Positions 1-64,000 of a DNA stretch of 64,000 nucleotides are shown here, piece after piece (position 1 is the stretch's first letter; each line of letters starts with the position of its first letter). Both the position numbers and the translations under genes were made by a program. Source of the stretch: Thecamonas trahens ATCC 50062 (Eukaryota; Protista; Apusomonadida); assembly GCF_000142905.1 (NCBI RefSeq), contig NW_013657679.1:374657-438656 (forward strand). The letters run 5' to 3'. The notes beneath the pieces were generated by a model. That model was not told the origin of the DNA. It did no database searches and saw only the letters and a program-made list of their open reading frames with translations.

Positions 1-2923
1 GTTCGGCGCGCCGCGGCGGCGGCAGAGCGGACTCGGTCGGCTGAGGTGCCGCGAGCCGAGAGGACCCGGCCGGAGCTGCGCCCCACCGAGCTCGACGCCA
101 CGTGCCGCTGGCGGGAGCGCGAGCGGGTCCGGGCCGCCTTGCGAGGTGACCGCTGTGCCTCACGCCCGCGCGGCGACGCAAGGGCGCCGGCAATGTTCGA
201 TGATGAGAGGACGCGGACCATGTTGCCTTCGATCATGGTCGTCGCTGCCTGCGGGGAGCCTGCCGTGCCGGTGCCCGATTCGGACTCGGTTCGAGACCGG
301 ATGGCAGAGCCCGAGTTGGCGTCGAGCGCCAGAAAGTCCGAGCCCTGTTGCGGAGGGGTGCGGAGCGGGAGCTCGGGCGAGGCCAGATCGGCGTCCTCGC
401 CACCGCCGACCTGCAGTTTGTCGCGGAGTGCAGCGGCGTAGTACTCGAGAAAGCGGACCACAATGACAGCCTTGGTAACAACCTTGGGAACGGGTCGGCG
501 AGAAGAGTGAAGAGGGCGTGCCAGGTAAAGGCGACAAGCAGGACCGGATCGCCGGCTTCGGACCTGCGGTCGCCCGGCCGTGGGGTAGCGGCCGTAGCCG
601 TGGCAGAGAGAAAAGCGTCACGGACAGAGTGAGGATGCGGAATGATGCCGCGGAAGCGCAGGTCATCATCGAAGCGGAGAAGGACAACAAGACAGAGCGG
701 GACAAGCTCGTGGCGGACAAGCGACGACGAGTCGAAGAGGGCAGCGGGGAGCAGGTCCATGAGCAGATTGGCGAGCACGTTGCGCTCGTTGAAGAAGCGG
801 GTGAGGTCCGCTTCGGGCTCGTCGAGGCCCGGAATGGCGGCGAGAAACTCCTTGCGCTTGCGCGACCGGCCCGAGGCAAGCGGCGGCATGCCCTCAGTGG
901 ACGTGCGCAGGGGCAGAACGCCATCAGCCCCGAGGTAGGCGAGCGCGAGCGAGGAGACGGTCGAGCGTAGCGCGCAGACGGCAACGGCACGGATTTGCGG
1001 ATGCGGTGACGAGAGCGCCTGGAGCTGGAGAGCGCGCCAGGCGGCGAGGGTGGCGTCCAGCAAAAAGGTCGCCGGCGCAGCACCCCAGAGCTTGGCCATG
1101 GCAATGATGGCCCACTTGACAATGAGAGGCGGGACAGGTGCCGTCGAGGAAGTGACGACAAAGGCAAGGAGAGCAGCGTCGATGTTGGCGCGGGCAGCGA
1201 CAGCCTGGCCCTGCGGATGCTTGTCCACCAGGAGCGAGATGGCAAACAGCGCCATAACCGAGTCGGTGCAGGTCTTGAGTGAGGTGAGCGAGCCAGTGTC
1301 GCGAAGCTCTGTAAGGCCCGAGTGGACCATAGCTCCAAAGAACGGCAGCTTGGAGTCCTTGATGACCTGGTTGCGGAAGGTGGGGTCAAAGGCGAGGATG
1401 CGGGCCCAGATGGTGACGAGGTAGTGCGAGTGGAGCTGGTTGGCGCCAAGGAGCTGGACAAAGTACGGGCCCATGCCGACCTTGAGACCGCAGTCAACCG
1501 CCCAGTCGCCGAGGAGGAAAAATACCTGTACAAGGCGAAGGGCCTGGGCGCGGTAGCGTGCGCCGAGGATGGCGTGCAGGACGGCCGGGAGCTGAACTGG
1601 CTGGATCTTGGCGTCCGAGAGAGTGACGTCGATCTGGGCCATGCCGAGCCAGACTTCAAAGGCCTGGAGCTGCGAGTCGAAGAACGGCAGCGGCTCTGCG
1701 AGGACGGCGGCGGCCTGCGGAGAGTTTGGTCCGACGAGGGCGAGCGTGGTCAGCTTCTCGAGGAGTACGTCGACGACAAAGTCCCAAGCCATCCACATTG
1801 GGTGGTTGTGCGTGGGAGGAATGGCTGGGTACGAGACCGTGGTTCGCTTGAGCGAGTGCATGATGCGAGTAGCGAGGATAAAGTTGCGGAAGAGCGAGGC
1901 GACAGCCTCGTCCGAGGTGTACAGCCGCTGGTAGGTGGCCTTGGGGAGGACAGACCAGGCGATGCACTCGGTGACGGCACCAAAGATCCAGTGGAGCTCG
2001 CCGAGGAGGGTGGACCGCGACGAAATCTTGCCGGGGATGCGGGCAAAGAGCGTGGTGGGGTCGTCGAGGCCATCGACAAGTGTGCGCGAGGCGGCCCAGG
2101 TGAGCGCGGTCTTGAGTGGGGTGGTGAGGCATGCCGTAAAGATGTCCACAGGCAGGTGGGTGGCGTAGGGGAGAAATTCGTCGGCAGCAACGGCGCCGAT
2201 GATGATGAGGTCAAAGAGGACAACGTTGGCGAGGTTGTGCGCGTTGGAGCCCATTTCCGTGTTGCGGAGCTCGACAAGGTAGTTGACAATGCGGCCTGCG
2301 CCTGAGCAATCAAGAACAAACATGCATGGCCCGGCAAGCCAGCGGAGGATCATGGTGACAAAGACCGGGACGTACTTGGTGTAGTCCTCATTGAAGATCC
2401 AGAGCTCGCCCTTGAGCGACGGCCGGGCCACGCCGTGGCCGTTGTAGTAAAACAGGGCACGACCATCCTTGGCGTCTGCACGGAGGCGGGTGCATGCGGC
2501 CTCAAGCGCCGCGCCACACGGGTCGAGTGCAGGCTGGAACACCATGGATGCCTGGAGCGAGCGGAACTGGCGGGCGAGGCCTGCGCCGACGGCGTCAACA
2601 GCCTGCTCGGGCGTGGGGAAGAGGGTGGGGTCGAGCCAGGCCTCGAGGGTGGAGGCCCGGGCCGGAACAGTCACGTCAGGCGGTGGAACACCAACATTGA
2701 GACAGACAGCCAGCAGGGCATGGTGTGTCCTCCGTCGTGAGGCCCGGCGCCAGAGTGCTCGGAGCTTTCTGTCTGCTTCTGCTTGGGCTTTGTTCTCGGT
2801 GTATGTCAGGGCGGCTCCATACACGTCAGCCCATGCATGCCACCATGGCTCTCCCGGAGGCTCACTCTCTACACTCCGCCGAGGCCGTGACTCTGTCCGC
2901 CGCGCATGGCTGGGGGTGAACAT
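1..2923 (-). CDS. RPTOR: Raptor/KOG1-like TORC1 scaffold (RNC caspase-like domain + HEAT repeats); 3'-partial, apparent -1 frameshift near 487
   Basis: Motifs CLNVGVPPPD, LFYYNGHGV, GELWIFNEDYTKYVP, FVLDCSGAG, DIFTACLTTPL, LGELHWIFGAVTECIAW, SLFRNFILA, QLPAVLHAIL. Start chosen at ATG 2923 (MFTPSH). After DPFP (~487) a different frame stays open to the window edge. Confidence 0.9.
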
Positions 2924-3307
2924 CACGCCGCAGGAGTGAGGTACTGTGAAGGGAGGGGTGTGGGTGGGGTGCGGTGGGGTGGGCGGTGGCGGCGTCCTGT
3001 CGCGGTCGTTTGATCGGTGCCGCAGTGCAGTCGCGGCCGGTGCGGCGGAAGAGCGGCAGCTGACAACAGTATCAATTTGTGGCGTTTGGTCCTTGCAGGC
3101 GACGCAACTTGAGATGGGGGGGGGACCAGAGTTGGCAGTGATGAGGGTGGGGGTGGGGGGGGGATGCAGCAGAGTGAATCCGGCTTGAATATTGGTTAGC
3201 CACGGCGGGAACCGCGACAGTGCGGCGGGTGCCGCCGGATCGGCGGGCAGACTGGCTGGCAAAGCGGGTCGATTCGCCAGATGATCGACGCATGGCTTGG
3301 ATGAGCA

Positions 3308-4123
3308 TCACAATTGTGCGGGGCGGGGCGTGGCGGCGGCAATGTAGTTGATAGAGAGATGGTCTGGGTGGAGGGTGAAGGCCCGCTCAATCGGATCAGG
3401 AATCATGCCGGCGATGAGGCCAAGGTCGAGGCCAGCGGCGTCAAAGTGAGCCTCGAGCTCGTCGGGAGTGAGGAACGCGTTCCAGTCATGGGTGCCCTCT
3501 GGGAGGATGCGGCAGACGCGCTCGGCGCCGACAATCGCGGTAGCGTAGGAGAGCGCGGTGCGATTGAGGGTGGAGATGACGAGCGTGCCGGAGGGTGCGA
3601 CAAGCGAGGCGAGCGAGGAGACGAATAGCGGGACGTCGGCCACGTGCTCGATGACTTCCGAGGCGACGACGACATCAAAGAGCTGATCAGGGTACTTGGC
3701 AACATGATCCTCGGCGGCAATGGCCTCGTACTCGAGCGACCCGATGCCCGAGCCGACAGCCATGGTGGAGCTGGCATGAGCTCGAGCGGCGTCGACGTTG
3801 GCCTGCGAGATGTCGATGCCCTTGACGGAGCCAAAGCCGAGTCGGGCAAGCGGCTCGGCCAGAACACCACCACCGCATCCGACGTCAAGCACACGGGCAC
3901 TGGCATGATTTGGAGCAAGGCCGGCGTTGGCCTGGGCAGAAGCATAGGCGAGGGCGATGAACTTGACCCGGGCCGGGTTGAGCGCGTGGAGCGCCGCCGC
4001 CGGCGAGTCGGCCGACCACCACGACGGCGCCAGGGCCGCAAACTTGGCCTGTTCTGCCGGGTTGATGGTCGACGCCCACCGACGGGCCTGGTTCCATGCA
4101 ACGCGTTGTATGGAGGCGAGCAT
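3308..4123 (-). CDS. COQ3: Ubiquinone biosynthesis O-methyltransferase (Coq3/UbiG), mitochondrial
   Basis: KFAALAPSWW, LHALNPARV, VLDVGCGGG SAM motif, SEVIEHV, STLNRT, LPEGTHDW; N-terminal presequence-like MLASIQRVAWNQARRW. Confidence 0.93.
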   Translation of the reverse strand: MLASIQRVAWNQARRWASTINPAEQAKFAALAPSWWSADSPAAALHALNPARVKFIALAYASAQANAGLAPNHASARVLDVGCGGGVLAEPLARLGFGSVKGIDISQANVDAARAHASSTMAVGSGIGSLEYEAIAAEDHVAKYPDQLFDVVVASEVIEHVADVPLFVSSLASLVAPSGTLVISTLNRTALSYATAIVGAERVCRILPEGTHDWNAFLTPDELEAHFDAAGLDLGLIAGMIPDPIERAFTLHPDHLSINYIAAATPRPAQL

Positions 4124-4671
4124 GGCAAAGTAGGTGGGTGTGTGAGTTGGTGTGGGTGGGGTGGTGAGGTGCTCAGCTCGAGGTAGCTGTCGCGTCAGCC
4201 GAAGCTTGTCATGTCACCTAGCGGGCTCGATTCGGACCTGGCTGGGGACATGGTAGCGGAATACAGCGGATCGGATCCGTGGTGGTGCTTGACACACACG
4301 AGCCATGGTAGTCCTGTCATCAACGAGACGCTCATCAACAGATGCTGGCATCATGTTGATACCTGCACCTGCCCCCCTCAGGGCCTACCTTGGCCAGGTA
4401 CAGCCGAGGCAGGCCCAGGGCGGCTCAAGTAGCGATCGAGCCATGGATCGAGCAACTGGCCATGCATTAGCGTGGCTTGCAATGCGTTGGCGTGGCTAGC
4501 CATGCTCTGGCGTGGTCGTCTCATGTTGATCGAGGCTGATCTTTGGGGCGGGGGAGAGGAGGGGGGATCGCACGTGCGTCGTGGTCCACCCCCCGCACGG
4601 AGCCTGCGACACGGCCCTACACCCAACTGGTTGACTCTCAAGTCTCTCTCACTTGCCCTGGCAATCTTAGT

Positions 4672-7275
4672 ATGAACGGGCGAGAGCGTAGGGGAGAAGG
4701 TGGACGTGTCGGGGCGCATGAGAGGACGCCGCTGGTGGCGAGGGCGGGCGCGAGCGAGCGTGTCGGGGCGACCTTGTGGCAGCAAAGCATGGCGTATGCA
4801 CGCAAGCTGGCGAGTGGAACCTCGCGCAAGCGTGTCTCGACCATCTTTGCTATTGTAGTGCCGTTGCTAGTGGTGACTACGATCGGCTTGCTCCAGTTGC
4901 TGCTGGACAAGGAGCTGGTGATGGGGCCGGCCAAAGGCACTCTGGCCGGCGACTCCTTTGACGCCTCCCACTCGATGTCGAACGCCTTTGGCTACCAGAA
5001 CAACTGGCTTGTCGAGCCCGAGCCTGGCATGGCAGATATCGATGTCGGCTGGCGGAACTGGACTGGAGACGGCAGCGGGATGATGGCTAGAGTTCCATCG
5101 GCAAGTTTCACAGGGTGGATCCCGGGCACCACGCTCGTTGTGCCGTCGTTCACGCGCTTTGAGCCCGGCGTCGACATCAACGCTGCGCTGCTTGCCGCTC
5201 AGGCCGAGGCCTCAGCGCACTTTGGCGTAGACTCGACCTCGTCGGCAGGCGCGGCCGCGCTGACCGAGATCATGCCCGAGGGCGTCATCCACATGCAGCG
5301 CGTTAACGCCTCGGCCCGCGAGATGCAGATTGTCCTTCAGTACTCGCGTTCTTCTGCGCTCGAAAACGCAGAATGGGCGTATCTTGTGTTCAACTTTGAT
5401 CCATCGGCTGAGTACGCCCGATGGCTGACATACCTGCCGGCGGCGATGCTGGACTTTCTAGGCCTGGACTACGCGTTGGAGGTCACCACCGGCGAGCTTC
5501 CGTACATCGCTCTTGGCCTCCCGTTTGACCTTTCGCTCGTCATCTCTGGCTTTCTCTTTCCGCTTGCACTCACTGTCCTTGTCCCGTCATTTGTGTACGC
5601 CGCCGTGGCAGTCAAGGCCTCGCGCGAGCGCGAGCTGATGCGGATGAACGGGCTCTCGCTGGGTGCGTACTGGGGCGTCACTGCAGCCTTCAACCTGGGG
5701 ATGCAGCTTGCAGCGTCGGCCGTGTTTCTTATCTCATCGCTCTGCTTCCAACTGCGGTTCTTTACCGAGACCTCACCGCTGGTCTACCTCGCATTGGTGC
5801 TGGTGTGGAGCCTGGCGGGCGTGGCGTTTTCACTGGTCTGCTCTGTCCCGTTCTCCAAGCCGCGGCTGGCGGTGCTTGTCATCTACGGGCTCGTCCTCGC
5901 TTCGGTGCTCACGGCGTCGAATCTTAACGCGTTTGTGTGGTCCAACAGCCGGGCGCCGGTGTGGTTCCTCCTCTGGCCACCGTTTGCGCTCACCCGGACC
6001 ATCTACTTGATCGCCAACGGCGTGCTCCAGGGCGACGCGCTCGTGGCCAGTGCGCTCTCGCCGGGTCATGAGTTTGGACTCTGTTGCCTGCTGCTGACGC
6101 TAGAGGCGGCGCTGATGAGCGCCGCGGCGCCGTATCTCGACACGGTCATCCCGCAGGCCTTTGGCGTCGCTCGGCCGCTGCTCTGGCCGTGCATGCGTGA
6201 CAACCGAGTCGATGGCGGATGGAGCAGCGGCACCGAGCCGTACCCAGATGACGACGCGCGTGAAATGGGGCTGGACGTGGCGGCCGAGGCTGAGCGGGCG
6301 GCAGGCGGGCTGACAAGTGCAGCAGGCTCGCCGGCTGTGGCGGTGGTCAATCTCAACAAGCTGTTTGGCAAGCACCATGCAGTGCGCAATCTTTGCCTTG
6401 CCATCGACGAGGGCGAGTGCTTTGGCCTCCTCGGGCCCAACGGTGCGGGCAAGTCGACCACCATCGGCATGCTCACTGGCCTGCTTCCGGCGAGCTCTGG
6501 ACGAGCAGTGATGTATGGGCATGATCTGGCGAGTGAGCTCGCCGAGATTCGCAGCCTCCTCGGCGTCTGTCCGCAGCACGACATCCTCGACCCGCTGCTG
6601 ACCGTCCGCGAGACCGCAATCTTTTACGCCCGGCTCAAGGGCCTCGCCCCTGACGCCGCCAACACGGCTGTTGCCGATTTGCTCGCGCAATGCGGGCTGG
6701 AGGAGGCTAGTGGGAAGCTGACGCCACAGCTTTCCGGTGGAATGCGGCGACGGCTCTCGATCTTGATTGCGCTCGTTGGCGGCGCGCGCGTCGTTTTTCT
6801 CGACGAGCCCACCACAGGGCTCGGCGTCGAGGAGCGGCGGGCAATCTGGGCCATTGTGGCCGAGGCCCGCCGTGGGCGGGTCATTGTCCTCACCACCCAC
6901 TCGATGGAGGAAGCCGATGTGCTCTGCTCGCGGATCGGGATTGTGTCGCGTGGGCGCCTGCAGTGCGTTGGAACGCAGGCCGAGCTCAAGCGGCGGTACG
7001 GCGCCGGATACCGTCTCGTGCTCAAGGTTGCCGTACATGCAGTTGACCATGTCGTCGCTGCCGTTCAGGAGGAGCTGGAGAGCGCGCGCGTCCTCAATAG
7101 GTTTAAGGGCACCGTCACGCTCTCGGTCGAAGGCGTGGCTGTATCGGGCCTGTTTGCCGTCATGGAGGATATCAAGACGAGGCTGGGCGGCCTTGTCCAT
7201 GACTACTCTGTATCTGGCACGTCACTGGAGGAGGTCTTTGTCTCGATTGTGCGCGCGGACGAAGGGCAAGTGTAG
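4672..7275 (+). CDS. ABC transporter subfamily A, half-size (TMD + one NBD)
   Basis: Walker A GPNGAGKST, GVCPQHD, LSGGMRRRL signature, FLDEPTTG, LTTHSMEEAD, LKRRYGAGY, SLEEVF; about 6 hydrophobic segments upstream. Confidence 0.92.
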   Translation: MNGRERRGEGGRVGAHERTPLVARAGASERVGATLWQQSMAYARKLASGTSRKRVSTIFAIVVPLLVVTTIGLLQLLLDKELVMGPAKGTLAGDSFDASHSMSNAFGYQNNWLVEPEPGMADIDVGWRNWTGDGSGMMARVPSASFTGWIPGTTLVVPSFTRFEPGVDINAALLAAQAEASAHFGVDSTSSAGAAALTEIMPEGVIHMQRVNASAREMQIVLQYSRSSALENAEWAYLVFNFDPSAEYARWLTYLPAAMLDFLGLDYALEVTTGELPYIALGLPFDLSLVISGFLFPLALTVLVPSFVYAAVAVKASRERELMRMNGLSLGAYWGVTAAFNLGMQLAASAVFLISSLCFQLRFFTETSPLVYLALVLVWSLAGVAFSLVCSVPFSKPRLAVLVIYGLVLASVLTASNLNAFVWSNSRAPVWFLLWPPFALTRTIYLIANGVLQGDALVASALSPGHEFGLCCLLLTLEAALMSAAAPYLDTVIPQAFGVARPLLWPCMRDNRVDGGWSSGTEPYPDDDAREMGLDVAAEAERAAGGLTSAAGSPAVAVVNLNKLFGKHHAVRNLCLAIDEGECFGLLGPNGAGKSTTIGMLTGLLPASSGRAVMYGHDLASELAEIRSLLGVCPQHDILDPLLTVRETAIFYARLKGLAPDAANTAVADLLAQCGLEEASGKLTPQLSGGMRRRLSILIALVGGARVVFLDEPTTGLGVEERRAIWAIVAEARRGRVIVLTTHSMEEADVLCSRIGIVSRGRLQCVGTQAELKRRYGAGYRLVLKVAVHAVDHVVAAVQEELESARVLNRFKGTVTLSVEGVAVSGLFAVMEDIKTRLGGLVHDYSVSGTSLEEVFVSIVRADEGQV

Positions 7276-7336
7276 GCTCGTAACTTTGTGTTGGATGTGT
7301 GCCTTTATCACGTGATGTGTGGCTAGTGCTGGCCGA

Positions 7337-7834
7337 CTACGCCTCGTCATCGTCGTTGCTGGCCTGCGCGCGCTTGAGTTCCTTGATGGTGGTGAGGAGG
7401 ATGCCCATCTCCTTGAACAGGATCTGGGTAAAGGTGCGAACGGTCGATGTAAACTCCATAAAGTCCTTCTTCGACTTGAGCTTGCCGGGCTCGAGCGCGT
7501 TAAGCACGCCCGCAATGATCTCGGCCTTGGACGGCTCGGTCGAGTCGGGCTCACCGGCTGCCGGGAATGAGGCCTTGAGCGTCTCAAGCTCAGCGACGAG
7601 CGCATCGAGCTCGGCCTGCTTCTTGGTCAGCGTCTTTTCCAGCAGTTCTGCGCGGCCAGCCTGGTCTGGATCGGCCGATGCCTTACGCAGCGAGATGCGG
7701 GCCTTCATGACGCCCTGCACCGGGTTCGACAGCCCCGCCAAGGTCTTCTTCAGCGCAGTCTCGGCAGCACGCAGCGCCGTCAGCCTCTCCACGTCGGTCC
7801 CGTACACGTCAGTCACCTCGTTGCCTGCAGACAT
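7337..7834 (-). CDS. Hypothetical helical/coiled-coil protein (165 aa)
   Basis: ATG after a CA-rich leader, GC3-biased codons, heptad-like composition; family not recognised. Confidence 0.7.
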   Translation of the reverse strand: MSAGNEVTDVYGTDVERLTALRAAETALKKTLAGLSNPVQGVMKARISLRKASADPDQAGRAELLEKTLTKKQAELDALVAELETLKASFPAAGEPDSTEPSKAEIIAGVLNALEPGKLKSKKDFMEFTSTVRTFTQILFKEMGILLTTIKELKRAQASNDDDEA

Positions 7835-8271
7835 GATATGAGTGTGAGAAGGGTGGGTGTGGAAGCCGGGCCTGAGGGTGGGTGGGTGGGTGGGGACCCT
7901 GGCTCGCAACGCAGCGAGTCACTCGCCTTGGTCGCCTTACTCGGCATGACGGCAGGGTTCGCCGTGGTGTCGGTACGGAGCCGCTTTTTGGCGCCGCCGA
8001 GCTTTGGCGCCTTTTTTTGGAGGAAGCGACGGACACCAGTTTGGCGCCGACCGGCAGCCGGGCGGCCACCGGCCAGGTTAGCCGACTGGGTCGGGCGAAT
8101 GGAAACGGGGAGCAAGAGAACAGGGGGGGGGGGGGGAGGGGTAGGGGTAGTGGTGGTGGCGGTGACGGGAAAGCCACTCCACTCTACGGTTCACGGCCAC
8201 CTCCAGTCCACTCCAGTCCCGTAGCCTTTCCTCCCACACACGGTAGCTTTCACTTGGTGCGCTGGGTGGTC

Positions 8272-11200
8272 ATGCCGGCCAAGCTCGAGACCTTGCTGTA
8301 CTGGGTCTCCACTCTGCCGCTGCCGTCGACCTTGCTGGTGACGTCGGCAGACGACCTGGCGGATGGTGTGGTAGTCCATGACTTGGCGGACATCATCGGG
8401 CTATGTGCGAGGGCCACACGTCCGCTGGAGCCCGATGAGGCCGCCGCGCAGGTGGCCGCCGCCTCGCCGGCCCTCGACCCCGGGTTTAGATCGTCGCTGG
8501 CGTTCTGGAAGGAGGCGCTCGCCACGCTCGCACGCGGCGTCTCGCGTGCAGAGCTGGATAGCAACTACTACAATGCCGCTCGTTGCGCTGGTGCTGACGA
8601 GCTCGCACTGGCATATGTCCTGGATCTGGCAAGAATCCGGATGGCTAAGCTCGGCATCGATGCTGAGTCGATGGGGAATCCGCTGGCGTCGGCGTCGGTG
8701 GTCTCAGATGCCGCCGCCAATGCTGCTGCTGCTGCCGAAGCGCTGGCCCGCTCGGTGCGCTCAGAGCCGGTGGCGGCGGTCACTGAGGCCGACTCGAGTC
8801 CAGCACCCAATCCAGCGCTGTCCAAGGCTGAGGACGAGCTCGCCTCGATGTTTGCTTCGCTCTCGCGCTACCGGCGAACGCCGCTTTGTCCGCCGCCGTC
8901 GTGGGATTTGGATGGTATTGATCCAAGCTCGGGCCAGTTTTACATGCCAGCTGCGCTTGAGTTTGACCTGGACGCTGAGCCTGGAAAGACCAAGGTGACC
9001 CGGCGAGGGACGAGCATCCCGCGGCCGTCGCAGGTTGCGCCGCGGTCGTCGGTCGAGGCTGCAGCAGTTGCAGGCGACAACTCGAGCGAGCGATGTGCGG
9101 ACTCGCGGAAAGCTACCGTTGCGCAGAAGCAGAAGCAGAAGCAGAAGCAGAAGCAGAAGCAGCAGCGGCCGCCGCCACGTCACCAGACTTCGCGTCGCAA
9201 GGCGTCGCGCAAGGCGTCCCCCGCCCGCAAGACGTCGTGCAAAGAGGCTGAGCGTGGGCGCAAGACGGCAAGCAAGAAGAACAAAGTGACGTCCCGGCCT
9301 CGCGTCGAAGTGTCGACGGATCCAGGGCTCTCGCAACGGCGGGTTGCAGACATCTGCACGTGGTTGTTCATGGTCGGCGTGCCTCTGGACGAGGTCTCGA
9401 ACAGCGAGACGCCACCGCAGGCGCTGAGGACAGGTGCGCCATCGTGGGCAGTCATCGAGCATTGGCTCACCACCGTAGGCTCGAAGGCTGGCGCTGTGGC
9501 CGCGTCGCTCGCCGACGGCGTGCTTCTGTGTAAGCTTGTCGAGCGAGTCGGGGTCCAGTCGCGGCGCGGCATTGCCGGCGTGGCTGAGCGGCCACGGTCG
9601 CTTGCGGCGCGGCGGGCCAACTTTAAGCGCGCGCTCGGGGCGCTCAAGGACACGAAGGGCTTGCCGCCGGCACTGCTGTTTGCCGACGACGCGCTAGCTG
9701 CCGGCGACGTGGGTCAGCTGTTTGCGCTGCTCGACGCGCTCTTTGAGGCCTTTGGCGGTGCGCGCGAGGTTGATCTCGCACGGGCGTCATCGCGGGCTGT
9801 GCGCAAGCCGCGGCGGTCGGCCAAGCGGAGCTCGTCACGGCGCGAGGCTGGCGAGCCACAGCCGCGGCCCGAGCCGCAGCCCCAGCCGCAGCCGCGACGA
9901 GTCCGGCCAGTCTCGCGCTCGCCACGGACGCCGCGAGCCACGAGTCGGCGCCATGCCGCCGATCCTGCAAGTACAGTGGATCCGGCGCCGCAACCACCGG
10001 CCCAGCGCCCGCTGTCGTCGTCGCGCAAGCCTGCTGGACGCCGGGCGCGACCGAAGCGTGTAAGTAAGGCAGTCCAAAGCGTGTCGCCAGATCCGCTCCC
10101 AGCGGCGACGCCGCCACCCAAGCCCGAGCCCGAGCCTGGGCTTGAAGCAGGACTCTCGCCAGCGTCTACACTCACGGCAGCACTGCCGTCACCAGAGCCC
10201 GAGTTGGGAAGTCGTGGACAGGTCCGTGGCCTTTTGGCGCGTGACGCGGTGACGCTGGAATGGATTCGCGACGTTGGCGGCCTACTCGACGACCAGCTGC
10301 GAGCAAGAGATGACGACGTGCTCAACTCGCCGCTGCGCAACGGGGTGACGCTTTGTTCGCTCTTGCTCGCGCTGGGGCTCGCGCCAGTCTCATACGTGGT
10401 CGCACCCAAGAGTCTGGAGGAGGCGTGGACCAATTGGGAGCGTGGCCTTGCTGTGCTCCGGGCGCGGACTGACGTCGACCCGCGGTATTTGTGGGCGACA
10501 GAGGAGTTTATCACCGGCGACGAGGCGCTGCTCTTTGGCCTTTTCAATGAGCTCCGGCGGGTATTTGGCGGCTCGGCCCAAGCTAGCAGCAGCGAAAGTG
10601 GGTGGATCCGCGGCGAGCAGTCGCCGCGGCTTCGGTCGCGTGCGGCAGCCAGCGCGCGCCAGCTTTTGCAGTGGATCCGAGCGCTTGGCTGCATCGACTC
10701 GACTGTTCCGCTCAACTCGCTCGGTGAGGCTTATCTCATCAGCGAGGCGTCGCGCGGCACTCTGCTCTGCGATCTGGTCGGTGTGGTGCTGGGGATCGAG
10801 CTGCGCGGAGTGATGCGGCACCCACGGACGCTCACGTCTCAGGTGAGCAACGTCCGGCTCGCGCTCGAGGCGCTGCGGACGGTGACCGACTTTCCGCACG
10901 CGTATCTCTCGTGTGAGACCGAGATCGGGTCTGGCGACGCTGTTGCCATTTTTGGTCTCCTTCGGCACATGTACGACACGTTTGGCGGGCAGGCGAGCGA
11001 GATGGCGCAGGCGACCGAGGCTACTGAGGCACCGTCGCCAGCGCGTGACCTGCCTTTGTCGCCCAAGCGTGGCTCGCCGGGGCGAAGCACGGCAACCGAC
11101 GCCGACCTTACTCGCGAGCTCCTCGACTGGCTGCACAAGCTCGGGTTCGGCGGACTCTCTTCAAACGACCTCGCGCCGGCGAGCCTGCGCCCGCTCTTCT

Positions 11201-11478
11201 CGGACGGCACGTTCCTCACTGATGTGGTGGCCGCTGTCGAGGGAGGCCCACTGCCGGGCGTCCATACGTCGCCGCGGACCCACGCCGAGGCTATGCACAA
11301 CATCACGCTTGCGCTGGATAAGCTTCGGGCCAACAAGCGGATGCCGTGGAACCATCTCTGGTCGCCGCATGATGTGCAGGCCGGCAACGCTCACCTTGTT
11401 CTCCCGCTCCTGCACGACATCCGGGCGGCGTATGGTGATCCGCGCGGCTCAGCGGCGCTGCTTCCGACGTTTTGGTAA
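8272..11478 (+). CDS. Protein with about five calponin-homology (CH)-like domains and low-complexity linkers
   Basis: Repeated W...L-x-D/N-G-x-x-L-C/H-x-L motif (LADGVVVHDL, LADGVLLCKLV, LRNGVTLCSLL, SRGTLLCDLV, FSDGTFLTDVV), followed in most copies by N-x-x-x-A/G-L and G-D/N...L-F-G-L-like motifs. Confidence 0.72.
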   Translation: MPAKLETLLYWVSTLPLPSTLLVTSADDLADGVVVHDLADIIGLCARATRPLEPDEAAAQVAAASPALDPGFRSSLAFWKEALATLARGVSRAELDSNYYNAARCAGADELALAYVLDLARIRMAKLGIDAESMGNPLASASVVSDAAANAAAAAEALARSVRSEPVAAVTEADSSPAPNPALSKAEDELASMFASLSRYRRTPLCPPPSWDLDGIDPSSGQFYMPAALEFDLDAEPGKTKVTRRGTSIPRPSQVAPRSSVEAAAVAGDNSSERCADSRKATVAQKQKQKQKQKQKQQRPPPRHQTSRRKASRKASPARKTSCKEAERGRKTASKKNKVTSRPRVEVSTDPGLSQRRVADICTWLFMVGVPLDEVSNSETPPQALRTGAPSWAVIEHWLTTVGSKAGAVAASLADGVLLCKLVERVGVQSRRGIAGVAERPRSLAARRANFKRALGALKDTKGLPPALLFADDALAAGDVGQLFALLDALFEAFGGAREVDLARASSRAVRKPRRSAKRSSSRREAGEPQPRPEPQPQPQPRRVRPVSRSPRTPRATSRRHAADPASTVDPAPQPPAQRPLSSSRKPAGRRARPKRVSKAVQSVSPDPLPAATPPPKPEPEPGLEAGLSPASTLTAALPSPEPELGSRGQVRGLLARDAVTLEWIRDVGGLLDDQLRARDDDVLNSPLRNGVTLCSLLLALGLAPVSYVVAPKSLEEAWTNWERGLAVLRARTDVDPRYLWATEEFITGDEALLFGLFNELRRVFGGSAQASSSESGWIRGEQSPRLRSRAAASARQLLQWIRALGCIDSTVPLNSLGEAYLISEASRGTLLCDLVGVVLGIELRGVMRHPRTLTSQVSNVRLALEALRTVTDFPHAYLSCETEIGSGDAVAIFGLLRHMYDTFGGQASEMAQATEATEAPSPARDLPLSPKRGSPGRSTATDADLTRELLDWLHKLGFGGLSSNDLAPASLRPLFSDGTFLTDVVAAVEGGPLPGVHTSPRTHAEAMHNITLALDKLRANKRMPWNHLWSPHDVQAGNAHLVLPLLHDIRAAYGDPRGSAALLPTFW
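9122..9161 (+). repeat. (GCAGAA)n hexamer microsatellite encoding a QK repeat
   Basis: gcagaagcagaagcagaag..., read directly. Confidence 0.9.
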
Positions 11479-11481
11479 AGA

Positions 11482-12088
11482 CTACTCGATGGCCATGGGC
11501 ACGAGCGCTGATGATGCAGCACCTGAGCTCGGACACGCATTCAACAGAGTAGGCGTTGGAACTTTGGATGTCAGCGGCGCCAGCGCAGAGGTGGCGGGAG
11601 CAAGCGCCTCGGCGTCATCGGCCTGGCGAAGTGCGGCGTTGTGGGTCCACAGATACACCTGCTGCGCGTGGAGAAGCTCGGCAAAGCCTGAATCGTGCTC
11701 AAGGCGGAAGCGAAAAGCTGGATTGAGCAAATGCTCGAGGAAGAATAAGGCGTGCGGGTAGGCCAAGAAGACAGCGTACTCTGGCGAGCGCCAGTACTGC
11801 AGGTACTTGAGGTATGCCACAAACCGCTTGTCGGCAAAGTACTTGCGCTGAGCCAGATCTGTGCTCAGACGGGAGGGATCAGTGAGTGAACAAGATGATG
11901 ATGAGATGAAAGGGGGGGAGGGGGGGACGGTGAGGGGGTGCGGCGGGTAGCATGGCTTCATCGCCTGATGTCTGCGTACACTCGAGGTACTTTGGATTGG
12001 CCAGGCTCTGTACAAAGTCCAGCTCGATCTCGAACCGGGCAGCAGCTTCGGCGGGTGTCTCTGTGAATGGCTTGCGCTCGTGCTCCAT
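11482..12088 (-). CDS. MED31: Mediator subunit 31 (SOH1); exons 12088-11980 and 11858-11482
   Basis: RFEIELDFVQSLANPKYLE|YLAQRKYF...FVAYLKYLQYWRSPEYA...YPHALFFLEHL; GTACGC...CACAG intron 11859-11979 restores the frame. Confidence 0.95.
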
Positions 12089-12614
12089 GGCCAGCAGAGG
12101 GAGGGTAGAGGCGGGGTTGGTGGTTAAGAAAAGCGAGAAGAGAGAAAGAGAGGGAGAGAGAGAGAGTGTGTGTGTGTGCGTGTGAGGGGAGGACGGGTGA
12201 GGGTGAGGGTAGCGGAGAGTGAAGTTGTGAGCTTTCTAGAGGAGGTGACCTTGCTCGCTGCGAGGCACGCTCTCCTTCGCAGTCCAAACTGGGCAACCAG
12301 ACTGAGGAGTATGGAGGCTTTGGGAGTGATGCATGCAGCGATCGGGATGCGAATCGAGGTCATGAAAGCGATGCAGTTAAAAATGAACAATGTCTGGGGT
12401 TAGTTGGTAAGGGGGGGGGGGGGGGATGGGGAATACGGTGTGCGACCGTGTGTGTTGGTGTGTGATGTGGAGCCGTGCGGTTCCGTCCTCGTTCACCGCA
12501 GCTCGCCCGGCCAGTTCCTCACCTCGGCTGCTGCAGGACTGGTACCACGGCAAACTCGTGTCTCCGCCAAGCTCTGTGTGCAAGAGAGCGAGTCACGGCT
12601 GAGGTGTCTGTAGT

Positions 12615-15152
12615 ATGCGTCGGAGGGTGGCGTCGCAGCAGAGCAGGGAGCGCCAGCGGCGAGTGGCAAGAGCAGCGGCGCACACGGGCTCGGGCTCGGA
12701 TTCGGGCTTGGACTCGGGATCGAGCTTGGGCTTGGGCTTGGGCTTGGCTAGGGGCGGATCGAGCTGCGTGTCGGACGATGGCGAGAGTTGCGAATCTGAA
12801 TATGAGTACGACACCGGCTCGGAGGACGATGGTTACTCGGAGGAGCTCACTGAGGAGGGCGATGGCGGGTACTCGGCGGCAAGGCGGTCGAGGCGCGGCC
12901 GATCGCGGGGACCGGCCCGGCCTGGCGGGCTGCTGGTCCATCCTGAGCCGCATCCCGAGCATGCTCGCCGTAGGCAACGGATTGCACGGGTGAAAGCGGC
13001 GCGATTGCGGGCGGAGCGTCGGCGGAGCCGCCCTCGGGTGGCGGCTGGGCGGCCGCGTTCGATGCGCGGCTTGGTCTCGGTTGCCAAGGACCAAGGCGAC
13101 GGCTGGTCGAGTGAGAGCAGTAGCGCGAGCGAGCTGACAGCGACAACGACAACGATAGCATCGTCAGTCCTTGACTCGAGCGGCTACGGCGGTGGTTCGA
13201 CGGCTGAGGAGGTCTCGTCGTCGGGCGAGGAGGACAGCTGCAGGAGCGCGGGCTGGGCGCAGCCGACGCTCGACGTCACGGCTTGGCTCCGTAAGCCAAA
13301 CGTGCGGACGGTGGCATCGTGCTTTCGCAAGGCCAGCTCATACCGGGTCCTGCTCTATGCAAGCGAACTCGCGTTTGTGATAGGCGGCGTGGTGTTTGAG
13401 GCTGCCAACACGTTCCGCATCGACCGGGTGGCCCCAAACCAGGTCCGAGTTGTCCTCTTGCCAGGGCTCACACCATCGTCGAAAGCCAAGAGTCTTGTCA
13501 GTACGCGGTTGTCGTCGACCTTTGAGTTTGTGGTGCCTGCGGCGTGGGACGGGCGGCCGATCCACTATCTCACTCTCCACTTGACCGGGCCGGACGTGGC
13601 GACGCGTGTGTATCAGCTGCTGTGGTCGATGCAGTTTGATACCCGCGAGAAGCGGGGCTTGCTCTCGGTTCCGCTTGCCATCCACTGTGTGAGTTGGAAT
13701 ATGGGCAACGCGGCGCCATCGGTCGGGCGCGGGGCGGTCGGCCCTTTGCGCGGCAGCTCGTCCGAGAGCAGCAGCGACGGGTCGGACCTTGCGCTGATGC
13801 TGCCGCACGATCTGGACGCAGACCTGGTGGTGGTATCGGTGCAAGAGTGTGCGTTTGCGCTCCGCGACGCCCACGGTGATAAGATCCGAGCGCGGACTCG
13901 TGATGCGTGGTACGACACACTCGGCACGCATCTTGGGCCGAGCTACCAGATTGTAGTGGCCAAGTCGCTGTGGGACATTCGGCTGGTGGTGGCGGTTCGG
14001 ACAGCGCACCTCAACAAGGTCTCGCACGTGCAGGTGGCCAAGGAGGCAACTGGCTTTGCGCATGTTGGAGGCAACAAGGGTGTGGTTTGCGCATATCTGC
14101 GATTCCTGGACACGCGGCTCGTCTTTGTCGCTGCCCACTTTGCGGCCGGTCAGGACAAGGTCAAGGTGCGGAACAGCAACTTTGTGGAGGCTGTTAGTGG
14201 GATCAAGGGAGAGATCGGTGGGTGCAAAGCCGAGCGGCGGCTGGAGTTGGGATCCAAGGCGCACCACACGTTCTGGCTGGGCGATTTTAACTACCGCATC
14301 GACGCCAAGCGCAAGGAAGTTGAGGCGCTGGTGGCGGCGCGCAAGTGGCGAGCGCTGGTCAAGCGCGATCAGCTCACCCACGAGATTGCGCGCGGGCGTG
14401 TGTTTGCTCGGGCACGTGAGGGAAAGCTTGCTTTTCCACCGACCTACCGGTACCTTCGCGGTACATCGGACTTTACCACTCACGGCAAGCCGCCACGGAT
14501 CCCGTCGTGGACGGACCGTGTGCTCTTTGTCTCACAGCCTCATCTCGTGGGCGCGGTCCACATCGAAGCGTACGACTCGATTCCGGACGTTGCAACGTCC
14601 GATCACAAGCCGGTGATCGCTGCATTTGCAGTCAACGTTCGCATTCCGTACCTTCCTGTGACAACTTGGCTGGAGCCGCTCGGGCGGCACACGCTTTTGG
14701 TGGGTGGCCTGGTTCTCGACGACAATGCTGTGCAGACTGAGTCGAGCTCGTCCGGCGAGCTGCGTTCGCTGTCGTCGTTTCGGGTCTGGGCCCCGTTTGT
14801 CGACTCTGACGCTGCCAGCCGGGTCCATGATGGCAAGCACACGGCAAGGGTTCAGCTCGCGGCCATCGATCATGAGGAGCTGCAGGCCGAGGTCGTGGTC
14901 GTCACGGTTGCGTCGGTTGGCGATGCCGTGGTCCCGCTCCGCAAAGTCATGGCGGCATCGTCGGGCCGAACCTCGTTTGAGGCTGCTGTCGAGCGAAACG
15001 GTGTTCACGTTGCCCAGCTCCGCGGCATTCTTGCGCTGGTGTGGGAAGACTCAGACTCGGGCACAGCCGCCTTTAGCGACGATGGTTCATGGTCCGATGG
15101 CGAAGACGAGAGCAGCGGGCATGCGCTCGAGGACTTTGCATCGTCAAGTTAG
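12615..15152 (+). CDS. Inositol polyphosphate 5-phosphatase (INPP5/OCRL/SHIP family)
   Basis: SWNMGN, VQEC, GNKGVV, AHFAAG, FWLGDFNYRI, DQL, FPPTYRY, PSWTDRVL, SDHKPV; Ser/acidic low-complexity N-terminus; start uncertain. Confidence 0.9.
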   Translation: MRRRVASQQSRERQRRVARAAAHTGSGSDSGLDSGSSLGLGLGLARGGSSCVSDDGESCESEYEYDTGSEDDGYSEELTEEGDGGYSAARRSRRGRSRGPARPGGLLVHPEPHPEHARRRQRIARVKAARLRAERRRSRPRVAAGRPRSMRGLVSVAKDQGDGWSSESSSASELTATTTTIASSVLDSSGYGGGSTAEEVSSSGEEDSCRSAGWAQPTLDVTAWLRKPNVRTVASCFRKASSYRVLLYASELAFVIGGVVFEAANTFRIDRVAPNQVRVVLLPGLTPSSKAKSLVSTRLSSTFEFVVPAAWDGRPIHYLTLHLTGPDVATRVYQLLWSMQFDTREKRGLLSVPLAIHCVSWNMGNAAPSVGRGAVGPLRGSSSESSSDGSDLALMLPHDLDADLVVVSVQECAFALRDAHGDKIRARTRDAWYDTLGTHLGPSYQIVVAKSLWDIRLVVAVRTAHLNKVSHVQVAKEATGFAHVGGNKGVVCAYLRFLDTRLVFVAAHFAAGQDKVKVRNSNFVEAVSGIKGEIGGCKAERRLELGSKAHHTFWLGDFNYRIDAKRKEVEALVAARKWRALVKRDQLTHEIARGRVFARAREGKLAFPPTYRYLRGTSDFTTHGKPPRIPSWTDRVLFVSQPHLVGAVHIEAYDSIPDVATSDHKPVIAAFAVNVRIPYLPVTTWLEPLGRHTLLVGGLVLDDNAVQTESSSSGELRSLSSFRVWAPFVDSDAASRVHDGKHTARVQLAAIDHEELQAEVVVVTVASVGDAVVPLRKVMAASSGRTSFEAAVERNGVHVAQLRGILALVWEDSDSGTAAFSDDGSWSDGEDESSGHALEDFASSS

Positions 15153-15472
15153 CAAGCCAATCCCGATCAAGTAGCACAGTAGTGGCGGTAGTTGATGCTT
15201 ATGAAATGGTCGCGTGCTTGTCTGTGCGTGTGTGAGGCTGATGGTCTGGCTGCGGCAGTGTGCGGAGGAGTTTGCGGCGAGTTGGGGAGAAAGACAGGGG
15301 GGTGGCGACAGGTTCGGTGCGTGTTCCACAAGTTTTGGGCTTATGGCGCACACGTTGCAACAACCGGTCGTCGTCACCAGGTCCACCCACCCCACACCCA
15401 CGGAGAAAGGAGGAAGTGTGGTAACCTCTCTCTCACAAGAAGAAAACAAGGTCGAGGGGGACGGTACGGAGC

Positions 15473-16606
15473 ATGGGTGGGTTCTCATCTACACTCCGCG
15501 GGAATGACGGCGAGGGACGGGGAGGGCCAAGCGGAGGAAAGGCGGCGGTGGTGGCGCATGCGTCGGTGGGCAAGCGGCGGTGGGTGCCCAAGATGACGAC
15601 TCGACCACCGGGTGCCTTCACTGTTGTCTCGTACAACATTCTTGCTGATTGCTACATCTCAGAGGGACAGTACCCTTACTGTCCGCCGGCCCTCAAGGGC
15701 ATCAACGCCCGTCATCACCAGATTATGGCCGAACTCGAGGCGCTCGACGGTGACGTGGTGTGCCTGCAAGAGGTGGAGACCGAGTACTTTGACGTGGCGC
15801 TCGCGCCGGCGATGGAAGAGCTGGGGTATGCTGGGCGGGCGCTGCGCAAGACTGGAGATGTGGCAGAGGGGCTGGCGTTCTTCTACAAGACCTCACTGTT
15901 CGAGGTGGTGGAGGAGCGCGAGATCTCGCTCAACGAGCTCGCGGCCGAGGCGTGTGCGGCGATAGATGTCGACCCAGCCAAGGCACGGGTCCTCACCGAT
16001 AACGTGGCATTGGCCATGTTTGTGAAGGACAAGGCGCGGGGGCTCCCTTTCTGTGTCACGGTTGTGCACGGGTACTGGAATTGGATGCAGTGCGATGTGC
16101 AGACGTTCCACATGGCACTCCTGCTGCAAAAGCTGGCGGTGCTCACCGAGGAGCGTGAGACGCCGCTGATACTCTGTGGCGACTTTAACCTGCTGCCGAC
16201 CTCACCGGGCTACGTCCTCCTCGCTACTGGTGAAATCGAAGACGAAGTCCACGGCGAGGCGCTGGTGAGCGTGAATCCGGTGTTTGTCGGCTCCGAGCGT
16301 GGCATGGGCGAGGACAATCCATACCAAATGCTCTTCCGCCTTGCCCGCGACTATTTCACTCATCCGATCGCCGACCTGCAGTCGGCGTATGCCACTGTTG
16401 TCCGCGGTGAACCGGTGACAACCAACTACACCAACACCTTTTCGGGCACGCTCGACTACCTGTGGTATCAGTCGTCGCGGATCCGAGCCGAGCGGGTTCG
16501 TGCCGTCCCGCTTCCCGACGAGCTTGGTGAGGGATGCCCCAACGCCGAGTACCCGTCGGACCACCTGGCGATTCAGGCCATGTTCACCCTCCTTCCGCCG
16601 CGGTAA
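15473..16606 (+). CDS. CCR4/nocturnin/PDE12/Angel-family EEP phosphodiesterase
   Basis: SYNILAD, DVVCLQEVE, ILCGDFN, TNYTNTFSGTLDYLWY, PSDH; N-terminal MGGFSS resembles a myristoylation motif. Confidence 0.9.
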   Translation: MGGFSSTLRGNDGEGRGGPSGGKAAVVAHASVGKRRWVPKMTTRPPGAFTVVSYNILADCYISEGQYPYCPPALKGINARHHQIMAELEALDGDVVCLQEVETEYFDVALAPAMEELGYAGRALRKTGDVAEGLAFFYKTSLFEVVEEREISLNELAAEACAAIDVDPAKARVLTDNVALAMFVKDKARGLPFCVTVVHGYWNWMQCDVQTFHMALLLQKLAVLTEERETPLILCGDFNLLPTSPGYVLLATGEIEDEVHGEALVSVNPVFVGSERGMGEDNPYQMLFRLARDYFTHPIADLQSAYATVVRGEPVTTNYTNTFSGTLDYLWYQSSRIRAERVRAVPLPDELGEGCPNAEYPSDHLAIQAMFTLLPPR

Positions 16607-16723
16607 GGTCTCCATGATTGATTGAACGATACGTTGTGTTTACAATGATGAAACGCGCTGCATGTGCGGTTGGATTGATAGATGCCGTCCCATTGAGGCA
16701 AAGGCCAAGCTGAAGGAAGAGAC

Positions 16724-17128
16724 TCATCCGGTGGGCGACCAGTCGAGCCACGAGCCCTCGTAGTTGATGGTGTTTGTCCAGCCGGCCTGCTCGGCATAGT
16801 TGGCGGCCATTCCAGAACGGGCGCCCGAGCGGCAGTAGAAGATGATCGGGGTGTCCTTGGGCGGGAGCGGCGGGAGTCCGGCGTCCTCCCAGCTCTCCTC
16901 GGATGGATACTCGAAAAGAGGCGGGATGGCATCGAGCGGGACGTTGACGGCGTGCGGGATGATGCCCGTGGAAGCCACCTCGTCGGGCGTCCGCACGTCG
17001 ATGAGGTACACCCCATCCTCGAGCTTGGTCTTGAGCTCGGCCTTGGCAATGGACCCAACCATGGCGAGCTGTGGAAGTGTGGAGGTACGGGCTGCTGTTA
17101 GAGTGATCTGGTGCGTGAGACGGAGCAT
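16724..17128 (-). CDS. Single-domain rhodanese (thiosulfate sulfurtransferase-like), possibly mitochondrial
   Basis: LIDVRTPDE, GIIPHAVNVPL, IIFYCRSGARS, NYEGSWLDW. Confidence 0.92.
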   Translation of the reverse strand: MLRLTHQITLTAARTSTLPQLAMVGSIAKAELKTKLEDGVYLIDVRTPDEVASTGIIPHAVNVPLDAIPPLFEYPSEESWEDAGLPPLPPKDTPIIFYCRSGARSGMAANYAEQAGWTNTINYEGSWLDWSPTG

Positions 17129-17339
17129 AGACCGTGAGTGCGGTGTGGTGAAGCGTGGGCTGCGGTAGAGGGGCGGGGATCAAGAGCAGCAGGTGAGCAG
17201 GCTGTTGGCAGCGGCAAGGGCCCGGTACTACCACCACTGTGGATCGTTTGTTGATGTGAGGCCATACACAGAGGTGCGCTTTGGACCGGAAACGGGAAAA
17301 AATGCGGTTTGAGGGGAATGGGTATAGGATGGGGTACCA

Positions 17340-19331
17340 TCACCGCTTCATGCGCTTGACGTACTCGATCATGTTGCCGACGTTGGGGGTGCCGAGGCCG
17401 ACGGTGGGAGACCATCCGTTGCGGGCGCCGTAGCCAGCGCCATCACAGCACGGCATCTGGCGGCCCCAGCCGGTGCAGGTGTTGTTGCCAGAGGTGATGA
17501 TGTTGAAGCACTCGGGGCACTCGTCAGCCATCTTGTAGAGGAGCGGGGCGACGAATCCGAGCGGGGCGGCGCCAGACTCGACGCGAACCGAGTTGAGGAG
17601 CGAGACAATGCCGGAGAAGATGGGCGTCGACGCGCTGGTGCCGCCCTCGGTGTGCATGTGCGAGCCGGGCTGGCCCCAGTTGGCGAGATAGAAGATGGAG
17701 GTGCCCATGGTGGCGATGTCCGGGTAGGCGCGGTTGGAGGCGTTGAAGAAGCGGGAGTCGGGGCGGAGCGCGGACGAGTCGGCGAGGAACGACTTGACGG
17801 CGGCGTCCTGCCACGCAGGGCGGGCGGCATAGTCGGCGAATCCACCGCCTGAGGTAAAGGCGGCGTTCGGCGACATGGCAACAGCCTCCTTGGTGCCCTG
17901 GGAGCAGCGGATCTTGGAGCAGATCGGAGCGTCAGCGGCCGGGGCGTCGGCGGCGACAGCGGCCGTGCTGGGCTTGGGGAACTTGTCAAGGAGAGCAGTG
18001 GAGCCGACCGAGGTGACCCACGGTGAGGAGGCCGGGTAGATGGGAGTAACCGGGTTCTGTGAGTTCTGGCACTCGGTGTTGAGATCAGACGGTGCACCCT
18101 CGTCCTGAGTGCAGACGATGACGGACTTGCCGGCGGCGGCGAGCTTGGCGAGCTCGGTGTTGCACCGCTCAACGTAGCCCTGCGAGCTGACGCCGAGCTT
18201 GGAGCACGCGGCCTGGCCAATCTGGCACTGCTCGTTGGCCATCCATCCGTAGGAGAGCGAAGTGACCATGGGCGAGTCGGCGGCCGGGAGGGCGAGGTAC
18301 TCCTGGGTAAACTCGTAGATCCACTGGTCGACGGAGAAGTACCAGGTCTGGGCCTGCGACGCCACGCCAAGCATCTGCTCGAGGTCGAGGTTGGTCTCGC
18401 CCTGGCAGGAGATGGGCTGGAACCGGGTAGTGTCGCCGATAATCTTGGAGACGTTGGTGAACTTGACGCCGACGTGAATCTGGAACTGTTCCATGTCGGT
18501 GTACGAGAAGCAGTCGACGCCCTGGAACTCGACTGCGGCCTGGGTGACCTTGGACGAGGCCTGGGCGTGGTCGGCCGAAATGTTGTACACACGCTGGATG
18601 GTCTGCGGCACGACGCGGCCGAGCTGCGGCCAGAAGTCGTTGCCAAAGGCCGAGTTTGAGTACGTCGACGGCGTGGAGTATGGGTTCTCGCCGGCATCGG
18701 CGTCGCCGTCAGCATCGGGAGCGTCACCGGCAAGGAGGGTGGCGCGCGCCGCGGACGAGCGACGAATGGGAAAGTCGGAGATGCCGGTGATCATGGCAAT
18801 GTCGTTAGCGAGGTGGGCCGGGACGGACCATTCGCCCACGGCGACGAGGGCCCCGTCGCCGGTGAGCTCGTGCTCGGCGGCGACGATCGAGGTGTGGAAG
18901 ACCTGCTCAATGACGGCGACCGGTGCAATGAGGCGGACAGAGTCGAGCGAACCCGAGACGGCCTTGGCCGGCACGCCCTCCTCGGCGAGCCAGGCGACAA
19001 CACGGGCGCGGACGTCGGGCGAGGGTGCCACGATGGCGGTGGCCTCGGCCGGGGTGAGGTATTGGCCGTACTGCGGCGAGTCGGGATCGCTCACGGCAGT
19101 GGCCACAGCCTCGAGCTGGGCAATGTTCTGCTGGCGGAGCGCAAAGTGGATGCGCATCGAGGCAGCAGCAGGTGGCACGCCGTTCAGCCGCCAGTTTGTT
19201 GGAAAGGCGTCAGGCGCCCGCGAAAAAACCACTGTCCGCTCCGTAGTCGAAACAGTAGCAGAAGCAGTGGAAGTAAGGGCGAGAGCAAGAGCGAGAGCGA
19301 GAGCAAGCATGAGGGCTTGCGGGGACGTCAT
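17340..19331 (-). CDS. Sedolisin/tripeptidyl-peptidase I-like S53 protease with signal peptide and pro-kumamolisin domain
   Basis: Signal peptide; VSDPDSPQYGQYLT prodomain; GETNLDLEQ (catalytic E/D); PASSPWVTSVG; SGGGF; RAYPD; GGTSASTP (catalytic S); GWSPTVGLGTP. Confidence 0.93.
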   Translation of the reverse strand: MTSPQALMLALALALALALTSTASATVSTTERTVVFSRAPDAFPTNWRLNGVPPAAASMRIHFALRQQNIAQLEAVATAVSDPDSPQYGQYLTPAEATAIVAPSPDVRARVVAWLAEEGVPAKAVSGSLDSVRLIAPVAVIEQVFHTSIVAAEHELTGDGALVAVGEWSVPAHLANDIAMITGISDFPIRRSSAARATLLAGDAPDADGDADAGENPYSTPSTYSNSAFGNDFWPQLGRVVPQTIQRVYNISADHAQASSKVTQAAVEFQGVDCFSYTDMEQFQIHVGVKFTNVSKIIGDTTRFQPISCQGETNLDLEQMLGVASQAQTWYFSVDQWIYEFTQEYLALPAADSPMVTSLSYGWMANEQCQIGQAACSKLGVSSQGYVERCNTELAKLAAAGKSVIVCTQDEGAPSDLNTECQNSQNPVTPIYPASSPWVTSVGSTALLDKFPKPSTAAVAADAPAADAPICSKIRCSQGTKEAVAMSPNAAFTSGGGFADYAARPAWQDAAVKSFLADSSALRPDSRFFNASNRAYPDIATMGTSIFYLANWGQPGSHMHTEGGTSASTPIFSGIVSLLNSVRVESGAAPLGFVAPLLYKMADECPECFNIITSGNNTCTGWGRQMPCCDGAGYGARNGWSPTVGLGTPNVGNMIEYVKRMKR

Positions 19332-19848
19332 CTTGATTTCCTGTTTGGAAACAGAGGGCGGTGTGGGTAGCCGTGACTAATCAGGGTTGGTGGGAGGGGG
19401 GGAGTGGGTGTGGCGGGGGGGGGGAGGCGTCTCGCCCCGTGCCGGCGGTGGTTGGCACGTGCGATTTGGCTGCCACACGGTACTCTACGGCGAGTGCGAA
19501 CAAGAGCTGGAGCAGCGGGCGATGATAGGAAATGGGTGAGTAGGATGTTGGTGGTGATGTGATCTGAATTTGATCGATGGTGTAGCACGTGTACTGTCTT
19601 GGTCTTTGGGCTTGTTGTGGGTGAATGGGGATGGGGATGTTGTGCCGGTGGAGTCCTCTTCCCACGTGATCATGGTCGAAGATGTGTACACGTAAAGCGG
19701 TGCGATGATGTGCACGAGTGTAATCATTTGCGGGCGAGTGTATGTGTGTGTGTTTGAGGGGGGGGTGGGGGGTGAGGGAGTGTGCGATGTAATGATCGAA
19801 TACAGCTGTGAACAGGTCGTGGTGGCCCCGTGCTCGCCCCCCCCCCCC

Positions 19849-20474
19849 NNNNNNNNNNNNNNNNNNNNNNNNNNNNNNNNNNNNNNNNNNNNNNNNNNNN
19901 NNNNNNNNNNNNNNNNNNNNNNNNNNNNNNNNNNNNNNNNNNNNNNNNNNNNNNNNNNNNNNNNNNNNNNNNNNNNNNNNNNNNNNNNNNNNNNNNNNNN
20001 NNNNNNNNNNNNNNNNNNNNNNNNNNNNNNNNNNNNNNNNNNNNNNNNNNNNNNNNNNNNNNNNNNNNNNNNNNNNNNNNNNNNNNNNNNNNNNNNNNNN
20101 NNNNNNNNNNNNNNNNNNNNNNNNNNNNNNNNNNNNNNNNNNNNNNNNNNNNNNNNNNNNNNNNNNNNNNNNNNNNNNNNNNNNNNNNNNNNNNNNNNNN
20201 NNNNNNNNNNNNNNNNNNNNNNNNNNNNNNNNNNNNNNNNNNNNNNNNNNNNNNNNNNNNNNNNNNNNNNNNNNNNNNNNNNNNNNNNNNNNNNNNNNNN
20301 NNNNNNNNNNNNNNNNNNNNNNNNNNNNNNNNNNNNNNNNNNNNNNNNNNNNNNNNNNNNNNNNNNNNNNNNNNNNNNNNNNNNNNNNNNNNNNNNNNNN
20401 NNNNNNNNNNNNNNNNNNNNNNNNNNNNNNNNNNNNNNNNNNNNNNNNNNNNNNNNNNNNNNNNNNNNNNNNNN
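19849..20474. other. Assembly gap
   Basis: N run flanked by poly-C. Confidence 1.
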
Positions 20475-20635
20475 CCCCCCCCCCCCCTCGGCCAGGTCCG
20501 ATCGTCGGCTGGTCGGAATCAGCTGGTGGCTTGACGGCGCTTCGCGACCGCCCACACAACTCGCACCTGCGCCCACGCCTGTGGAGGAGGCTTGGGGCGC
20601 GAGGACGAGGATAGAAGTTGGTGAGCAAGAGAGGC

Positions 20636-23600
20636 ATGAGCAATACCGGTGCAGATGATGAGGTACGACAGTGTGTGCGTGCGTGTGCGTGTGTGCAGTG
20701 TTTGCAGGGGGTGTGGTGTGTGGGCGACGGGAACAGGCACTGGTTTTTGCTACGGTTGAGGGCATGGAGAAGGGCCGGTAGCGAGTGGATGGCTCACTCA
20801 GTGGGATGGGAATGCGTGGAGGGTGCGTAGCCGGCGGGGCTGGAGGGCTACCTCCAGAAAAAGGGGGCCAAGGGCCTGCGCAAGACGTGGAAGAAGCGGT
20901 TCTTCCGGCTCGACTCGACGCGGCTGTACTACGGCAAGAGCCCAGAGGACGAGCCGATCTCGTTCATCTCGTTGGCGATGATGACTCAGGTGGAGCGGCA
21001 GCCCGGCAACGTGGCGCCGCCGTCCAAGAAGCTCAAGGACGCGCTGTTTGAGGTTGTTACCCGCGAGCGGCGGTACCAGCTGTGCGCGAGCTCGGCTGCC
21101 GAGTCTGCCGCTTGGGTGCAGGCCCTGAAGGCCATGCATCGATACCACTACGTGGAGCGCGACCGCGGGTTGTCGAACATGGACGAGATGCGGAGCGCAC
21201 TGGCTGCTGCGCAGCGCGACGACGAGGACGATTCAGACGACGAGGCTGGCGACATGGCCGAGGCGGAGCCGGTGCGACGGGCGACGGTCAAGGTCTCGGG
21301 CTACATCAAGATCAAGGTTCAAGCCGAAGGCGGGCCGGTCAAGACGGTGCTTCTCGCTGCCAACAAGAGCGTAGTTGAGCTGATAGCCAAGGCTGCAGCC
21401 AAGGTTGGATTTACGGGGTCGGACGCGGTGCTCCGTGTCTGCAGAAGCGGCGAGCTTGTGAGCAGCGGGCTTACTGTGGGCGAGGCGTGTGAAAACTATC
21501 GACTTGGGCCCAGAGATGGAGATGCTGTGCTTGTTGTTTGCGATAAGACTGGTACCCAGGTGAATGCCGAGGAAGATGAGGCTGTGCCAGCGAAGGCTGA
21601 GGAAGAGGCTGCTGCTGAGGCTGCCCGGGTGAAGGCCGAGGAAGAGGCTGCTGCTGAGGCTGCTCGAATCAAGGCCGAGGAAGAGGCTGCTGCTGAGGCT
21701 GCCCGGGTGAAGGTCGAGGAAGAGGCTGCTGCCGAGGCTGCTCGAATCAAGGCCGAGGAAGAGGCTGCTGCTGAGGCTGCCCGGGTCAAGGCCGAAGAGG
21801 AGGAGGCTGCCCGGGTCAAGGCCGAAGAAGAGGCTGCTGCCGAGGCTGCTCGAATCAAGGCCGAAGAGGAGGAGACTGCCCGGGTGAAGGCCGAAGAAGA
21901 GGAGGCTGCCCGGGTGAAGGCCGAAGAAGAGGAGGCTGCCCGGGTCAAGCCCAAGGAAGAGGCTGCTGCTGAGGCTGCTCGAATCAAGGCCGAAGAAGAG
22001 GAGGCTGCCCGGGTCAAGGCCAAGGAAGAGGCTGCTGCTGAGGCTGCTCGAATCAAGGCCGAAGAAGAGGAGGCTGCCCGGGTGAAGGCCGAAGAAGAGG
22101 AGGCTGCCCGGGTCAAGGCCGAAGAAGAGGCTGCTGCCGAGGCTGCTCGAATCAAGGCCGAAGAGGAGGAGACTGCCCGGGTGAAGGCCGAAGAGGAGGA
22201 GGCTGCCCGGGTCAAGGCCGAAGAAGAGGAGGCTGCCCGGGTGAAGGCGGAGGAAGAGGCTGCTGCTGAGGCTGCTCGAATCAAGGCCGAAGAAGAGGAG
22301 GCTGCCCGGGTGAAGGCCGAAGAGGAGGAGGCTGCCCGGGTGAAGGCTGAGGAAGAGGCTGCTGCCGAGGCTGCTCGAATCAAGGCCGAAGAGGAGGAGG
22401 CTGCCCGGGTGAAGGCCGAAGAGGAGGAGGCTGCCCGGGTCAAGGCCGAAGAAGAGGAGGCTGCCCGGGTGAAGGCGGAGGAAGAGGCTGCTGCTGAGGC
22501 TGCTCGAATCAAGGCCGAAGAAGAGGAGNNNNNNNNNNNNNNNNNNNNNNNNNNNNNNNNNNNNNNNNNNNNNNNNNNNNNNNNNNNNNNNNNNNNNNNN
22601 NNNNNNNNNNNNNNNNNNNNNNNNNNNNNNNNNNNNNNNNNNNNNNNNNNNNNNNNNNNNNNNNNNNNNNNNNNNNNNNNNNNNNNNNNNNNNNNNNNNN
22701 NNNNNNNNNNNNNNNNNNNNNNNNNNNNNNNNNNNNNNNNNNNNNNNNNNNNNNNNNNNNNNNNNNNNNNNNNNNNNNNNNNNNNNNNNNNNNNNNNNNN
22801 NNNNNNNNNNNNNNNNNNNNNNNNNNNNNNNNNNNNNNNNNNNNNNNNNNNNNNNNNNNNNNNNNNNNNNNNNNNNNNNNNNNNNNNNNNNNNNNNNNNN
22901 NNNNNNNNNNNNNNNNNNNNNNNNNNNNNNNNNNNNNNNNNNNNNNNNNNNNNNNNNNNNNNNNNNNNNNNNNNNNNNNNNNNNNNNNNNNNNNNNNNNN
23001 NNNNNNNNNNNNNNNNNNNNNNNNNNNNNNNNNNNNNNNNNNNNNNNNNNNNNNNNNNNNNNNNNNNNNNNNNNNNNNNNNNNNNNNNNNNNNNNNNNNN
23101 NNNNNNNNNNNNNNNNNNNNNNNNNNNNNNNNNNNNNNNNNNNNNNNNNNNNNNNNNNNNNNNNNNNNNNNNNNNNNNNNNNNNNNNNNNNNNNNNNNNN
23201 NNNNNNNNNNNNNNNNNNNNNNNNNNNNNNNNNNNNNNNNNNNNNNNNNNNNNNNNNNNNNNNNNNGGCTGAGGCTGCTCGAATCATGGCTGCTGCTGAG
23301 GCTGCTCGAATCAAGGCCGAAGAAGAGGAGGCTGCCCGGGTGAAGGCCGAAGAGGAGGAGGCTGCCCGGGTCAAGGCCGAAGAAGAGGAGGCTGCCCGGG
23401 TGAAGGCGGAGGAAGAGGCTGCTGCTGAGGCTGCTCGAATCAAGGCCGAAGAAGAGGAGGCTGCCCGGGTCAAGGCCAAGGAAGAGGCTGCTGCTGAGGC
23501 TGCTCGAATCAAGGCCGAAGAAGAGGAGGCTGCCCGGGTGAAGGCCGAAGAAGAGGAGGCTGCCCGGGTCAAGGCCGAAGAAGAGGCTGCTGCCGAGGCT

Positions 23601-26600
23601 GCTCGAATCAAGGCCGAAGAAGAGGAGGCTGCCCGGGTGAAGGCCGAAGAGGAGGAGGCTGCCCGGGTGAAGGCTGAGGAAGAGGCTGCTGCTGAGGCTG
23701 CTCGAATCAAGGCTGAGGAAGAGGAGGCTGCTCGAATCAAGGCTGAGGAAGAGGCTGCTGCCGAGGCTGCTCGAATCAAGGCCGAAGAGGAGGAGGCTGC
23801 CCGGGTGAAGGCCGAAGAAGAGGAGGCTGCCCGGGTGAAGGCTGAGGAAGAGAAGGCTGCCGAGGCTGCTCGAATCAAGGCTAAGGAAGAGGAGGCTGCC
23901 CGGGTCAAGGCTGAGGAAGAGAAGGCTGCTGAGGCCTCTCAAATCCACGCTGAAGAGGACACTGCTTGGACCGAGACTAAGAGCGAGACCACTCCTCTCA
24001 GCGCTGCTGATGAAGCCGCCGAGGCCAAGCACTCCACCCAGTCCACTTCCTCGTCCCAAACTCGCGCCAACTCCTTGATTCGCTCGCGCTCCACCCGGGT
24101 CGCTTCCATCGACAACACACGCGCAGCCGCTGAGGTTGCTGTCGCCCTGGTGGCGGGTGCTCCGACCGTCCCAAGCCGCAACCGATCGACAAAGTCGTCG
24201 GCTGCAAGCGCAGGCTCACCCGACGATGCCGCACTCGCCTCTGCCGCTGCCAAGGCCCGTGCTCGGCGCGCAGCTCGCACGGAGCGCGTCAACTCTACCT
24301 GGATCTCTTTTGATGCACCGAACACTACCGCCAATCCGGCCGACGATGCTCCGCCGGCTGAGCGTAGCGGCTGGCTCCACAAAAAGGGCGCAAAGCGCTG
24401 GCGCAGAAGCTACCGCAAGCGCTGGTTCCGCCTCCAAGAGAATCGCCTGTACTACTTCCACGAGCCGTCTGATCCGGACCACATCGCCTACATCTCCCTC
24501 GGCAATGTCCTGCACTTTCAGGCGTACTCAAACGCGGAGCCAAACAAGTTCAAGGGCTGCGGCTTTCAGATCGTAACCCGCGACAGAACCTACGAGCTCA
24601 TGGCTGAGAGTCCGGCCGACAAGGAAGAGTGGGTCCGCTGCCTCATCACCGCCAAAACCTACTACTACGACCTTCGCAGCCGCGTTGTTTCCGCTGTCCC
24701 AGAAGACTCGCTCCGCGCTGCGCTTGCCGATCTCGGTGACGAGTATTCGTCACACGACGATGACTGGGTCGACCTCGATGACTCAAGCTCGGGCTCGCTA
24801 CCAGATGCCCAGCACTTTACCAACGGCTCCGACGACGGCGTGGCAGATGGTTCGGACGCAGACGCCGAGTCGGCCGCTGAAGCCCCGCCGCTTCCGCTCT
24901 CCGGCTACCTACTCAAGCGTGGCGAGCAAACCTCATCGGTCGCCTCTGCCCTTACCAACCGTTTTGCCCTTCGTTGGAAGAAGCGCTACTTTGCGCTCCG
25001 CAACAATCGCCTCTACTACTACAAGGACGCCGACGACGAGCAGCCGACCTCGTCTATCGGCCTGGCCGAGGTAAGCGAGTTTCGCATCTCCAAGACCACG
25101 ACCTCCTCCAAGTACCGCGGCTGCGGCTTTGAGCTCGCAACTACCGCCAGAGTCTACGAACTCCTCGCCTCCTCGCCTGATGAGATGCGCATGTGGCTCG
25201 AGACCCTCGTCAAGACAAAAGCGTGGTACGCTGCCCAGCGTGAGTCTGCCGCCCCCGGCGAAGCCCCTTGGAGCGACGATGGCGAGGTGGAGAGTGGCGA
25301 GGCAGGCAGGGTCTCGTCCGACGACGACACTTCCCTCCCGCTCTCGTCTTCCGATGCCATCTCGCCATCGGTAGCTGCTGCTGCTGCTGCCGCTGCTGCG
25401 GCTGCCGCAACTGCGACTGCCGTGTCGGTGCCGGCCCGTCCTGCGCGTCGCAAGTGGGTCCTCACCCCGGAAATCTCCGCAGCCGCGGACCAGCTCGTCG
25501 CCCTCGTCCCGCCAGGCTCTGCAGAAGCCTCGGAACTGCCGCCAGTCACCCCTGACGGTGCCCACTCGACGAGCTCGTCGGCGCTTCCACTCCCACCACC
25601 GCCGCCATCGCCGCTGGAGGCTGCCGAGCTTCACCTCTGTCGCCTCCGGCGCGCTGCGACTCTGTCTGCCGCCGCCGGTCACGGCCGGCTCCGTTCCGAG
25701 CGCGGCTCTGACGTGCTTGACGACAGCTTCTGGCTCCCGATCCTGGGCGCACTCACCAGCGGCGGCCTTGACGTCTCGTCTCCCTCTTGCCTCCGCCTCA
25801 TCTCGCTCATCAACGCCCAGGCAATTGCTCTGCCAGCAGACGTCGACGCAAGCCTGCCTGGCGGCTGTGACGCGAGCCACGATCCCGACACCGCTGGCGG
25901 CCGATCGGCTGCCCCGAGCGTTGCTTCGCTCGCGCTTGGCGATTTTGCGCTGAGCTGGAACGTTGACGACGAGAGCTGGAACCTGACCCCAGAGACTTGG
26001 GCTGAGCTCCCGCCCTACACCCTCTCGATTCATTCGCTCGAAACCGTGGTCGCCTCGGGCGAGTCGCAGCTTGTTGTCATTGCCCCGCAGCTCGTCGCCT
26101 TGTTTGATCCCGACCTCGCCGACTGGAGCCTTTTCTCGCTCCCGGCTTCCACCCATCTTGCACCTGGCGACGCTCTCGCTGCTGGGGTAAGCGTCGACTC
26201 GGCTCGCATCTTTGACACACTGTTCCCCTCTGAGTCGGACGCTGCTTGGCGGCGATGGCTGTCAGACGACGCGAGTGGCGAGCAGCACCCTTTGCGGGCG
26301 AGCCCACTCGAGCCCGCCACTCCGCCGCGAGTGGCTGCGCTTGCCTCCACCGGCTCACCTGCCACCGCGCCTTTTACACCCAGCTCGCCGTCAGGGCTCG
26401 AGCCCAAGGACGAACTGCTCGCCAAGGTCTCGACGGCCGTCTCGGGACTCATTGCGCACTTTGCTGACGCCGATGTCGTCGGCCAGCCCGACGCCGCGCT
26501 CGAGGCCGGCGACGATAGCATCAACCGCAAGATTGTCTCGCTGGTCCGCGGCGAGCTGTGCGCCGCGCTCGCATACGTCTTTGCGCACGAGTTCAAGTTC

Positions 26601-26984
26601 AAACGCAGGTTCCGCAAGTACCGGTTCTGGGACTTTATCACCGACGCGTGCTCAATAGCCTCGCTCACCCGCATGGGTTACGCCGACAACGACGCCGCGC
26701 TCGCGCTCCACGACACTGTTGCCGCGCTTGCCGGCTCGGCTCAGGGCGACAACCCGTCCATGATGTTCCGCACTCTCATTGCGCTCGGTCTTAATGCTCG
26801 TTACCTCGACATTTGGATGGCTGTCCTCGCCGCAAATGGCGCCGTCATCGCCAAGCACTACAACGCGGGCTCCGCCTTTCTCGGTGACTCGGCCTATGTC
26901 CAGCCGCTGGTGGCCGTCGTCGAACCGCTTGCCTCGCTCCCGTTTACCCTTACCGCAGACTACGAGCTGCGCCGTCGCAGATAA
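20636..26984 (+). CDS. Large PH - ubiquitin-like - EAARxKA repeat - PH - PH - RUN protein; exon 1 20636-20662, intron 20663-20830; spans a gap
   Basis: Three PH domains (EGYLQKKG..WKKRFF; SGWLHKKG..YRKRWF; SGYLLKRG..WKKRYF, each ending in a Trp helix); C-terminal RUN motifs LCAALAYVFAH, FWDFI, LGLN..YLDIW, HY..GSAFL, LASLPF; GTACGA..GTAG intron joins in frame. Confidence 0.8.
21590..23935 (+). repeat. Coding tandem repeat of mixed 30-nt (AEEEEAARVK) and 39-nt (AEEEAAAEAARIK) units
   Basis: Visible on both sides of the gap 22529-23266. Confidence 0.97.
22529..23266. other. Assembly gap inside the tandem repeat
   Basis: N run. Confidence 1.
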
Positions 26985-27005
26985 AATGCAGGGCACTTCT
27001 GCACC

Positions 27006-29402
27006 TCATCGGTACCCCGCATTGGTCGAGAGCTGGTAGTGGACGCGGGTGGAGAGGTCGTCAAGCGCAGCCTCGACCGACGACGGGCCGCCGCGGAGTG
27101 GGCCGCGCCGGTACGGCGAGCTCCGGCGCGGCGAACCGGCCAGCCCGACATCCGACGACGCGGTGATGCGCGCGCGGAGCGACTCGAGCTCGGCAACAAG
27201 CGGTGCCTGCTCTGCAAGCTCGGCCTCGGCCGAGCGGAGTCGGCCCAACAGTTGCGTCTCGCGAGTGGTGGCATCGGCAAGGTCCCGCTGCAGCGCGGTG
27301 ACCTGCTGCTCCAAGTCGTCGGTCCGGATGTCTGCGGCGTCCAGCTCGGCGGCCGTTCGGTGCTCGACCTCTGTCGCCGCCGCCATCAGCTCCGACTGCT
27401 CGGCCTGCAGAGCGTCAAGTTGCTCACGGTAAGTATGCAAAACGTTGGCAGTCTCGTCTTCCTTGGCCTCGTACTCAGCATTGGCTGCCCGCGCTTCCTC
27501 AAGCTGGCCCTGCAACGACCGGACTGCAGCATCGAGCTCGTGTGTGAGCGAGACCAGCTCGACATGCTGCACCTGGGCGGCATCAGCGCGGCTGTTGGCG
27601 TCAGATTCACGCGATGCGGCCTCGCCCAGCTCCGACTTGAGGTGTTCGATCATACCAGTTGCGGAGCTCAGCTTTGAGTTGAGCGTCGAGATCTGGCCTT
27701 GGGCCTCGTATACCTGGCCTTGCATGACGCCTAAGCTGGCGGTGGCTTCATCGCGGGCCCGACGTGTCCGGCCCAGCTCAGCCTTGAGCTCGCCAATCTG
27801 CGAGGTGAGCGAAGCCACCTCGCGCTGCAGCGCATTGTTGCCCTCAGCCATCCGCGACTTGGCTGCCGCCAACTCGGATAGCTCGCTGTCCCGCTTGGCG
27901 AGCAGCTCCTGCGCAGCCCGAGACTCGTTGGACGCCGCCGCCAGCTGCGCTAGCAGTGACTCGACCTCGGCTGATCGCGCCGCCAGGTCAGACTGCAGCG
28001 CCGCGGTGTCGCGCTCGTGCTGCGCACCCCGTGCCCGCAAGTCAGCAATTTGGGTCTCTAGCCGGGCCTCGGTAGTCCGCGCGTTGCCCTTAGCCTCGTC
28101 GGCAGCTTCGCGTGCCGCCCGCAACTGGCTTCGCAACATGTCTGCCGACTGCCGCGCAGCAGACTCGCGAGAGGCGTATCCCAGCTGGGCTTCCTCCAGC
28201 GCGCGAACCCGCCCGAGAGCCTCGTCAAGCTTGTTGCGGGTGAGGCCGAGCTGCTCGCCGAGACTCACTACCCGCATGCGCTCGCCCTGCAGCTCGGCCA
28301 GTGCCTCAGCCTTTTCGGACGCCAGGCTTTGGATCTGGGCCTGAGTCTCGGAACGAGATGCCGCGTGCTCGGCGAGCACCCTGTTGAGCTCAGCCTCGAG
28401 CGACGTCAGCGCCTGCCGAGTTGCTGCACTCTCGGTCTTGGCTTCAGACTGGGCTTGGGCCGACGCTTCTTGGGCATCCTTGGCCGCTTCGGCCAGCTCG
28501 GAGTTCTTGGCCTCGAGCTCTGCAATGCGTGCCTCGGACTCGTCGAGCAGCGCCTTGGCCGTCTCGTGGGCAGCCATGGCACCGGTGACGTGCGCTGACG
28601 CTGCGGCCTCGGCCTGCCGCAGCTCGTCGACCTGTGCACACGTCTCGGAGAGTGCAGCGCGGAGTTCGGCGATCTGAGCCTGTGCTTCGTCGTGTGCAGC
28701 GCGGAGTTGCGCGATCTGCGCGTCTGCGGCGAGTGCGTCCTGATCGCGTTGTGCGGCTTCTGCACGCATCCGGCCGTGGACCTCCTGCACGATACCGATG
28801 ACTCGCTCGAGCTCGGCCTCTGTCTGCGCTAGCGTGGCGCCAAGACCCTCCTTCTCGGCGGTGACCACCTGCAACTGGTCGGCGAGGGCCACCAGCTGCT
28901 GCAGCACCCGCTCGGCGTAATCCGACTTGGCCTCGAGCGCATCCTCTAGCTCGGCGATGGTCTGTTTCGCATGGGCATTGGCGGTACGTGCACGATGCTC
29001 GGTGGTTGCTACCCGCGCTTCCAGTGCCTGGGCCTGGGCTCGAGCCGCCGCCGCCGCTGCCTGTGCCGTGGCCAGCTCTTCGGTGTGCAGAGCAGCTGCG
29101 GCGCCGAGGCGAGCGGTTCGTGCGCTCTCCAAGGTCTCCGCCGGACGGCGAGTGCCGAACGCATGCAGCCGCTCCTGGGCACGAGCAGTTTCGTCGGCCA
29201 GTGCCTGCAGCTTGCCGTCCAGCCGGGTCGAGAGCAGCGCAGCCTCGGTGGTCACGCCCCAGGCCGCCGACGGGCGCGGGCTGTAGGCGCTCGGCTTTAC
29301 CGCCGGCTCCAGCTGCGGCTGCGGGCCAGTGTCCAGGTCTGTTGCCCGTAGCGGCGTCGACGGACTGTCAATGTTCGACGACGCCGTGGAGAGAGTCGAC
29401 AT
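27006..29402 (-). CDS. Long coiled-coil protein (about 798 aa), function unknown
   Basis: Continuous A/E/L/Q/R heptad-rich ORF from MSTLSTASS. Confidence 0.8.
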   Translation of the reverse strand: MSTLSTASSNIDSPSTPLRATDLDTGPQPQLEPAVKPSAYSPRPSAAWGVTTEAALLSTRLDGKLQALADETARAQERLHAFGTRRPAETLESARTARLGAAAALHTEELATAQAAAAAARAQAQALEARVATTEHRARTANAHAKQTIAELEDALEAKSDYAERVLQQLVALADQLQVVTAEKEGLGATLAQTEAELERVIGIVQEVHGRMRAEAAQRDQDALAADAQIAQLRAAHDEAQAQIAELRAALSETCAQVDELRQAEAAASAHVTGAMAAHETAKALLDESEARIAELEAKNSELAEAAKDAQEASAQAQSEAKTESAATRQALTSLEAELNRVLAEHAASRSETQAQIQSLASEKAEALAELQGERMRVVSLGEQLGLTRNKLDEALGRVRALEEAQLGYASRESAARQSADMLRSQLRAAREAADEAKGNARTTEARLETQIADLRARGAQHERDTAALQSDLAARSAEVESLLAQLAAASNESRAAQELLAKRDSELSELAAAKSRMAEGNNALQREVASLTSQIGELKAELGRTRRARDEATASLGVMQGQVYEAQGQISTLNSKLSSATGMIEHLKSELGEAASRESDANSRADAAQVQHVELVSLTHELDAAVRSLQGQLEEARAANAEYEAKEDETANVLHTYREQLDALQAEQSELMAAATEVEHRTAAELDAADIRTDDLEQQVTALQRDLADATTRETQLLGRLRSAEAELAEQAPLVAELESLRARITASSDVGLAGSPRRSSPYRRGPLRGGPSSVEAALDDLSTRVHYQLSTNAGYR

Positions 29403-29734
29403 GGGTGGTGGTGAGGTGGCGTGCAGTGGCCATGGCTGCGTCGCGCAGTCTCGCAGTCCTCTGTCGGTTGGGTGGCTGGAGTCGTCGAGCGCTGTTCGGC
29501 CGGCGACGGACGGCTGGCAATTGCTCGCGATCGATGAGCGAGGGTGATGGTGGTGATAGCAAATGTGAAGACGGTGTATGCTGGAGTGGGTGCTGATGGC
29601 GAGTGGCCAACGCGTAGCGGCGGGCCGGGCTGCGAGGTTTGGGCCGGCGCGGGCCGGAAGCAGTGTTGTGATCGCAGGGGAGGGGGGGGGGGAGGAAGGG
29701 TGAGCAATCGATTCAGCCATGAGCTCCGTGCCGT

Positions 29735-30871
29735 TCACTTTCTGCGGTTGCGCCTGTTGCGCTTCTTGTTGTTCTTGTTGTTCTTGGAGTTCTTGGAGTT
29801 CTTGGAGTTCTTGGAGTTCTTGGAGTTCTTGTTCTTGTTGCTCTTGGGTGCAGATGATGAGGCCGAGGATTGCGCCGAAGGTTGCGGAGTAGCGGCCGTG
29901 GTGGCATTGGCAGGCACAGTGCAGGCCGATGCGGTGTTGGCAAACGCAGTCATGTCGCCTTGTGCGGACTGAAAGTCGCTGGACATCGAGTCAAGGGCTT
30001 CTGCGAGGTTCTGTGCAAGACTCAGGACGCTTGATGCGTCCTTCATGAGATCCTGCGGGCGAGCGGCATCAAAGGCGATGGGATCGTCGACAATGGCTTG
30101 CAGGGCATCGACTTCAGACATGATGCGGGCTGCAGCGTCTGCAGCGTCGGCCTGCTTGGTTGTCATGTCATCACGCATGTCTGAAAGCGCCGCAACGAGC
30201 GCGGCCTCGGTGAAAGCGCCGCAACGAGCGCGGCCTCGGTCTTGGCATCCGCGAGTTGGGAGCGGGTGGCGGAAGTGGCGGCAGCGGGGGTAGGGGTGAT
30301 GGTGGAGGCGGCAGCGGGGGTAGGGGTGATGGTTGAGGCGGCAGCGGGGGCCGGGTCCGGGATGATGGTTGAGGCGGCAGCGGGGGCCGGGTCCGGGGTG
30401 ATGGCGGCAGCAGCGACCGGGGCCGGGGCCGGGTCCGGGGTGATGGCGGCAGCAGCGACCGATGCCGGGGTGGAGTCCACGATCTCCAGTACATACGACA
30501 GCGATGGATCGAGACCGGCATCCACAGCACACCCAACGTCTTCCCACATCAGCTCAAACTCGGTATCCATCGGGAGGGAAAAGCGGCGGAGCACTGCTCG
30601 GGTGATGGTCTCGGGCGACGACGCCGGCGAGAAGCCGATCTTGCGTGTGGTCTGGGGGGGAGGAGGGGGAAGACAGAGAGCGCGAGAGAGATGAGTTTGA
30701 GGGGATGAAGAGGGACGGGGGGAGGAGGCGAGGAGCGCAGGAGGGAGGAGGTGGGCGAGGAGGCAAGGGGGGAGGAGAGGGACAGGCAGGCTTACCTTCC
30801 CCCCTCTCCCCCCCCCCCCCCCTCCTTCTTCAGCAACTTACCCCAGCATACGTGACATGCAGCACAATCAT
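29735..30871 (-). CDS. Hypothetical protein: N-terminal ubiquitin/PB1-like domain, Pro/Ala/Thr repeats, coiled coil, NSK tail; intron 30652-30841; frame broken by a 29-bp duplication
   Basis: Exon 1 MIVLHVTYAG | GTAAGT...CCAG | TTRKIGFSP joins in frame; removing one copy of the duplication at 30182-30239 joins the two ORF halves. Confidence 0.6.
29760..29842 (-). repeat. 9-bp coding repeat (AAC TCC AAG)n, NSK/NNK
   Basis: ttcttggag tandem array on the + strand. Confidence 0.9.
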
Positions 30872-30957
30872 GGCCACTGGGCCCGAGACAAATGGTGCCT
30901 GTGACGGCACCTGCCACTACTGCAGCCTGCGCAGCTGGACGTGGGCTGGGACTGGGT

Positions 30958-32173
30958 TTACTTGCGGATGGAGACATAGGCCTCAAAGTGCGACTTTGCC
31001 ACCTGAATGTTGATGTCCATGGCGGTGGGCGAGACTGTGGGGTCGGACATGATGACCATGATGCAGGTGTTCGAGGTGAACTTGTCGAGGAAGGCTGCAA
31101 ATTTGGAGTTGCGGATCTCGATCGAGTCAAACTGCGTCATCGACTTGGAGCAGCAGAGCTTGTACGACTTGAGTGAGTTCGAGATCTTCTCGAACCGGTG
31201 CTCATCGTGGTGAGTCTTGCGGGTGGCGTGCGAGATGACCAGGAATGTCGCACGCTCAAAGAGCACCACCTCGTCGGCCTCGCACATCTCGCAGAAGTTC
31301 TCTAGGTGCGCCTCGAGGACTGAGATGTTCGGAATGAGCGAGTACACAATCGCTGACCACGCCCGGTACAGCGTCTCGTCCCAGATCGACGTCGGGTGGC
31401 AAGCGATCGAGAGGCCCTCCGAGAGCACCTGCAGCTCCTCGGACCGCTCGGCAAACACCGCGTCGCGTTGGTCGACAGGAATGAGATCCATCTTGTGCAC
31501 CAGGCAGAAGACCTTGGCGTCCGGCGAGAACTCGCGAATGGCCTCCAGGCACGACGTGTATTCGGCAATGTCGTCCGACTTGGTGTCCGACTGCACATCA
31601 AACACGTAGATGAGCACCTCCACGTTCTTGAAAATGTGCTCCCGCTGCGACGTAAAGTAGTTCTCCATGAACGACGCCTGTCCTCCGCAGTCCCAAAGGT
31701 TGAGCACCAGGTTGCCCAGGAACCGGACATGCGAGTGCTCCACATCGACTGCTCCGTCGCCGCCACCACCACCGCCACCGCCACCAGCCCGTCACGTCAC
31801 CACCAACCCGGTCAACACAGCTTCCTCATAAGTGCCTGCCAGCCCCCCCCCCCCCCCCCTCCTGCGCCCCCCTCACTCCCCAAACTCACTTCCATCACCT
31901 CCTCTGCTGCCCTCTTCGCCCCTCTCTCTGCCCTTGCCCATGCCCATCCCTCGCCGTCAGACCGGCAAGTCACACGTTCGATTATGGCCAACATCGCCAG
32001 ACTCGGTCCCGTGTCCCTGTCCCTCCCCTCTGCCTGCTACACCAGCTCACAGGCAACGTACTGGTAGCACCAAGACGCATGGTGTCGCGGGCAATGTAGT
32101 TGGCAAAGATAATGGACCGCATGGACGTCTTTCCGGCCGACGACTTGCCCATAAGCAGCACCTTGGACTTCAT
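30958..32173 (-). CDS. RRAGA: Ras-related GTP-binding protein RagA/B (Gtr1); exons 32173-32062 and 31748-30958
   Basis: [34 protein letters not shown]|[61 protein letters not shown]; GTACGT..GCAG intron. Confidence 0.97.
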
Positions 32174-32489
32174 CTTGGCCGAGAAGTCGAGACGAGGGTG
32201 GCGAAATGGCGTCCGGGGGGCCAGCGGCCTGCGACCAGCGGCCAGCGACCGGCGGCCAGCGGCCTGCGGTCGGTGGCGGGCCTAAACACGCGCTGTCAAA
32301 CCAAACATCGTGGTGGTCCCGCAGATCAGCACAACCACCATCAAGGCCACTCCCTCCAGAGCAATAACAAAACCACCTCAACGGGTCCCCCCTCCTCATC
32401 CCCCTATATCTCCCTATCTGTTTCCGTCATCCCACCGTTCACCTTCGGACTCTCCTCCTGGTACGTCTGGCTCTGGCGAGTGTGGTTTG

Positions 32490-33820
32490 ATGGAGTTCTC
32501 CGTGGTGACGGCTGTTGCCCACGCGGGCAGGAGGAAGTCAAAGAGAGAAGGTACAGGGGCATATTCTCTTCCCCCCTCGCTCGGCTCACGGTTTGTGTCG
32601 CGAGTGAGCATCGGCAGCGTGGGGTGCGAGTTGCTGGTGTCGTCGCACGGGCGCGAGCTGCAGTGTGTGGTGGGCGAGCTGCCTGACGAGGTGATTTCAA
32701 GCAACTCGTCGTACGTTGCAGATGTGGTGGTCGAGGTGACGCGGTTGCATGGCGGGATCGAGACTGCCACAATGGGCAACTTTACAGTGGTCAACATTTG
32801 GGCTCTCAAGGCAAGCTCGCCGAGTCCGGCGCCGAACCGCGGGTCTGCGGTCAACGATAACGTACTGCCTACGTCTGGGGCGGCATCGACGGGCGCGATT
32901 GCGATGTACATGCTTGGTGCTGCGGCGGTGTGGATGCTGATGATTGGCGTCCGGCAGCGGCGCAAGAACCTGAGCAAGTACCGGCGCGAGCCGGACAAGT
33001 GGCTCGGACTTGGGTTGGACCAGTATGTGCTGCGGAACCACATGGTGTTTGGCATTGTGGTGAGCGGAAAGGATGATGTGTTTGGGCGTGTGGCGCGGGT
33101 CATCAACCTCAGCCTCCATCTCGCGATGATGTTCCTGGTCACCGCGTGCCTGCAGATGCTCAAGCCCGAGTCGTTTGCGTCAGAATCTGAAGCTGTCTCG
33201 CTGGAGCGGCTGCTGGACATGGTGTTCATCAACGTGGTTACGCTGCTCATGTCTATTGTGCTCGGAGTGCCGATGGTGCGGTGGGCGCTGAAGCGTGGGC
33301 AGAGCGCAATTGCTGTGGCGCTCAACGCGGCGCTGGCTGCTCTTGGGGTGATTGTGGTCACGCTTCCACTGTATGTGCCCGGCTTTGAGCTCAATCTTGG
33401 AGCGCTGGGTTTGTGCTGGGCCTTGGTCTGGCAACTTCTTGGCTGCTGATGGATCCGATCAAGGTCATTGCGATGTACGTGGTCCTTGGATACCGGGCCA
33501 TCGAGGTGAGGCGCGGCGGCAACGGCGGGTCGACGGCGCTGGCCGCCGTGGCGCCAGGCGCCTATGTGGCGGACAAGGCGACAAAACCGTTGCCCGGGTC
33601 TTCAGGCTCCGTATCGGGCTCGGGCTCGTCGACGGCGTCTACGAATGTCCACGGCGACGAAGAGGCCGGCACCGTTGGTGGCCCGAGTGAAGGAAGCGAC
33701 GACAAGCCTGGCAAGGAGGAGTCTGGTGAGTTTAGCTGCGGATCGAGCAGCAAGGAGGAGGCGCGGCGGAAGCCGCGGCGCGGGTCAGCGCCTCGTCTGG
33801 AGGGCCGGCGGAAGAAGTAA
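32490..33820 (+). CDS. Multi-pass membrane protein resembling the polycystin-1-family transmembrane region; apparent -1 frameshift near 33410
   Basis: About 5-6 hydrophobic segments; HMVFGI..DDVFGRVARV resembles the PKD1 H-W-S..FTR-QR motif; SWLLMDPIKV resembles the PKD1 EP-K-V motif; start uncertain. Confidence 0.5.
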
Positions 33821-33831
33821 ACGAGAAGGAG

Positions 33832-35384
33832 CTACTTTGTGACCGGCGGTGAGTCGAGGAACCATTCGGCCATCATGCAGCGAGCAGAGCCGCCGCCGTA
33901 GCGCTCGATGGTGGGGATGGCGACCGGGACGAGTGCCGAGCAGTGAGCGCTGAGGCGGGAGAGAGTGTGGGCATCGAGGGAAGCGTGAGCGGTGGTGGAG
34001 AGGACGATGACCGAGCCGGTAGCAGTGGCGAGGTGGAGGATGTTGCCGGCAAAGTGCTCCATCTGAGCGTGTGAGATGGGGATGATTTCCTTGCCTGACT
34101 CGGCGAGCGAGACACAGACGGCGCGGAGATGTGCAGGGTCCGGAATGGCGTCAAGACAGATGACGGCAAATGAGGCACCGACGGACATGAGGACGTTGGT
34201 GTGGTAGATGGGGGCGTTGTTTGCGGCGTCGCGGGCGTCAAAGGCAACAACCGAGTCGTAACCGTTTGCAGAGGCCCAGATGTTGAGCGTGTCTGGATGG
34301 GTCCGCGACGAGGTGCAGGCGTAGACGATGCGGTTTGCGCGGTCGAGGACCATGGAGCCTGTGCCCTCGAGGACGGTGTCGGCGGCGTCCAGCTGGGGAC
34401 GGAGGTCGAGGATGCGGGCTGAGGGCGGGAAGAAGTCCATGCGAACTTCTTTGCGGCGATGGGCCGACTCCATGGGGTAGATGACGACCTGCGGGGCGTC
34501 ATCGTCGGCGAGCGGGGCGTGGGTGGAGAACCAGTTGTTGGGAAAGACGGCGTCCGGGGTGTGCGGCTCGGGCGAGTCGGCCACAACATGGACAGTGACA
34601 CCCGCGGCGACGAGGGCGGCAACCATGGCGTCAAACTCGGCCTTGGCGTCTGCGGCGACGGCGGCGACGGCGGTGTCGTCGAGGCCGTCCATGGAGGCCT
34701 GGAAGACGTTTGAGGCGGCGGTCTCTGGGTTTGCAGCAAAAGCGGCCGGGCGGACCATGGTGACTGTGGAGGCGAGGGCGGCGGGGGAGGACGTGCTCTC
34801 AAAGAGCTCCGGGTTGACGAGCGGGACGAGGGCGAGCTTGAGGGCGTGCTCGTAGTAGGCGGTGCGATCGATGAGGCCGTGGGTAAGCAGGCCGACGGCG
34901 CCATCGGATTGCTTCGAGTCGTAGCGGCCAAAGCGATGTCATCTGCGGTACCGAGCTCGATGCCTGCGCGAACAAGATTGGCGACGGTGTGCGGAAGTTG
35001 GAACGAGGCGGTGCGGGCCTCGCCGGAGCGGCGCGGGGCGGCGGCGGTGGCGTCCCACTCGACGACGACCATCCACGCATAGCACTCCATGAGCTCGCCG
35101 GTGGTGGCAATGCCACCCTCGAGGCCGACACCGTAGAGCACGGCATCATCTGCGCCTCCAGGAAGGTCGTGAGCAGCGGCGGCGGCAGCAGCAGCAGCGA
35201 TGGCACGGTTGCGGGCGCCGGTCAGGGTAGTTTCGTCGTCGAGCGGCTGGTCGGGCACGCCCGAGGGGACGGGAAAGGCGGCGACGGTGGGCGATGCTGC
35301 GGGAAAGGAGGCGGCAAAGGCAGCAGAGACTGCAGCTACCTTGACTGGGTTTCCCGAGCCGACTGCGACGAGGGTGGGCGGCAT
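33832..35384 (-). CDS. Fusion of YjjX-type non-canonical ITP/XTPase (DUF84) and CtlX/DDAH-type amidinotransferase; apparent -1 frameshift near 34931
   Basis: YjjX: GSGNPVK, SGVPDQP, GARNRA, GLEGG, GAVGLLT..IDR..YY. Amidinotransferase: MVRPAAF, PDAVFPNNWFS, LEGTGSMVLDR, YHTNVLM, GGGSARCM. The YjjX C-terminal part is in frame with the second domain with no stop. Confidence 0.85.
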
Positions 35385-35604
35385 AGTGCGTGTGGGGAGT
35401 GGGGTGGGGGGTTGGGGGGGGGAGAGGGGAGTTGGGTGTGGCGTGGTGATGCGTCACAGCGTGCGGCAAGAGACGGGCAGAGGGCACAAGATGGGGATGA
35501 CGACATGTGATGGGGCTGTGTGTGTGTGTGTGCTGCTGCGTGTGCGTATGTGTGCGAGGGGGGTTGCTCCTGGGCGCGTTCAATGAGGCACACCACGTAG
35601 GGGC

Positions 35605-36363
35605 TTAGTCGAAGAGGCCAAAGCCCATGTCCGACTCCGAGTCCGACTCCTCCGGGGCAGCCTCCGGGGCAGCCTCGGCAGCGGCCGGGGCGTCACCAGC
35701 GGCGGCAGCCGGGGCGGCGGTGGGGGAGGCCGAGGCGAGGCCGGCAATGAGCTCACCGACGTTGAGCGAGGCAACGTGCTTGGCGAACAGGTTCGGCCAG
35801 AACGGCTGGACGGCGACACCTGCAGTAGCAACAACAAAGATACGGGGAAGGAGGCCAGAGTGCGTGAGTGGGTATGCGATACAGAGCGAGGGAGGGGAGG
35901 GAACGTGCGGCATGGAGGGGGGTATGTAAGGAGGGGGGGGGGGAGGGGGGGGAGGGGAGGGGGGGGTTTGTCAGACAAAGATGCGGGAAAATACGTACCA
36001 GCGGCGTCGAGGACGGACTGGATGTTGTCACCCTGTGAACGAGAAGAGAGAGAGGGGAGGCAGGAGGGTATGTGATGAGATGGTGAGTAGTAGGTTAGTA
36101 TGTCTGTGAGCGTGTGTGTGGGTGACTGTGGGTGGTTGTGGAACAGGATGGAAGTGTCTGTGGACAATCATACAAATGTCATCCCCAGAGCAGACGGAGG
36201 AGTGCAAGGACGGGATGGAGAGGGGGATGGGGATGGAGGGGAGGGAGAGGAGAAGAAAGAATAGAGGTGGTCGTGAGAGGGACAGAAGGCGTACGGTGAT
36301 CTCCATGCCGGAGTCGTGGAGGATGAGGGTAGCGTAGGTGCAGGCGAGCTCGTTGTTGGACAT
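35605..36363 (-). CDS. RPLP1: 60S acidic ribosomal protein P1; exons 36363-36295, 36032-35999, 35819-35605
   Basis: ELACTYATLILHD, VQPFWPNLFAK, C-terminal ESDSDMGFGLFD; two GTACG..AG introns restore the frame. Confidence 0.96.
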
Positions 36364-36960
36364 TCTGATTAACTATTTAAGCGCAAGGCAGTCAGGTCAG
36401 TTGCTCTGCCGCCTTTCCACGACCGACGGCTGTCGTGCCGAGGTGACTGGCCGACAGCTTGCCACCACGAAACGAATCAAGTCGCTCATTCGAATGAGTG
36501 GCAAGTGAGGGGGTCTGGCGAGGGGTCTGAGGAGGGGAAGGGCGGGGGGGGGGGGGGGGGGGGGGAAGGTATCGGCTAGCTACTTTATGGGCCTAGGAAG
36601 GGACATAGGTAAGGATCATACTTGGGAGCATGATTATGGGACTGGGCGTGCTGATGAGCGTACAGATGGGCTTGCCATGGATGGCACAGGCTGGGATGGT
36701 GCTGGAACTGTCATCTGGCTGTTCGACTTTCTCCTTCCTCCAACTGGGATCTGGAGCAGACGCTGAGCTCGCTCGAGACCCATATGCGGTCACTAGCGGC
36801 AGCATCCGAGGCTGCGGCGGCTTCTGGTGCAGCTAAGTTGTCTGTGTAGTGGGTCCTGGCTCTTATCAGTAAACGAGTGCCGGCTCATTGGCGTGCTGCC
36901 TTGCCTGCCTTGCTGCCGTTCCGGCCGCCAACGGCGTTGGCGAACACCGCACTCTGCGCG

Positions 36961-37010
36961 ACGGAGCCGAACGGAGCCGAACGGAGCCGAACGGAGCGGA
37001 ACGGAGCAGC
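36961..37010 (+). repeat. 10-bp tandem repeat (ACGGAGCCGA) x5 upstream of the SLC45-like gene
   Basis: Read directly. Confidence 0.9.
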
Positions 37011-37040
37011 GGTGGAAGAGCGGCGACCTACCCTAAAGGG

Positions 37041-38816
37041 ATGGAGGGAGAGAGCAGCAGACATAGAGAGGCAGATGTCGGTGTGGACGGGAGTGGAGAG
37101 AGCCATGACAGTGTCGGCAGGCGCTGGGAGCGTGGCGTAGAGGCGACAGGCGAGGCGCGGCTGGCCGGGTGGCGGGTGGCGTGCGTGGCGGCGGCGCTGT
37201 GTGGGGCGCAGGTCTGCTGGTCGATCCAGATCGGCATCTCGACCAAGACCTTTCTGGAGCTGGGCATGCCTGCTTCGCTGGTGTCTGCAGCATGGCTGGC
37301 CGGCCCGTTGTCCGGTACCGTTGTCCAGCCGATTGTGGGTGTGCTGTCGGACAGGTGCACGGCGAGGCTCGGCCGCCGCCGGCCGTTCATGCTCGCTGCT
37401 CTCGGTGTCACCCTCTTTGCCATGGCGCTGTTTGCGGCGGCGGCCCCGCTTGGCGCGGCGTTGGCTGGCGAGCCGATCCACGCGTGCGCGGTCGAGTTCA
37501 TCCCACAAATCAACGGATCGAGTACCGAGGGCACTCGCCCTGTGAGCAGCCGGTGCCCGATGGCGCTCTCGCTTGCGGTGACTGGCTTTTGGTTGCAGGA
37601 TTTTGCGGTCAACGCGTTCCAGGGCCCGACACGAACACTGATGACCGATCTCATTCCGCCGTCACAGCAAGCGACGGCCAACGCGTGGTTCGGATTCATG
37701 GCCGGCCTCGGTAACGCGCTCGGCGCTGCGCTGGCGGCGGCAGACATTGTGGCGATCTTTCCTTTCTTCGGCAACAACCTTCGCGCCCTCTACGCAGTAG
37801 CCGGCGCGTTGGTCTTTTGCTGCGTCATCCTTGCGTCGGCGACTGCTCATGAGGTTCCGCTCACACTTGCGATGCGCGAGCGCGACAAGCTAAGACGGCG
37901 CGCACGGCGCGGAGTACCGAGCCGGGTAGGTGCGGGCGTGCTTGATCCCGCGGACGACGTGGCGGCCGTGGTGCAGCCTGAACGCGGCTTCTCGCTCCGG
38001 ACGCGAATGGCCGAGGCGTGGCGGGCTTGGCAAGGCGCCAGCGCGCCACTCCGGCACGCTTTCTACGTCCAGTGCTTCACCTGGATCGCCTGGTTCACCA
38101 CCTTTATCTACGCCACGTCGTGGATGGGCGAGCGGGTGTTTGGTGGCTCACCGTCGGCACCTGAAGGCAGCGCGGGACGGGAGCGGTATGATGAGGGAGT
38201 GCGGCGTGGCAACCTTGCACTGGCGCTGCAGGCGATCTTTGCACTGGCGGCCACGACGCCGACACCGTACACGGCTGCGTTCCTGCCGTGGCTCATGGCT
38301 GCGACGTCAACCAAGGCGGTGTACATTTCGTCGCAGGCAGTCATGGCGGTGTGCCTGTTTGGCACGCTGGGCGTGACCGTGGCAGCCGACGCGGTCGGCG
38401 CCACGGCGGCGGTGCAGGCAGGCGGCATGGCGTGCCTCATCCTACTCGGCTGGTGCTGGGCGGTGACCATGACGATTCCTTGGGCGATTGCCGGCTCTGT
38501 CATCGACGCCATGCCAGACAAAGGGCTGCTGATGGCGATCATGAACGTGTCACAGGCTGCGCCCGAGATGGTGGCCGCGCTCGTCGGCTTTGTTATTCTC
38601 TCACTCCCACACGGGCTCAACCCATGGGGCTCGGCAATGGTGATGGCAGCAGGCGGAGTGTCTGCGGTGGCGTCGATCGGGGTCATTGTCGGGCTTGGCG
38701 TCGGCGACGATGTTGTAGTCGACGACGTCACCGCAGTGGCTGTGGCTGGGCGAGGCGACGACGAGCACGCTGAAAGCGCGAGGTCGGCGTCGGCGCCGCT
38801 GCTAGGGGGCGGGTAG
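37041..38816 (+). CDS. SLC45/SUT (GPH family) MFS sugar-proton symporter
   Basis: GAQVCWSIQ, WLAGPLSGTVVQPIVGVLSDRCTARLGRRRPF, FW..DFAVN..QGPTR.L..D, FTWIAWF, WMGERVFGG, YDEGVRRG. Confidence 0.92.
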   Translation: MEGESSRHREADVGVDGSGESHDSVGRRWERGVEATGEARLAGWRVACVAAALCGAQVCWSIQIGISTKTFLELGMPASLVSAAWLAGPLSGTVVQPIVGVLSDRCTARLGRRRPFMLAALGVTLFAMALFAAAAPLGAALAGEPIHACAVEFIPQINGSSTEGTRPVSSRCPMALSLAVTGFWLQDFAVNAFQGPTRTLMTDLIPPSQQATANAWFGFMAGLGNALGAALAAADIVAIFPFFGNNLRALYAVAGALVFCCVILASATAHEVPLTLAMRERDKLRRRARRGVPSRVGAGVLDPADDVAAVVQPERGFSLRTRMAEAWRAWQGASAPLRHAFYVQCFTWIAWFTTFIYATSWMGERVFGGSPSAPEGSAGRERYDEGVRRGNLALALQAIFALAATTPTPYTAAFLPWLMAATSTKAVYISSQAVMAVCLFGTLGVTVAADAVGATAAVQAGGMACLILLGWCWAVTMTIPWAIAGSVIDAMPDKGLLMAIMNVSQAAPEMVAALVGFVILSLPHGLNPWGSAMVMAAGGVSAVASIGVIVGLGVGDDVVVDDVTAVAVAGRGDDEHAESARSASAPLLGGG

Positions 38817-38834
38817 AGCCGAGCTGGGTTTAAG

Positions 38835-39615
38835 CTACCGCTCGACCGGCGACTGGATGGAGGCGTCGGCGCCGACCGAGGCAAAGTGCGAGTAGTGGGC
38901 GTACTCGGAATCGGTGCGGACGCGCTTGTAGGTCGGTTGAATGGCGTCACCTTTGGAAGCGAGCAGCGAGCCGTAGACGGCGGTGTACGAGGCAAACTGC
39001 GGCGAGTCGCCAGGCGCCGCCGTGGCGCGCCGAGTGTAGGCAATTATCAAGCCACACATGAGCAAGACAACAAGAGGGATGACAATGGCCGCCACCAGGC
39101 CGTCGTTGTGGTCGTCGTAAATCGGCGCCGGGACCAGTGTACAGCACTGGCTCGATGCGATAAGACTGTAGCCCGCCTTGCAGGCGACACACGGCTGCGA
39201 TGCATTGCACGCGGCACACGGACTGTCGCTGTCAAGCACGCACCGGCAGGTCCGTACCAGATCGCCGCCTGTCACCGCCAGCTCGAGCGGTGGCGGCTCG
39301 TTGGAGCAGTGCTCCTTCCCGGCGTCATCGACAAAGAACCAGCAACACCCGCCCACTCCTGCCGCACACGCCTCGGCGCCAGCCGCCCCACATCCGCCAT
39401 CAGGACAGCTACACTGAGCTGTCACCCATCACGTACACCATCCCCTCTCCCTTCCTCCGTCAGTCCTCTCCCCATCGTCGCCGCTCCAATCGTCGTCCGG
39501 TCTTAGTCGTGCACGTACTCTGCGGCCCGCACGCCAGGCTGTCTCCGGTCACCGGGGGCAGACACAGGGCGAGGCCGAGTACCAATGCCAGTGCGAGAGC
39601 CAGGCACCTCTGCAT
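38835..39615 (-). CDS. Small Cys-rich type-I membrane protein; exons 39615-39519 and 39418-38835
   Basis: Signal peptide MQRCLALALALVLGLALC; GTACGT..ACAG intron 39419-39518 joins CGPQ-T-QCSC; furin/EGF-like Cys spacing (CAACNASQPCVACKAGY); TM LVAAIVIPLVVLLMCGLIIAY. Confidence 0.72.
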
Positions 39616-40454
39616 GGCGGTGGCGTCCGTGGTTGGTGAGGGGGGGGGGTGGCAGTGGGTGGCAGTGGGTAGCTGTGGGTGGCTTGGAGACGAGCGACAA
39701 GTGTGTGGCAAGGCGCCGCCTGTTCGCCAGGTGATGGAGGTAGACAGTGCGGGGCAGATCCGCTCCAGCTCTGAGGCAGGTCGGACTGGGACCATGGACT
39801 CGTCTGTGGTTTAGTGATCAAGTGCGATGGTGATATCAAGTGCGATGGTGTAGATGTGCTGCTGCACTGCTATTGCTGTCGATGGAGATCTTGATGAGTG
39901 TAATACCGTCGCGGCGTTGTGGCGGGTTTGGGCACATGATGAGGAGGTGAAGATGCGGGTTCAGGATCCGGGGTCGAGGATCAAGGGGGGAGTCCGGGCT
40001 CAAACAGCTCATGTCGGATTGGATCAGAGGTAGGGAGGGGATGTATACTGTACTGTCGATGGGATGGAGTGAGTGTGTTCACAAGTGGAGGGACCAGATC
40101 ATGCTGGAGTTGATCACCAAAATGATGTCGTCCGTGCCTCAGAGGGCCACATGGCCATGCTGAGCAAGCGCAAACCAGAGTGACTACCGTTGGACGATGA
40201 ACAGGCATCCTACCCACGATAATGCACACCACCCCGTCACCTGAGTTAACTCTGCCATCGGTTGCGATTTAGTCCCAGTGGAGGTGTCTCGGGTGTGACC
40301 TCAGCACCGTGTCCCGGTGTCGGCAGCAGGCGACAGAAATGGGCGAATGTGGTAGAGGGGGGGGAAGCCGAGGACCGAGGGGGGGGGGGGGGGGGGGGGG
40401 GGGGGCACCCGTACACGACACTCTCTCTTGTGACGTGGGTCGGGTCACCCACCC

Positions 40455-42495
40455 ATGGCCGAATCACCGTATCCTGTCCCACAGCATACGCTCCAGCAAC
40501 CGCTGCTACCACCGGCGCATGGGTCTGGTCTCCCCCCTGCAGGGGCATCGGCACCGCCACCAGCTGCTGCCGGTGGTTCCCTCGGCGACTTTGCCATTCC
40601 CATCTCGCCTTCGTCGGAGAACCTGCTGGACCTGCTGGAGCGGGCGTCGGCCATGGCACAGATGACCGCTGCACCTGAGGAGTCAGAGCCCATGTGGTCG
40701 TTCTCGCATTCGTACGTGAGAAGGGGAGACACGGTGAGGAGCGGAGGGAGAGGGAGGGAAGGGGGAGGGGGGCGGGGGGGGGAGGGGGGGAAGGTGTGGT
40801 GTCGACGTGGCCGCCGAGTGAGTGGATAGTGACCGACTCTTGGGTGGGCGATGCGGTGGTATGGTGGGCGATACGGCGGGATAGTGGGGACTGATAGTGG
40901 TGGGATGTGCACTGCGTGGGGAAAACAGGGCCGGAGACTCGGATCAGGTCCAGCAGCGGTTCGAGAAGCAGTTCCTCTCCGAGTTTGCCTCACAGTACTC
41001 GGAGGACTGCTCGCACTACGAGCTCACGGATCCGCTGCCGTTTGTCAAGCACGGGATGCAGAATCTGCTGCAGGATGAGTTTACGCTTTGCTTTGACTCG
41101 GATCGGGCGCGGCCGTGGAACTGGAACGTCTACCTGTTTCCGATGTGGCTGCTCGGGCTGGTGGCGCGTTACCTCATTCTGTTCCCGCTCCGACTGCTTG
41201 GTGTGGTGCTGGGCTTTATGGTCTTCCTCACGCTCTTTACCGTGGCAACATGCCTGCCGACGGCGTCGATGCGCGCAGCCGGGCAGCGTCAGGCTATTCG
41301 CTGGCTCTCGTTTGTGTTTATGATGTCGTGGTCGGGAGTGATCATGTTCCACGGCTCGCGGCCGGCGCGGCGGGCGAACCAGATCTTTGTGGCGAACCAC
41401 ACGTCTGTCATTGACGTGGCGGTCCTGATGCAAGACGCGTACCTATACGCGCTTGTGGGGCAGGCACACACCGGGGTCCTTGGCCTCTTGCAGAACTACG
41501 TGCTCGGCTGCCTCGGGTGCATCTGGTTCGAGCGTTCGCAGGCAAAGGACCGGGCGGCGGTGGCGGCCACCATTTCCGAGTACATCCGCGACCCGACGGG
41601 CAACCCGCTGCTGCTGTTTCCGGAGGGCGTGTGCGTGAACAACAAGTTTGTGTGCATGTTCAAGAAGGGTGTGTTCTCGATGGAGGGCGTGGAGATCTGC
41701 CCAATTGCAGTGCGGTACAACAAGGCGCTGTCGGACCCGTTCTGGAACTCGCGGGCCGAGTCGTTTGTTTGGCACCTGCTGCGGCTGATGACGTCGTGGG
41801 CGGTGGTGGCGAACGTGACGTACCTGCCGCCGGTCCGGCGCAAGGCCAACGAGACGGCGGTCCAGTTCGCCAACTCGGTCAAGTCGTCGATTGCGCGTGC
41901 GGCCGGGCTCAAGGACACGCCATGGGACGGGTTCCTCAAGTACGTGTCGCCGTCGCCGCGGTTTGCCGAGCACCAGCGGCAGATCTACACCCGCTCGCTC
42001 CTGCTCCGCTTCCGGATCTCGCACGTCAAGCGGGCTGCGTCTGTGGCTAGGATGGCGTCGGGCGAGTCCTCGCCGGGATCGGGCCGGCTCCCCTCGCCGG
42101 ACCCGGCTCTCGGTGCGGCGCCCATCTTCCTTGGCTACCAGCGAGTGCCGTCGCCGACGCGGTCGCCCGGCCCGCCGCAGCGCCGGCGGGTTGGCTCGGA
42201 GCCGGATCCGCTCTCGTTCTCGCTCTCGGACGTCTCGGACTTTTCCGACGATGACAACAGCATGATGACGTCGGGGCACAGCATGGCGGTGTACGCCACG
42301 CCCGAGCTCGAGCCCCGGTACCTCGATCTTGCCTCGCAGTCGGCCTCTGCTGCGCCACTGCCTGTCGTGGCCATCTCGTCCGAGCTCGCCCACCGCAAGA
42401 CGAATGTCTCGCCGCCTCGCAAGTCGGCTTCAGGCAAGTCACAGCCGGACAAGCCGCAAGCAAGTGTGTCTGGTCCTGAGCTGGGGCCAACGTAA
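40455..42495 (+). CDS. Glycerol-3-phosphate acyltransferase GPAT3/4 (GPAT9-like); intron 40712-40928
   Basis: DEFTLCF, PWNWNVYLFPMW, VANHTSVID (HxxxxD), CIWFERS, LLFPEGVCVNN, FWNS, LMTSWAVV, WDGFLKY. Confidence 0.93.
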
Positions 42496-42561
42496 AATCA
42501 ACTTACTCTGGAAGAGTAGCGCGTTTAGGTGAGGGAGGATCGGCGGCGTGGCGGCCACCAT

Positions 42562-42996
42562 CTACAGCGATGCAAGGCCGTCGAGCTCGCCCGAGTGAAT
42601 GAGCGAGGTCCTCTCCGGGTGTGGCGAGTCTTCAGCAGGATGGGAGGCCTGTGCGTCTGCGTCGGATTGGACACGAGTCATGATGTCCGAGTGCAGCTTG
42701 CGGAGGTTCTGGCGGGCAACGACGAGGTGGTCTTCCTTGGCGCCGACGACCCACTCGGTCTTTCCACAACGGAGGCGGAGAAAGAGCAGCTCATCGTCCG
42801 GCTCGATGTCGCGGACCATGTTGCGAGCCAGATGCGAGAGGTCGTTCATGGCCTTGGCCACGGCGTTGGCTGCCCCTGCCGACGGCAGGCCCGAGGCATG
42901 CAACGGGAAGCCGTGCTCGTTGACGACCACCACCGCGTCCACCGACGCGTACCCCTCCTCCAGCCTCTGTAGCGGCGCCTCCACCTCGGCCTGCAT
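42562..42996 (-). CDS. Roadblock/LC7 dynein light chain-like protein
   Basis: AEVEAPLQRL, VVVNEHGFP, ARNMVRDIEPDDELLFLRLR match the DYNLRB pattern (VRDIDPQNDLTFLRIR); extended C-terminus. Confidence 0.85.
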   Translation of the reverse strand: MQAEVEAPLQRLEEGYASVDAVVVVNEHGFPLHASGLPSAGAANAVAKAMNDLSHLARNMVRDIEPDDELLFLRLRCGKTEWVVGAKEDHLVVARQNLRKLHSDIMTRVQSDADAQASHPAEDSPHPERTSLIHSGELDGLASL

Positions 42997-43161
42997 ACAA
43001 AAGTTGTATGGGTAAGTGTGGTTTGGGGGGGGGGGGGGAGGGGAGGGGGGAGAGGTGGTGAGCGGTGGTGAGTGGTGGCGGCATTGGTGGCTGTGGTGGT
43101 GGTGGTGCCAGGCAGGGTGGCGGGTGGCGGGCAGTGGAGCGGGAAGCAGCGGCTAGAGCAT

Positions 43162-45219
43162 TCACTGGGAAGGGGAGCTGAGCACGTCCTTGATGTCGTT
43201 GAGGGCAGATTCGACGGCGGCGCAGAACGCGGCGGTGTCCTGGCCAAAGGTGGTGACGGAAAAGTGGGCGGCGTCGGGGGTGATGCCGTAGCCGACGCCA
43301 AAGCACTCGGGCGAGACCGGGCCAAAGCCGCCCTTGTCCAGGGCGGGCGAGGCGGGGAGGGTCGAGGTGGAGACGACGATGGTCGCGAAGCGCTGGTAGA
43401 CGTCGTCGGCGAAGAGAGGGGTGTCGATACCGGCGGCTTCAGCCATGCGGCGGAGGACAAAGAGGTGGCGATCGATGCCCTTGCCGGTCTGGGCGTCGCG
43501 GGCCAGCGCAGAGTGCTTGGCGACTGCGGCGCGGAAGGCGGCCTCCTTGTCGGCCTTGGTCGCCGCGGGGTCGTCAAAGGTGGCACACATGGCATCCGAC
43601 TCGATGGACGCCGACCGAATGGTCTCGGTCCGGCCCTCCTTAAAGTACGCCATGGCGGCGGCCTCGTACGTCGAGCCGGACTTGCCGTGCATGCGGTAGT
43701 ACGCGAGCTGGAGAGCCATCTGCAGCGTCGAGTCCGGCGAGAGCTTGTGGCTCTTGATGGCGGTCGAGCCAAGTGCAGGCACGACAGCAGCCGAGTAGTC
43801 GAGGCTCTTGATGACGTCGGAGGCGGCAGTGGCGGCCGAGTCGATGGCAGCGGCCAGCTCGGGCGCCGAGGTGTCGAACACGAGCTCGGTGATGCTGGCG
43901 GTGTCAGCGGCCGGGCGCGGCTCGCTGGCAAGCGAGTCAGCATAGATCTCGTTGCAGAACCGGAGAACCGCGAGACCGTCGCCCCAGGTATGCTCAAAGT
44001 TGATGGCGGCGTTGGCGGCGGCGTCGACAATGAGAGTGAACGACTTGTCGAACCAGCGGTTCGTGCCGTCGCCGTGCAGGAAGCTCTTGAGCTGGGCAAA
44101 CGGGTCAGTGGCCGGTGAGGCCTTGAGCTCGGCGACAGCGTCGTGCATGGAGAGTCCAGTCGCGTCCATGTGCTCGTTGATGATCTCAAACGGGTCACGC
44201 GGCGCCGTGTGCTCGAGGGTGACGTTGAAGAGGGCTGCATCGATGGTGGCAAGCGCAGCGGCGTTGCCCGGCGCGGCGTTTGCCAGCAGCTCTCGGGTCG
44301 TTGCCCACTCGTCACGGTCGACGGAAGTGCAGACGCCGACCGGTGCAGAGCCGGGCGGCGTGCGGTCGGTGGCGAGAACAGTGCGGATGCTTGCCACCAC
44401 GTCTTCAAACGGGAGTACGTCGCCGGCGTCGTCCATGATGTCAATCGCGAAGAACCGGTGACCCCACTGGACAGACACGTGCTTGGGCTCCGGCGCACCA
44501 GGCTTGAGCGCGCAGACAAGCTCGTCTTTGTCCTTGCGCGGCAGGCGGGTCGTTCCAAACAGGTGTGCGTACTGCGACATGTCGAGCGGGACGAGGCCGC
44601 CGCCGAGGGCGAGCTTGGACGCGATGCTGCGCGGCGCAAGGGCGAGCAGTGTCTCGTACACCGGAGTCTTGCCAATCGCCGCCAACGCCTTCATCCACCA
44701 TGCCGAGCCGAGCGAAGAGAGCGGGAAGACGTCTGGCTTGAGGTGGCCGTCGCGGAGGGTGCGGTAGAAGCGCCCAGCCGAGACCATCAGCGACGCCGCG
44801 CGCTCTGCTTGATCCAGGCCGCGGGTATCGGGCTTGAGCGTCAGCTGCGGGTTCATGTGAATCATGAGTCCGGCGCGCGACTCGAGGTACATGTCGAGCC
44901 AGTGATCGGCAATGTACGAGCCGTACACGCCCTCGCGCGAGGCCAACAGCTCGGCCTGTAGCTTTGGCCCGGGCCCGGCGCGGAAAGCCTCGACAGCAGC
45001 CCGGGTGGCTTTGAGCTCAGCCGGCGACGCCAGCGGAGTCACCGCCTCCAGATACTTGTCCAAGGTAGCATCCAGCTCCGGGATGGGGATCTCCGGCAGT
45101 GAGTCCTGGAACTTGTACGTGGGGATGCGGGTCTTGTGGAGGTAGCCGTCCGAGGTCAGCCTCCGCGCGGCGGTGGCCAGTGTGACCGAGAGCGTGGGCG
45201 TGGGAATGAGTCTGAGCAT
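43162..45219 (-). CDS. CPT2: Carnitine O-palmitoyltransferase 2
   Basis: YLHKTRIPTYKFQDSLPEIPIPEL, PLDMSQYAHLFGTTRLP, NRWFDKSF, AAINFEHTWGDG (catalytic His), TYE, GRTETIR, GKGIDRHL, GGFGPV. Confidence 0.93.
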   Translation of the reverse strand: MLRLIPTPTLSVTLATAARRLTSDGYLHKTRIPTYKFQDSLPEIPIPELDATLDKYLEAVTPLASPAELKATRAAVEAFRAGPGPKLQAELLASREGVYGSYIADHWLDMYLESRAGLMIHMNPQLTLKPDTRGLDQAERAASLMVSAGRFYRTLRDGHLKPDVFPLSSLGSAWWMKALAAIGKTPVYETLLALAPRSIASKLALGGGLVPLDMSQYAHLFGTTRLPRKDKDELVCALKPGAPEPKHVSVQWGHRFFAIDIMDDAGDVLPFEDVVASIRTVLATDRTPPGSAPVGVCTSVDRDEWATTRELLANAAPGNAAALATIDAALFNVTLEHTAPRDPFEIINEHMDATGLSMHDAVAELKASPATDPFAQLKSFLHGDGTNRWFDKSFTLIVDAAANAAINFEHTWGDGLAVLRFCNEIYADSLASEPRPAADTASITELVFDTSAPELAAAIDSAATAASDVIKSLDYSAAVVPALGSTAIKSHKLSPDSTLQMALQLAYYRMHGKSGSTYEAAAMAYFKEGRTETIRSASIESDAMCATFDDPAATKADKEAAFRAAVAKHSALARDAQTGKGIDRHLFVLRRMAEAAGIDTPLFADDVYQRFATIVVSTSTLPASPALDKGGFGPVSPECFGVGYGITPDAAHFSVTTFGQDTAAFCAAVESALNDIKDVLSSPSQ

Positions 45220-45259
45220 GACTCTTGGGTGTGTGGTTGTGGGAGGTGGAAGGTGAAAG

Positions 45260-45363
45260 GGTGTGTGTGTGTGTGTGTAGAGAGAGAGTGTGTGTGTGTA
45301 GAGAGAGAGAGTGTGTGTGAGTGGTGGTGGTGGTGGTGGTGGTGGTGGTGGTGGTGGTGGTGG
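45260..45363. repeat. (GT)n/(GA)n and (TGG)n microsatellites upstream of CPT2
   Basis: Read directly. Confidence 0.9.
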
Positions 45364-45775
45364 AGGTCGTGGGGGGGGGCGCGGCTCGGCAGGCGGGCGG
45401 GCGGGCCGACTTGTAGGGGGCGATGGCAGGGATTGGGGCGGTGGAAGGGATGGGAGGCGATGGGAGGACGGTTTACTTGTGCCGATAGCAGGAAAGAGGG
45501 TGAGGAATAGTCATGACAATTGGCGACAATTCGTTATGCTCTGGCGACAGTGGCCTCGTGCCTCGGCGACAGAGCCGAGGAGCATCACCGGATGCGGGCG
45601 TGTTCAGCTGGGCGATGGAGTAAGGGGAGAAGGGGGAGGCTAGCCGCAAGTCACCGCTGACGGCCACCGCCGTGAAGCGGATCGCGGCCGACGAGGCTAA
45701 AGCGGTCGGAGAGGACGACTGTGTGGTCCGGAGCGACGACGTAGTGTGTGGCCGGAATCCAGCCCTCGTCGCCGA

Positions 45776-46303
45776 NNNNNNNNNNNNNNNNNNNNNNNNN
45801 NNNNNNNNNNNNNNNNNNNNNNNNNNNNNNNNNNNNNNNNNNNNNNNNNNNNNNNNNNNNNNNNNNNNNNNNNNNNNNNNNNNNNNNNNNNNNNNNNNNN
45901 NNNNNNNNNNNNNNNNNNNNNNNNNNNNNNNNNNNNNNNNNNNNNNNNNNNNNNNNNNNNNNNNNNNNNNNNNNNNNNNNNNNNNNNNNNNNNNNNNNNN
46001 NNNNNNNNNNNNNNNNNNNNNNNNNNNNNNNNNNNNNNNNNNNNNNNNNNNNNNNNNNNNNNNNNNNNNNNNNNNNNNNNNNNNNNNNNNNNNNNNNNNN
46101 NNNNNNNNNNNNNNNNNNNNNNNNNNNNNNNNNNNNNNNNNNNNNNNNNNNNNNNNNNNNNNNNNNNNNNNNNNNNNNNNNNNNNNNNNNNNNNNNNNNN
46201 NNNNNNNNNNNNNNNNNNNNNNNNNNNNNNNNNNNNNNNNNNNNNNNNNNNNNNNNNNNNNNNNNNNNNNNNNNNNNNNNNNNNNNNNNNNNNNNNNNNN
46301 NNN
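45776..46303. other. Assembly gap
   Basis: N run. Confidence 1.
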
Positions 46304-46609
46304 CCCCATCCCTGCTTCCACTACCCTTCCTTCCCCACCCTTGATATGGCCGTCTGTGCACGTCGGACTTGCCCTGCGGAAGCATCCTCTCGCCTCCCCT
46401 CCCCCCCCCCCCCCTCCCGAGCTCTTCACTTTGCTCCAATAACCCTCCCACTCTGCGCGCCAGCGTGCGGCGGGCTAAGCAAGCAGTGGACCATTTTTTT
46501 GGGCGCGGACCCACGGCGGCGCCCCCCCCCCACACCCACACCCACACCCACTCCGCCCGCCACGCAAACCATACTCACACCATCGCCTTGCTCCGCTCCG
46601 TTTGTCTAG

Positions 46610-47056
46610 CTCCGCTCGGACGTGGTCCCCAAGACCGCTGAGAACTTCCGCTGCCTCTGCACCGGCGAGAAGGGCACCGGCAAGTCGGGCAAGCCGCTCC
46701 ACTTCAAGGGCTCCAAGTTCCACCGCGTGATCAACAACTTCATGCTCCAGGGTGGTGACTTTACCCGCGGCAACGGCACTGGCGGTGAGTCCATCTACGG
46801 CTCCAAGTTCAAGGACGAGAACTTCACCCTCAAGCACACCGGCCCGGGTGTCCTCTCGATGGCCAACGCTGGCCCGAACACCAACGGCTCGCAGTTCTTC
46901 ATCTGCACCGTCAAGACCGAGTGGCTCGACGGCAAGCACGTCGTCTTCGGCTCTGTCGTCGAGGGCATGGACGTCGTTAAGGCCATCGAGGCTCTTGGCT
47001 CGTCGACTGGCGCCACGTCGAAGAACGTCATCATCGCCGACTGCGGCGAGCTCTAA
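46610..47056 (+). CDS. Cyclophilin-type peptidyl-prolyl isomerase, last exon (5' exon probably in the gap)
   Basis: Acceptor TCTAG| then [63 protein letters not shown]. Confidence 0.95.
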
Positions 47057-47137
47057 GCCGTCTGCCCTCCTGCGTGCATAACAGTCTTTTTTGCCAGCTC
47101 TTTACCTTGTCCACACAGCTGTTACAGCCTCGTCTTT

Positions 47138-48889
47138 TCACTCCTTCCCCCTCTCGTCATCCGACGGGTTGTACATCAGCAAATCGTTGTCGAGCTCATA
47201 GTCGGCCTCGTCGTCGTACAGCACAGGGCTGCCATCGCGGCCGCCAAACCCGGTCGCGGCGGCGCCGCCAAACGAGGTGCGCGCCGCCGGCGACTCGCGG
47301 TGAGCCGACGTGCGAAAGGCCGACGACGGGGTCTCAGACGCCGACCGGCGGCGCGACTCACCGCCGTCAAACGAGCAGTCGGCGGCGCGGATGTCGTCGA
47401 TGAGTGCCTCGACCTCGTGCATCCGTAGCTCAGACTCGGCATGCATAGCGGCGATGACCTGCGCGTGCTCGTCGCGGAGGTGCTGCATTTCACTGGCGTG
47501 TGCCGCGCGCATGCGCTCGATCTCCTCGTCCTTCCGCCCCAGTTGCTCTTCCACCTCGCGCCGGATGGCGGTGAGGTCGACGGTCTCGGGCGCGTCGTGC
47601 GGGTCGACGGCCGCCGGCGTCCCGGACTCTCTCACCCGGAGCTTGCTCTCGAGCTCAGCAACCTTGGCCTCGGCGGCGGCGCCGCGCTCGCGCGACGCCT
47701 CGAGCTCCTCGCGCAGTGCGGCGACAGTGGCACGGAGTGACTCGGACTCGTCGCGGGCCGGGACAACCGGATGCGCCGCCTGCTCCTGGAGCAGCTCGTT
47801 GTGGACCGCAAGCGTGTTGACGCGGTGCAGCAGCCGGGCCGTCTGCTCACGCTCCTGGCTCAGCAGCGACTCGACATGCTGCTTTTCCAGCGTCACCATG
47901 TTGACCTTGTGCAGCAGCGACTGGATGTCGCGCTTTCGCTGCGCGGTCTCGATGACCGAGTGTCGCCGCGCCTGGTCACGCTCGCGCTGCAGCGCGAGCT
48001 TGTACTCGTGCTCGAGCGCTGCTCGCCGCGACTCAGTCTCCTGCCATATTTGCGCGCTGATCGCCGCATGCTCGAGCTCGCGTCGCTTGGCCCGCTCCTC
48101 CATCACCGAGATCTTCATCGTCAGTGTCGAGACCTGGTGCAAGAGCCGTGACACGTCGCGGTGCTCCATCTTGAGCGACGCCGACCGCGACATCCGCCGC
48201 CTGCTGTCGTCCGCCTCGGCCGCCGCCGGACTCTGCTCACTGTTTGACTCGACTTGCAGCAGATCGAGCGAGAGGCTCGGCTCGAGTGAGAGCGCCGCCG
48301 TCGGCGACGCCGCCGTCGGCGACGCTGCCGACGCCGACACCGACGCCGCCGACGCCACCACACTGGCGTCTCTGCTTGCCCGCCGTCGCTCTCCGGCACT
48401 GAGCTCCATACCTGGCCACGGCAGCTCGGCCACTGCGGCCACCGCCGCCGCCGCCGCCGCCGCTGCCAGCTCGCGGAAGCTCCCAGGCAGAGCAGGCTCG
48501 GGCGAGTACGGCGAGGCCGACTCGTCCGAGTACGAGTACACGTTGGAGCACGAGCCGGAGCCAGAGCCGGAGCCGGAGCCAGAGCCGTCGCCAAACACCA
48601 CCACCAGCGAAACGTCGTCGCGCCCGGTTGCCCGTCGCAGCCGCCGCACGGGGTCGTGGGCCACAGCTCGGGTCTGGCGCGAGTGCGCCCGCTGGCCATA
48701 CGACGCCCGCTGGCCGTGCGACGCCCGCTGGCCGTGCGACGCCCGCTGGCCGTGCGACGCCCGCTGGCCGTGCGACGCCCGCCGCCGCCGCCGCTGCCGC
48801 TGCCCGCTGCTCCTCCGCCTCTCCGCCCGCGTCTGCAACTGTGACGGTGTGTGTGTGTGCGAGTGTCGGGAGTTTCTGGACCGCGGCAT
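47138..48889 (-). CDS. Hypothetical coiled-coil protein with N-terminal GQRASH repeats and repeated LLHxVNT/M motif
   Basis: Long ORF; RLLHQVSTL, SLLHKVNMV, RLLHRVNTL repeats inside coiled coil; start uncertain. Confidence 0.65.
   Translation of the reverse strand: MPRSRNSRHSHTHTPSQLQTRAERRRSSGQRQRRRRRASHGQRASHGQRASHGQRASHGQRASYGQRAHSRQTRAVAHDPVRRLRRATGRDDVSLVVVFGDGSGSGSGSGSGSCSNVYSYSDESASPYSPEPALPGSFRELAAAAAAAAVAAVAELPWPGMELSAGERRRASRDASVVASAASVSASAASPTAASPTAALSLEPSLSLDLLQVESNSEQSPAAAEADDSRRRMSRSASLKMEHRDVSRLLHQVSTLTMKISVMEERAKRRELEHAAISAQIWQETESRRAALEHEYKLALQRERDQARRHSVIETAQRKRDIQSLLHKVNMVTLEKQHVESLLSQEREQTARLLHRVNTLAVHNELLQEQAAHPVVPARDESESLRATVAALREELEASRERGAAAEAKVAELESKLRVRESGTPAAVDPHDAPETVDLTAIRREVEEQLGRKDEEIERMRAAHASEMQHLRDEHAQVIAAMHAESELRMHEVEALIDDIRAADCSFDGGESRRRSASETPSSAFRTSAHRESPAARTSFGGAAATGFGGRDGSPVLYDDEADYELDNDLLMYNPSDDERGKE
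48688..48780 (-). repeat. 18-bp coding tandem repeat (GQRASH) x5
   Basis: cccgctggccgtgcgacg repeated. Confidence 0.9.
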
Positions 48890-48905
48890 GGTGTCGGGTG
48901 CGTGC

Positions 48906-49850
48906 TCAGCCGAGTCGAGTGCCGCCCACGCCCGCCCGGGCGGGAGTAGAGGCTGCGGCCTTGGCCTCAAACACCAGCGTCGCCTGCGTGACGACAAACT
49001 GCATCGGATCGGCTGGCGGGCAGTGAAAGTGAGCCCACTTGAGGCTCGCTGATCCGGCCACGGGCGCGAGGACTAACCGGTGGGTGACCAGCGCCTGCCA
49101 GCCGCGCGGCATGTACTCCGAGTGCTGGGTTGCCGCCTCGTCTGCAGGCGCAAACAACGCCGGCTTGACCGCCACCACCACCAGCACCCGCGACGCTGCT
49201 AGGAGCGCGGCTACCCACCGATGCAGACTCTCGTTGACCCGGGCCGCCCCATCGACGCCCGCCCGCCCTTGCCAAAAGAACGGCGCAACATCGTCGAGTG
49301 CCACAAGCGCCAGCGGAAGCGCGCCCTGCGCTGCTGGCGGCTCGTCGGTCACACCCGTTAGCAGCGCCGCCAGCGTCAGCTCCAGCTCGCCCGCGCTACG
49401 CGGCCGGTAGATGACCAGATGCCCGAGGCAAGCCGCCGCAAACGCCGTCGCCTCGTCAGGAAGCGGCTCGCGCCCGGCGTCTGCAAGCGCCAGCTCGAAG
49501 CGGGCCGCCAGCATCCGCGCCAGCACTCGGGTCTTGAACTTGAGCGACGTGTCGACGACCGCCGCCCGCTCACCGCGGCCATGCATCGGCACCCCGTCCC
49601 AGGCCTCGGGCATGACCACTGCACACAGCATGTTGTACACCAGCTGTGTCTTGCCGCTCCCGGCCTCGCCGTACACCTCCAACACCGAGCCGCCCACCAG
49701 CGGCGCGTCGGCCAGCACCTCGTCCACCGCCTCCAGATGGGTCCACAGCGGCGTTCGCTGCGCCCGCCGCACAATGTCCAGTAAGCTCTCGTCCGGCCTG
49801 CACGAAAAGGCCTTGCAGCAGCTCGCTGCGACACACTCTGCGTCAGCCAT
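48906..49850 (-). CDS. XRCC2: RAD51 paralog XRCC2-like
   Basis: VLEVYGEAGSGKT (Walker A), CAVVMP..GG/GRGE..VVDTSLKF, LVALDDVAPFFW (cf. XRCC2 LILDSLSAFYW), EYMPRGWQALVTHRL. Confidence 0.85.
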   Translation of the reverse strand: MADAECVAASCCKAFSCRPDESLLDIVRRAQRTPLWTHLEAVDEVLADAPLVGGSVLEVYGEAGSGKTQLVYNMLCAVVMPEAWDGVPMHGRGERAAVVDTSLKFKTRVLARMLAARFELALADAGREPLPDEATAFAAACLGHLVIYRPRSAGELELTLAALLTGVTDEPPAAQGALPLALVALDDVAPFFWQGRAGVDGAARVNESLHRWVAALLAASRVLVVVAVKPALFAPADEAATQHSEYMPRGWQALVTHRLVLAPVAGSASLKWAHFHCPPADPMQFVVTQATLVFEAKAAASTPARAGVGGTRLG

Positions 49851-49870
49851 ACGCGCGAGACGAGCGGTGG

Positions 49871-49902
<32 letters not shown>

Positions 49903-50033
49903 GCTCTCTCTCTCCCCCCCCCCCCCTTCCACCGTCCAAAAAAGGTCGTAAAACTTGCGGGCAGGCATTCCGTTCCGATCGATCGCACCTGCCACCCACC
50001 CACCCACCCACACCCAACGCCCTCACACCCGCC

Positions 50034-51077
50034 ATGGCAGCATCCCTCCGCAGGCTTGTGTCGCAGAAGAAGGTCCGGTACCAGGAAGATGGGTTCGACC
50101 TCGACCTGACGTATGTGACCCCACGGGTCATTGCCATGGGCTTCCCGGCTTCTGGCGTAGAGGCCGTCTACCGCAACCCGATGAAGGAGGTCAAGAGATT
50201 GCTGGAGGCCAAGCATGGCGCGGCGTACAAGGTGTACAACCTGTGCGCCGAGTCGAAGCACCAGTACGCACCAGATGCCTTTGCGCCTGCCCAGCAGACC
50301 GATGACTACGAGTTTGAGGACCACAACGCCCTCCCGCTGCCGATCCTCGCCGACCTCGCCACCGACGTTGCCGCCTTTCTTGCCGCCGACGACGCCAACG
50401 TTGTCGCCATCCACTGCAAGGCCGGCAAGGGCCGGACTGGCCTCGTTGTCGCCTCTCTCCTCCTGCATCTTGGCGAGGTCGCATCGGCCGATGCAGCGCT
50501 CGAGCACTTTGCCTCGGTCCGCACCTCGGACGGCAAGGGTGTTTCGGTCCCGTCGCAGAAGCGGTACGTCCAGTATTACGCCAGCCTCCTCGATGCCGGG
50601 CTCCGCGACGCCGCTGCCGCCGCCCTCGACCTTCCGTCCGCCCAACGGGCCGCTGCCCTCGACGCCGCCATCCCACGCGCCACCATCGTCCTCGACGCCG
50701 TCACCATGCACACGGTGCCCAAGTTTGACGTCCGCGGCGGCTGCGATCCCTACGTCGTCGTGGACACCTTTCACGACGGCGAGCTCGTCCGGACCGACAC
50801 CGCTCCGCATGTCAAGAACGAGGACTCGGTCACCATCGACTTGCCCGGCGGCGTCACAGTCGGCGCCGACTTTCGGGTCACTCTGTACGACGCCGACGTG
50901 GGCGGCGGCGACGATCTCATGTGCTACTTTTGGCTCAACCCGGCGCAGCTGCTTGCCGACGCGCCGGCCGGCGAGTATGTCCTACCCCACGACGCCATCG
51001 ACGGTGTCCACAAGGACAAGAAGAAGAAGCACTTTGACCCGTCGTTTGCGCTCGCCATCACCTTTCATGCTGTGTAA
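50034..51077 (+). CDS. PTEN: PTEN phosphoinositide 3-phosphatase (PTP + C2)
   Basis: LRRLVSQKKVRYQEDGFDLDLTYV, IAMGFP, YRNP, VYNLCAE, FEDHN, AIHCKAGKGRTG, PSQKRYVQYY, C2 domain; no C-terminal tail. Confidence 0.95.
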   Translation: MAASLRRLVSQKKVRYQEDGFDLDLTYVTPRVIAMGFPASGVEAVYRNPMKEVKRLLEAKHGAAYKVYNLCAESKHQYAPDAFAPAQQTDDYEFEDHNALPLPILADLATDVAAFLAADDANVVAIHCKAGKGRTGLVVASLLLHLGEVASADAALEHFASVRTSDGKGVSVPSQKRYVQYYASLLDAGLRDAAAAALDLPSAQRAAALDAAIPRATIVLDAVTMHTVPKFDVRGGCDPYVVVDTFHDGELVRTDTAPHVKNEDSVTIDLPGGVTVGADFRVTLYDADVGGGDDLMCYFWLNPAQLLADAPAGEYVLPHDAIDGVHKDKKKKHFDPSFALAITFHAV

Positions 51078-51085
51078 ACGCGTAT

Positions 51086-51808
51086 TCACTTGTCCGGAAA
51101 GTGGCCAAAGGTGCGGTACCGCCCGCCGGTGCCCGGGCCCGACGAGAGCGGAAGGAGCGACGCGCCCGAGTACATGCTCGCCTCGGCGCCGGAGCGGTAG
51201 AGGGCGATCGAGGCGGCGATCGAGAGGAACGGAAGCGCGGCGGCGAGCCAGGCGGCCCACGCAAGGTCGGCAACCTTGGAGGCAACCACCTCGTTGTTGG
51301 TCACCCGGCCGCCGACAAACCACACAGTGACCGCCGCCACGTTGAGCGCCGCTGCCAGCCCGCCAACAAGCGCGCCGCGCTGGGCGGCAAAGCCGGAGGC
51401 TGTCGGCTGATCGAGCGCCTGCTGCGAGGCACAGAACATAGCAGCAGCAAGCTGGCCGGCGTAGCCGACCACGGCAAAGACCAGCGCAATGAGCGCCGCC
51501 AGCGAGCAGTACCACAGCTGCTCCATGCCGTCCACAATCTTGGCCGTCGTTGCCTTGGCAGCTTCGTCGCTGATCTTGTGCGCGTAGCGGTAAAAGCCGA
51601 GCGTCTCTGCCAGCGAGACGCACACGTCCATGTTGTAGTCAAGAAGCCCGTCCGGATCCACGGGGCTGTTGGCCGTGTGGGTACACATGGCCAGCAGTCC
51701 CACGTCCTCTCCAGAGGCAGAGTACCAGTGGTTGGAGGCCAGCGCAACCGCGAGGCCCAGCACCACCAGCAGGGTGGTTACCGCTGCAGCCACAGGCACA
51801 CCGGACAT
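51086..51808 (-). CDS. Claudin/PMP22/EMP-clan-like tetraspan membrane protein (240 aa)
   Basis: TM1 then SNHW..GLL..C...C extracellular signature; three more hydrophobic segments; LAWAAWLA at the start of TM4. Confidence 0.65.
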   Translation of the reverse strand: MSGVPVAAAVTTLLVVLGLAVALASNHWYSASGEDVGLLAMCTHTANSPVDPDGLLDYNMDVCVSLAETLGFYRYAHKISDEAAKATTAKIVDGMEQLWYCSLAALIALVFAVVGYAGQLAAAMFCASQQALDQPTASGFAAQRGALVGGLAAALNVAAVTVWFVGGRVTNNEVVASKVADLAWAAWLAAALPFLSIAASIALYRSGAEASMYSGASLLPLSSGPGTGGRYRTFGHFPDK

Positions 51809-52005
51809 GACCAGAGTGAGCAAGCGGGCGTGTGCGTGTGTTGGGTGCGTGTGCTTGTGTGTGTGCGTGTGTGTGTGGTAGAGACTGGTGTGTGTGGCGG
51901 TGGCGGCGTGCCGTGGCTGCTCTCCTGCACAGAGTGTCATGCGCTGGCTTTTTCGTGGCACGTGTGCGCGTTTTTGGCGGGCAGGCTACGCGGCGCGGAA
52001 GCAGA

Positions 52006-53703
52006 CTACGATGGCCTGGCCGCGGCGTCGCCGGCCGCCACGCCTGTGATGTGGCTTCCACCTCGATGGATGGCGGCGTCGACGTCGGCGTCGTTGCCGG
52101 CAGCGAAGGCGGCGAGCTTGGCGTCGAGGACACGGAGAAAGACGGCCTCGTCGTCGGAGAACTCGGACGATGTGGCAGACGCGCGGGCTCGCATGGTCTC
52201 CGCCATGTGCTCGAGGCCGGTGACAAAGCTCTCACGGAAGGTCGCCGCCAGGCCTGCAAGAACCAGGCGGTGCTGCGAGAGCGCACCGAGCGAGGCAAGC
52301 AGGGCCGGATCGCCGAGCGAGCGCATGTCGGCCGCCACGGTCGAGAGTGAGGCCACCGCGTCCTGCAGAACCGCGAGGTGCGAGGGGAGGCCACCGAGGC
52401 CGAGTCCCTCGGGCAGGGCGCTGTAGGGGTTACCAGCCGGGGCATTCGGCTTGTTCCCACCGAGCAGGCCGGAGACTGCGCCGTAGAGCATCGAGGCCGC
52501 GTCGGTCGAGCTCGGCTCGGCGACACCGGTCGCGGGATACATGCCTGATGCCTGGCCGGCAATCGAGAGGAGCGGGAACGGCGTGCCAGATGAGGGGCTC
52601 AAGCCGGCGGCGGCGGTAGTTGCGCTTCCTGACGCAGGCATCTCGTCCTGAAACGATGGGACGAGCGCCTCCCACTCGCGGTTGCGGCCGTAGCGCTTGA
52701 GGGTGCGGTAGGTGGTGAAGAGGAGGAAGAACATGCCGAGCTGAGCCAGAGCAGCGAGGCCGGCCATAAACGCGATCCAGTTGGTCACCACCGATGCACA
52801 GGTGTAGACCAGGTTGGGAAACTCGGAGTTGAGACCCGAGAACCGGGCCGAGTGGCACGAGAACGAGTTGAGCTCGCCCTGGACCGAGAACACCGTGATC
52901 TGGAGGGCGGCCATGACAAAGATGACGGCGTAGACAATGATGGCGACGACCTTGAACCGACGGAACCGGTCGATGACGTCCTGGATGTCGTTTTCCATGC
53001 TAAGCGCAATCTCGTGCGGCGTCTCGAGCGGCGCCCACGGCGTGTCGTCAATGAGGGTGGCGTACGGGTCCGAGGCGTCAGATGCCGAGCGCGAGCGCGG
53101 AGTCGCTTGCGGCGAGAGCGGGCGGTCAGTGGCGAGAGCGGGCTGCGGGGCGGCGGCCGCGCCTGGTCGGGCTGGCATCGTTGCCGAGCGCGCCGCAAAG
53201 GTGCCCGAGAGCGGCCTGCCGGCCTGCGATGAGGTGCGTGCTCTCAGCGAGCCGCCGTACGGCGGGCCGCGGACCGAGCCGTAGACCGAGCCAGCCATGG
53301 GAGTTTGCGGGGTGTTTGCCAAGGCGATCTGGTACTCATCGTGCTTGATGCGCTTGCGAATGGCGGCCGTGAGGTCAGAGAGGTACGACGACGAGCGCGA
53401 GTAGACAAAGAGCGCGTAGACAATGAACAGCAGGGTGGTGGCGAGGGTGTAGTAGAGCTGCTTGAACTGCGACGCGCACTTTAGCTGAACAAAGTCGATC
53501 TCCGGCAGCTCTGCCAGAGTCACGTTGTGCTTGGCTGTGTTGGGCGGAGTGCACTTGACGTGGTTGGAGAGGAGAGTGATGACCACTGCCACCTCGAGCA
53601 GTGCAATGATCATGATGGTGTTGCGCAGCGAGTCCTCGGTGTACCGGCCCTTTGTCGGCCGCCGCAGCGCCGCCACAAACGACGAGAGGCCTTCTGCCGA
53701 CAT
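52006..53703 (-). CDS. Pannexin/innexin/LRRC8-like 4-TM protein (565 aa)
   Basis: Four TM segments; the only four Cys (51, 76, 283, 302) lie two per predicted extracellular loop; long cytoplasmic TM2-TM3 loop; NVT sequon in loop 1. Confidence 0.6.
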   Translation of the reverse strand: MSAEGLSSFVAALRRPTKGRYTEDSLRNTIMIIALLEVAVVITLLSNHVKCTPPNTAKHNVTLAELPEIDFVQLKCASQFKQLYYTLATTLLFIVYALFVYSRSSSYLSDLTAAIRKRIKHDEYQIALANTPQTPMAGSVYGSVRGPPYGGSLRARTSSQAGRPLSGTFAARSATMPARPGAAAAPQPALATDRPLSPQATPRSRSASDASDPYATLIDDTPWAPLETPHEIALSMENDIQDVIDRFRRFKVVAIIVYAVIFVMAALQITVFSVQGELNSFSCHSARFSGLNSEFPNLVYTCASVVTNWIAFMAGLAALAQLGMFFLLFTTYRTLKRYGRNREWEALVPSFQDEMPASGSATTAAAGLSPSSGTPFPLLSIAGQASGMYPATGVAEPSSTDAASMLYGAVSGLLGGNKPNAPAGNPYSALPEGLGLGGLPSHLAVLQDAVASLSTVAADMRSLGDPALLASLGALSQHRLVLAGLAATFRESFVTGLEHMAETMRARASATSSEFSDDEAVFLRVLDAKLAAFAAGNDADVDAAIHRGGSHITGVAAGDAAARPS

Positions 53704-53931
53704 GTGGACAGGAGGTGGGTGGTGGGACGCCGGAGTGTGGTGTATGTGTGTGCGTGTGTGTGTGTGTGTTTGGGGGGGGGAGTGTGGTGTGGCCTGTGCG
53801 ACACTGTTGGCTCTGGTGGTCCTCCCGGCGTGCGGCCAGGCGTGGCGCGTGTGTGCGACTTTGTCGGCCACGTTAACACGGGCATGGTCATAACTTTGGT
53901 TTGATGTCGATCTAGGAAAGCGGGAGCCAGG

Positions 53932-56225
53932 CTAGCGACGGTCGGTCTTGCCGTTGCCACGCTTGCCTGAGAGCATCCACTTGGGCTTGGAGGCGACGAT
54001 GACACGGTCAGCCGTACCGCGCTTGCCGTCGGCGTTGATCTGCTTAAAGGCGTACTTGCGGAGCATCTTGGCCTTGTCCGAGTCGGTGGCTGCGATACCG
54101 GCCTTGTTGCGCGGGGCGCGGGCGCCCTTGGCCTTGCGGATGGCGGCCGAGCCGATGCCGGCGCCGCGGGCGCGGCGGGCGCCAAAGTCGTCGTCGTCGT
54201 CGCCTTCTGTGGACATGGCCATGCGATCGTTGCGGAGCTTGCGCGAGGCACGGGCACGCGAGGTGGTCTCGCCGGCCGCGACGCGAGCGCGGATGCGCGA
54301 GGTGTCGTACCCGAGCTCGTCGAGCGACTTGAGATCGCCGACGGACTTGCGGCGGGCGGTGCGGGGAAGAGGGCGCGAGTTGGCCGACTTGCGGACAAAG
54401 GCGGCCTTGTTGATGAGGATCTTCTTGGACTTGATGGCACGGACAGCGGCCTTGCGCTCGTCGCGGTGCGGGTCGTCGTCGTCGTCCGACTCTGCGGCGG
54501 CACGGGCCAGCCGCTCCTCCTCCTCGCGCTCGAGCTCGTCGAGACGGGCGAGGATGTCCGGGTCCAGAAAGTCGGCCACGTTGTGGCCGTCGAGGATCTC
54601 CGGCACCACGTCGTAGCGCCAGTCTTCGTTCTCGAGAATGTGCTCGGCACGTAGGTCGACCGAGAACTTGCCGGCGCCGCCGTTGCGGGCCTCGATGTCC
54701 TTGAGGAGGAGGCGGCCCTCGGAAGCACCGCCGCGGCGGCTCGGGATCATGGGCGGGCGCTCGATGTCGTCACGCGCCACAGGCATCGACTTGTGCAGGC
54801 GGACCTTGAGCCGGTCTGCGTTGGTCGTCGTCGCCAGCTTCTCACGCTGCCGCTGCGCAAGCAGCCGGTCGCACGCCGACGCCTTGACCTCGGCGAGACC
54901 CTCCTCGGTGAGGCCCGACATGGCCATGACCTCCACGCCGTCGGTTTCCACCAGCGACTGGATGAGCGCCTTATCGTCGTCGTCGAGGTCGTTCGGCCGG
55001 ACCACGTCGATCTTGTTGAGCACCACAGTCAGCGGCTTGTTGGCAAAGAGCGGCGTGATGTTGCGGAAGAGGCCGACCTGCTGCTCGATCGAGTAGCCGC
55101 ACTGCTCCGAAATGTCGAGGAAGAACAGGATCGAGGCCTTCAGGTGCGCCAGCGCCGTGATCGACTGCATCTCGATGGTGTTCATGTCCTGCAGAGGGTG
55201 GTCGAGCACGCCGGGCGAGTCGACAACCTGCCACCGCGTGTACTTGTAGTCAAAGTGGCCCACAAACAGCGACTGCGTCGTGAAAGCCCACGGCTGCACG
55301 TCAACGTCGGCACGCGACAGCTTGTTCACCGTCGTCGACTTGCCGCAGTTGGGGAACCCGCACACAAGCAGCGTTGGATCCGTCGGGTCGATCGACGGCA
55401 GACGAGAGAGATGCTGCCGCACCTGCTCCAGATACGCCAGTGCAGACTTCTGCTTCTTCAGAATGGTGCACATCCGTCCCAGAGCCGCCCGCTTCAGCGT
55501 CTTGCACCGATACAGCGAGTCACCAAACTTGAGCAGCCGAATGTAATCCTTGCCCACACGCTCCACCAGCCGCAGCGCCGTGGCGATCTGGCCCAGTGCG
55601 AGCTTGTAGTGGTCGCGATCGTAGAGCACGTTCATCAGCGAAGCCATGAACGGGTGGAGTTCCTACAGTGATTGCCGAGGGCAGAGGGTGTGTGTGAGTG
55701 AGGGCGAGTGAGTGGCGAGCGGAGGACATGAGGCAAAGGGTGTGTGTGTGTGTGGTTGGGGGGGGGGTGGCTGGGCAAGGGAGATGATATGATGGTCACT
55801 TGCCGGGCCCATCCGTTTCCATCCGAAAGTTGAAAGAGGCTGACGGTGCGGGCGGGGCAGGAGGGGAGGAGGGAGGAGGGAAGAGGGGGGGGAGGGACGG
55901 GAAGGGCATGTGATGGGCGGGGAGGACATGGGCGTGGTGGTGGTGGCGGTGGAGGGAGGGAAGGACAATGTCGGTAGGGTGAGGGCAGGCATGCGGGTGG
56001 ACGTACGTCGATGACCGGGAACTCGTCGAGGATGCCCCGCAGGCGGTCGGCAAAGCACTGCTGGGCAAAGCGGACGGACCGGGTGTAGTGCTGGCGGATA
56101 CGGGAGATGTGGAAGGTGGTGCGGACCACAGTCGGCGTCTGCCGCTGCGTCTTGGACAGGCAGATGTCGATAAAGTCCGTCGCCGACGGGACCACCGTGA
56201 TGGACTTGAACGAGTAGACCGGCAT
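53932..56225 (-). CDS. NOG1: Nucleolar GTP-binding protein 1; exons 56225-56007 and 55662-53932
   Basis: [114 protein letters not shown]. Confidence 0.97.
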
Positions 56226-56341
56226 GGTCGGACTCGGGGAGTGGGGTGTGGGCTGGCGAGCGGTCGACCTCGTGCCGCGGCCGCTTGCTGGATCAATCCC
56301 AGCCAGCCTGCATGGCCTTGGCTTGTTTCTATTTCAACTGC

Positions 56342-57157
56342 TCATCCATCATCTATCATGCCAAGCGCGTCAGCCTCGAGCATGCGCAGCTCAGCGGCGA
56401 CCATCTCGTCGAGCGCCGCGAGTTCGTCGGCGGCTATGGCTGCCGCCCGCTCGGCGGCGGCCTTGAACGCCGCCGCTTTGAGCCGCGCCACAATCCGCCG
56501 CAACGTCGCGCCCATGTCGGCCACCACAATCGCGGCCTCGGCGACCTCGATGCAGGCCCGGACCAGCGCACCGCACGAGTCTTGGACGGGAATCCAGTCA
56601 CTCACGTGGGGCGCCGCGAGCACGCTTGCCACACGCTGCACCGCGGCCAGCACCGCTAGCGCCTCGTCGGCCTCCAGCAGCGCGTCGAGCTCGAGCACTG
56701 CGGCACCCAGCCGCTTGCGAAGCGCCGTCATCCCTGCCTGAGGTACCGCGCGCGCCCCACCGAGTGCCACCACTGCGTCCGACGCCGCAGCAAGCACATT
56801 CATCACCGCAAGATCGCGTTCGCTCAGTGCTGCACGCGCAAGCTCGTCCTCCACCGACCGTGTCAGAGGCTCGTGCAGCGCGTGTGGGACCACAGCAGGC
56901 CCCTCGGACGACATCGACGAGTCTGATGCGTTGTACTTTGTGCTCTCTATCTCGTCAGAGAGTACCGATGACGACGTCGTCGTCCCGTGAGGCAAGTCCT
57001 CGCTTGACGCCACCATCGTCAGCATCCGCGTCAGCTCCTCGTCTCCACTCTCCACAGACGCATTGGAACCCGACGAGAAGACTTTGCCCCACATCACGTC
57101 GTCCACTGGCGCCATCAGCGACCGCATCTCGACATGAGACTCGTCGGCGGTGTCCAC
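56342..57157 (-). CDS. ORF that probably continues the RapGAP protein past a frameshift, or a separate hypothetical gene
   Basis: Open in the -1 frame across the RapGAP stop codon; begins with GTG; acidic/Ser composition continues from the upstream ORF. Confidence 0.5.
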   Translation of the reverse strand: MDTADESHVEMRSLMAPVDDVMWGKVFSSGSNASVESGDEELTRMLTMVASSEDLPHGTTTSSSVLSDEIESTKYNASDSSMSSEGPAVVPHALHEPLTRSVEDELARAALSERDLAVMNVLAAASDAVVALGGARAVPQAGMTALRKRLGAAVLELDALLEADEALAVLAAVQRVASVLAAPHVSDWIPVQDSCGALVRACIEVAEAAIVVADMGATLRRIVARLKAAAFKAAAERAAAIAADELAALDEMVAAELRMLEADALGMIDDG

Positions 57158-57174
57158 AAGACTGAGTGTGGGAG

Positions 57175-60100
57175 TCAGCCCTTCCCGCCTCGGCTCGAGC
57201 CCAGCTCGGACGACACAAAGCTCGACTCGTCGTCGTCATCCATGTCGGCCGGATGCATAATAACAACCGGTAGGGCCAAGGTAGTGGGCTGGTCGTCGTC
57301 GCCGTCGTTGTCAGTGCCTTCATCGTCAAACACACATGCGTGTGGCTCGCTCTCATCCGGCTCGCTCACGCCTGCCTCGCTCTCGACTGCGGCCTGCGCC
57401 ATAGCCAGCGCTGCCTCGAGCGCCGTCGCCCCGATAGTCGCGTCCGAGTCCGAGTCGAGCAGCGAGTCGTCGGTGGCACACTGTAGGTCAGTGAAGCCGC
57501 CCTCGACCACGCTCGGCTCGTCGCTGATCACACAATGCGAGCTTTCCGCCTCGGCCTTCAGATCATCAGGAGCGACAAGCGGCCCGGCCACTGCGGCCTG
57601 AGCACCCTCGGCGGCGTCATCATCGGTCTTGAATGCGTTCGAGTCGCCGGAGATGTCCATCTCGCTAAGCGAGAGCGTCGAGACGTGCGAAACCACCCGC
57701 CGCAGCGGCGAGTGGATCTCTTCCGGCACAAAGGCAAGGCCACGGAGGCCGGGCCGCACCATCGAGCCCCCAATCTCGTCTGGGTGTGGCGCTTCAGCGA
57801 GAAGTGCCACGTTGGCGGCGTTAAAGACAAGCTCCGACCGCACAATGAGGCCAGGCGTGCCAAAGTCCGGAAAAGCCTCGGCCCACGCGGCAGATCCGGC
57901 CGCAAACAGCGCGCAGCTCCGGACCGCAAGCTCCGGCGCCGCCGCCGTTGCTTCACCGAAGGCAGCAGGCCCTCCGCCTTCAGGCAGCGCGCCAGCGAGC
58001 GCGAGGGCACGATCGACTGCCGCCCGAAGTTCGGGCAGGTCTGCAAACGACGCGGTCGTCAATGCTGCCCAGTGCGTGTGCAACAGCGTCGCAATCCGCG
58101 CCAGGGTCACTGAGAGCGGTGGCAAGACCCGGATGCCAAAGTTCTCTGACGCGGCCGCCATGGCAGCGTCCGATGCGGCTGCCAGCGCACGCCCAAACTC
58201 GGTCGCCTGCTCCCGTGCCTGGGTAGTCTGCATCCACGAGCGCATCTCGAGCACGTCACAGAGCGCAAGCACCAGCTCGGCCACAAGGTCGCGCCAAAGC
58301 GAGCCCGGCTTGAGCGCGTAGAACATGGCGATGAGCGGTGTCAAGTTTGCGTCGACAAGTGTCCGCAGCAGAAAGTCATACGCCGCCGGCGAGTCAGCCA
58401 CGTAAACCGCCTCCAGCCGGGACTCGACAAACAGTTTTCCGACGCTGCCGGCGGCAACAGTGGTGTCGACCACGGCATCGCCATTCGGGCCCGACCCGCT
58501 CACGCCGTTAGCGCTCTCCTGCAGAGCCGACAGATCGTGCCACTCGGTCCACTCGGCGCGCCGACCGGCCTGCAACGGGTTCTCGGCCGCGTGGCGCGCA
58601 AGGTACTGTGCCAGCGCATGGATTGGAAACGAGACCACGCCAAGCATCTTGTTCGTTTTGGAGAACCGATCACGCGACTTGATTCGCACCACCAGTCGCT
58701 GCGCGGAAGTCTCTGGCGACTGGACCGGAAACTCAAAGTCCTCGTCAAAGTTTGGATCCAGCGACTTGGCTACCACCGCCGTTTTGAACGAGGTCCGGCC
58801 AAGCGCGAGCTTGACGTACGGATCGGCTGAGCCCGACGACGACCGCGGTGCAAGACCGCGGGCCCGCAGCACACGCACATGTAGGATCCAGTCGGTCTCC
58901 GACCTGCGCTGCCGCCGGAGCGAGAGAGCAAGCTGGATGGCACCGGTGACCAGGCCGTCCTGGGACGACGGCGGGAGCAGGTCGTGCCATGCTCCAGACG
59001 TCCGCGGATTGGCTAGCTCGTCGAGCGGGAGCCAGAGCGAGCCGACTTGGTTGAGGAGCACCGAGCCGCGCTTTCGCGACTTGGCCTTGGCCTTGCCCTT
59101 GTTGTACAGTACCACCTCCATGTGAGTCGCACCGCGCGCCACCTCGCACTCGAGCGGCGGCGAGAGCTCCTGAGCAGAGAGCACGGTCGAGAGCTGCGTT
59201 GCAGACGCCGCCACCCCGTGGACAACCGCCTTGGTTCCAGCCACCGCGGCATCGCCTCGCAGCCGAAAGGCAAGGAACCGCAGAAACTTGCAGCTGTTGT
59301 CTGAGCCGGCGAGCGGCGGCGCCGGCGAGCTCCGCCCTTGGCTGCCGGCGAGCGACGACTCGGGCGTGGCCGCCCGTGAGAGCACTGGTGTCGATTGCGC
59401 CGGCGGCAGCGACGACGAGTCGGCTCGGCGCCGGCCGAAATGCCGTGGCGTCAGCTTGAGCGTCTTGGGCGACGGCGGGACAAGGGTGGCTCCCGACGGC
59501 ATCGACTCGTTGAGAGATATGCCTGTCGACGACTTGGCCAAGAGTGGAATCGAGCCGGACCGCTCCAGCGGCGGCGGCGTCCGCGGCGCCATCGACGCCG
59601 CATGCCGCAGATCACCTGTACGTTGCGGGACGCTGTTAAGCGACTGTGAAAACGTCGCCGTGTGTACACGCGCTCCTTGGCCTTGCCCGGGCTCGGCCCC
59701 GTACAGCTCTGATGGATGGACCGCGTGGGTCAAGTGGAGCGTAATGAGGGACGGCGCGGCTGCTGCCGACTCGGCCGCCCGCATCGCCAGCGGCGCGCAG
59801 TGCGAGAGCTGCTGTCGCAACGGCCGTGTCGTGCACGGGCTCGTGTATGTCAGCGAGTCGACGAGGACGCCCGACGCCAGCGCATACATCTCTACCCCAG
59901 TGGCAAAGTGCGCGAGCAAAAACGCAGTGGCTTTGGCCGAGAACGGCGCCGCAAGCACGTGCAAGGCTTCCATCGGCGATCGTCGCCACGGCACCGCCAG
60001 TCGGAGCCGCGGCTTGGCACCTCGTGACAGGGCCCACTCGATGACCAGCGCCCCGAGTGATCCACCCAGCACGCATCCCTTGGCACCCAGCGCCAGGATG

Positions 60101-63100
60101 TGCGTCAGCTTGCCGACGGATGCCCCGGCGCGCTTGCTCCGCGCGGCCCGGTAAGTGTCGAGGCGCGGGAGGGAGCCGACAGGGAGGAGTGCAGTGACTC
60201 GGACGAGCTCGCCGCTCACGAGCGCAAAGACGACTGGCTCGGTGTCGGACGCCGATGCCAGCGCCAGCGCCGATGGTGGTTGCGGGAGCACCATCCGCGC
60301 GAGTGGCACAAGCGCATGCGCGAGCGGCGGCGTAAAGACGCCGCCGGTGTACGACGGCGCCTGTGCAGACGTTGCTTCGAGCAGTGACGCCAGCTGAATG
60401 GCGGAGAAGATGCCGAGCGAGCCGCGGGCGTCGGCAACGGCAAGAAAGTCCTCGGTCGCCGCCACTGCCACCACTTTGGCTGAGAGCGGAAAGGCAAAGA
60501 CGCCAACTGCACGCGGCGGCGAGATTCCGAGCTGCATGCCATACAGCGCGGTCTTGCCGCGACCGGCGATGAGAATGACCGAGTTGGGCGAGGCCGGCGG
60601 CACCAGGACAAGTAGCAGGTCAATGCGCGGGAGCGGTGCAAGCCGGAGGCACGCCGAGTCCTGGCCCGAGTTGAAGAAGAGAGCAGCGGCGGTGGCAAAG
60701 ACGCACGCGTCCGAGCCCGGCAGCGAGACAACGGTGGCGACGTCGGCTGGCACGTCGTTGAGGCGGATACGGGTGGCGAGGACCCGCGGCGTCACCACAC
60801 GGCCGACCAGCAGCGCCTCAGCAACGTGGCGGGTGGCGGCCAGCGCGCCCGGCTCGCTAGCAGCGAGCACGTTGCCCGCCGACGGCGATGGCGGCGGCTC
60901 GTCGTGGACGAGCGAGTGGAGATACTGCGACCGCGTCCGCGACGCGCGGAGTTCAAACTCGGTCGAGGCGTAGACAGCCTTCTCGCCGTTGATGGCGAGC
61001 GCAAGGAGGTGGTGGGCAAAGTACTCGTTACGCGGAATCAGGTGCGGCGAGGGCGGGCCAAAGGCACGCACGCCCTTTTTGACCGCCACCGACAGCGCGT
61101 AGTGGTCCGGGTGTGCATCTGAGGCGCGGACGACCAGGACCACGTTGGTGTACTGCGAGGTGTACGACGCCAGCCGAAACGGCGCGTCGCCCTCGAGAAA
61201 GACGATGACGACGATGTCGTTGCCAATGAACCGCTTGCGCTGAATCCGTTGGTCGTCGGTCTCGTCGTACTGCAGCTCGGTCGAGACGTGGAAGACCACG
61301 TCGTGGCCCATGTACCGCCGGACCCGGGTGTACTCGCCCGAGTCGTCGTGCCGCGTGTCTAGCTGCGCCGAAAAGCCCGGATAGCCTTTGAGCCGGACCC
61401 GCGGGCCGAGAAGGTTGAGAAAGGCCTCAAAGGCGGCCGACGGCTCGCGATTGGAGTAGTACTCATCCTCGTTGGTCTGGCCGGCCTGCGCATACAGCAG
61501 CCCAAGCTTGATGCCGCCGAGCGTGCCCGAGAACGCCTCGAGCTTGGTGAGTGTAGCGCGGAAGGATGCATCGGGTGTAACTCGTGTCAGCGACCGGGTC
61601 TTGCGCTTGATGACCGGTCGCGCGTCGGCGGGGATGGCGTCGAGCAGGTCAAAGACTGTCGGCGGGGCGTCGCCGACGCTCACACTCACGGCATGGTAAG
61701 AGATGGAGCTCACTCGCCACACAATGACATAGTACTCGGCTTCGATGCCGGAAGAGAGGGCAGAGCCGCCGCCGCCACTCGCTATCGGTGAGGCCGGCGG
61801 TGGGCAAGCGTCGTACTCGAGGCCGAGGACAGTGATGACAAACGGCGATTCGGACGCCGCCGACGAGAGCGTCGCTTCCGAGCCGACAAACGCGTCGTGT
61901 GCGAGATGCGCAAAGTACCGCGCATACCACATTGTTTCGTCGTCTGGCGACTCAATGTACGCTGACGCACAGGTCCGGATCACGTCCTGTGCCGTCACCG
62001 AGCTCGAATGTGCAAGCTCGGACGAGAGCGACGAGAGGAGGTAAAAGTCGGAAGATGGCTCGATGATGGGCGAGGTCTGCCGAAGTACCGGCGTCAGCGG
62101 CACTGACGGCACGCTTCGCTCCAGCACATACGGCGGCGGGCCGAGCGGGAGCGTTCGCGAAAACTCGGCTGCGAGCGCGGTGACTGGCGTGGCATCGAGC
62201 CCGACGTGGGAGAGATGCGGCATCATCTCGGTGTCGACGCCGGTCATCCCGAGCGGGAGCGTAGTCATTGCGAGCGCAACCACAATTCGGATGGGCCCGC
62301 CAATGACCAGCCAGTGCATGGCGCCAGCAAACGGCGGCGAGCTCTCCTCGGGCTCCTCGGCCGGAGCCAGGGGGACGGCCGTGACCGACGCAGGCTCTGC
62401 GCCGACCATAATTTCGACGTCGAGCTCGCGCGGCAGTGGAAGCGGAAGTAGGAGCGGCGCACTCGGCGGCGTGGCGCAGGGCAGGAGCGACGAAAAGACG
62501 TAGTACCGGATCGGAGGTGCAGGTGTGGCCGTCGCCGCGCTGGTCACCGGCGGGAGCACCGATGCCCGCATTCCGATCTCGAGACCGTCCGGCGCTTCAA
62601 CGACCCGCGCCTGTAGCAGAACGGCACCCTCGTAGGCCTCGGCGCTCGCTGCCGACGAGGTGGACGACGACGACGACGACAGCGTCTTGCGCTGTGTACT
62701 CGACGAGATCGACGATGCCGAGTCGGACGATGCGCTGGAAGTCGTCGAGAGCGGCGACGGTGATGCCGGCTCATCATCGACGTGGTCCGAGGCAGACCGT
62801 GGCGAGAGTGCTGACGAGGTGATCGATCCGGTGTCGGACGAGTCGTCATGGCTTGCCGAGCTCCTTGGCTCAGCGTTGGTCTGGGTTTGGGTGGGGGGGG
62901 GCTGGCTCGCAGCGGCAGGTGGAGGGAGGTTGGCACTGGAGGGCGGCGAGAGCGGCGAGAGCGGCGAGAGCGGCGAGAGCGGCGAGCATGGGCAGGAGGA
63001 CGTCAGCTCTGCCGACATGTCTTGCTGTGTAACAAGGTGGGTCGAGGTCTCTGGCGAGCACTGCGAGTCTACCTGGAGGACCAGGCCCGAGTACGCCCCA

Positions 63101-63126
63101 GTGGCTGGTCCAGGAAGCAGTGCCAT
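57175..63126 (-). CDS. Large Rap/Ran-GAP domain protein with CNH-like beta region and tandem C2 domains
   Basis: RapGAP: IKLGLLYAQAGQTNEDEYYSN, FLNLLG, VVFHVSTEL, QRKRFIGNDIVVIVF, ALAINGEKA. C2: LHVRVLRARGL..SADPYVKL..KTAVVAKSLDPNFDEDFEF. Confidence 0.85.
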   Translation of the reverse strand: MALLPGPATGAYSGLVLQVDSQCSPETSTHLVTQQDMSAELTSSCPCSPLSPLSPLSPLSPPSSANLPPPAAASQPPPTQTQTNAEPRSSASHDDSSDTGSITSSALSPRSASDHVDDEPASPSPLSTTSSASSDSASSISSSTQRKTLSSSSSSTSSAASAEAYEGAVLLQARVVEAPDGLEIGMRASVLPPVTSAATATPAPPIRYYVFSSLLPCATPPSAPLLLPLPLPRELDVEIMVGAEPASVTAVPLAPAEEPEESSPPFAGAMHWLVIGGPIRIVVALAMTTLPLGMTGVDTEMMPHLSHVGLDATPVTALAAEFSRTLPLGPPPYVLERSVPSVPLTPVLRQTSPIIEPSSDFYLLSSLSSELAHSSSVTAQDVIRTCASAYIESPDDETMWYARYFAHLAHDAFVGSEATLSSAASESPFVITVLGLEYDACPPPASPIASGGGGSALSSGIEAEYYVIVWRVSSISYHAVSVSVGDAPPTVFDLLDAIPADARPVIKRKTRSLTRVTPDASFRATLTKLEAFSGTLGGIKLGLLYAQAGQTNEDEYYSNREPSAAFEAFLNLLGPRVRLKGYPGFSAQLDTRHDDSGEYTRVRRYMGHDVVFHVSTELQYDETDDQRIQRKRFIGNDIVVIVFLEGDAPFRLASYTSQYTNVVLVVRASDAHPDHYALSVAVKKGVRAFGPPSPHLIPRNEYFAHHLLALAINGEKAVYASTEFELRASRTRSQYLHSLVHDEPPPSPSAGNVLAASEPGALAATRHVAEALLVGRVVTPRVLATRIRLNDVPADVATVVSLPGSDACVFATAAALFFNSGQDSACLRLAPLPRIDLLLVLVPPASPNSVILIAGRGKTALYGMQLGISPPRAVGVFAFPLSAKVVAVAATEDFLAVADARGSLGIFSAIQLASLLEATSAQAPSYTGGVFTPPLAHALVPLARMVLPQPPSALALASASDTEPVVFALVSGELVRVTALLPVGSLPRLDTYRAARSKRAGASVGKLTHILALGAKGCVLGGSLGALVIEWALSRGAKPRLRLAVPWRRSPMEALHVLAAPFSAKATAFLLAHFATGVEMYALASGVLVDSLTYTSPCTTRPLRQQLSHCAPLAMRAAESAAAAPSLITLHLTHAVHPSELYGAEPGQGQGARVHTATFSQSLNSVPQRTGDLRHAASMAPRTPPPLERSGSIPLLAKSSTGISLNESMPSGATLVPPSPKTLKLTPRHFGRRRADSSSLPPAQSTPVLSRAATPESSLAGSQGRSSPAPPLAGSDNSCKFLRFLAFRLRGDAAVAGTKAVVHGVAASATQLSTVLSAQELSPPLECEVARGATHMEVVLYNKGKAKAKSRKRGSVLLNQVGSLWLPLDELANPRTSGAWHDLLPPSSQDGLVTGAIQLALSLRRQRRSETDWILHVRVLRARGLAPRSSSGSADPYVKLALGRTSFKTAVVAKSLDPNFDEDFEFPVQSPETSAQRLVVRIKSRDRFSKTNKMLGVVSFPIHALAQYLARHAAENPLQAGRRAEWTEWHDLSALQESANGVSGSGPNGDAVVDTTVAAGSVGKLFVESRLEAVYVADSPAAYDFLLRTLVDANLTPLIAMFYALKPGSLWRDLVAELVLALCDVLEMRSWMQTTQAREQATEFGRALAAASDAAMAAASENFGIRVLPPLSVTLARIATLLHTHWAALTTASFADLPELRAAVDRALALAGALPEGGGPAAFGEATAAAPELAVRSCALFAAGSAAWAEAFPDFGTPGLIVRSELVFNAANVALLAEAPHPDEIGGSMVRPGLRGLAFVPEEIHSPLRRVVSHVSTLSLSEMDISGDSNAFKTDDDAAEGAQAAVAGPLVAPDDLKAEAESSHCVISDEPSVVEGGFTDLQCATDDSLLDSDSDATIGATALEAALAMAQAAVESEAGVSEPDESEPHACVFDDEGTDNDGDDDQPTTLALPVVIMHPADMDDDDESSFVSSELGSSRGGKG
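62943..62987 (-). repeat. 9-bp coding repeat (SPL)n
   Basis: gcggcgaga repeated. Confidence 0.85.
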
Positions 63127-63451
63127 GGCCTGTACTGTGTGTGTGTGTGTTTGTGTGTGATGGGCGGTATGGATGTGGATGGGTGGGTGGGTTGCGGTGG
63201 CAGCGGCGGAAGGTGGAGGGGAGGGGGGGGGGGGGAGGGGTGGTGGTGAGAGTGTTGGAGAGGGTGAGAGTGACCTCTCTGCCGGGTGCCGAGTGTCGGG
63301 TGGCTGGTCACCTGGCCACAAACCAATCGACACCAGCCATGCCATTTGCCATTTGGCTCTGCCACCCAAACTGCCGCAAATGACGGTACGTTCACCACTC
63401 TTCGCTCGTCCGCGCCAACCGACCCGCCACTCGCCCCCTCGCTACTATAAT

Positions 63452-63812
63452 NNNNNNNNNNNNNNNNNNNNNNNNNNNNNNNNNNNNNNNNNNNNNNNNN
63501 NNNNNNNNNNNNNNNNNNNNNNNNNNNNNNNNNNNNNNNNNNNNNNNNNNNNNNNNNNNNNNNNNNNNNNNNNNNNNNNNNNNNNNNNNNNNNNNNNNNN
63601 NNNNNNNNNNNNNNNNNNNNNNNNNNNNNNNNNNNNNNNNNNNNNNNNNNNNNNNNNNNNNNNNNNNNNNNNNNNNNNNNNNNNNNNNNNNNNNNNNNNN
63701 NNNNNNNNNNNNNNNNNNNNNNNNNNNNNNNNNNNNNNNNNNNNNNNNNNNNNNNNNNNNNNNNNNNNNNNNNNNNNNNNNNNNNNNNNNNNNNNNNNNN
63801 NNNNNNNNNNNN
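63452..63812. other. Assembly gap
   Basis: N run. Confidence 1.
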
Positions 63813-63853
63813 ATCATACCCCCCCTCCCCCCCCCCCCCCCCCCCCTCCCGAC

Positions 63854-64000
63854 ATGACCTCCCACCACGTCCGTGACATCGGGGTCATTCTACAAGAGGT
63901 GGAGCATGAGCTGGCCAGCCTCCGGGAGCAGCTGTCCACCAACGCCGATGACCCTGCGTTGCACTCGCTCGACGCGGTGCTGTCGCGAGCACAGGCAGAC
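63854..64000 (+). CDS. 5' end of a gene running out of the window; N-terminus resembles IQCH
   Basis: MTSHHVRDIGVILQEVEHELASLREQL..LHSLDAVLSRAQAD resembles the IQCH N-terminal helix pattern as I recall it; only 49 codons visible. Confidence 0.4.
   Translation, partial: MTSHHVRDIGVILQEVEHELASLREQLSTNADDPALHSLDAVLSRAQAD

Follow-up and report, generated by a model that had tools for sequence, protein, structure and literature searches.

The stretch of DNA analysed here, called the window in the following, comprises 64,000 nucleotides of the genome of Thecamonas trahens. The genome has a size of 28.7 Mb and a GC content of 65%, and the genes of the window appear to be single long ORFs. The stretch is also present in marine and estuary metagenomes and in sequencing runs from 2010-2011. 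On the minus strand of the window, positions 52006-53703 hold an ORF of 565 codons whose translation runs without interruption. A predicted protein of 565 aa in the public collection is 100% identical to the product of this ORF. An alternative longer ORF with a GTG start extends to 53871, and the part added by it is a translated GT/CA-repeat spacer. The alignment with a marine ortholog, which is described below, begins at the ortholog's own Met, and this Met lies in the same motif as the Met of the window protein. Because of this correspondence of the two Met, and because the upstream part of the GTG-ORF is repeat spacer, the start was placed at 53703.

Long spurious ORFs are numerous in high-GC genomes and several of them overlap 52006-53703, so that a chance ORF or a pseudogene without function had to be considered for this region as well. 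We regard this as very improbable. The in-frame GC3 of 0.83 resembles that of the neighbouring genes, which encode NOG1 (0.88) and a PTEN-like protein (0.82), and it lies between 0.78 and 0.88 in all sub-regions of the ORF, the disordered insert included. Furthermore, a full-length ortholog with 37% identity keeps the motifs of the protein, and the same invariant residues are retained in two paralogs. The region 52006-53703 is a genuine gene, and its features are as follows.

52006..53703, minus strand: complete CDS without introns, 565 codons and a stop, GC3 0.83, identical to the public prediction
53662..53697, minus strand: conserved amphipathic N-terminal helix, aa 3-14 (predicted by AF2; hydrophobic moment 0.33-0.47)
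53566..53622, minus strand: TM1, aa 28-46, hydrophobic segment with the acidic residue E37 in mid-helix
53458..53565, minus strand: outer loop 1, aa 47-82 (36 aa), with C51, the NVT sequon and C76
53401..53457, minus strand: TM2, aa 83-101, hydrophobic segment, T90 invariant, no Pro in any member of the family
53023..53310, minus strand: disordered cytoplasmic insert, aa 132-227, rich in Ser, Thr, Pro and Arg (pLDDT below 50; alignment gaps; GC3 0.82)
52954..53019, minus strand: cytoplasmic helix running into TM3, aa 229-250 (predicted by AF2), with the invariant R246 and F247 and, at its junction with TM3, K251
52888..52953, minus strand: TM3, aa 251-272 (hydrophobic segment; AF2)
52792..52887, minus strand: outer loop 2, aa 273-304, carrying C283 and, 19 residues further on, C302 (script; alignment)
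52720..52791, minus strand: TM4, aa 305-328 (hydrophobic segment; AF2)
52672..52719, minus strand: post-TM4 motif, aa 329-344, with the invariant R333, L335, Y338 and W344 (alignment)
52009..52671, minus strand: cytoplasmic tail, aa 345-565, no Pfam domain, no LRR

The layout of the protein that the original prediction had described is confirmed. The four hydrophobic segments that had been named there were confirmed by a Kyte-Doolittle analysis (aa ~28-46, 83-101, 251-272 and 305-328), and all peptides quoted with them are found in the translation. Exactly four Cys were counted by script, at positions 51, 76, 283 and 302 and thus two per outer loop, as had been claimed. The NVT sequon of loop 1 is present as well, and it is the sole N-x-S/T sequon of the protein.

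Between the predicted N-terminal helix and TM1 an invariant P16 is followed by the motif R-Y-[ST]-E-D-x-L. Loop 1 contains, in this order, C51 in the context C-T-P-P, a variable insert containing the sequon (aa 60-62) and a predicted helix, on which C76 is located in the motif [FY]-V-x-[LI]-x-C. In loop 2, C302 immediately precedes TM4 and belongs to a C-A motif. The long TM2-TM3 loop, described as disordered and closed by a helix, was also recovered, since AF2 modelled aa 132-227 as coil with pLDDT below 50 and a helix from aa 229 onwards that continues into TM3. According to the alignment, the ortholog has a shorter version of the insert aa 132-227, and neither paralog has it. The cytoplasmic tail consists of a Gly/Ala/Ser-rich stretch and a following segment, approximately aa 440-540, which is kept in the ortholog. 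No Pfam family matched in the protein or its tail, and the tail is therefore considered to be devoid of LRRs, in accordance with the original prediction.

The numbers of K and R residues follow the positive-inside rule, with 5 in the N-terminus, 17 in the TM2-TM3 loop and 5 after TM4, and with 4 in loop 1 and 1 in loop 2. These counts, together with a sequon that is confined to loop 1 in four out of four family members, support the predicted topology of four TM with both termini in the cytoplasm. The N-inside, four-TM arrangement that had been proposed for the window protein is therefore retained as the predicted one.

The search for homologues was performed with the window protein, a three-sequence alignment and the core of paralog C8 as queries, with phmmer for a set of 1.84 billion representative proteins, and with metagenome scans. 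In this set and in a collection of 5.8 billion clustered proteins the sole relative is a protein of 571 aa encoded on a TARA Oceans scaffold of 3.5 kb. It shows 37% identity to the window protein over 98% of the query length. Another data set contains a fragment of 88 aa that matches the C-terminus of this ortholog with full identity, and no relatives beyond these two were found in the protein collections or metagenomes. Conserved synteny between the window locus and the scaffold of the ortholog was not found.

A six-frame search of the T. trahens genome itself revealed two distant paralogs with 21-29% identity:

Contig C8, L003:1048-2451: paralog C8, 467 aa
Contig C45, L010:388-2322: paralog C45, 644 aa

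A possible fourth paralog on contig C35 was rejected as a chance match (E 0.69 over just 39 positions). The homology of the window protein and its ortholog with C8 and C45 is indicated by hhalign, which aligned the two sub-alignments with a probability of 97.3% and an E-value of 2e-11 over aa 5-119, and in the TM3-TM4 part it is also backed by reciprocal matches.

The core alignment comprises the window protein, the TARA ortholog, C8 and C45, with 21-47% identity to the query. All four Cys (C51, C76, C283 and C302) are invariant in it. The N-terminal part contributes the invariant positions L6, V10, P16, Y21, E23 and L26, and further invariant residues are V72 and T90, R246, F247 and K251 before TM3, and R333, L335, Y338 and W344 after TM4. 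The latter two groups form the motifs RF..K and R.L..Y.....W common to all four members. In each member there is exactly one N-x-S/T sequon, which lies without exception in the variable section of loop 1, and TM1 has an acidic residue at its centre (E, E, D and E). The two Cys of loop 2 are separated by 19, 19, 19 and 20 residues. Basic residues in TM4 are present in both paralogs and absent from the window protein. As the pattern of Cys, sequon and motifs is invariant in an ortholog of 37% identity and in paralogs of 21-29% identity, it is not a random one. The window protein belongs to a real, conserved, small orphan family of tetraspan proteins. This family is lineage-restricted, as it is seen in the T. 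trahens genome and in one marine relative only.

Sequence comparisons did not connect this family to any known one. A Pfam hmmscan with the window protein, its C-tail (aa 351-565), the ortholog and both paralogs gave no meaningful match at E-values up to 1-10. Connexins have three Cys in each loop; the window protein has two per loop, and no family member matched the Pfam family Connexin (PF00029). The original prediction had taken the protein as a candidate for the pannexins, innexins and LRRC8 proteins, whose Pfam profiles gave no match, neither among the family proteins nor in the genome. Over the whole genome, in six frames and at E-values up to 10, Innexin (PF00876) yielded 0 matches in a search without positive control, the control genomes being prokaryotic, and Pannexin_like (PF12534) likewise yielded 0 matches at E-values up to 10. 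For MARVEL (PF01284), tetraspanin and claudin, Pfam gave no match to the family proteins at E-values up to 10. The sequences of PDB chains were compared with the profile of the family, with its two half-profiles and with C8 and C45, and only chance rows with E-values of 0.15 or worse resulted. In the ESM Atlas the neighbours of the window protein were at chance level, the best named cluster being arterivirus GP5 (0.76).

Structural models were calculated by AF2. They were built from four sequences only, and their loops have pLDDT values below 50-55. The model of the window protein core has a mean pLDDT of 56 and a pTM of 0.50. It consists of the N-terminal helix and four long helices with pLDDT values of 70-85, joined by loops with values below 50 and without strands. 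The predicted N-terminal helix covers residues 3-14 in the window protein and 2-11 in C8. Foldseek matched the window model to designed bundles and soluble helical proteins only, at E-values of about 1 or worse. In the VIA comparison it was most similar to a designed maquette (Z 14.5), followed by synaptophysin (13.2, 179 residues aligned) and sarcospan (12.8), with connexin-32 at 10.8, LRRC8A at 10.8 (rmsd 7.7) and pannexin-2 (PANX2) at 10.4 (rmsd 7.1). As modelled, the window protein is a generic four-helix bundle only.

The core of C8 yielded the better model, comprising 275 residues with a pLDDT of 67.5 and a pTM of 0.60. Its only ectodomain strands, 51-53 and 226-228, are located at Cys52 and Cys227, where the pLDDT is ~49-53. 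A pairing of these strands would join the first Cys of loop 1 and the last Cys of loop 2 and would, at low confidence, equal the connectivity of Cys66-Cys267 in PANX1 (PMC7108861). In a Foldseek search against the PDB the best 50 matches listed for this model were all LRRC8 or pannexin chains, with E-values from 8.7e-3 to 0.1 and thus above 0.001 throughout, probabilities of 0.75-1.0, 240-309 aligned columns, TM values up to 0.53 and RMSDs of 7-15 Å. A search of BFVD with the same model returned background only (best E 0.36, probability 0.63 or lower). The outcome of the Foldseek comparison proposed in the original prediction hence differs between the two models, with generic bundles for the window protein itself, and LRRC8 and pannexin among the best 50 matches listed for C8.

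VIA aligned 170-223 residues of the C8 model, including the N-terminus, to protomers of connexin (Z up to 12.6), LRRC8 (12.2) and PANX1 (11.8), and the alignments of 185-223 residues among these have Z-scores of 11.4-12.6. Sarcospan reached 12.6 and is the top membrane-protein match, and designed bundles reached 15.6. According to the warning of the tool itself, Z-scores below about 13 are uninformative for helical bundles, and over both models the scores of connexin, pannexin and LRRC8 (10-12.6) are no better than those of sarcospan (12.6-12.8), synaptophysin (10.2-13.2) and designed bundles. The predicted fold, which comes from a paralog, is thus suggestive of a likeness to large-pore channels and not decisive.

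Synaptophysin and CALHM also carry two plus two loop cysteines, and LRRC8A has three disulfides. For these reasons we take the two Cys per loop, which the original prediction had called the hallmark of pannexins, innexins and LRRC8, as a resemblance and not as a hallmark. The description is appropriate for PANX1, in which a small beta-sheet and two disulfides between the loops tie these together (PMC7108861), whereas it does not apply to LRRC8A with its three inter-loop disulfides (PMC6086657). In the published structures a protomer of a large-pore channel has four TM, with TM1 closest to the pore, and a helix or coil at the N-terminus; loop 1 contributes a strand and a pore-facing helix, and loop 2 a hairpin (PMC7108861, PMC6086657).

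Pannexin 1, pannexin 2 and the innexins have the N-in four-TM layout that is predicted for the window family as well, and in both groups each outer loop contains two conserved Cys. The first of these Cys lies a few residues past TM1 and the last one immediately before TM4. A short N-terminal helix before TM1, a helix of loop 1 before TM2 and cytoplasmic helices after TM2 and TM4 are further predicted likenesses, and in the AF2 models of the window protein and of C8 the helices TM2, TM3 and TM4 extend far into the cytoplasm. The distance of 19-20 residues between the loop-2 Cys corresponds to the 19 residues between Cys248 and Cys267 of frog PANX1 (PMC7108861). At the level of the predicted fold, pannexin chains are included in the Foldseek matches listed for C8, and VIA aligned 209-215 residues to pannexin at Z-scores of 11.6-11.8. 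However, there is no HMM match in protein or genome, and none of the four members has a Pro in TM2, while the TM2 proline is conserved in innexins (PMC9949713). The window protein also differs in its shorter loop 1, in the TM1 acid conserved throughout its family and in a long unrelated C-tail. Finally, the window family lies outside the Metazoa, beyond which surveys with BLAST and HMMER reported no homologues of connexins and innexins/pannexins (PMC6391747).

The LRRC8 (SWELL1) proteins, which form the volume-regulated anion channel, are the best Foldseek matches of the C8 model (E 8.7e-3, probability 0.99-1.0, TM value up to 0.53). VIA aligned 208-223 residues to them at a Z-score of 12.2, with TM1 beginning at residue 20 of the model and residue 21 of the chain. 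Common to both is a variable insert in loop 1, located after the first Cys and ahead of the helix of this loop. Several short sequence patterns, namely C-x-P after TM1, V-D-x-x-C before TM2, R-C-A before TM4 and R-x-L-x-x-Y after TM4, may be likenesses to LRRC8A and PANX1, too. In contrast to LRRC8 the window protein has neither a match to PF12534 nor an LRR domain, and while LRRC8A has six loop Cys forming three disulfides (PMC6086657), the entire window protein contains only four Cys.

With connexins the family shares the four-helix protomer with an N-terminal helix. Connexins have the top VIA Z-scores of the C8 model among membrane channels (12.1-12.6, with 170-189 of ~190-206 residues aligned), but they gave no Pfam match and are absent among the best 50 Foldseek matches of that model. 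Synaptophysin and synaptogyrin (MARVEL) as well as sarcospan and tetraspanin-like proteins are likewise N-in four-TM bundles with loop disulfides, and their VIA scores given above are in the non-discriminating range. They differ in that no HMM match to them was obtained and that they do not occur among the best Foldseek matches of C8. Furthermore, neither the buried acid in TM1 nor the N-terminal helix conserved in the family is present in these tetraspans.

It is quite possible, though at somewhat less than an even chance, that the window family has a pannexin-like channel architecture. What we infer for the disulfide connectivity, the oligomerisation, the pore and the physiology is the following. 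The gene would encode one of three paralogous subunits, each an N-in, four-pass, N-glycosylated membrane protein. By analogy its outer loops would be stapled together by two disulfides, C51-C302 and C76-C283. The subunits may assemble as a ring round a pore, as do those of connexin, innexin, pannexin and LRRC8 channels, the rings of innexins and pannexins being hexa- to octameric. TM1 (E37) and the amphipathic N-terminal helix would line the pore, and the loop-1 helix would form its outer mouth. Putative regulatory parts on the cytoplasmic side are the long C-tail and the insert between TM2 and TM3, which is disordered and Ser/Thr/Arg-rich. In a wall-less marine flagellate such a channel would likely serve the regulated release of ions, osmolytes or nucleotides. 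The pre-metazoan large-pore channel of the original prediction is in line with the topology, the Cys, the N-helix and the Foldseek matches of C8, while a link by HMM or profile, the TM2 proline and the LRRs are missing. As neither HMM matches nor a TM2 proline, LRRs or a third disulfide were found, membership in the pannexin/innexin or LRRC8 families is unproven, and we do not file the protein there.

The same bundle could also belong to a tetraspan organiser that conducts nothing and has no pore, comparable to MARVEL/synaptophysin or tetraspanin/sarcospan proteins. This we judge to be rather doubtful, and equally doubtful is the corresponding role of the parts, in which the loop disulfides would steady small ectodomains and the long cytoplasmic loop and the tail would recruit partners. 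The loops are indeed short, synaptophysin has two plus two loop cysteines, and with the window model synaptophysin and sarcospan (13.2 and 12.8) rank over connexin, LRRC8 and pannexin (10.4-10.8) in VIA. For C8, too, sarcospan is the top membrane-protein match (12.6). However, all these Z-scores fall within the range that does not discriminate, Pfam found neither MARVEL nor tetraspanin nor claudin at E-values up to 10, and for C8, the better model, the best 50 Foldseek matches listed are exclusively LRRC8 and pannexin. An acid in the middle of TM1 throughout the family and a conserved amphipathic N-helix would moreover be unexpected in scaffolds of that kind.

A further reading sees in the protein a subunit of a channel, transporter or receptor that is peculiar to its lineage and without kinship to any known tetraspan family, its likeness to pannexins being convergent and superficial. 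We consider this reading unlikely. In it the protein might, for example, have an auxiliary role and bind a partner via the buried TM1 acid. The family is indeed an orphan in the searches of 5.8 billion and 1.84 billion proteins and in the metagenome scans, the structural matches of the window model are generic, and TM4 contains basic residues in C8 and C45, although not in the window protein, which hint at a pairing of charges within the membrane. This would leave unexplained that Foldseek singled out LRRC8 and pannexin for C8, and also that the N-helix, the Cys placement and the loop-2 spacing coincide with those of PANX1. The likeness to the animal families may reflect common descent or convergence. 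That the three paralogs and the marine ortholog are true, highly diverged homologues of the connexin/innexin/pannexin/LRRC8 superfamily appears to us improbable, if only somewhat so.

The general view is that pannexins/innexins, connexins and LRRC8 arose in animals in connection with multicellular signalling. A conserved family of several copies with the same topology, Cys pattern and N-helix in a close unicellular outgroup of the opisthokonts would point either to a pre-animal origin or to a clean case of convergence. If the proteins are true homologues, the fold and the inter-loop staple would be older than animals and would have existed already in the ancestor shared by apusomonads and opisthokonts, if not earlier, which would overturn the published view that there are no homologues outside the Metazoa (PMC6391747). 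If the proteins are instead tetraspans of the scaffold type, they would still constitute an orphan family that is new and clearly marked by its motifs.

Two distant paralogs of the window protein, which have the four cysteines and motifs in common with it, are encoded elsewhere in the same genome (G000), one each on contigs C8 and C45:

L003:1048-2451, + strand, distant paralog on contig C8
L010:388-2322, - strand, distant paralog on contig C45

Both paralogs carry basic residues in TM4, which are absent from the window protein. Loop 1 of the C8 paralog is longer and contains a third cysteine as well as an NTT sequon.

The ortholog of the marine relative lies beside a convergent cyclophilin gene, located about 22 nt past its stop codon, and this gene order is seen in two independent data sets:

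L001:3317-3523, - strand, cyclophilin gene
L018:292-912, - strand, cyclophilin gene

The neighbours within the window are different ones, namely NOG1 and a tetraspan gene. The latter lies immediately 3' of the gene of the window protein (52006-53703) on the same strand, and is followed by a convergent phosphatase gene:

51086-51811, - strand, four-TM protein of 241 aa
50034-51077, + strand, PTEN-like phosphatase with PTEN C2 domain (Pfam E 1.2e-16)

For the 241-aa protein Pfam gave no match (top entry SHR3, E 0.34), and no sequence relation to the family of the window protein was found. Its loop 1 bears a W...C...C pattern, which is claudin/PMP22-like in appearance only. The two convergent genes are packed very tightly, with 9 nt from the end of the PTEN-like gene (51077) to the stop codon of the tetraspan gene (51086).

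The window also contains long tandem arrays with units of 30, 39, 69 and 99 nt:

21593-22528, within large + strand ORFs, tandem array
23288-23956, within large + strand ORFs, tandem array

The surrounding 2-kb bins have an unusually low GC content (0.40-0.49), and both GC skew and AT skew are strong there. The arrays specify charged repeats of the EAAR[VI]KAEEE type, in the manner of an ER/K-like rod.
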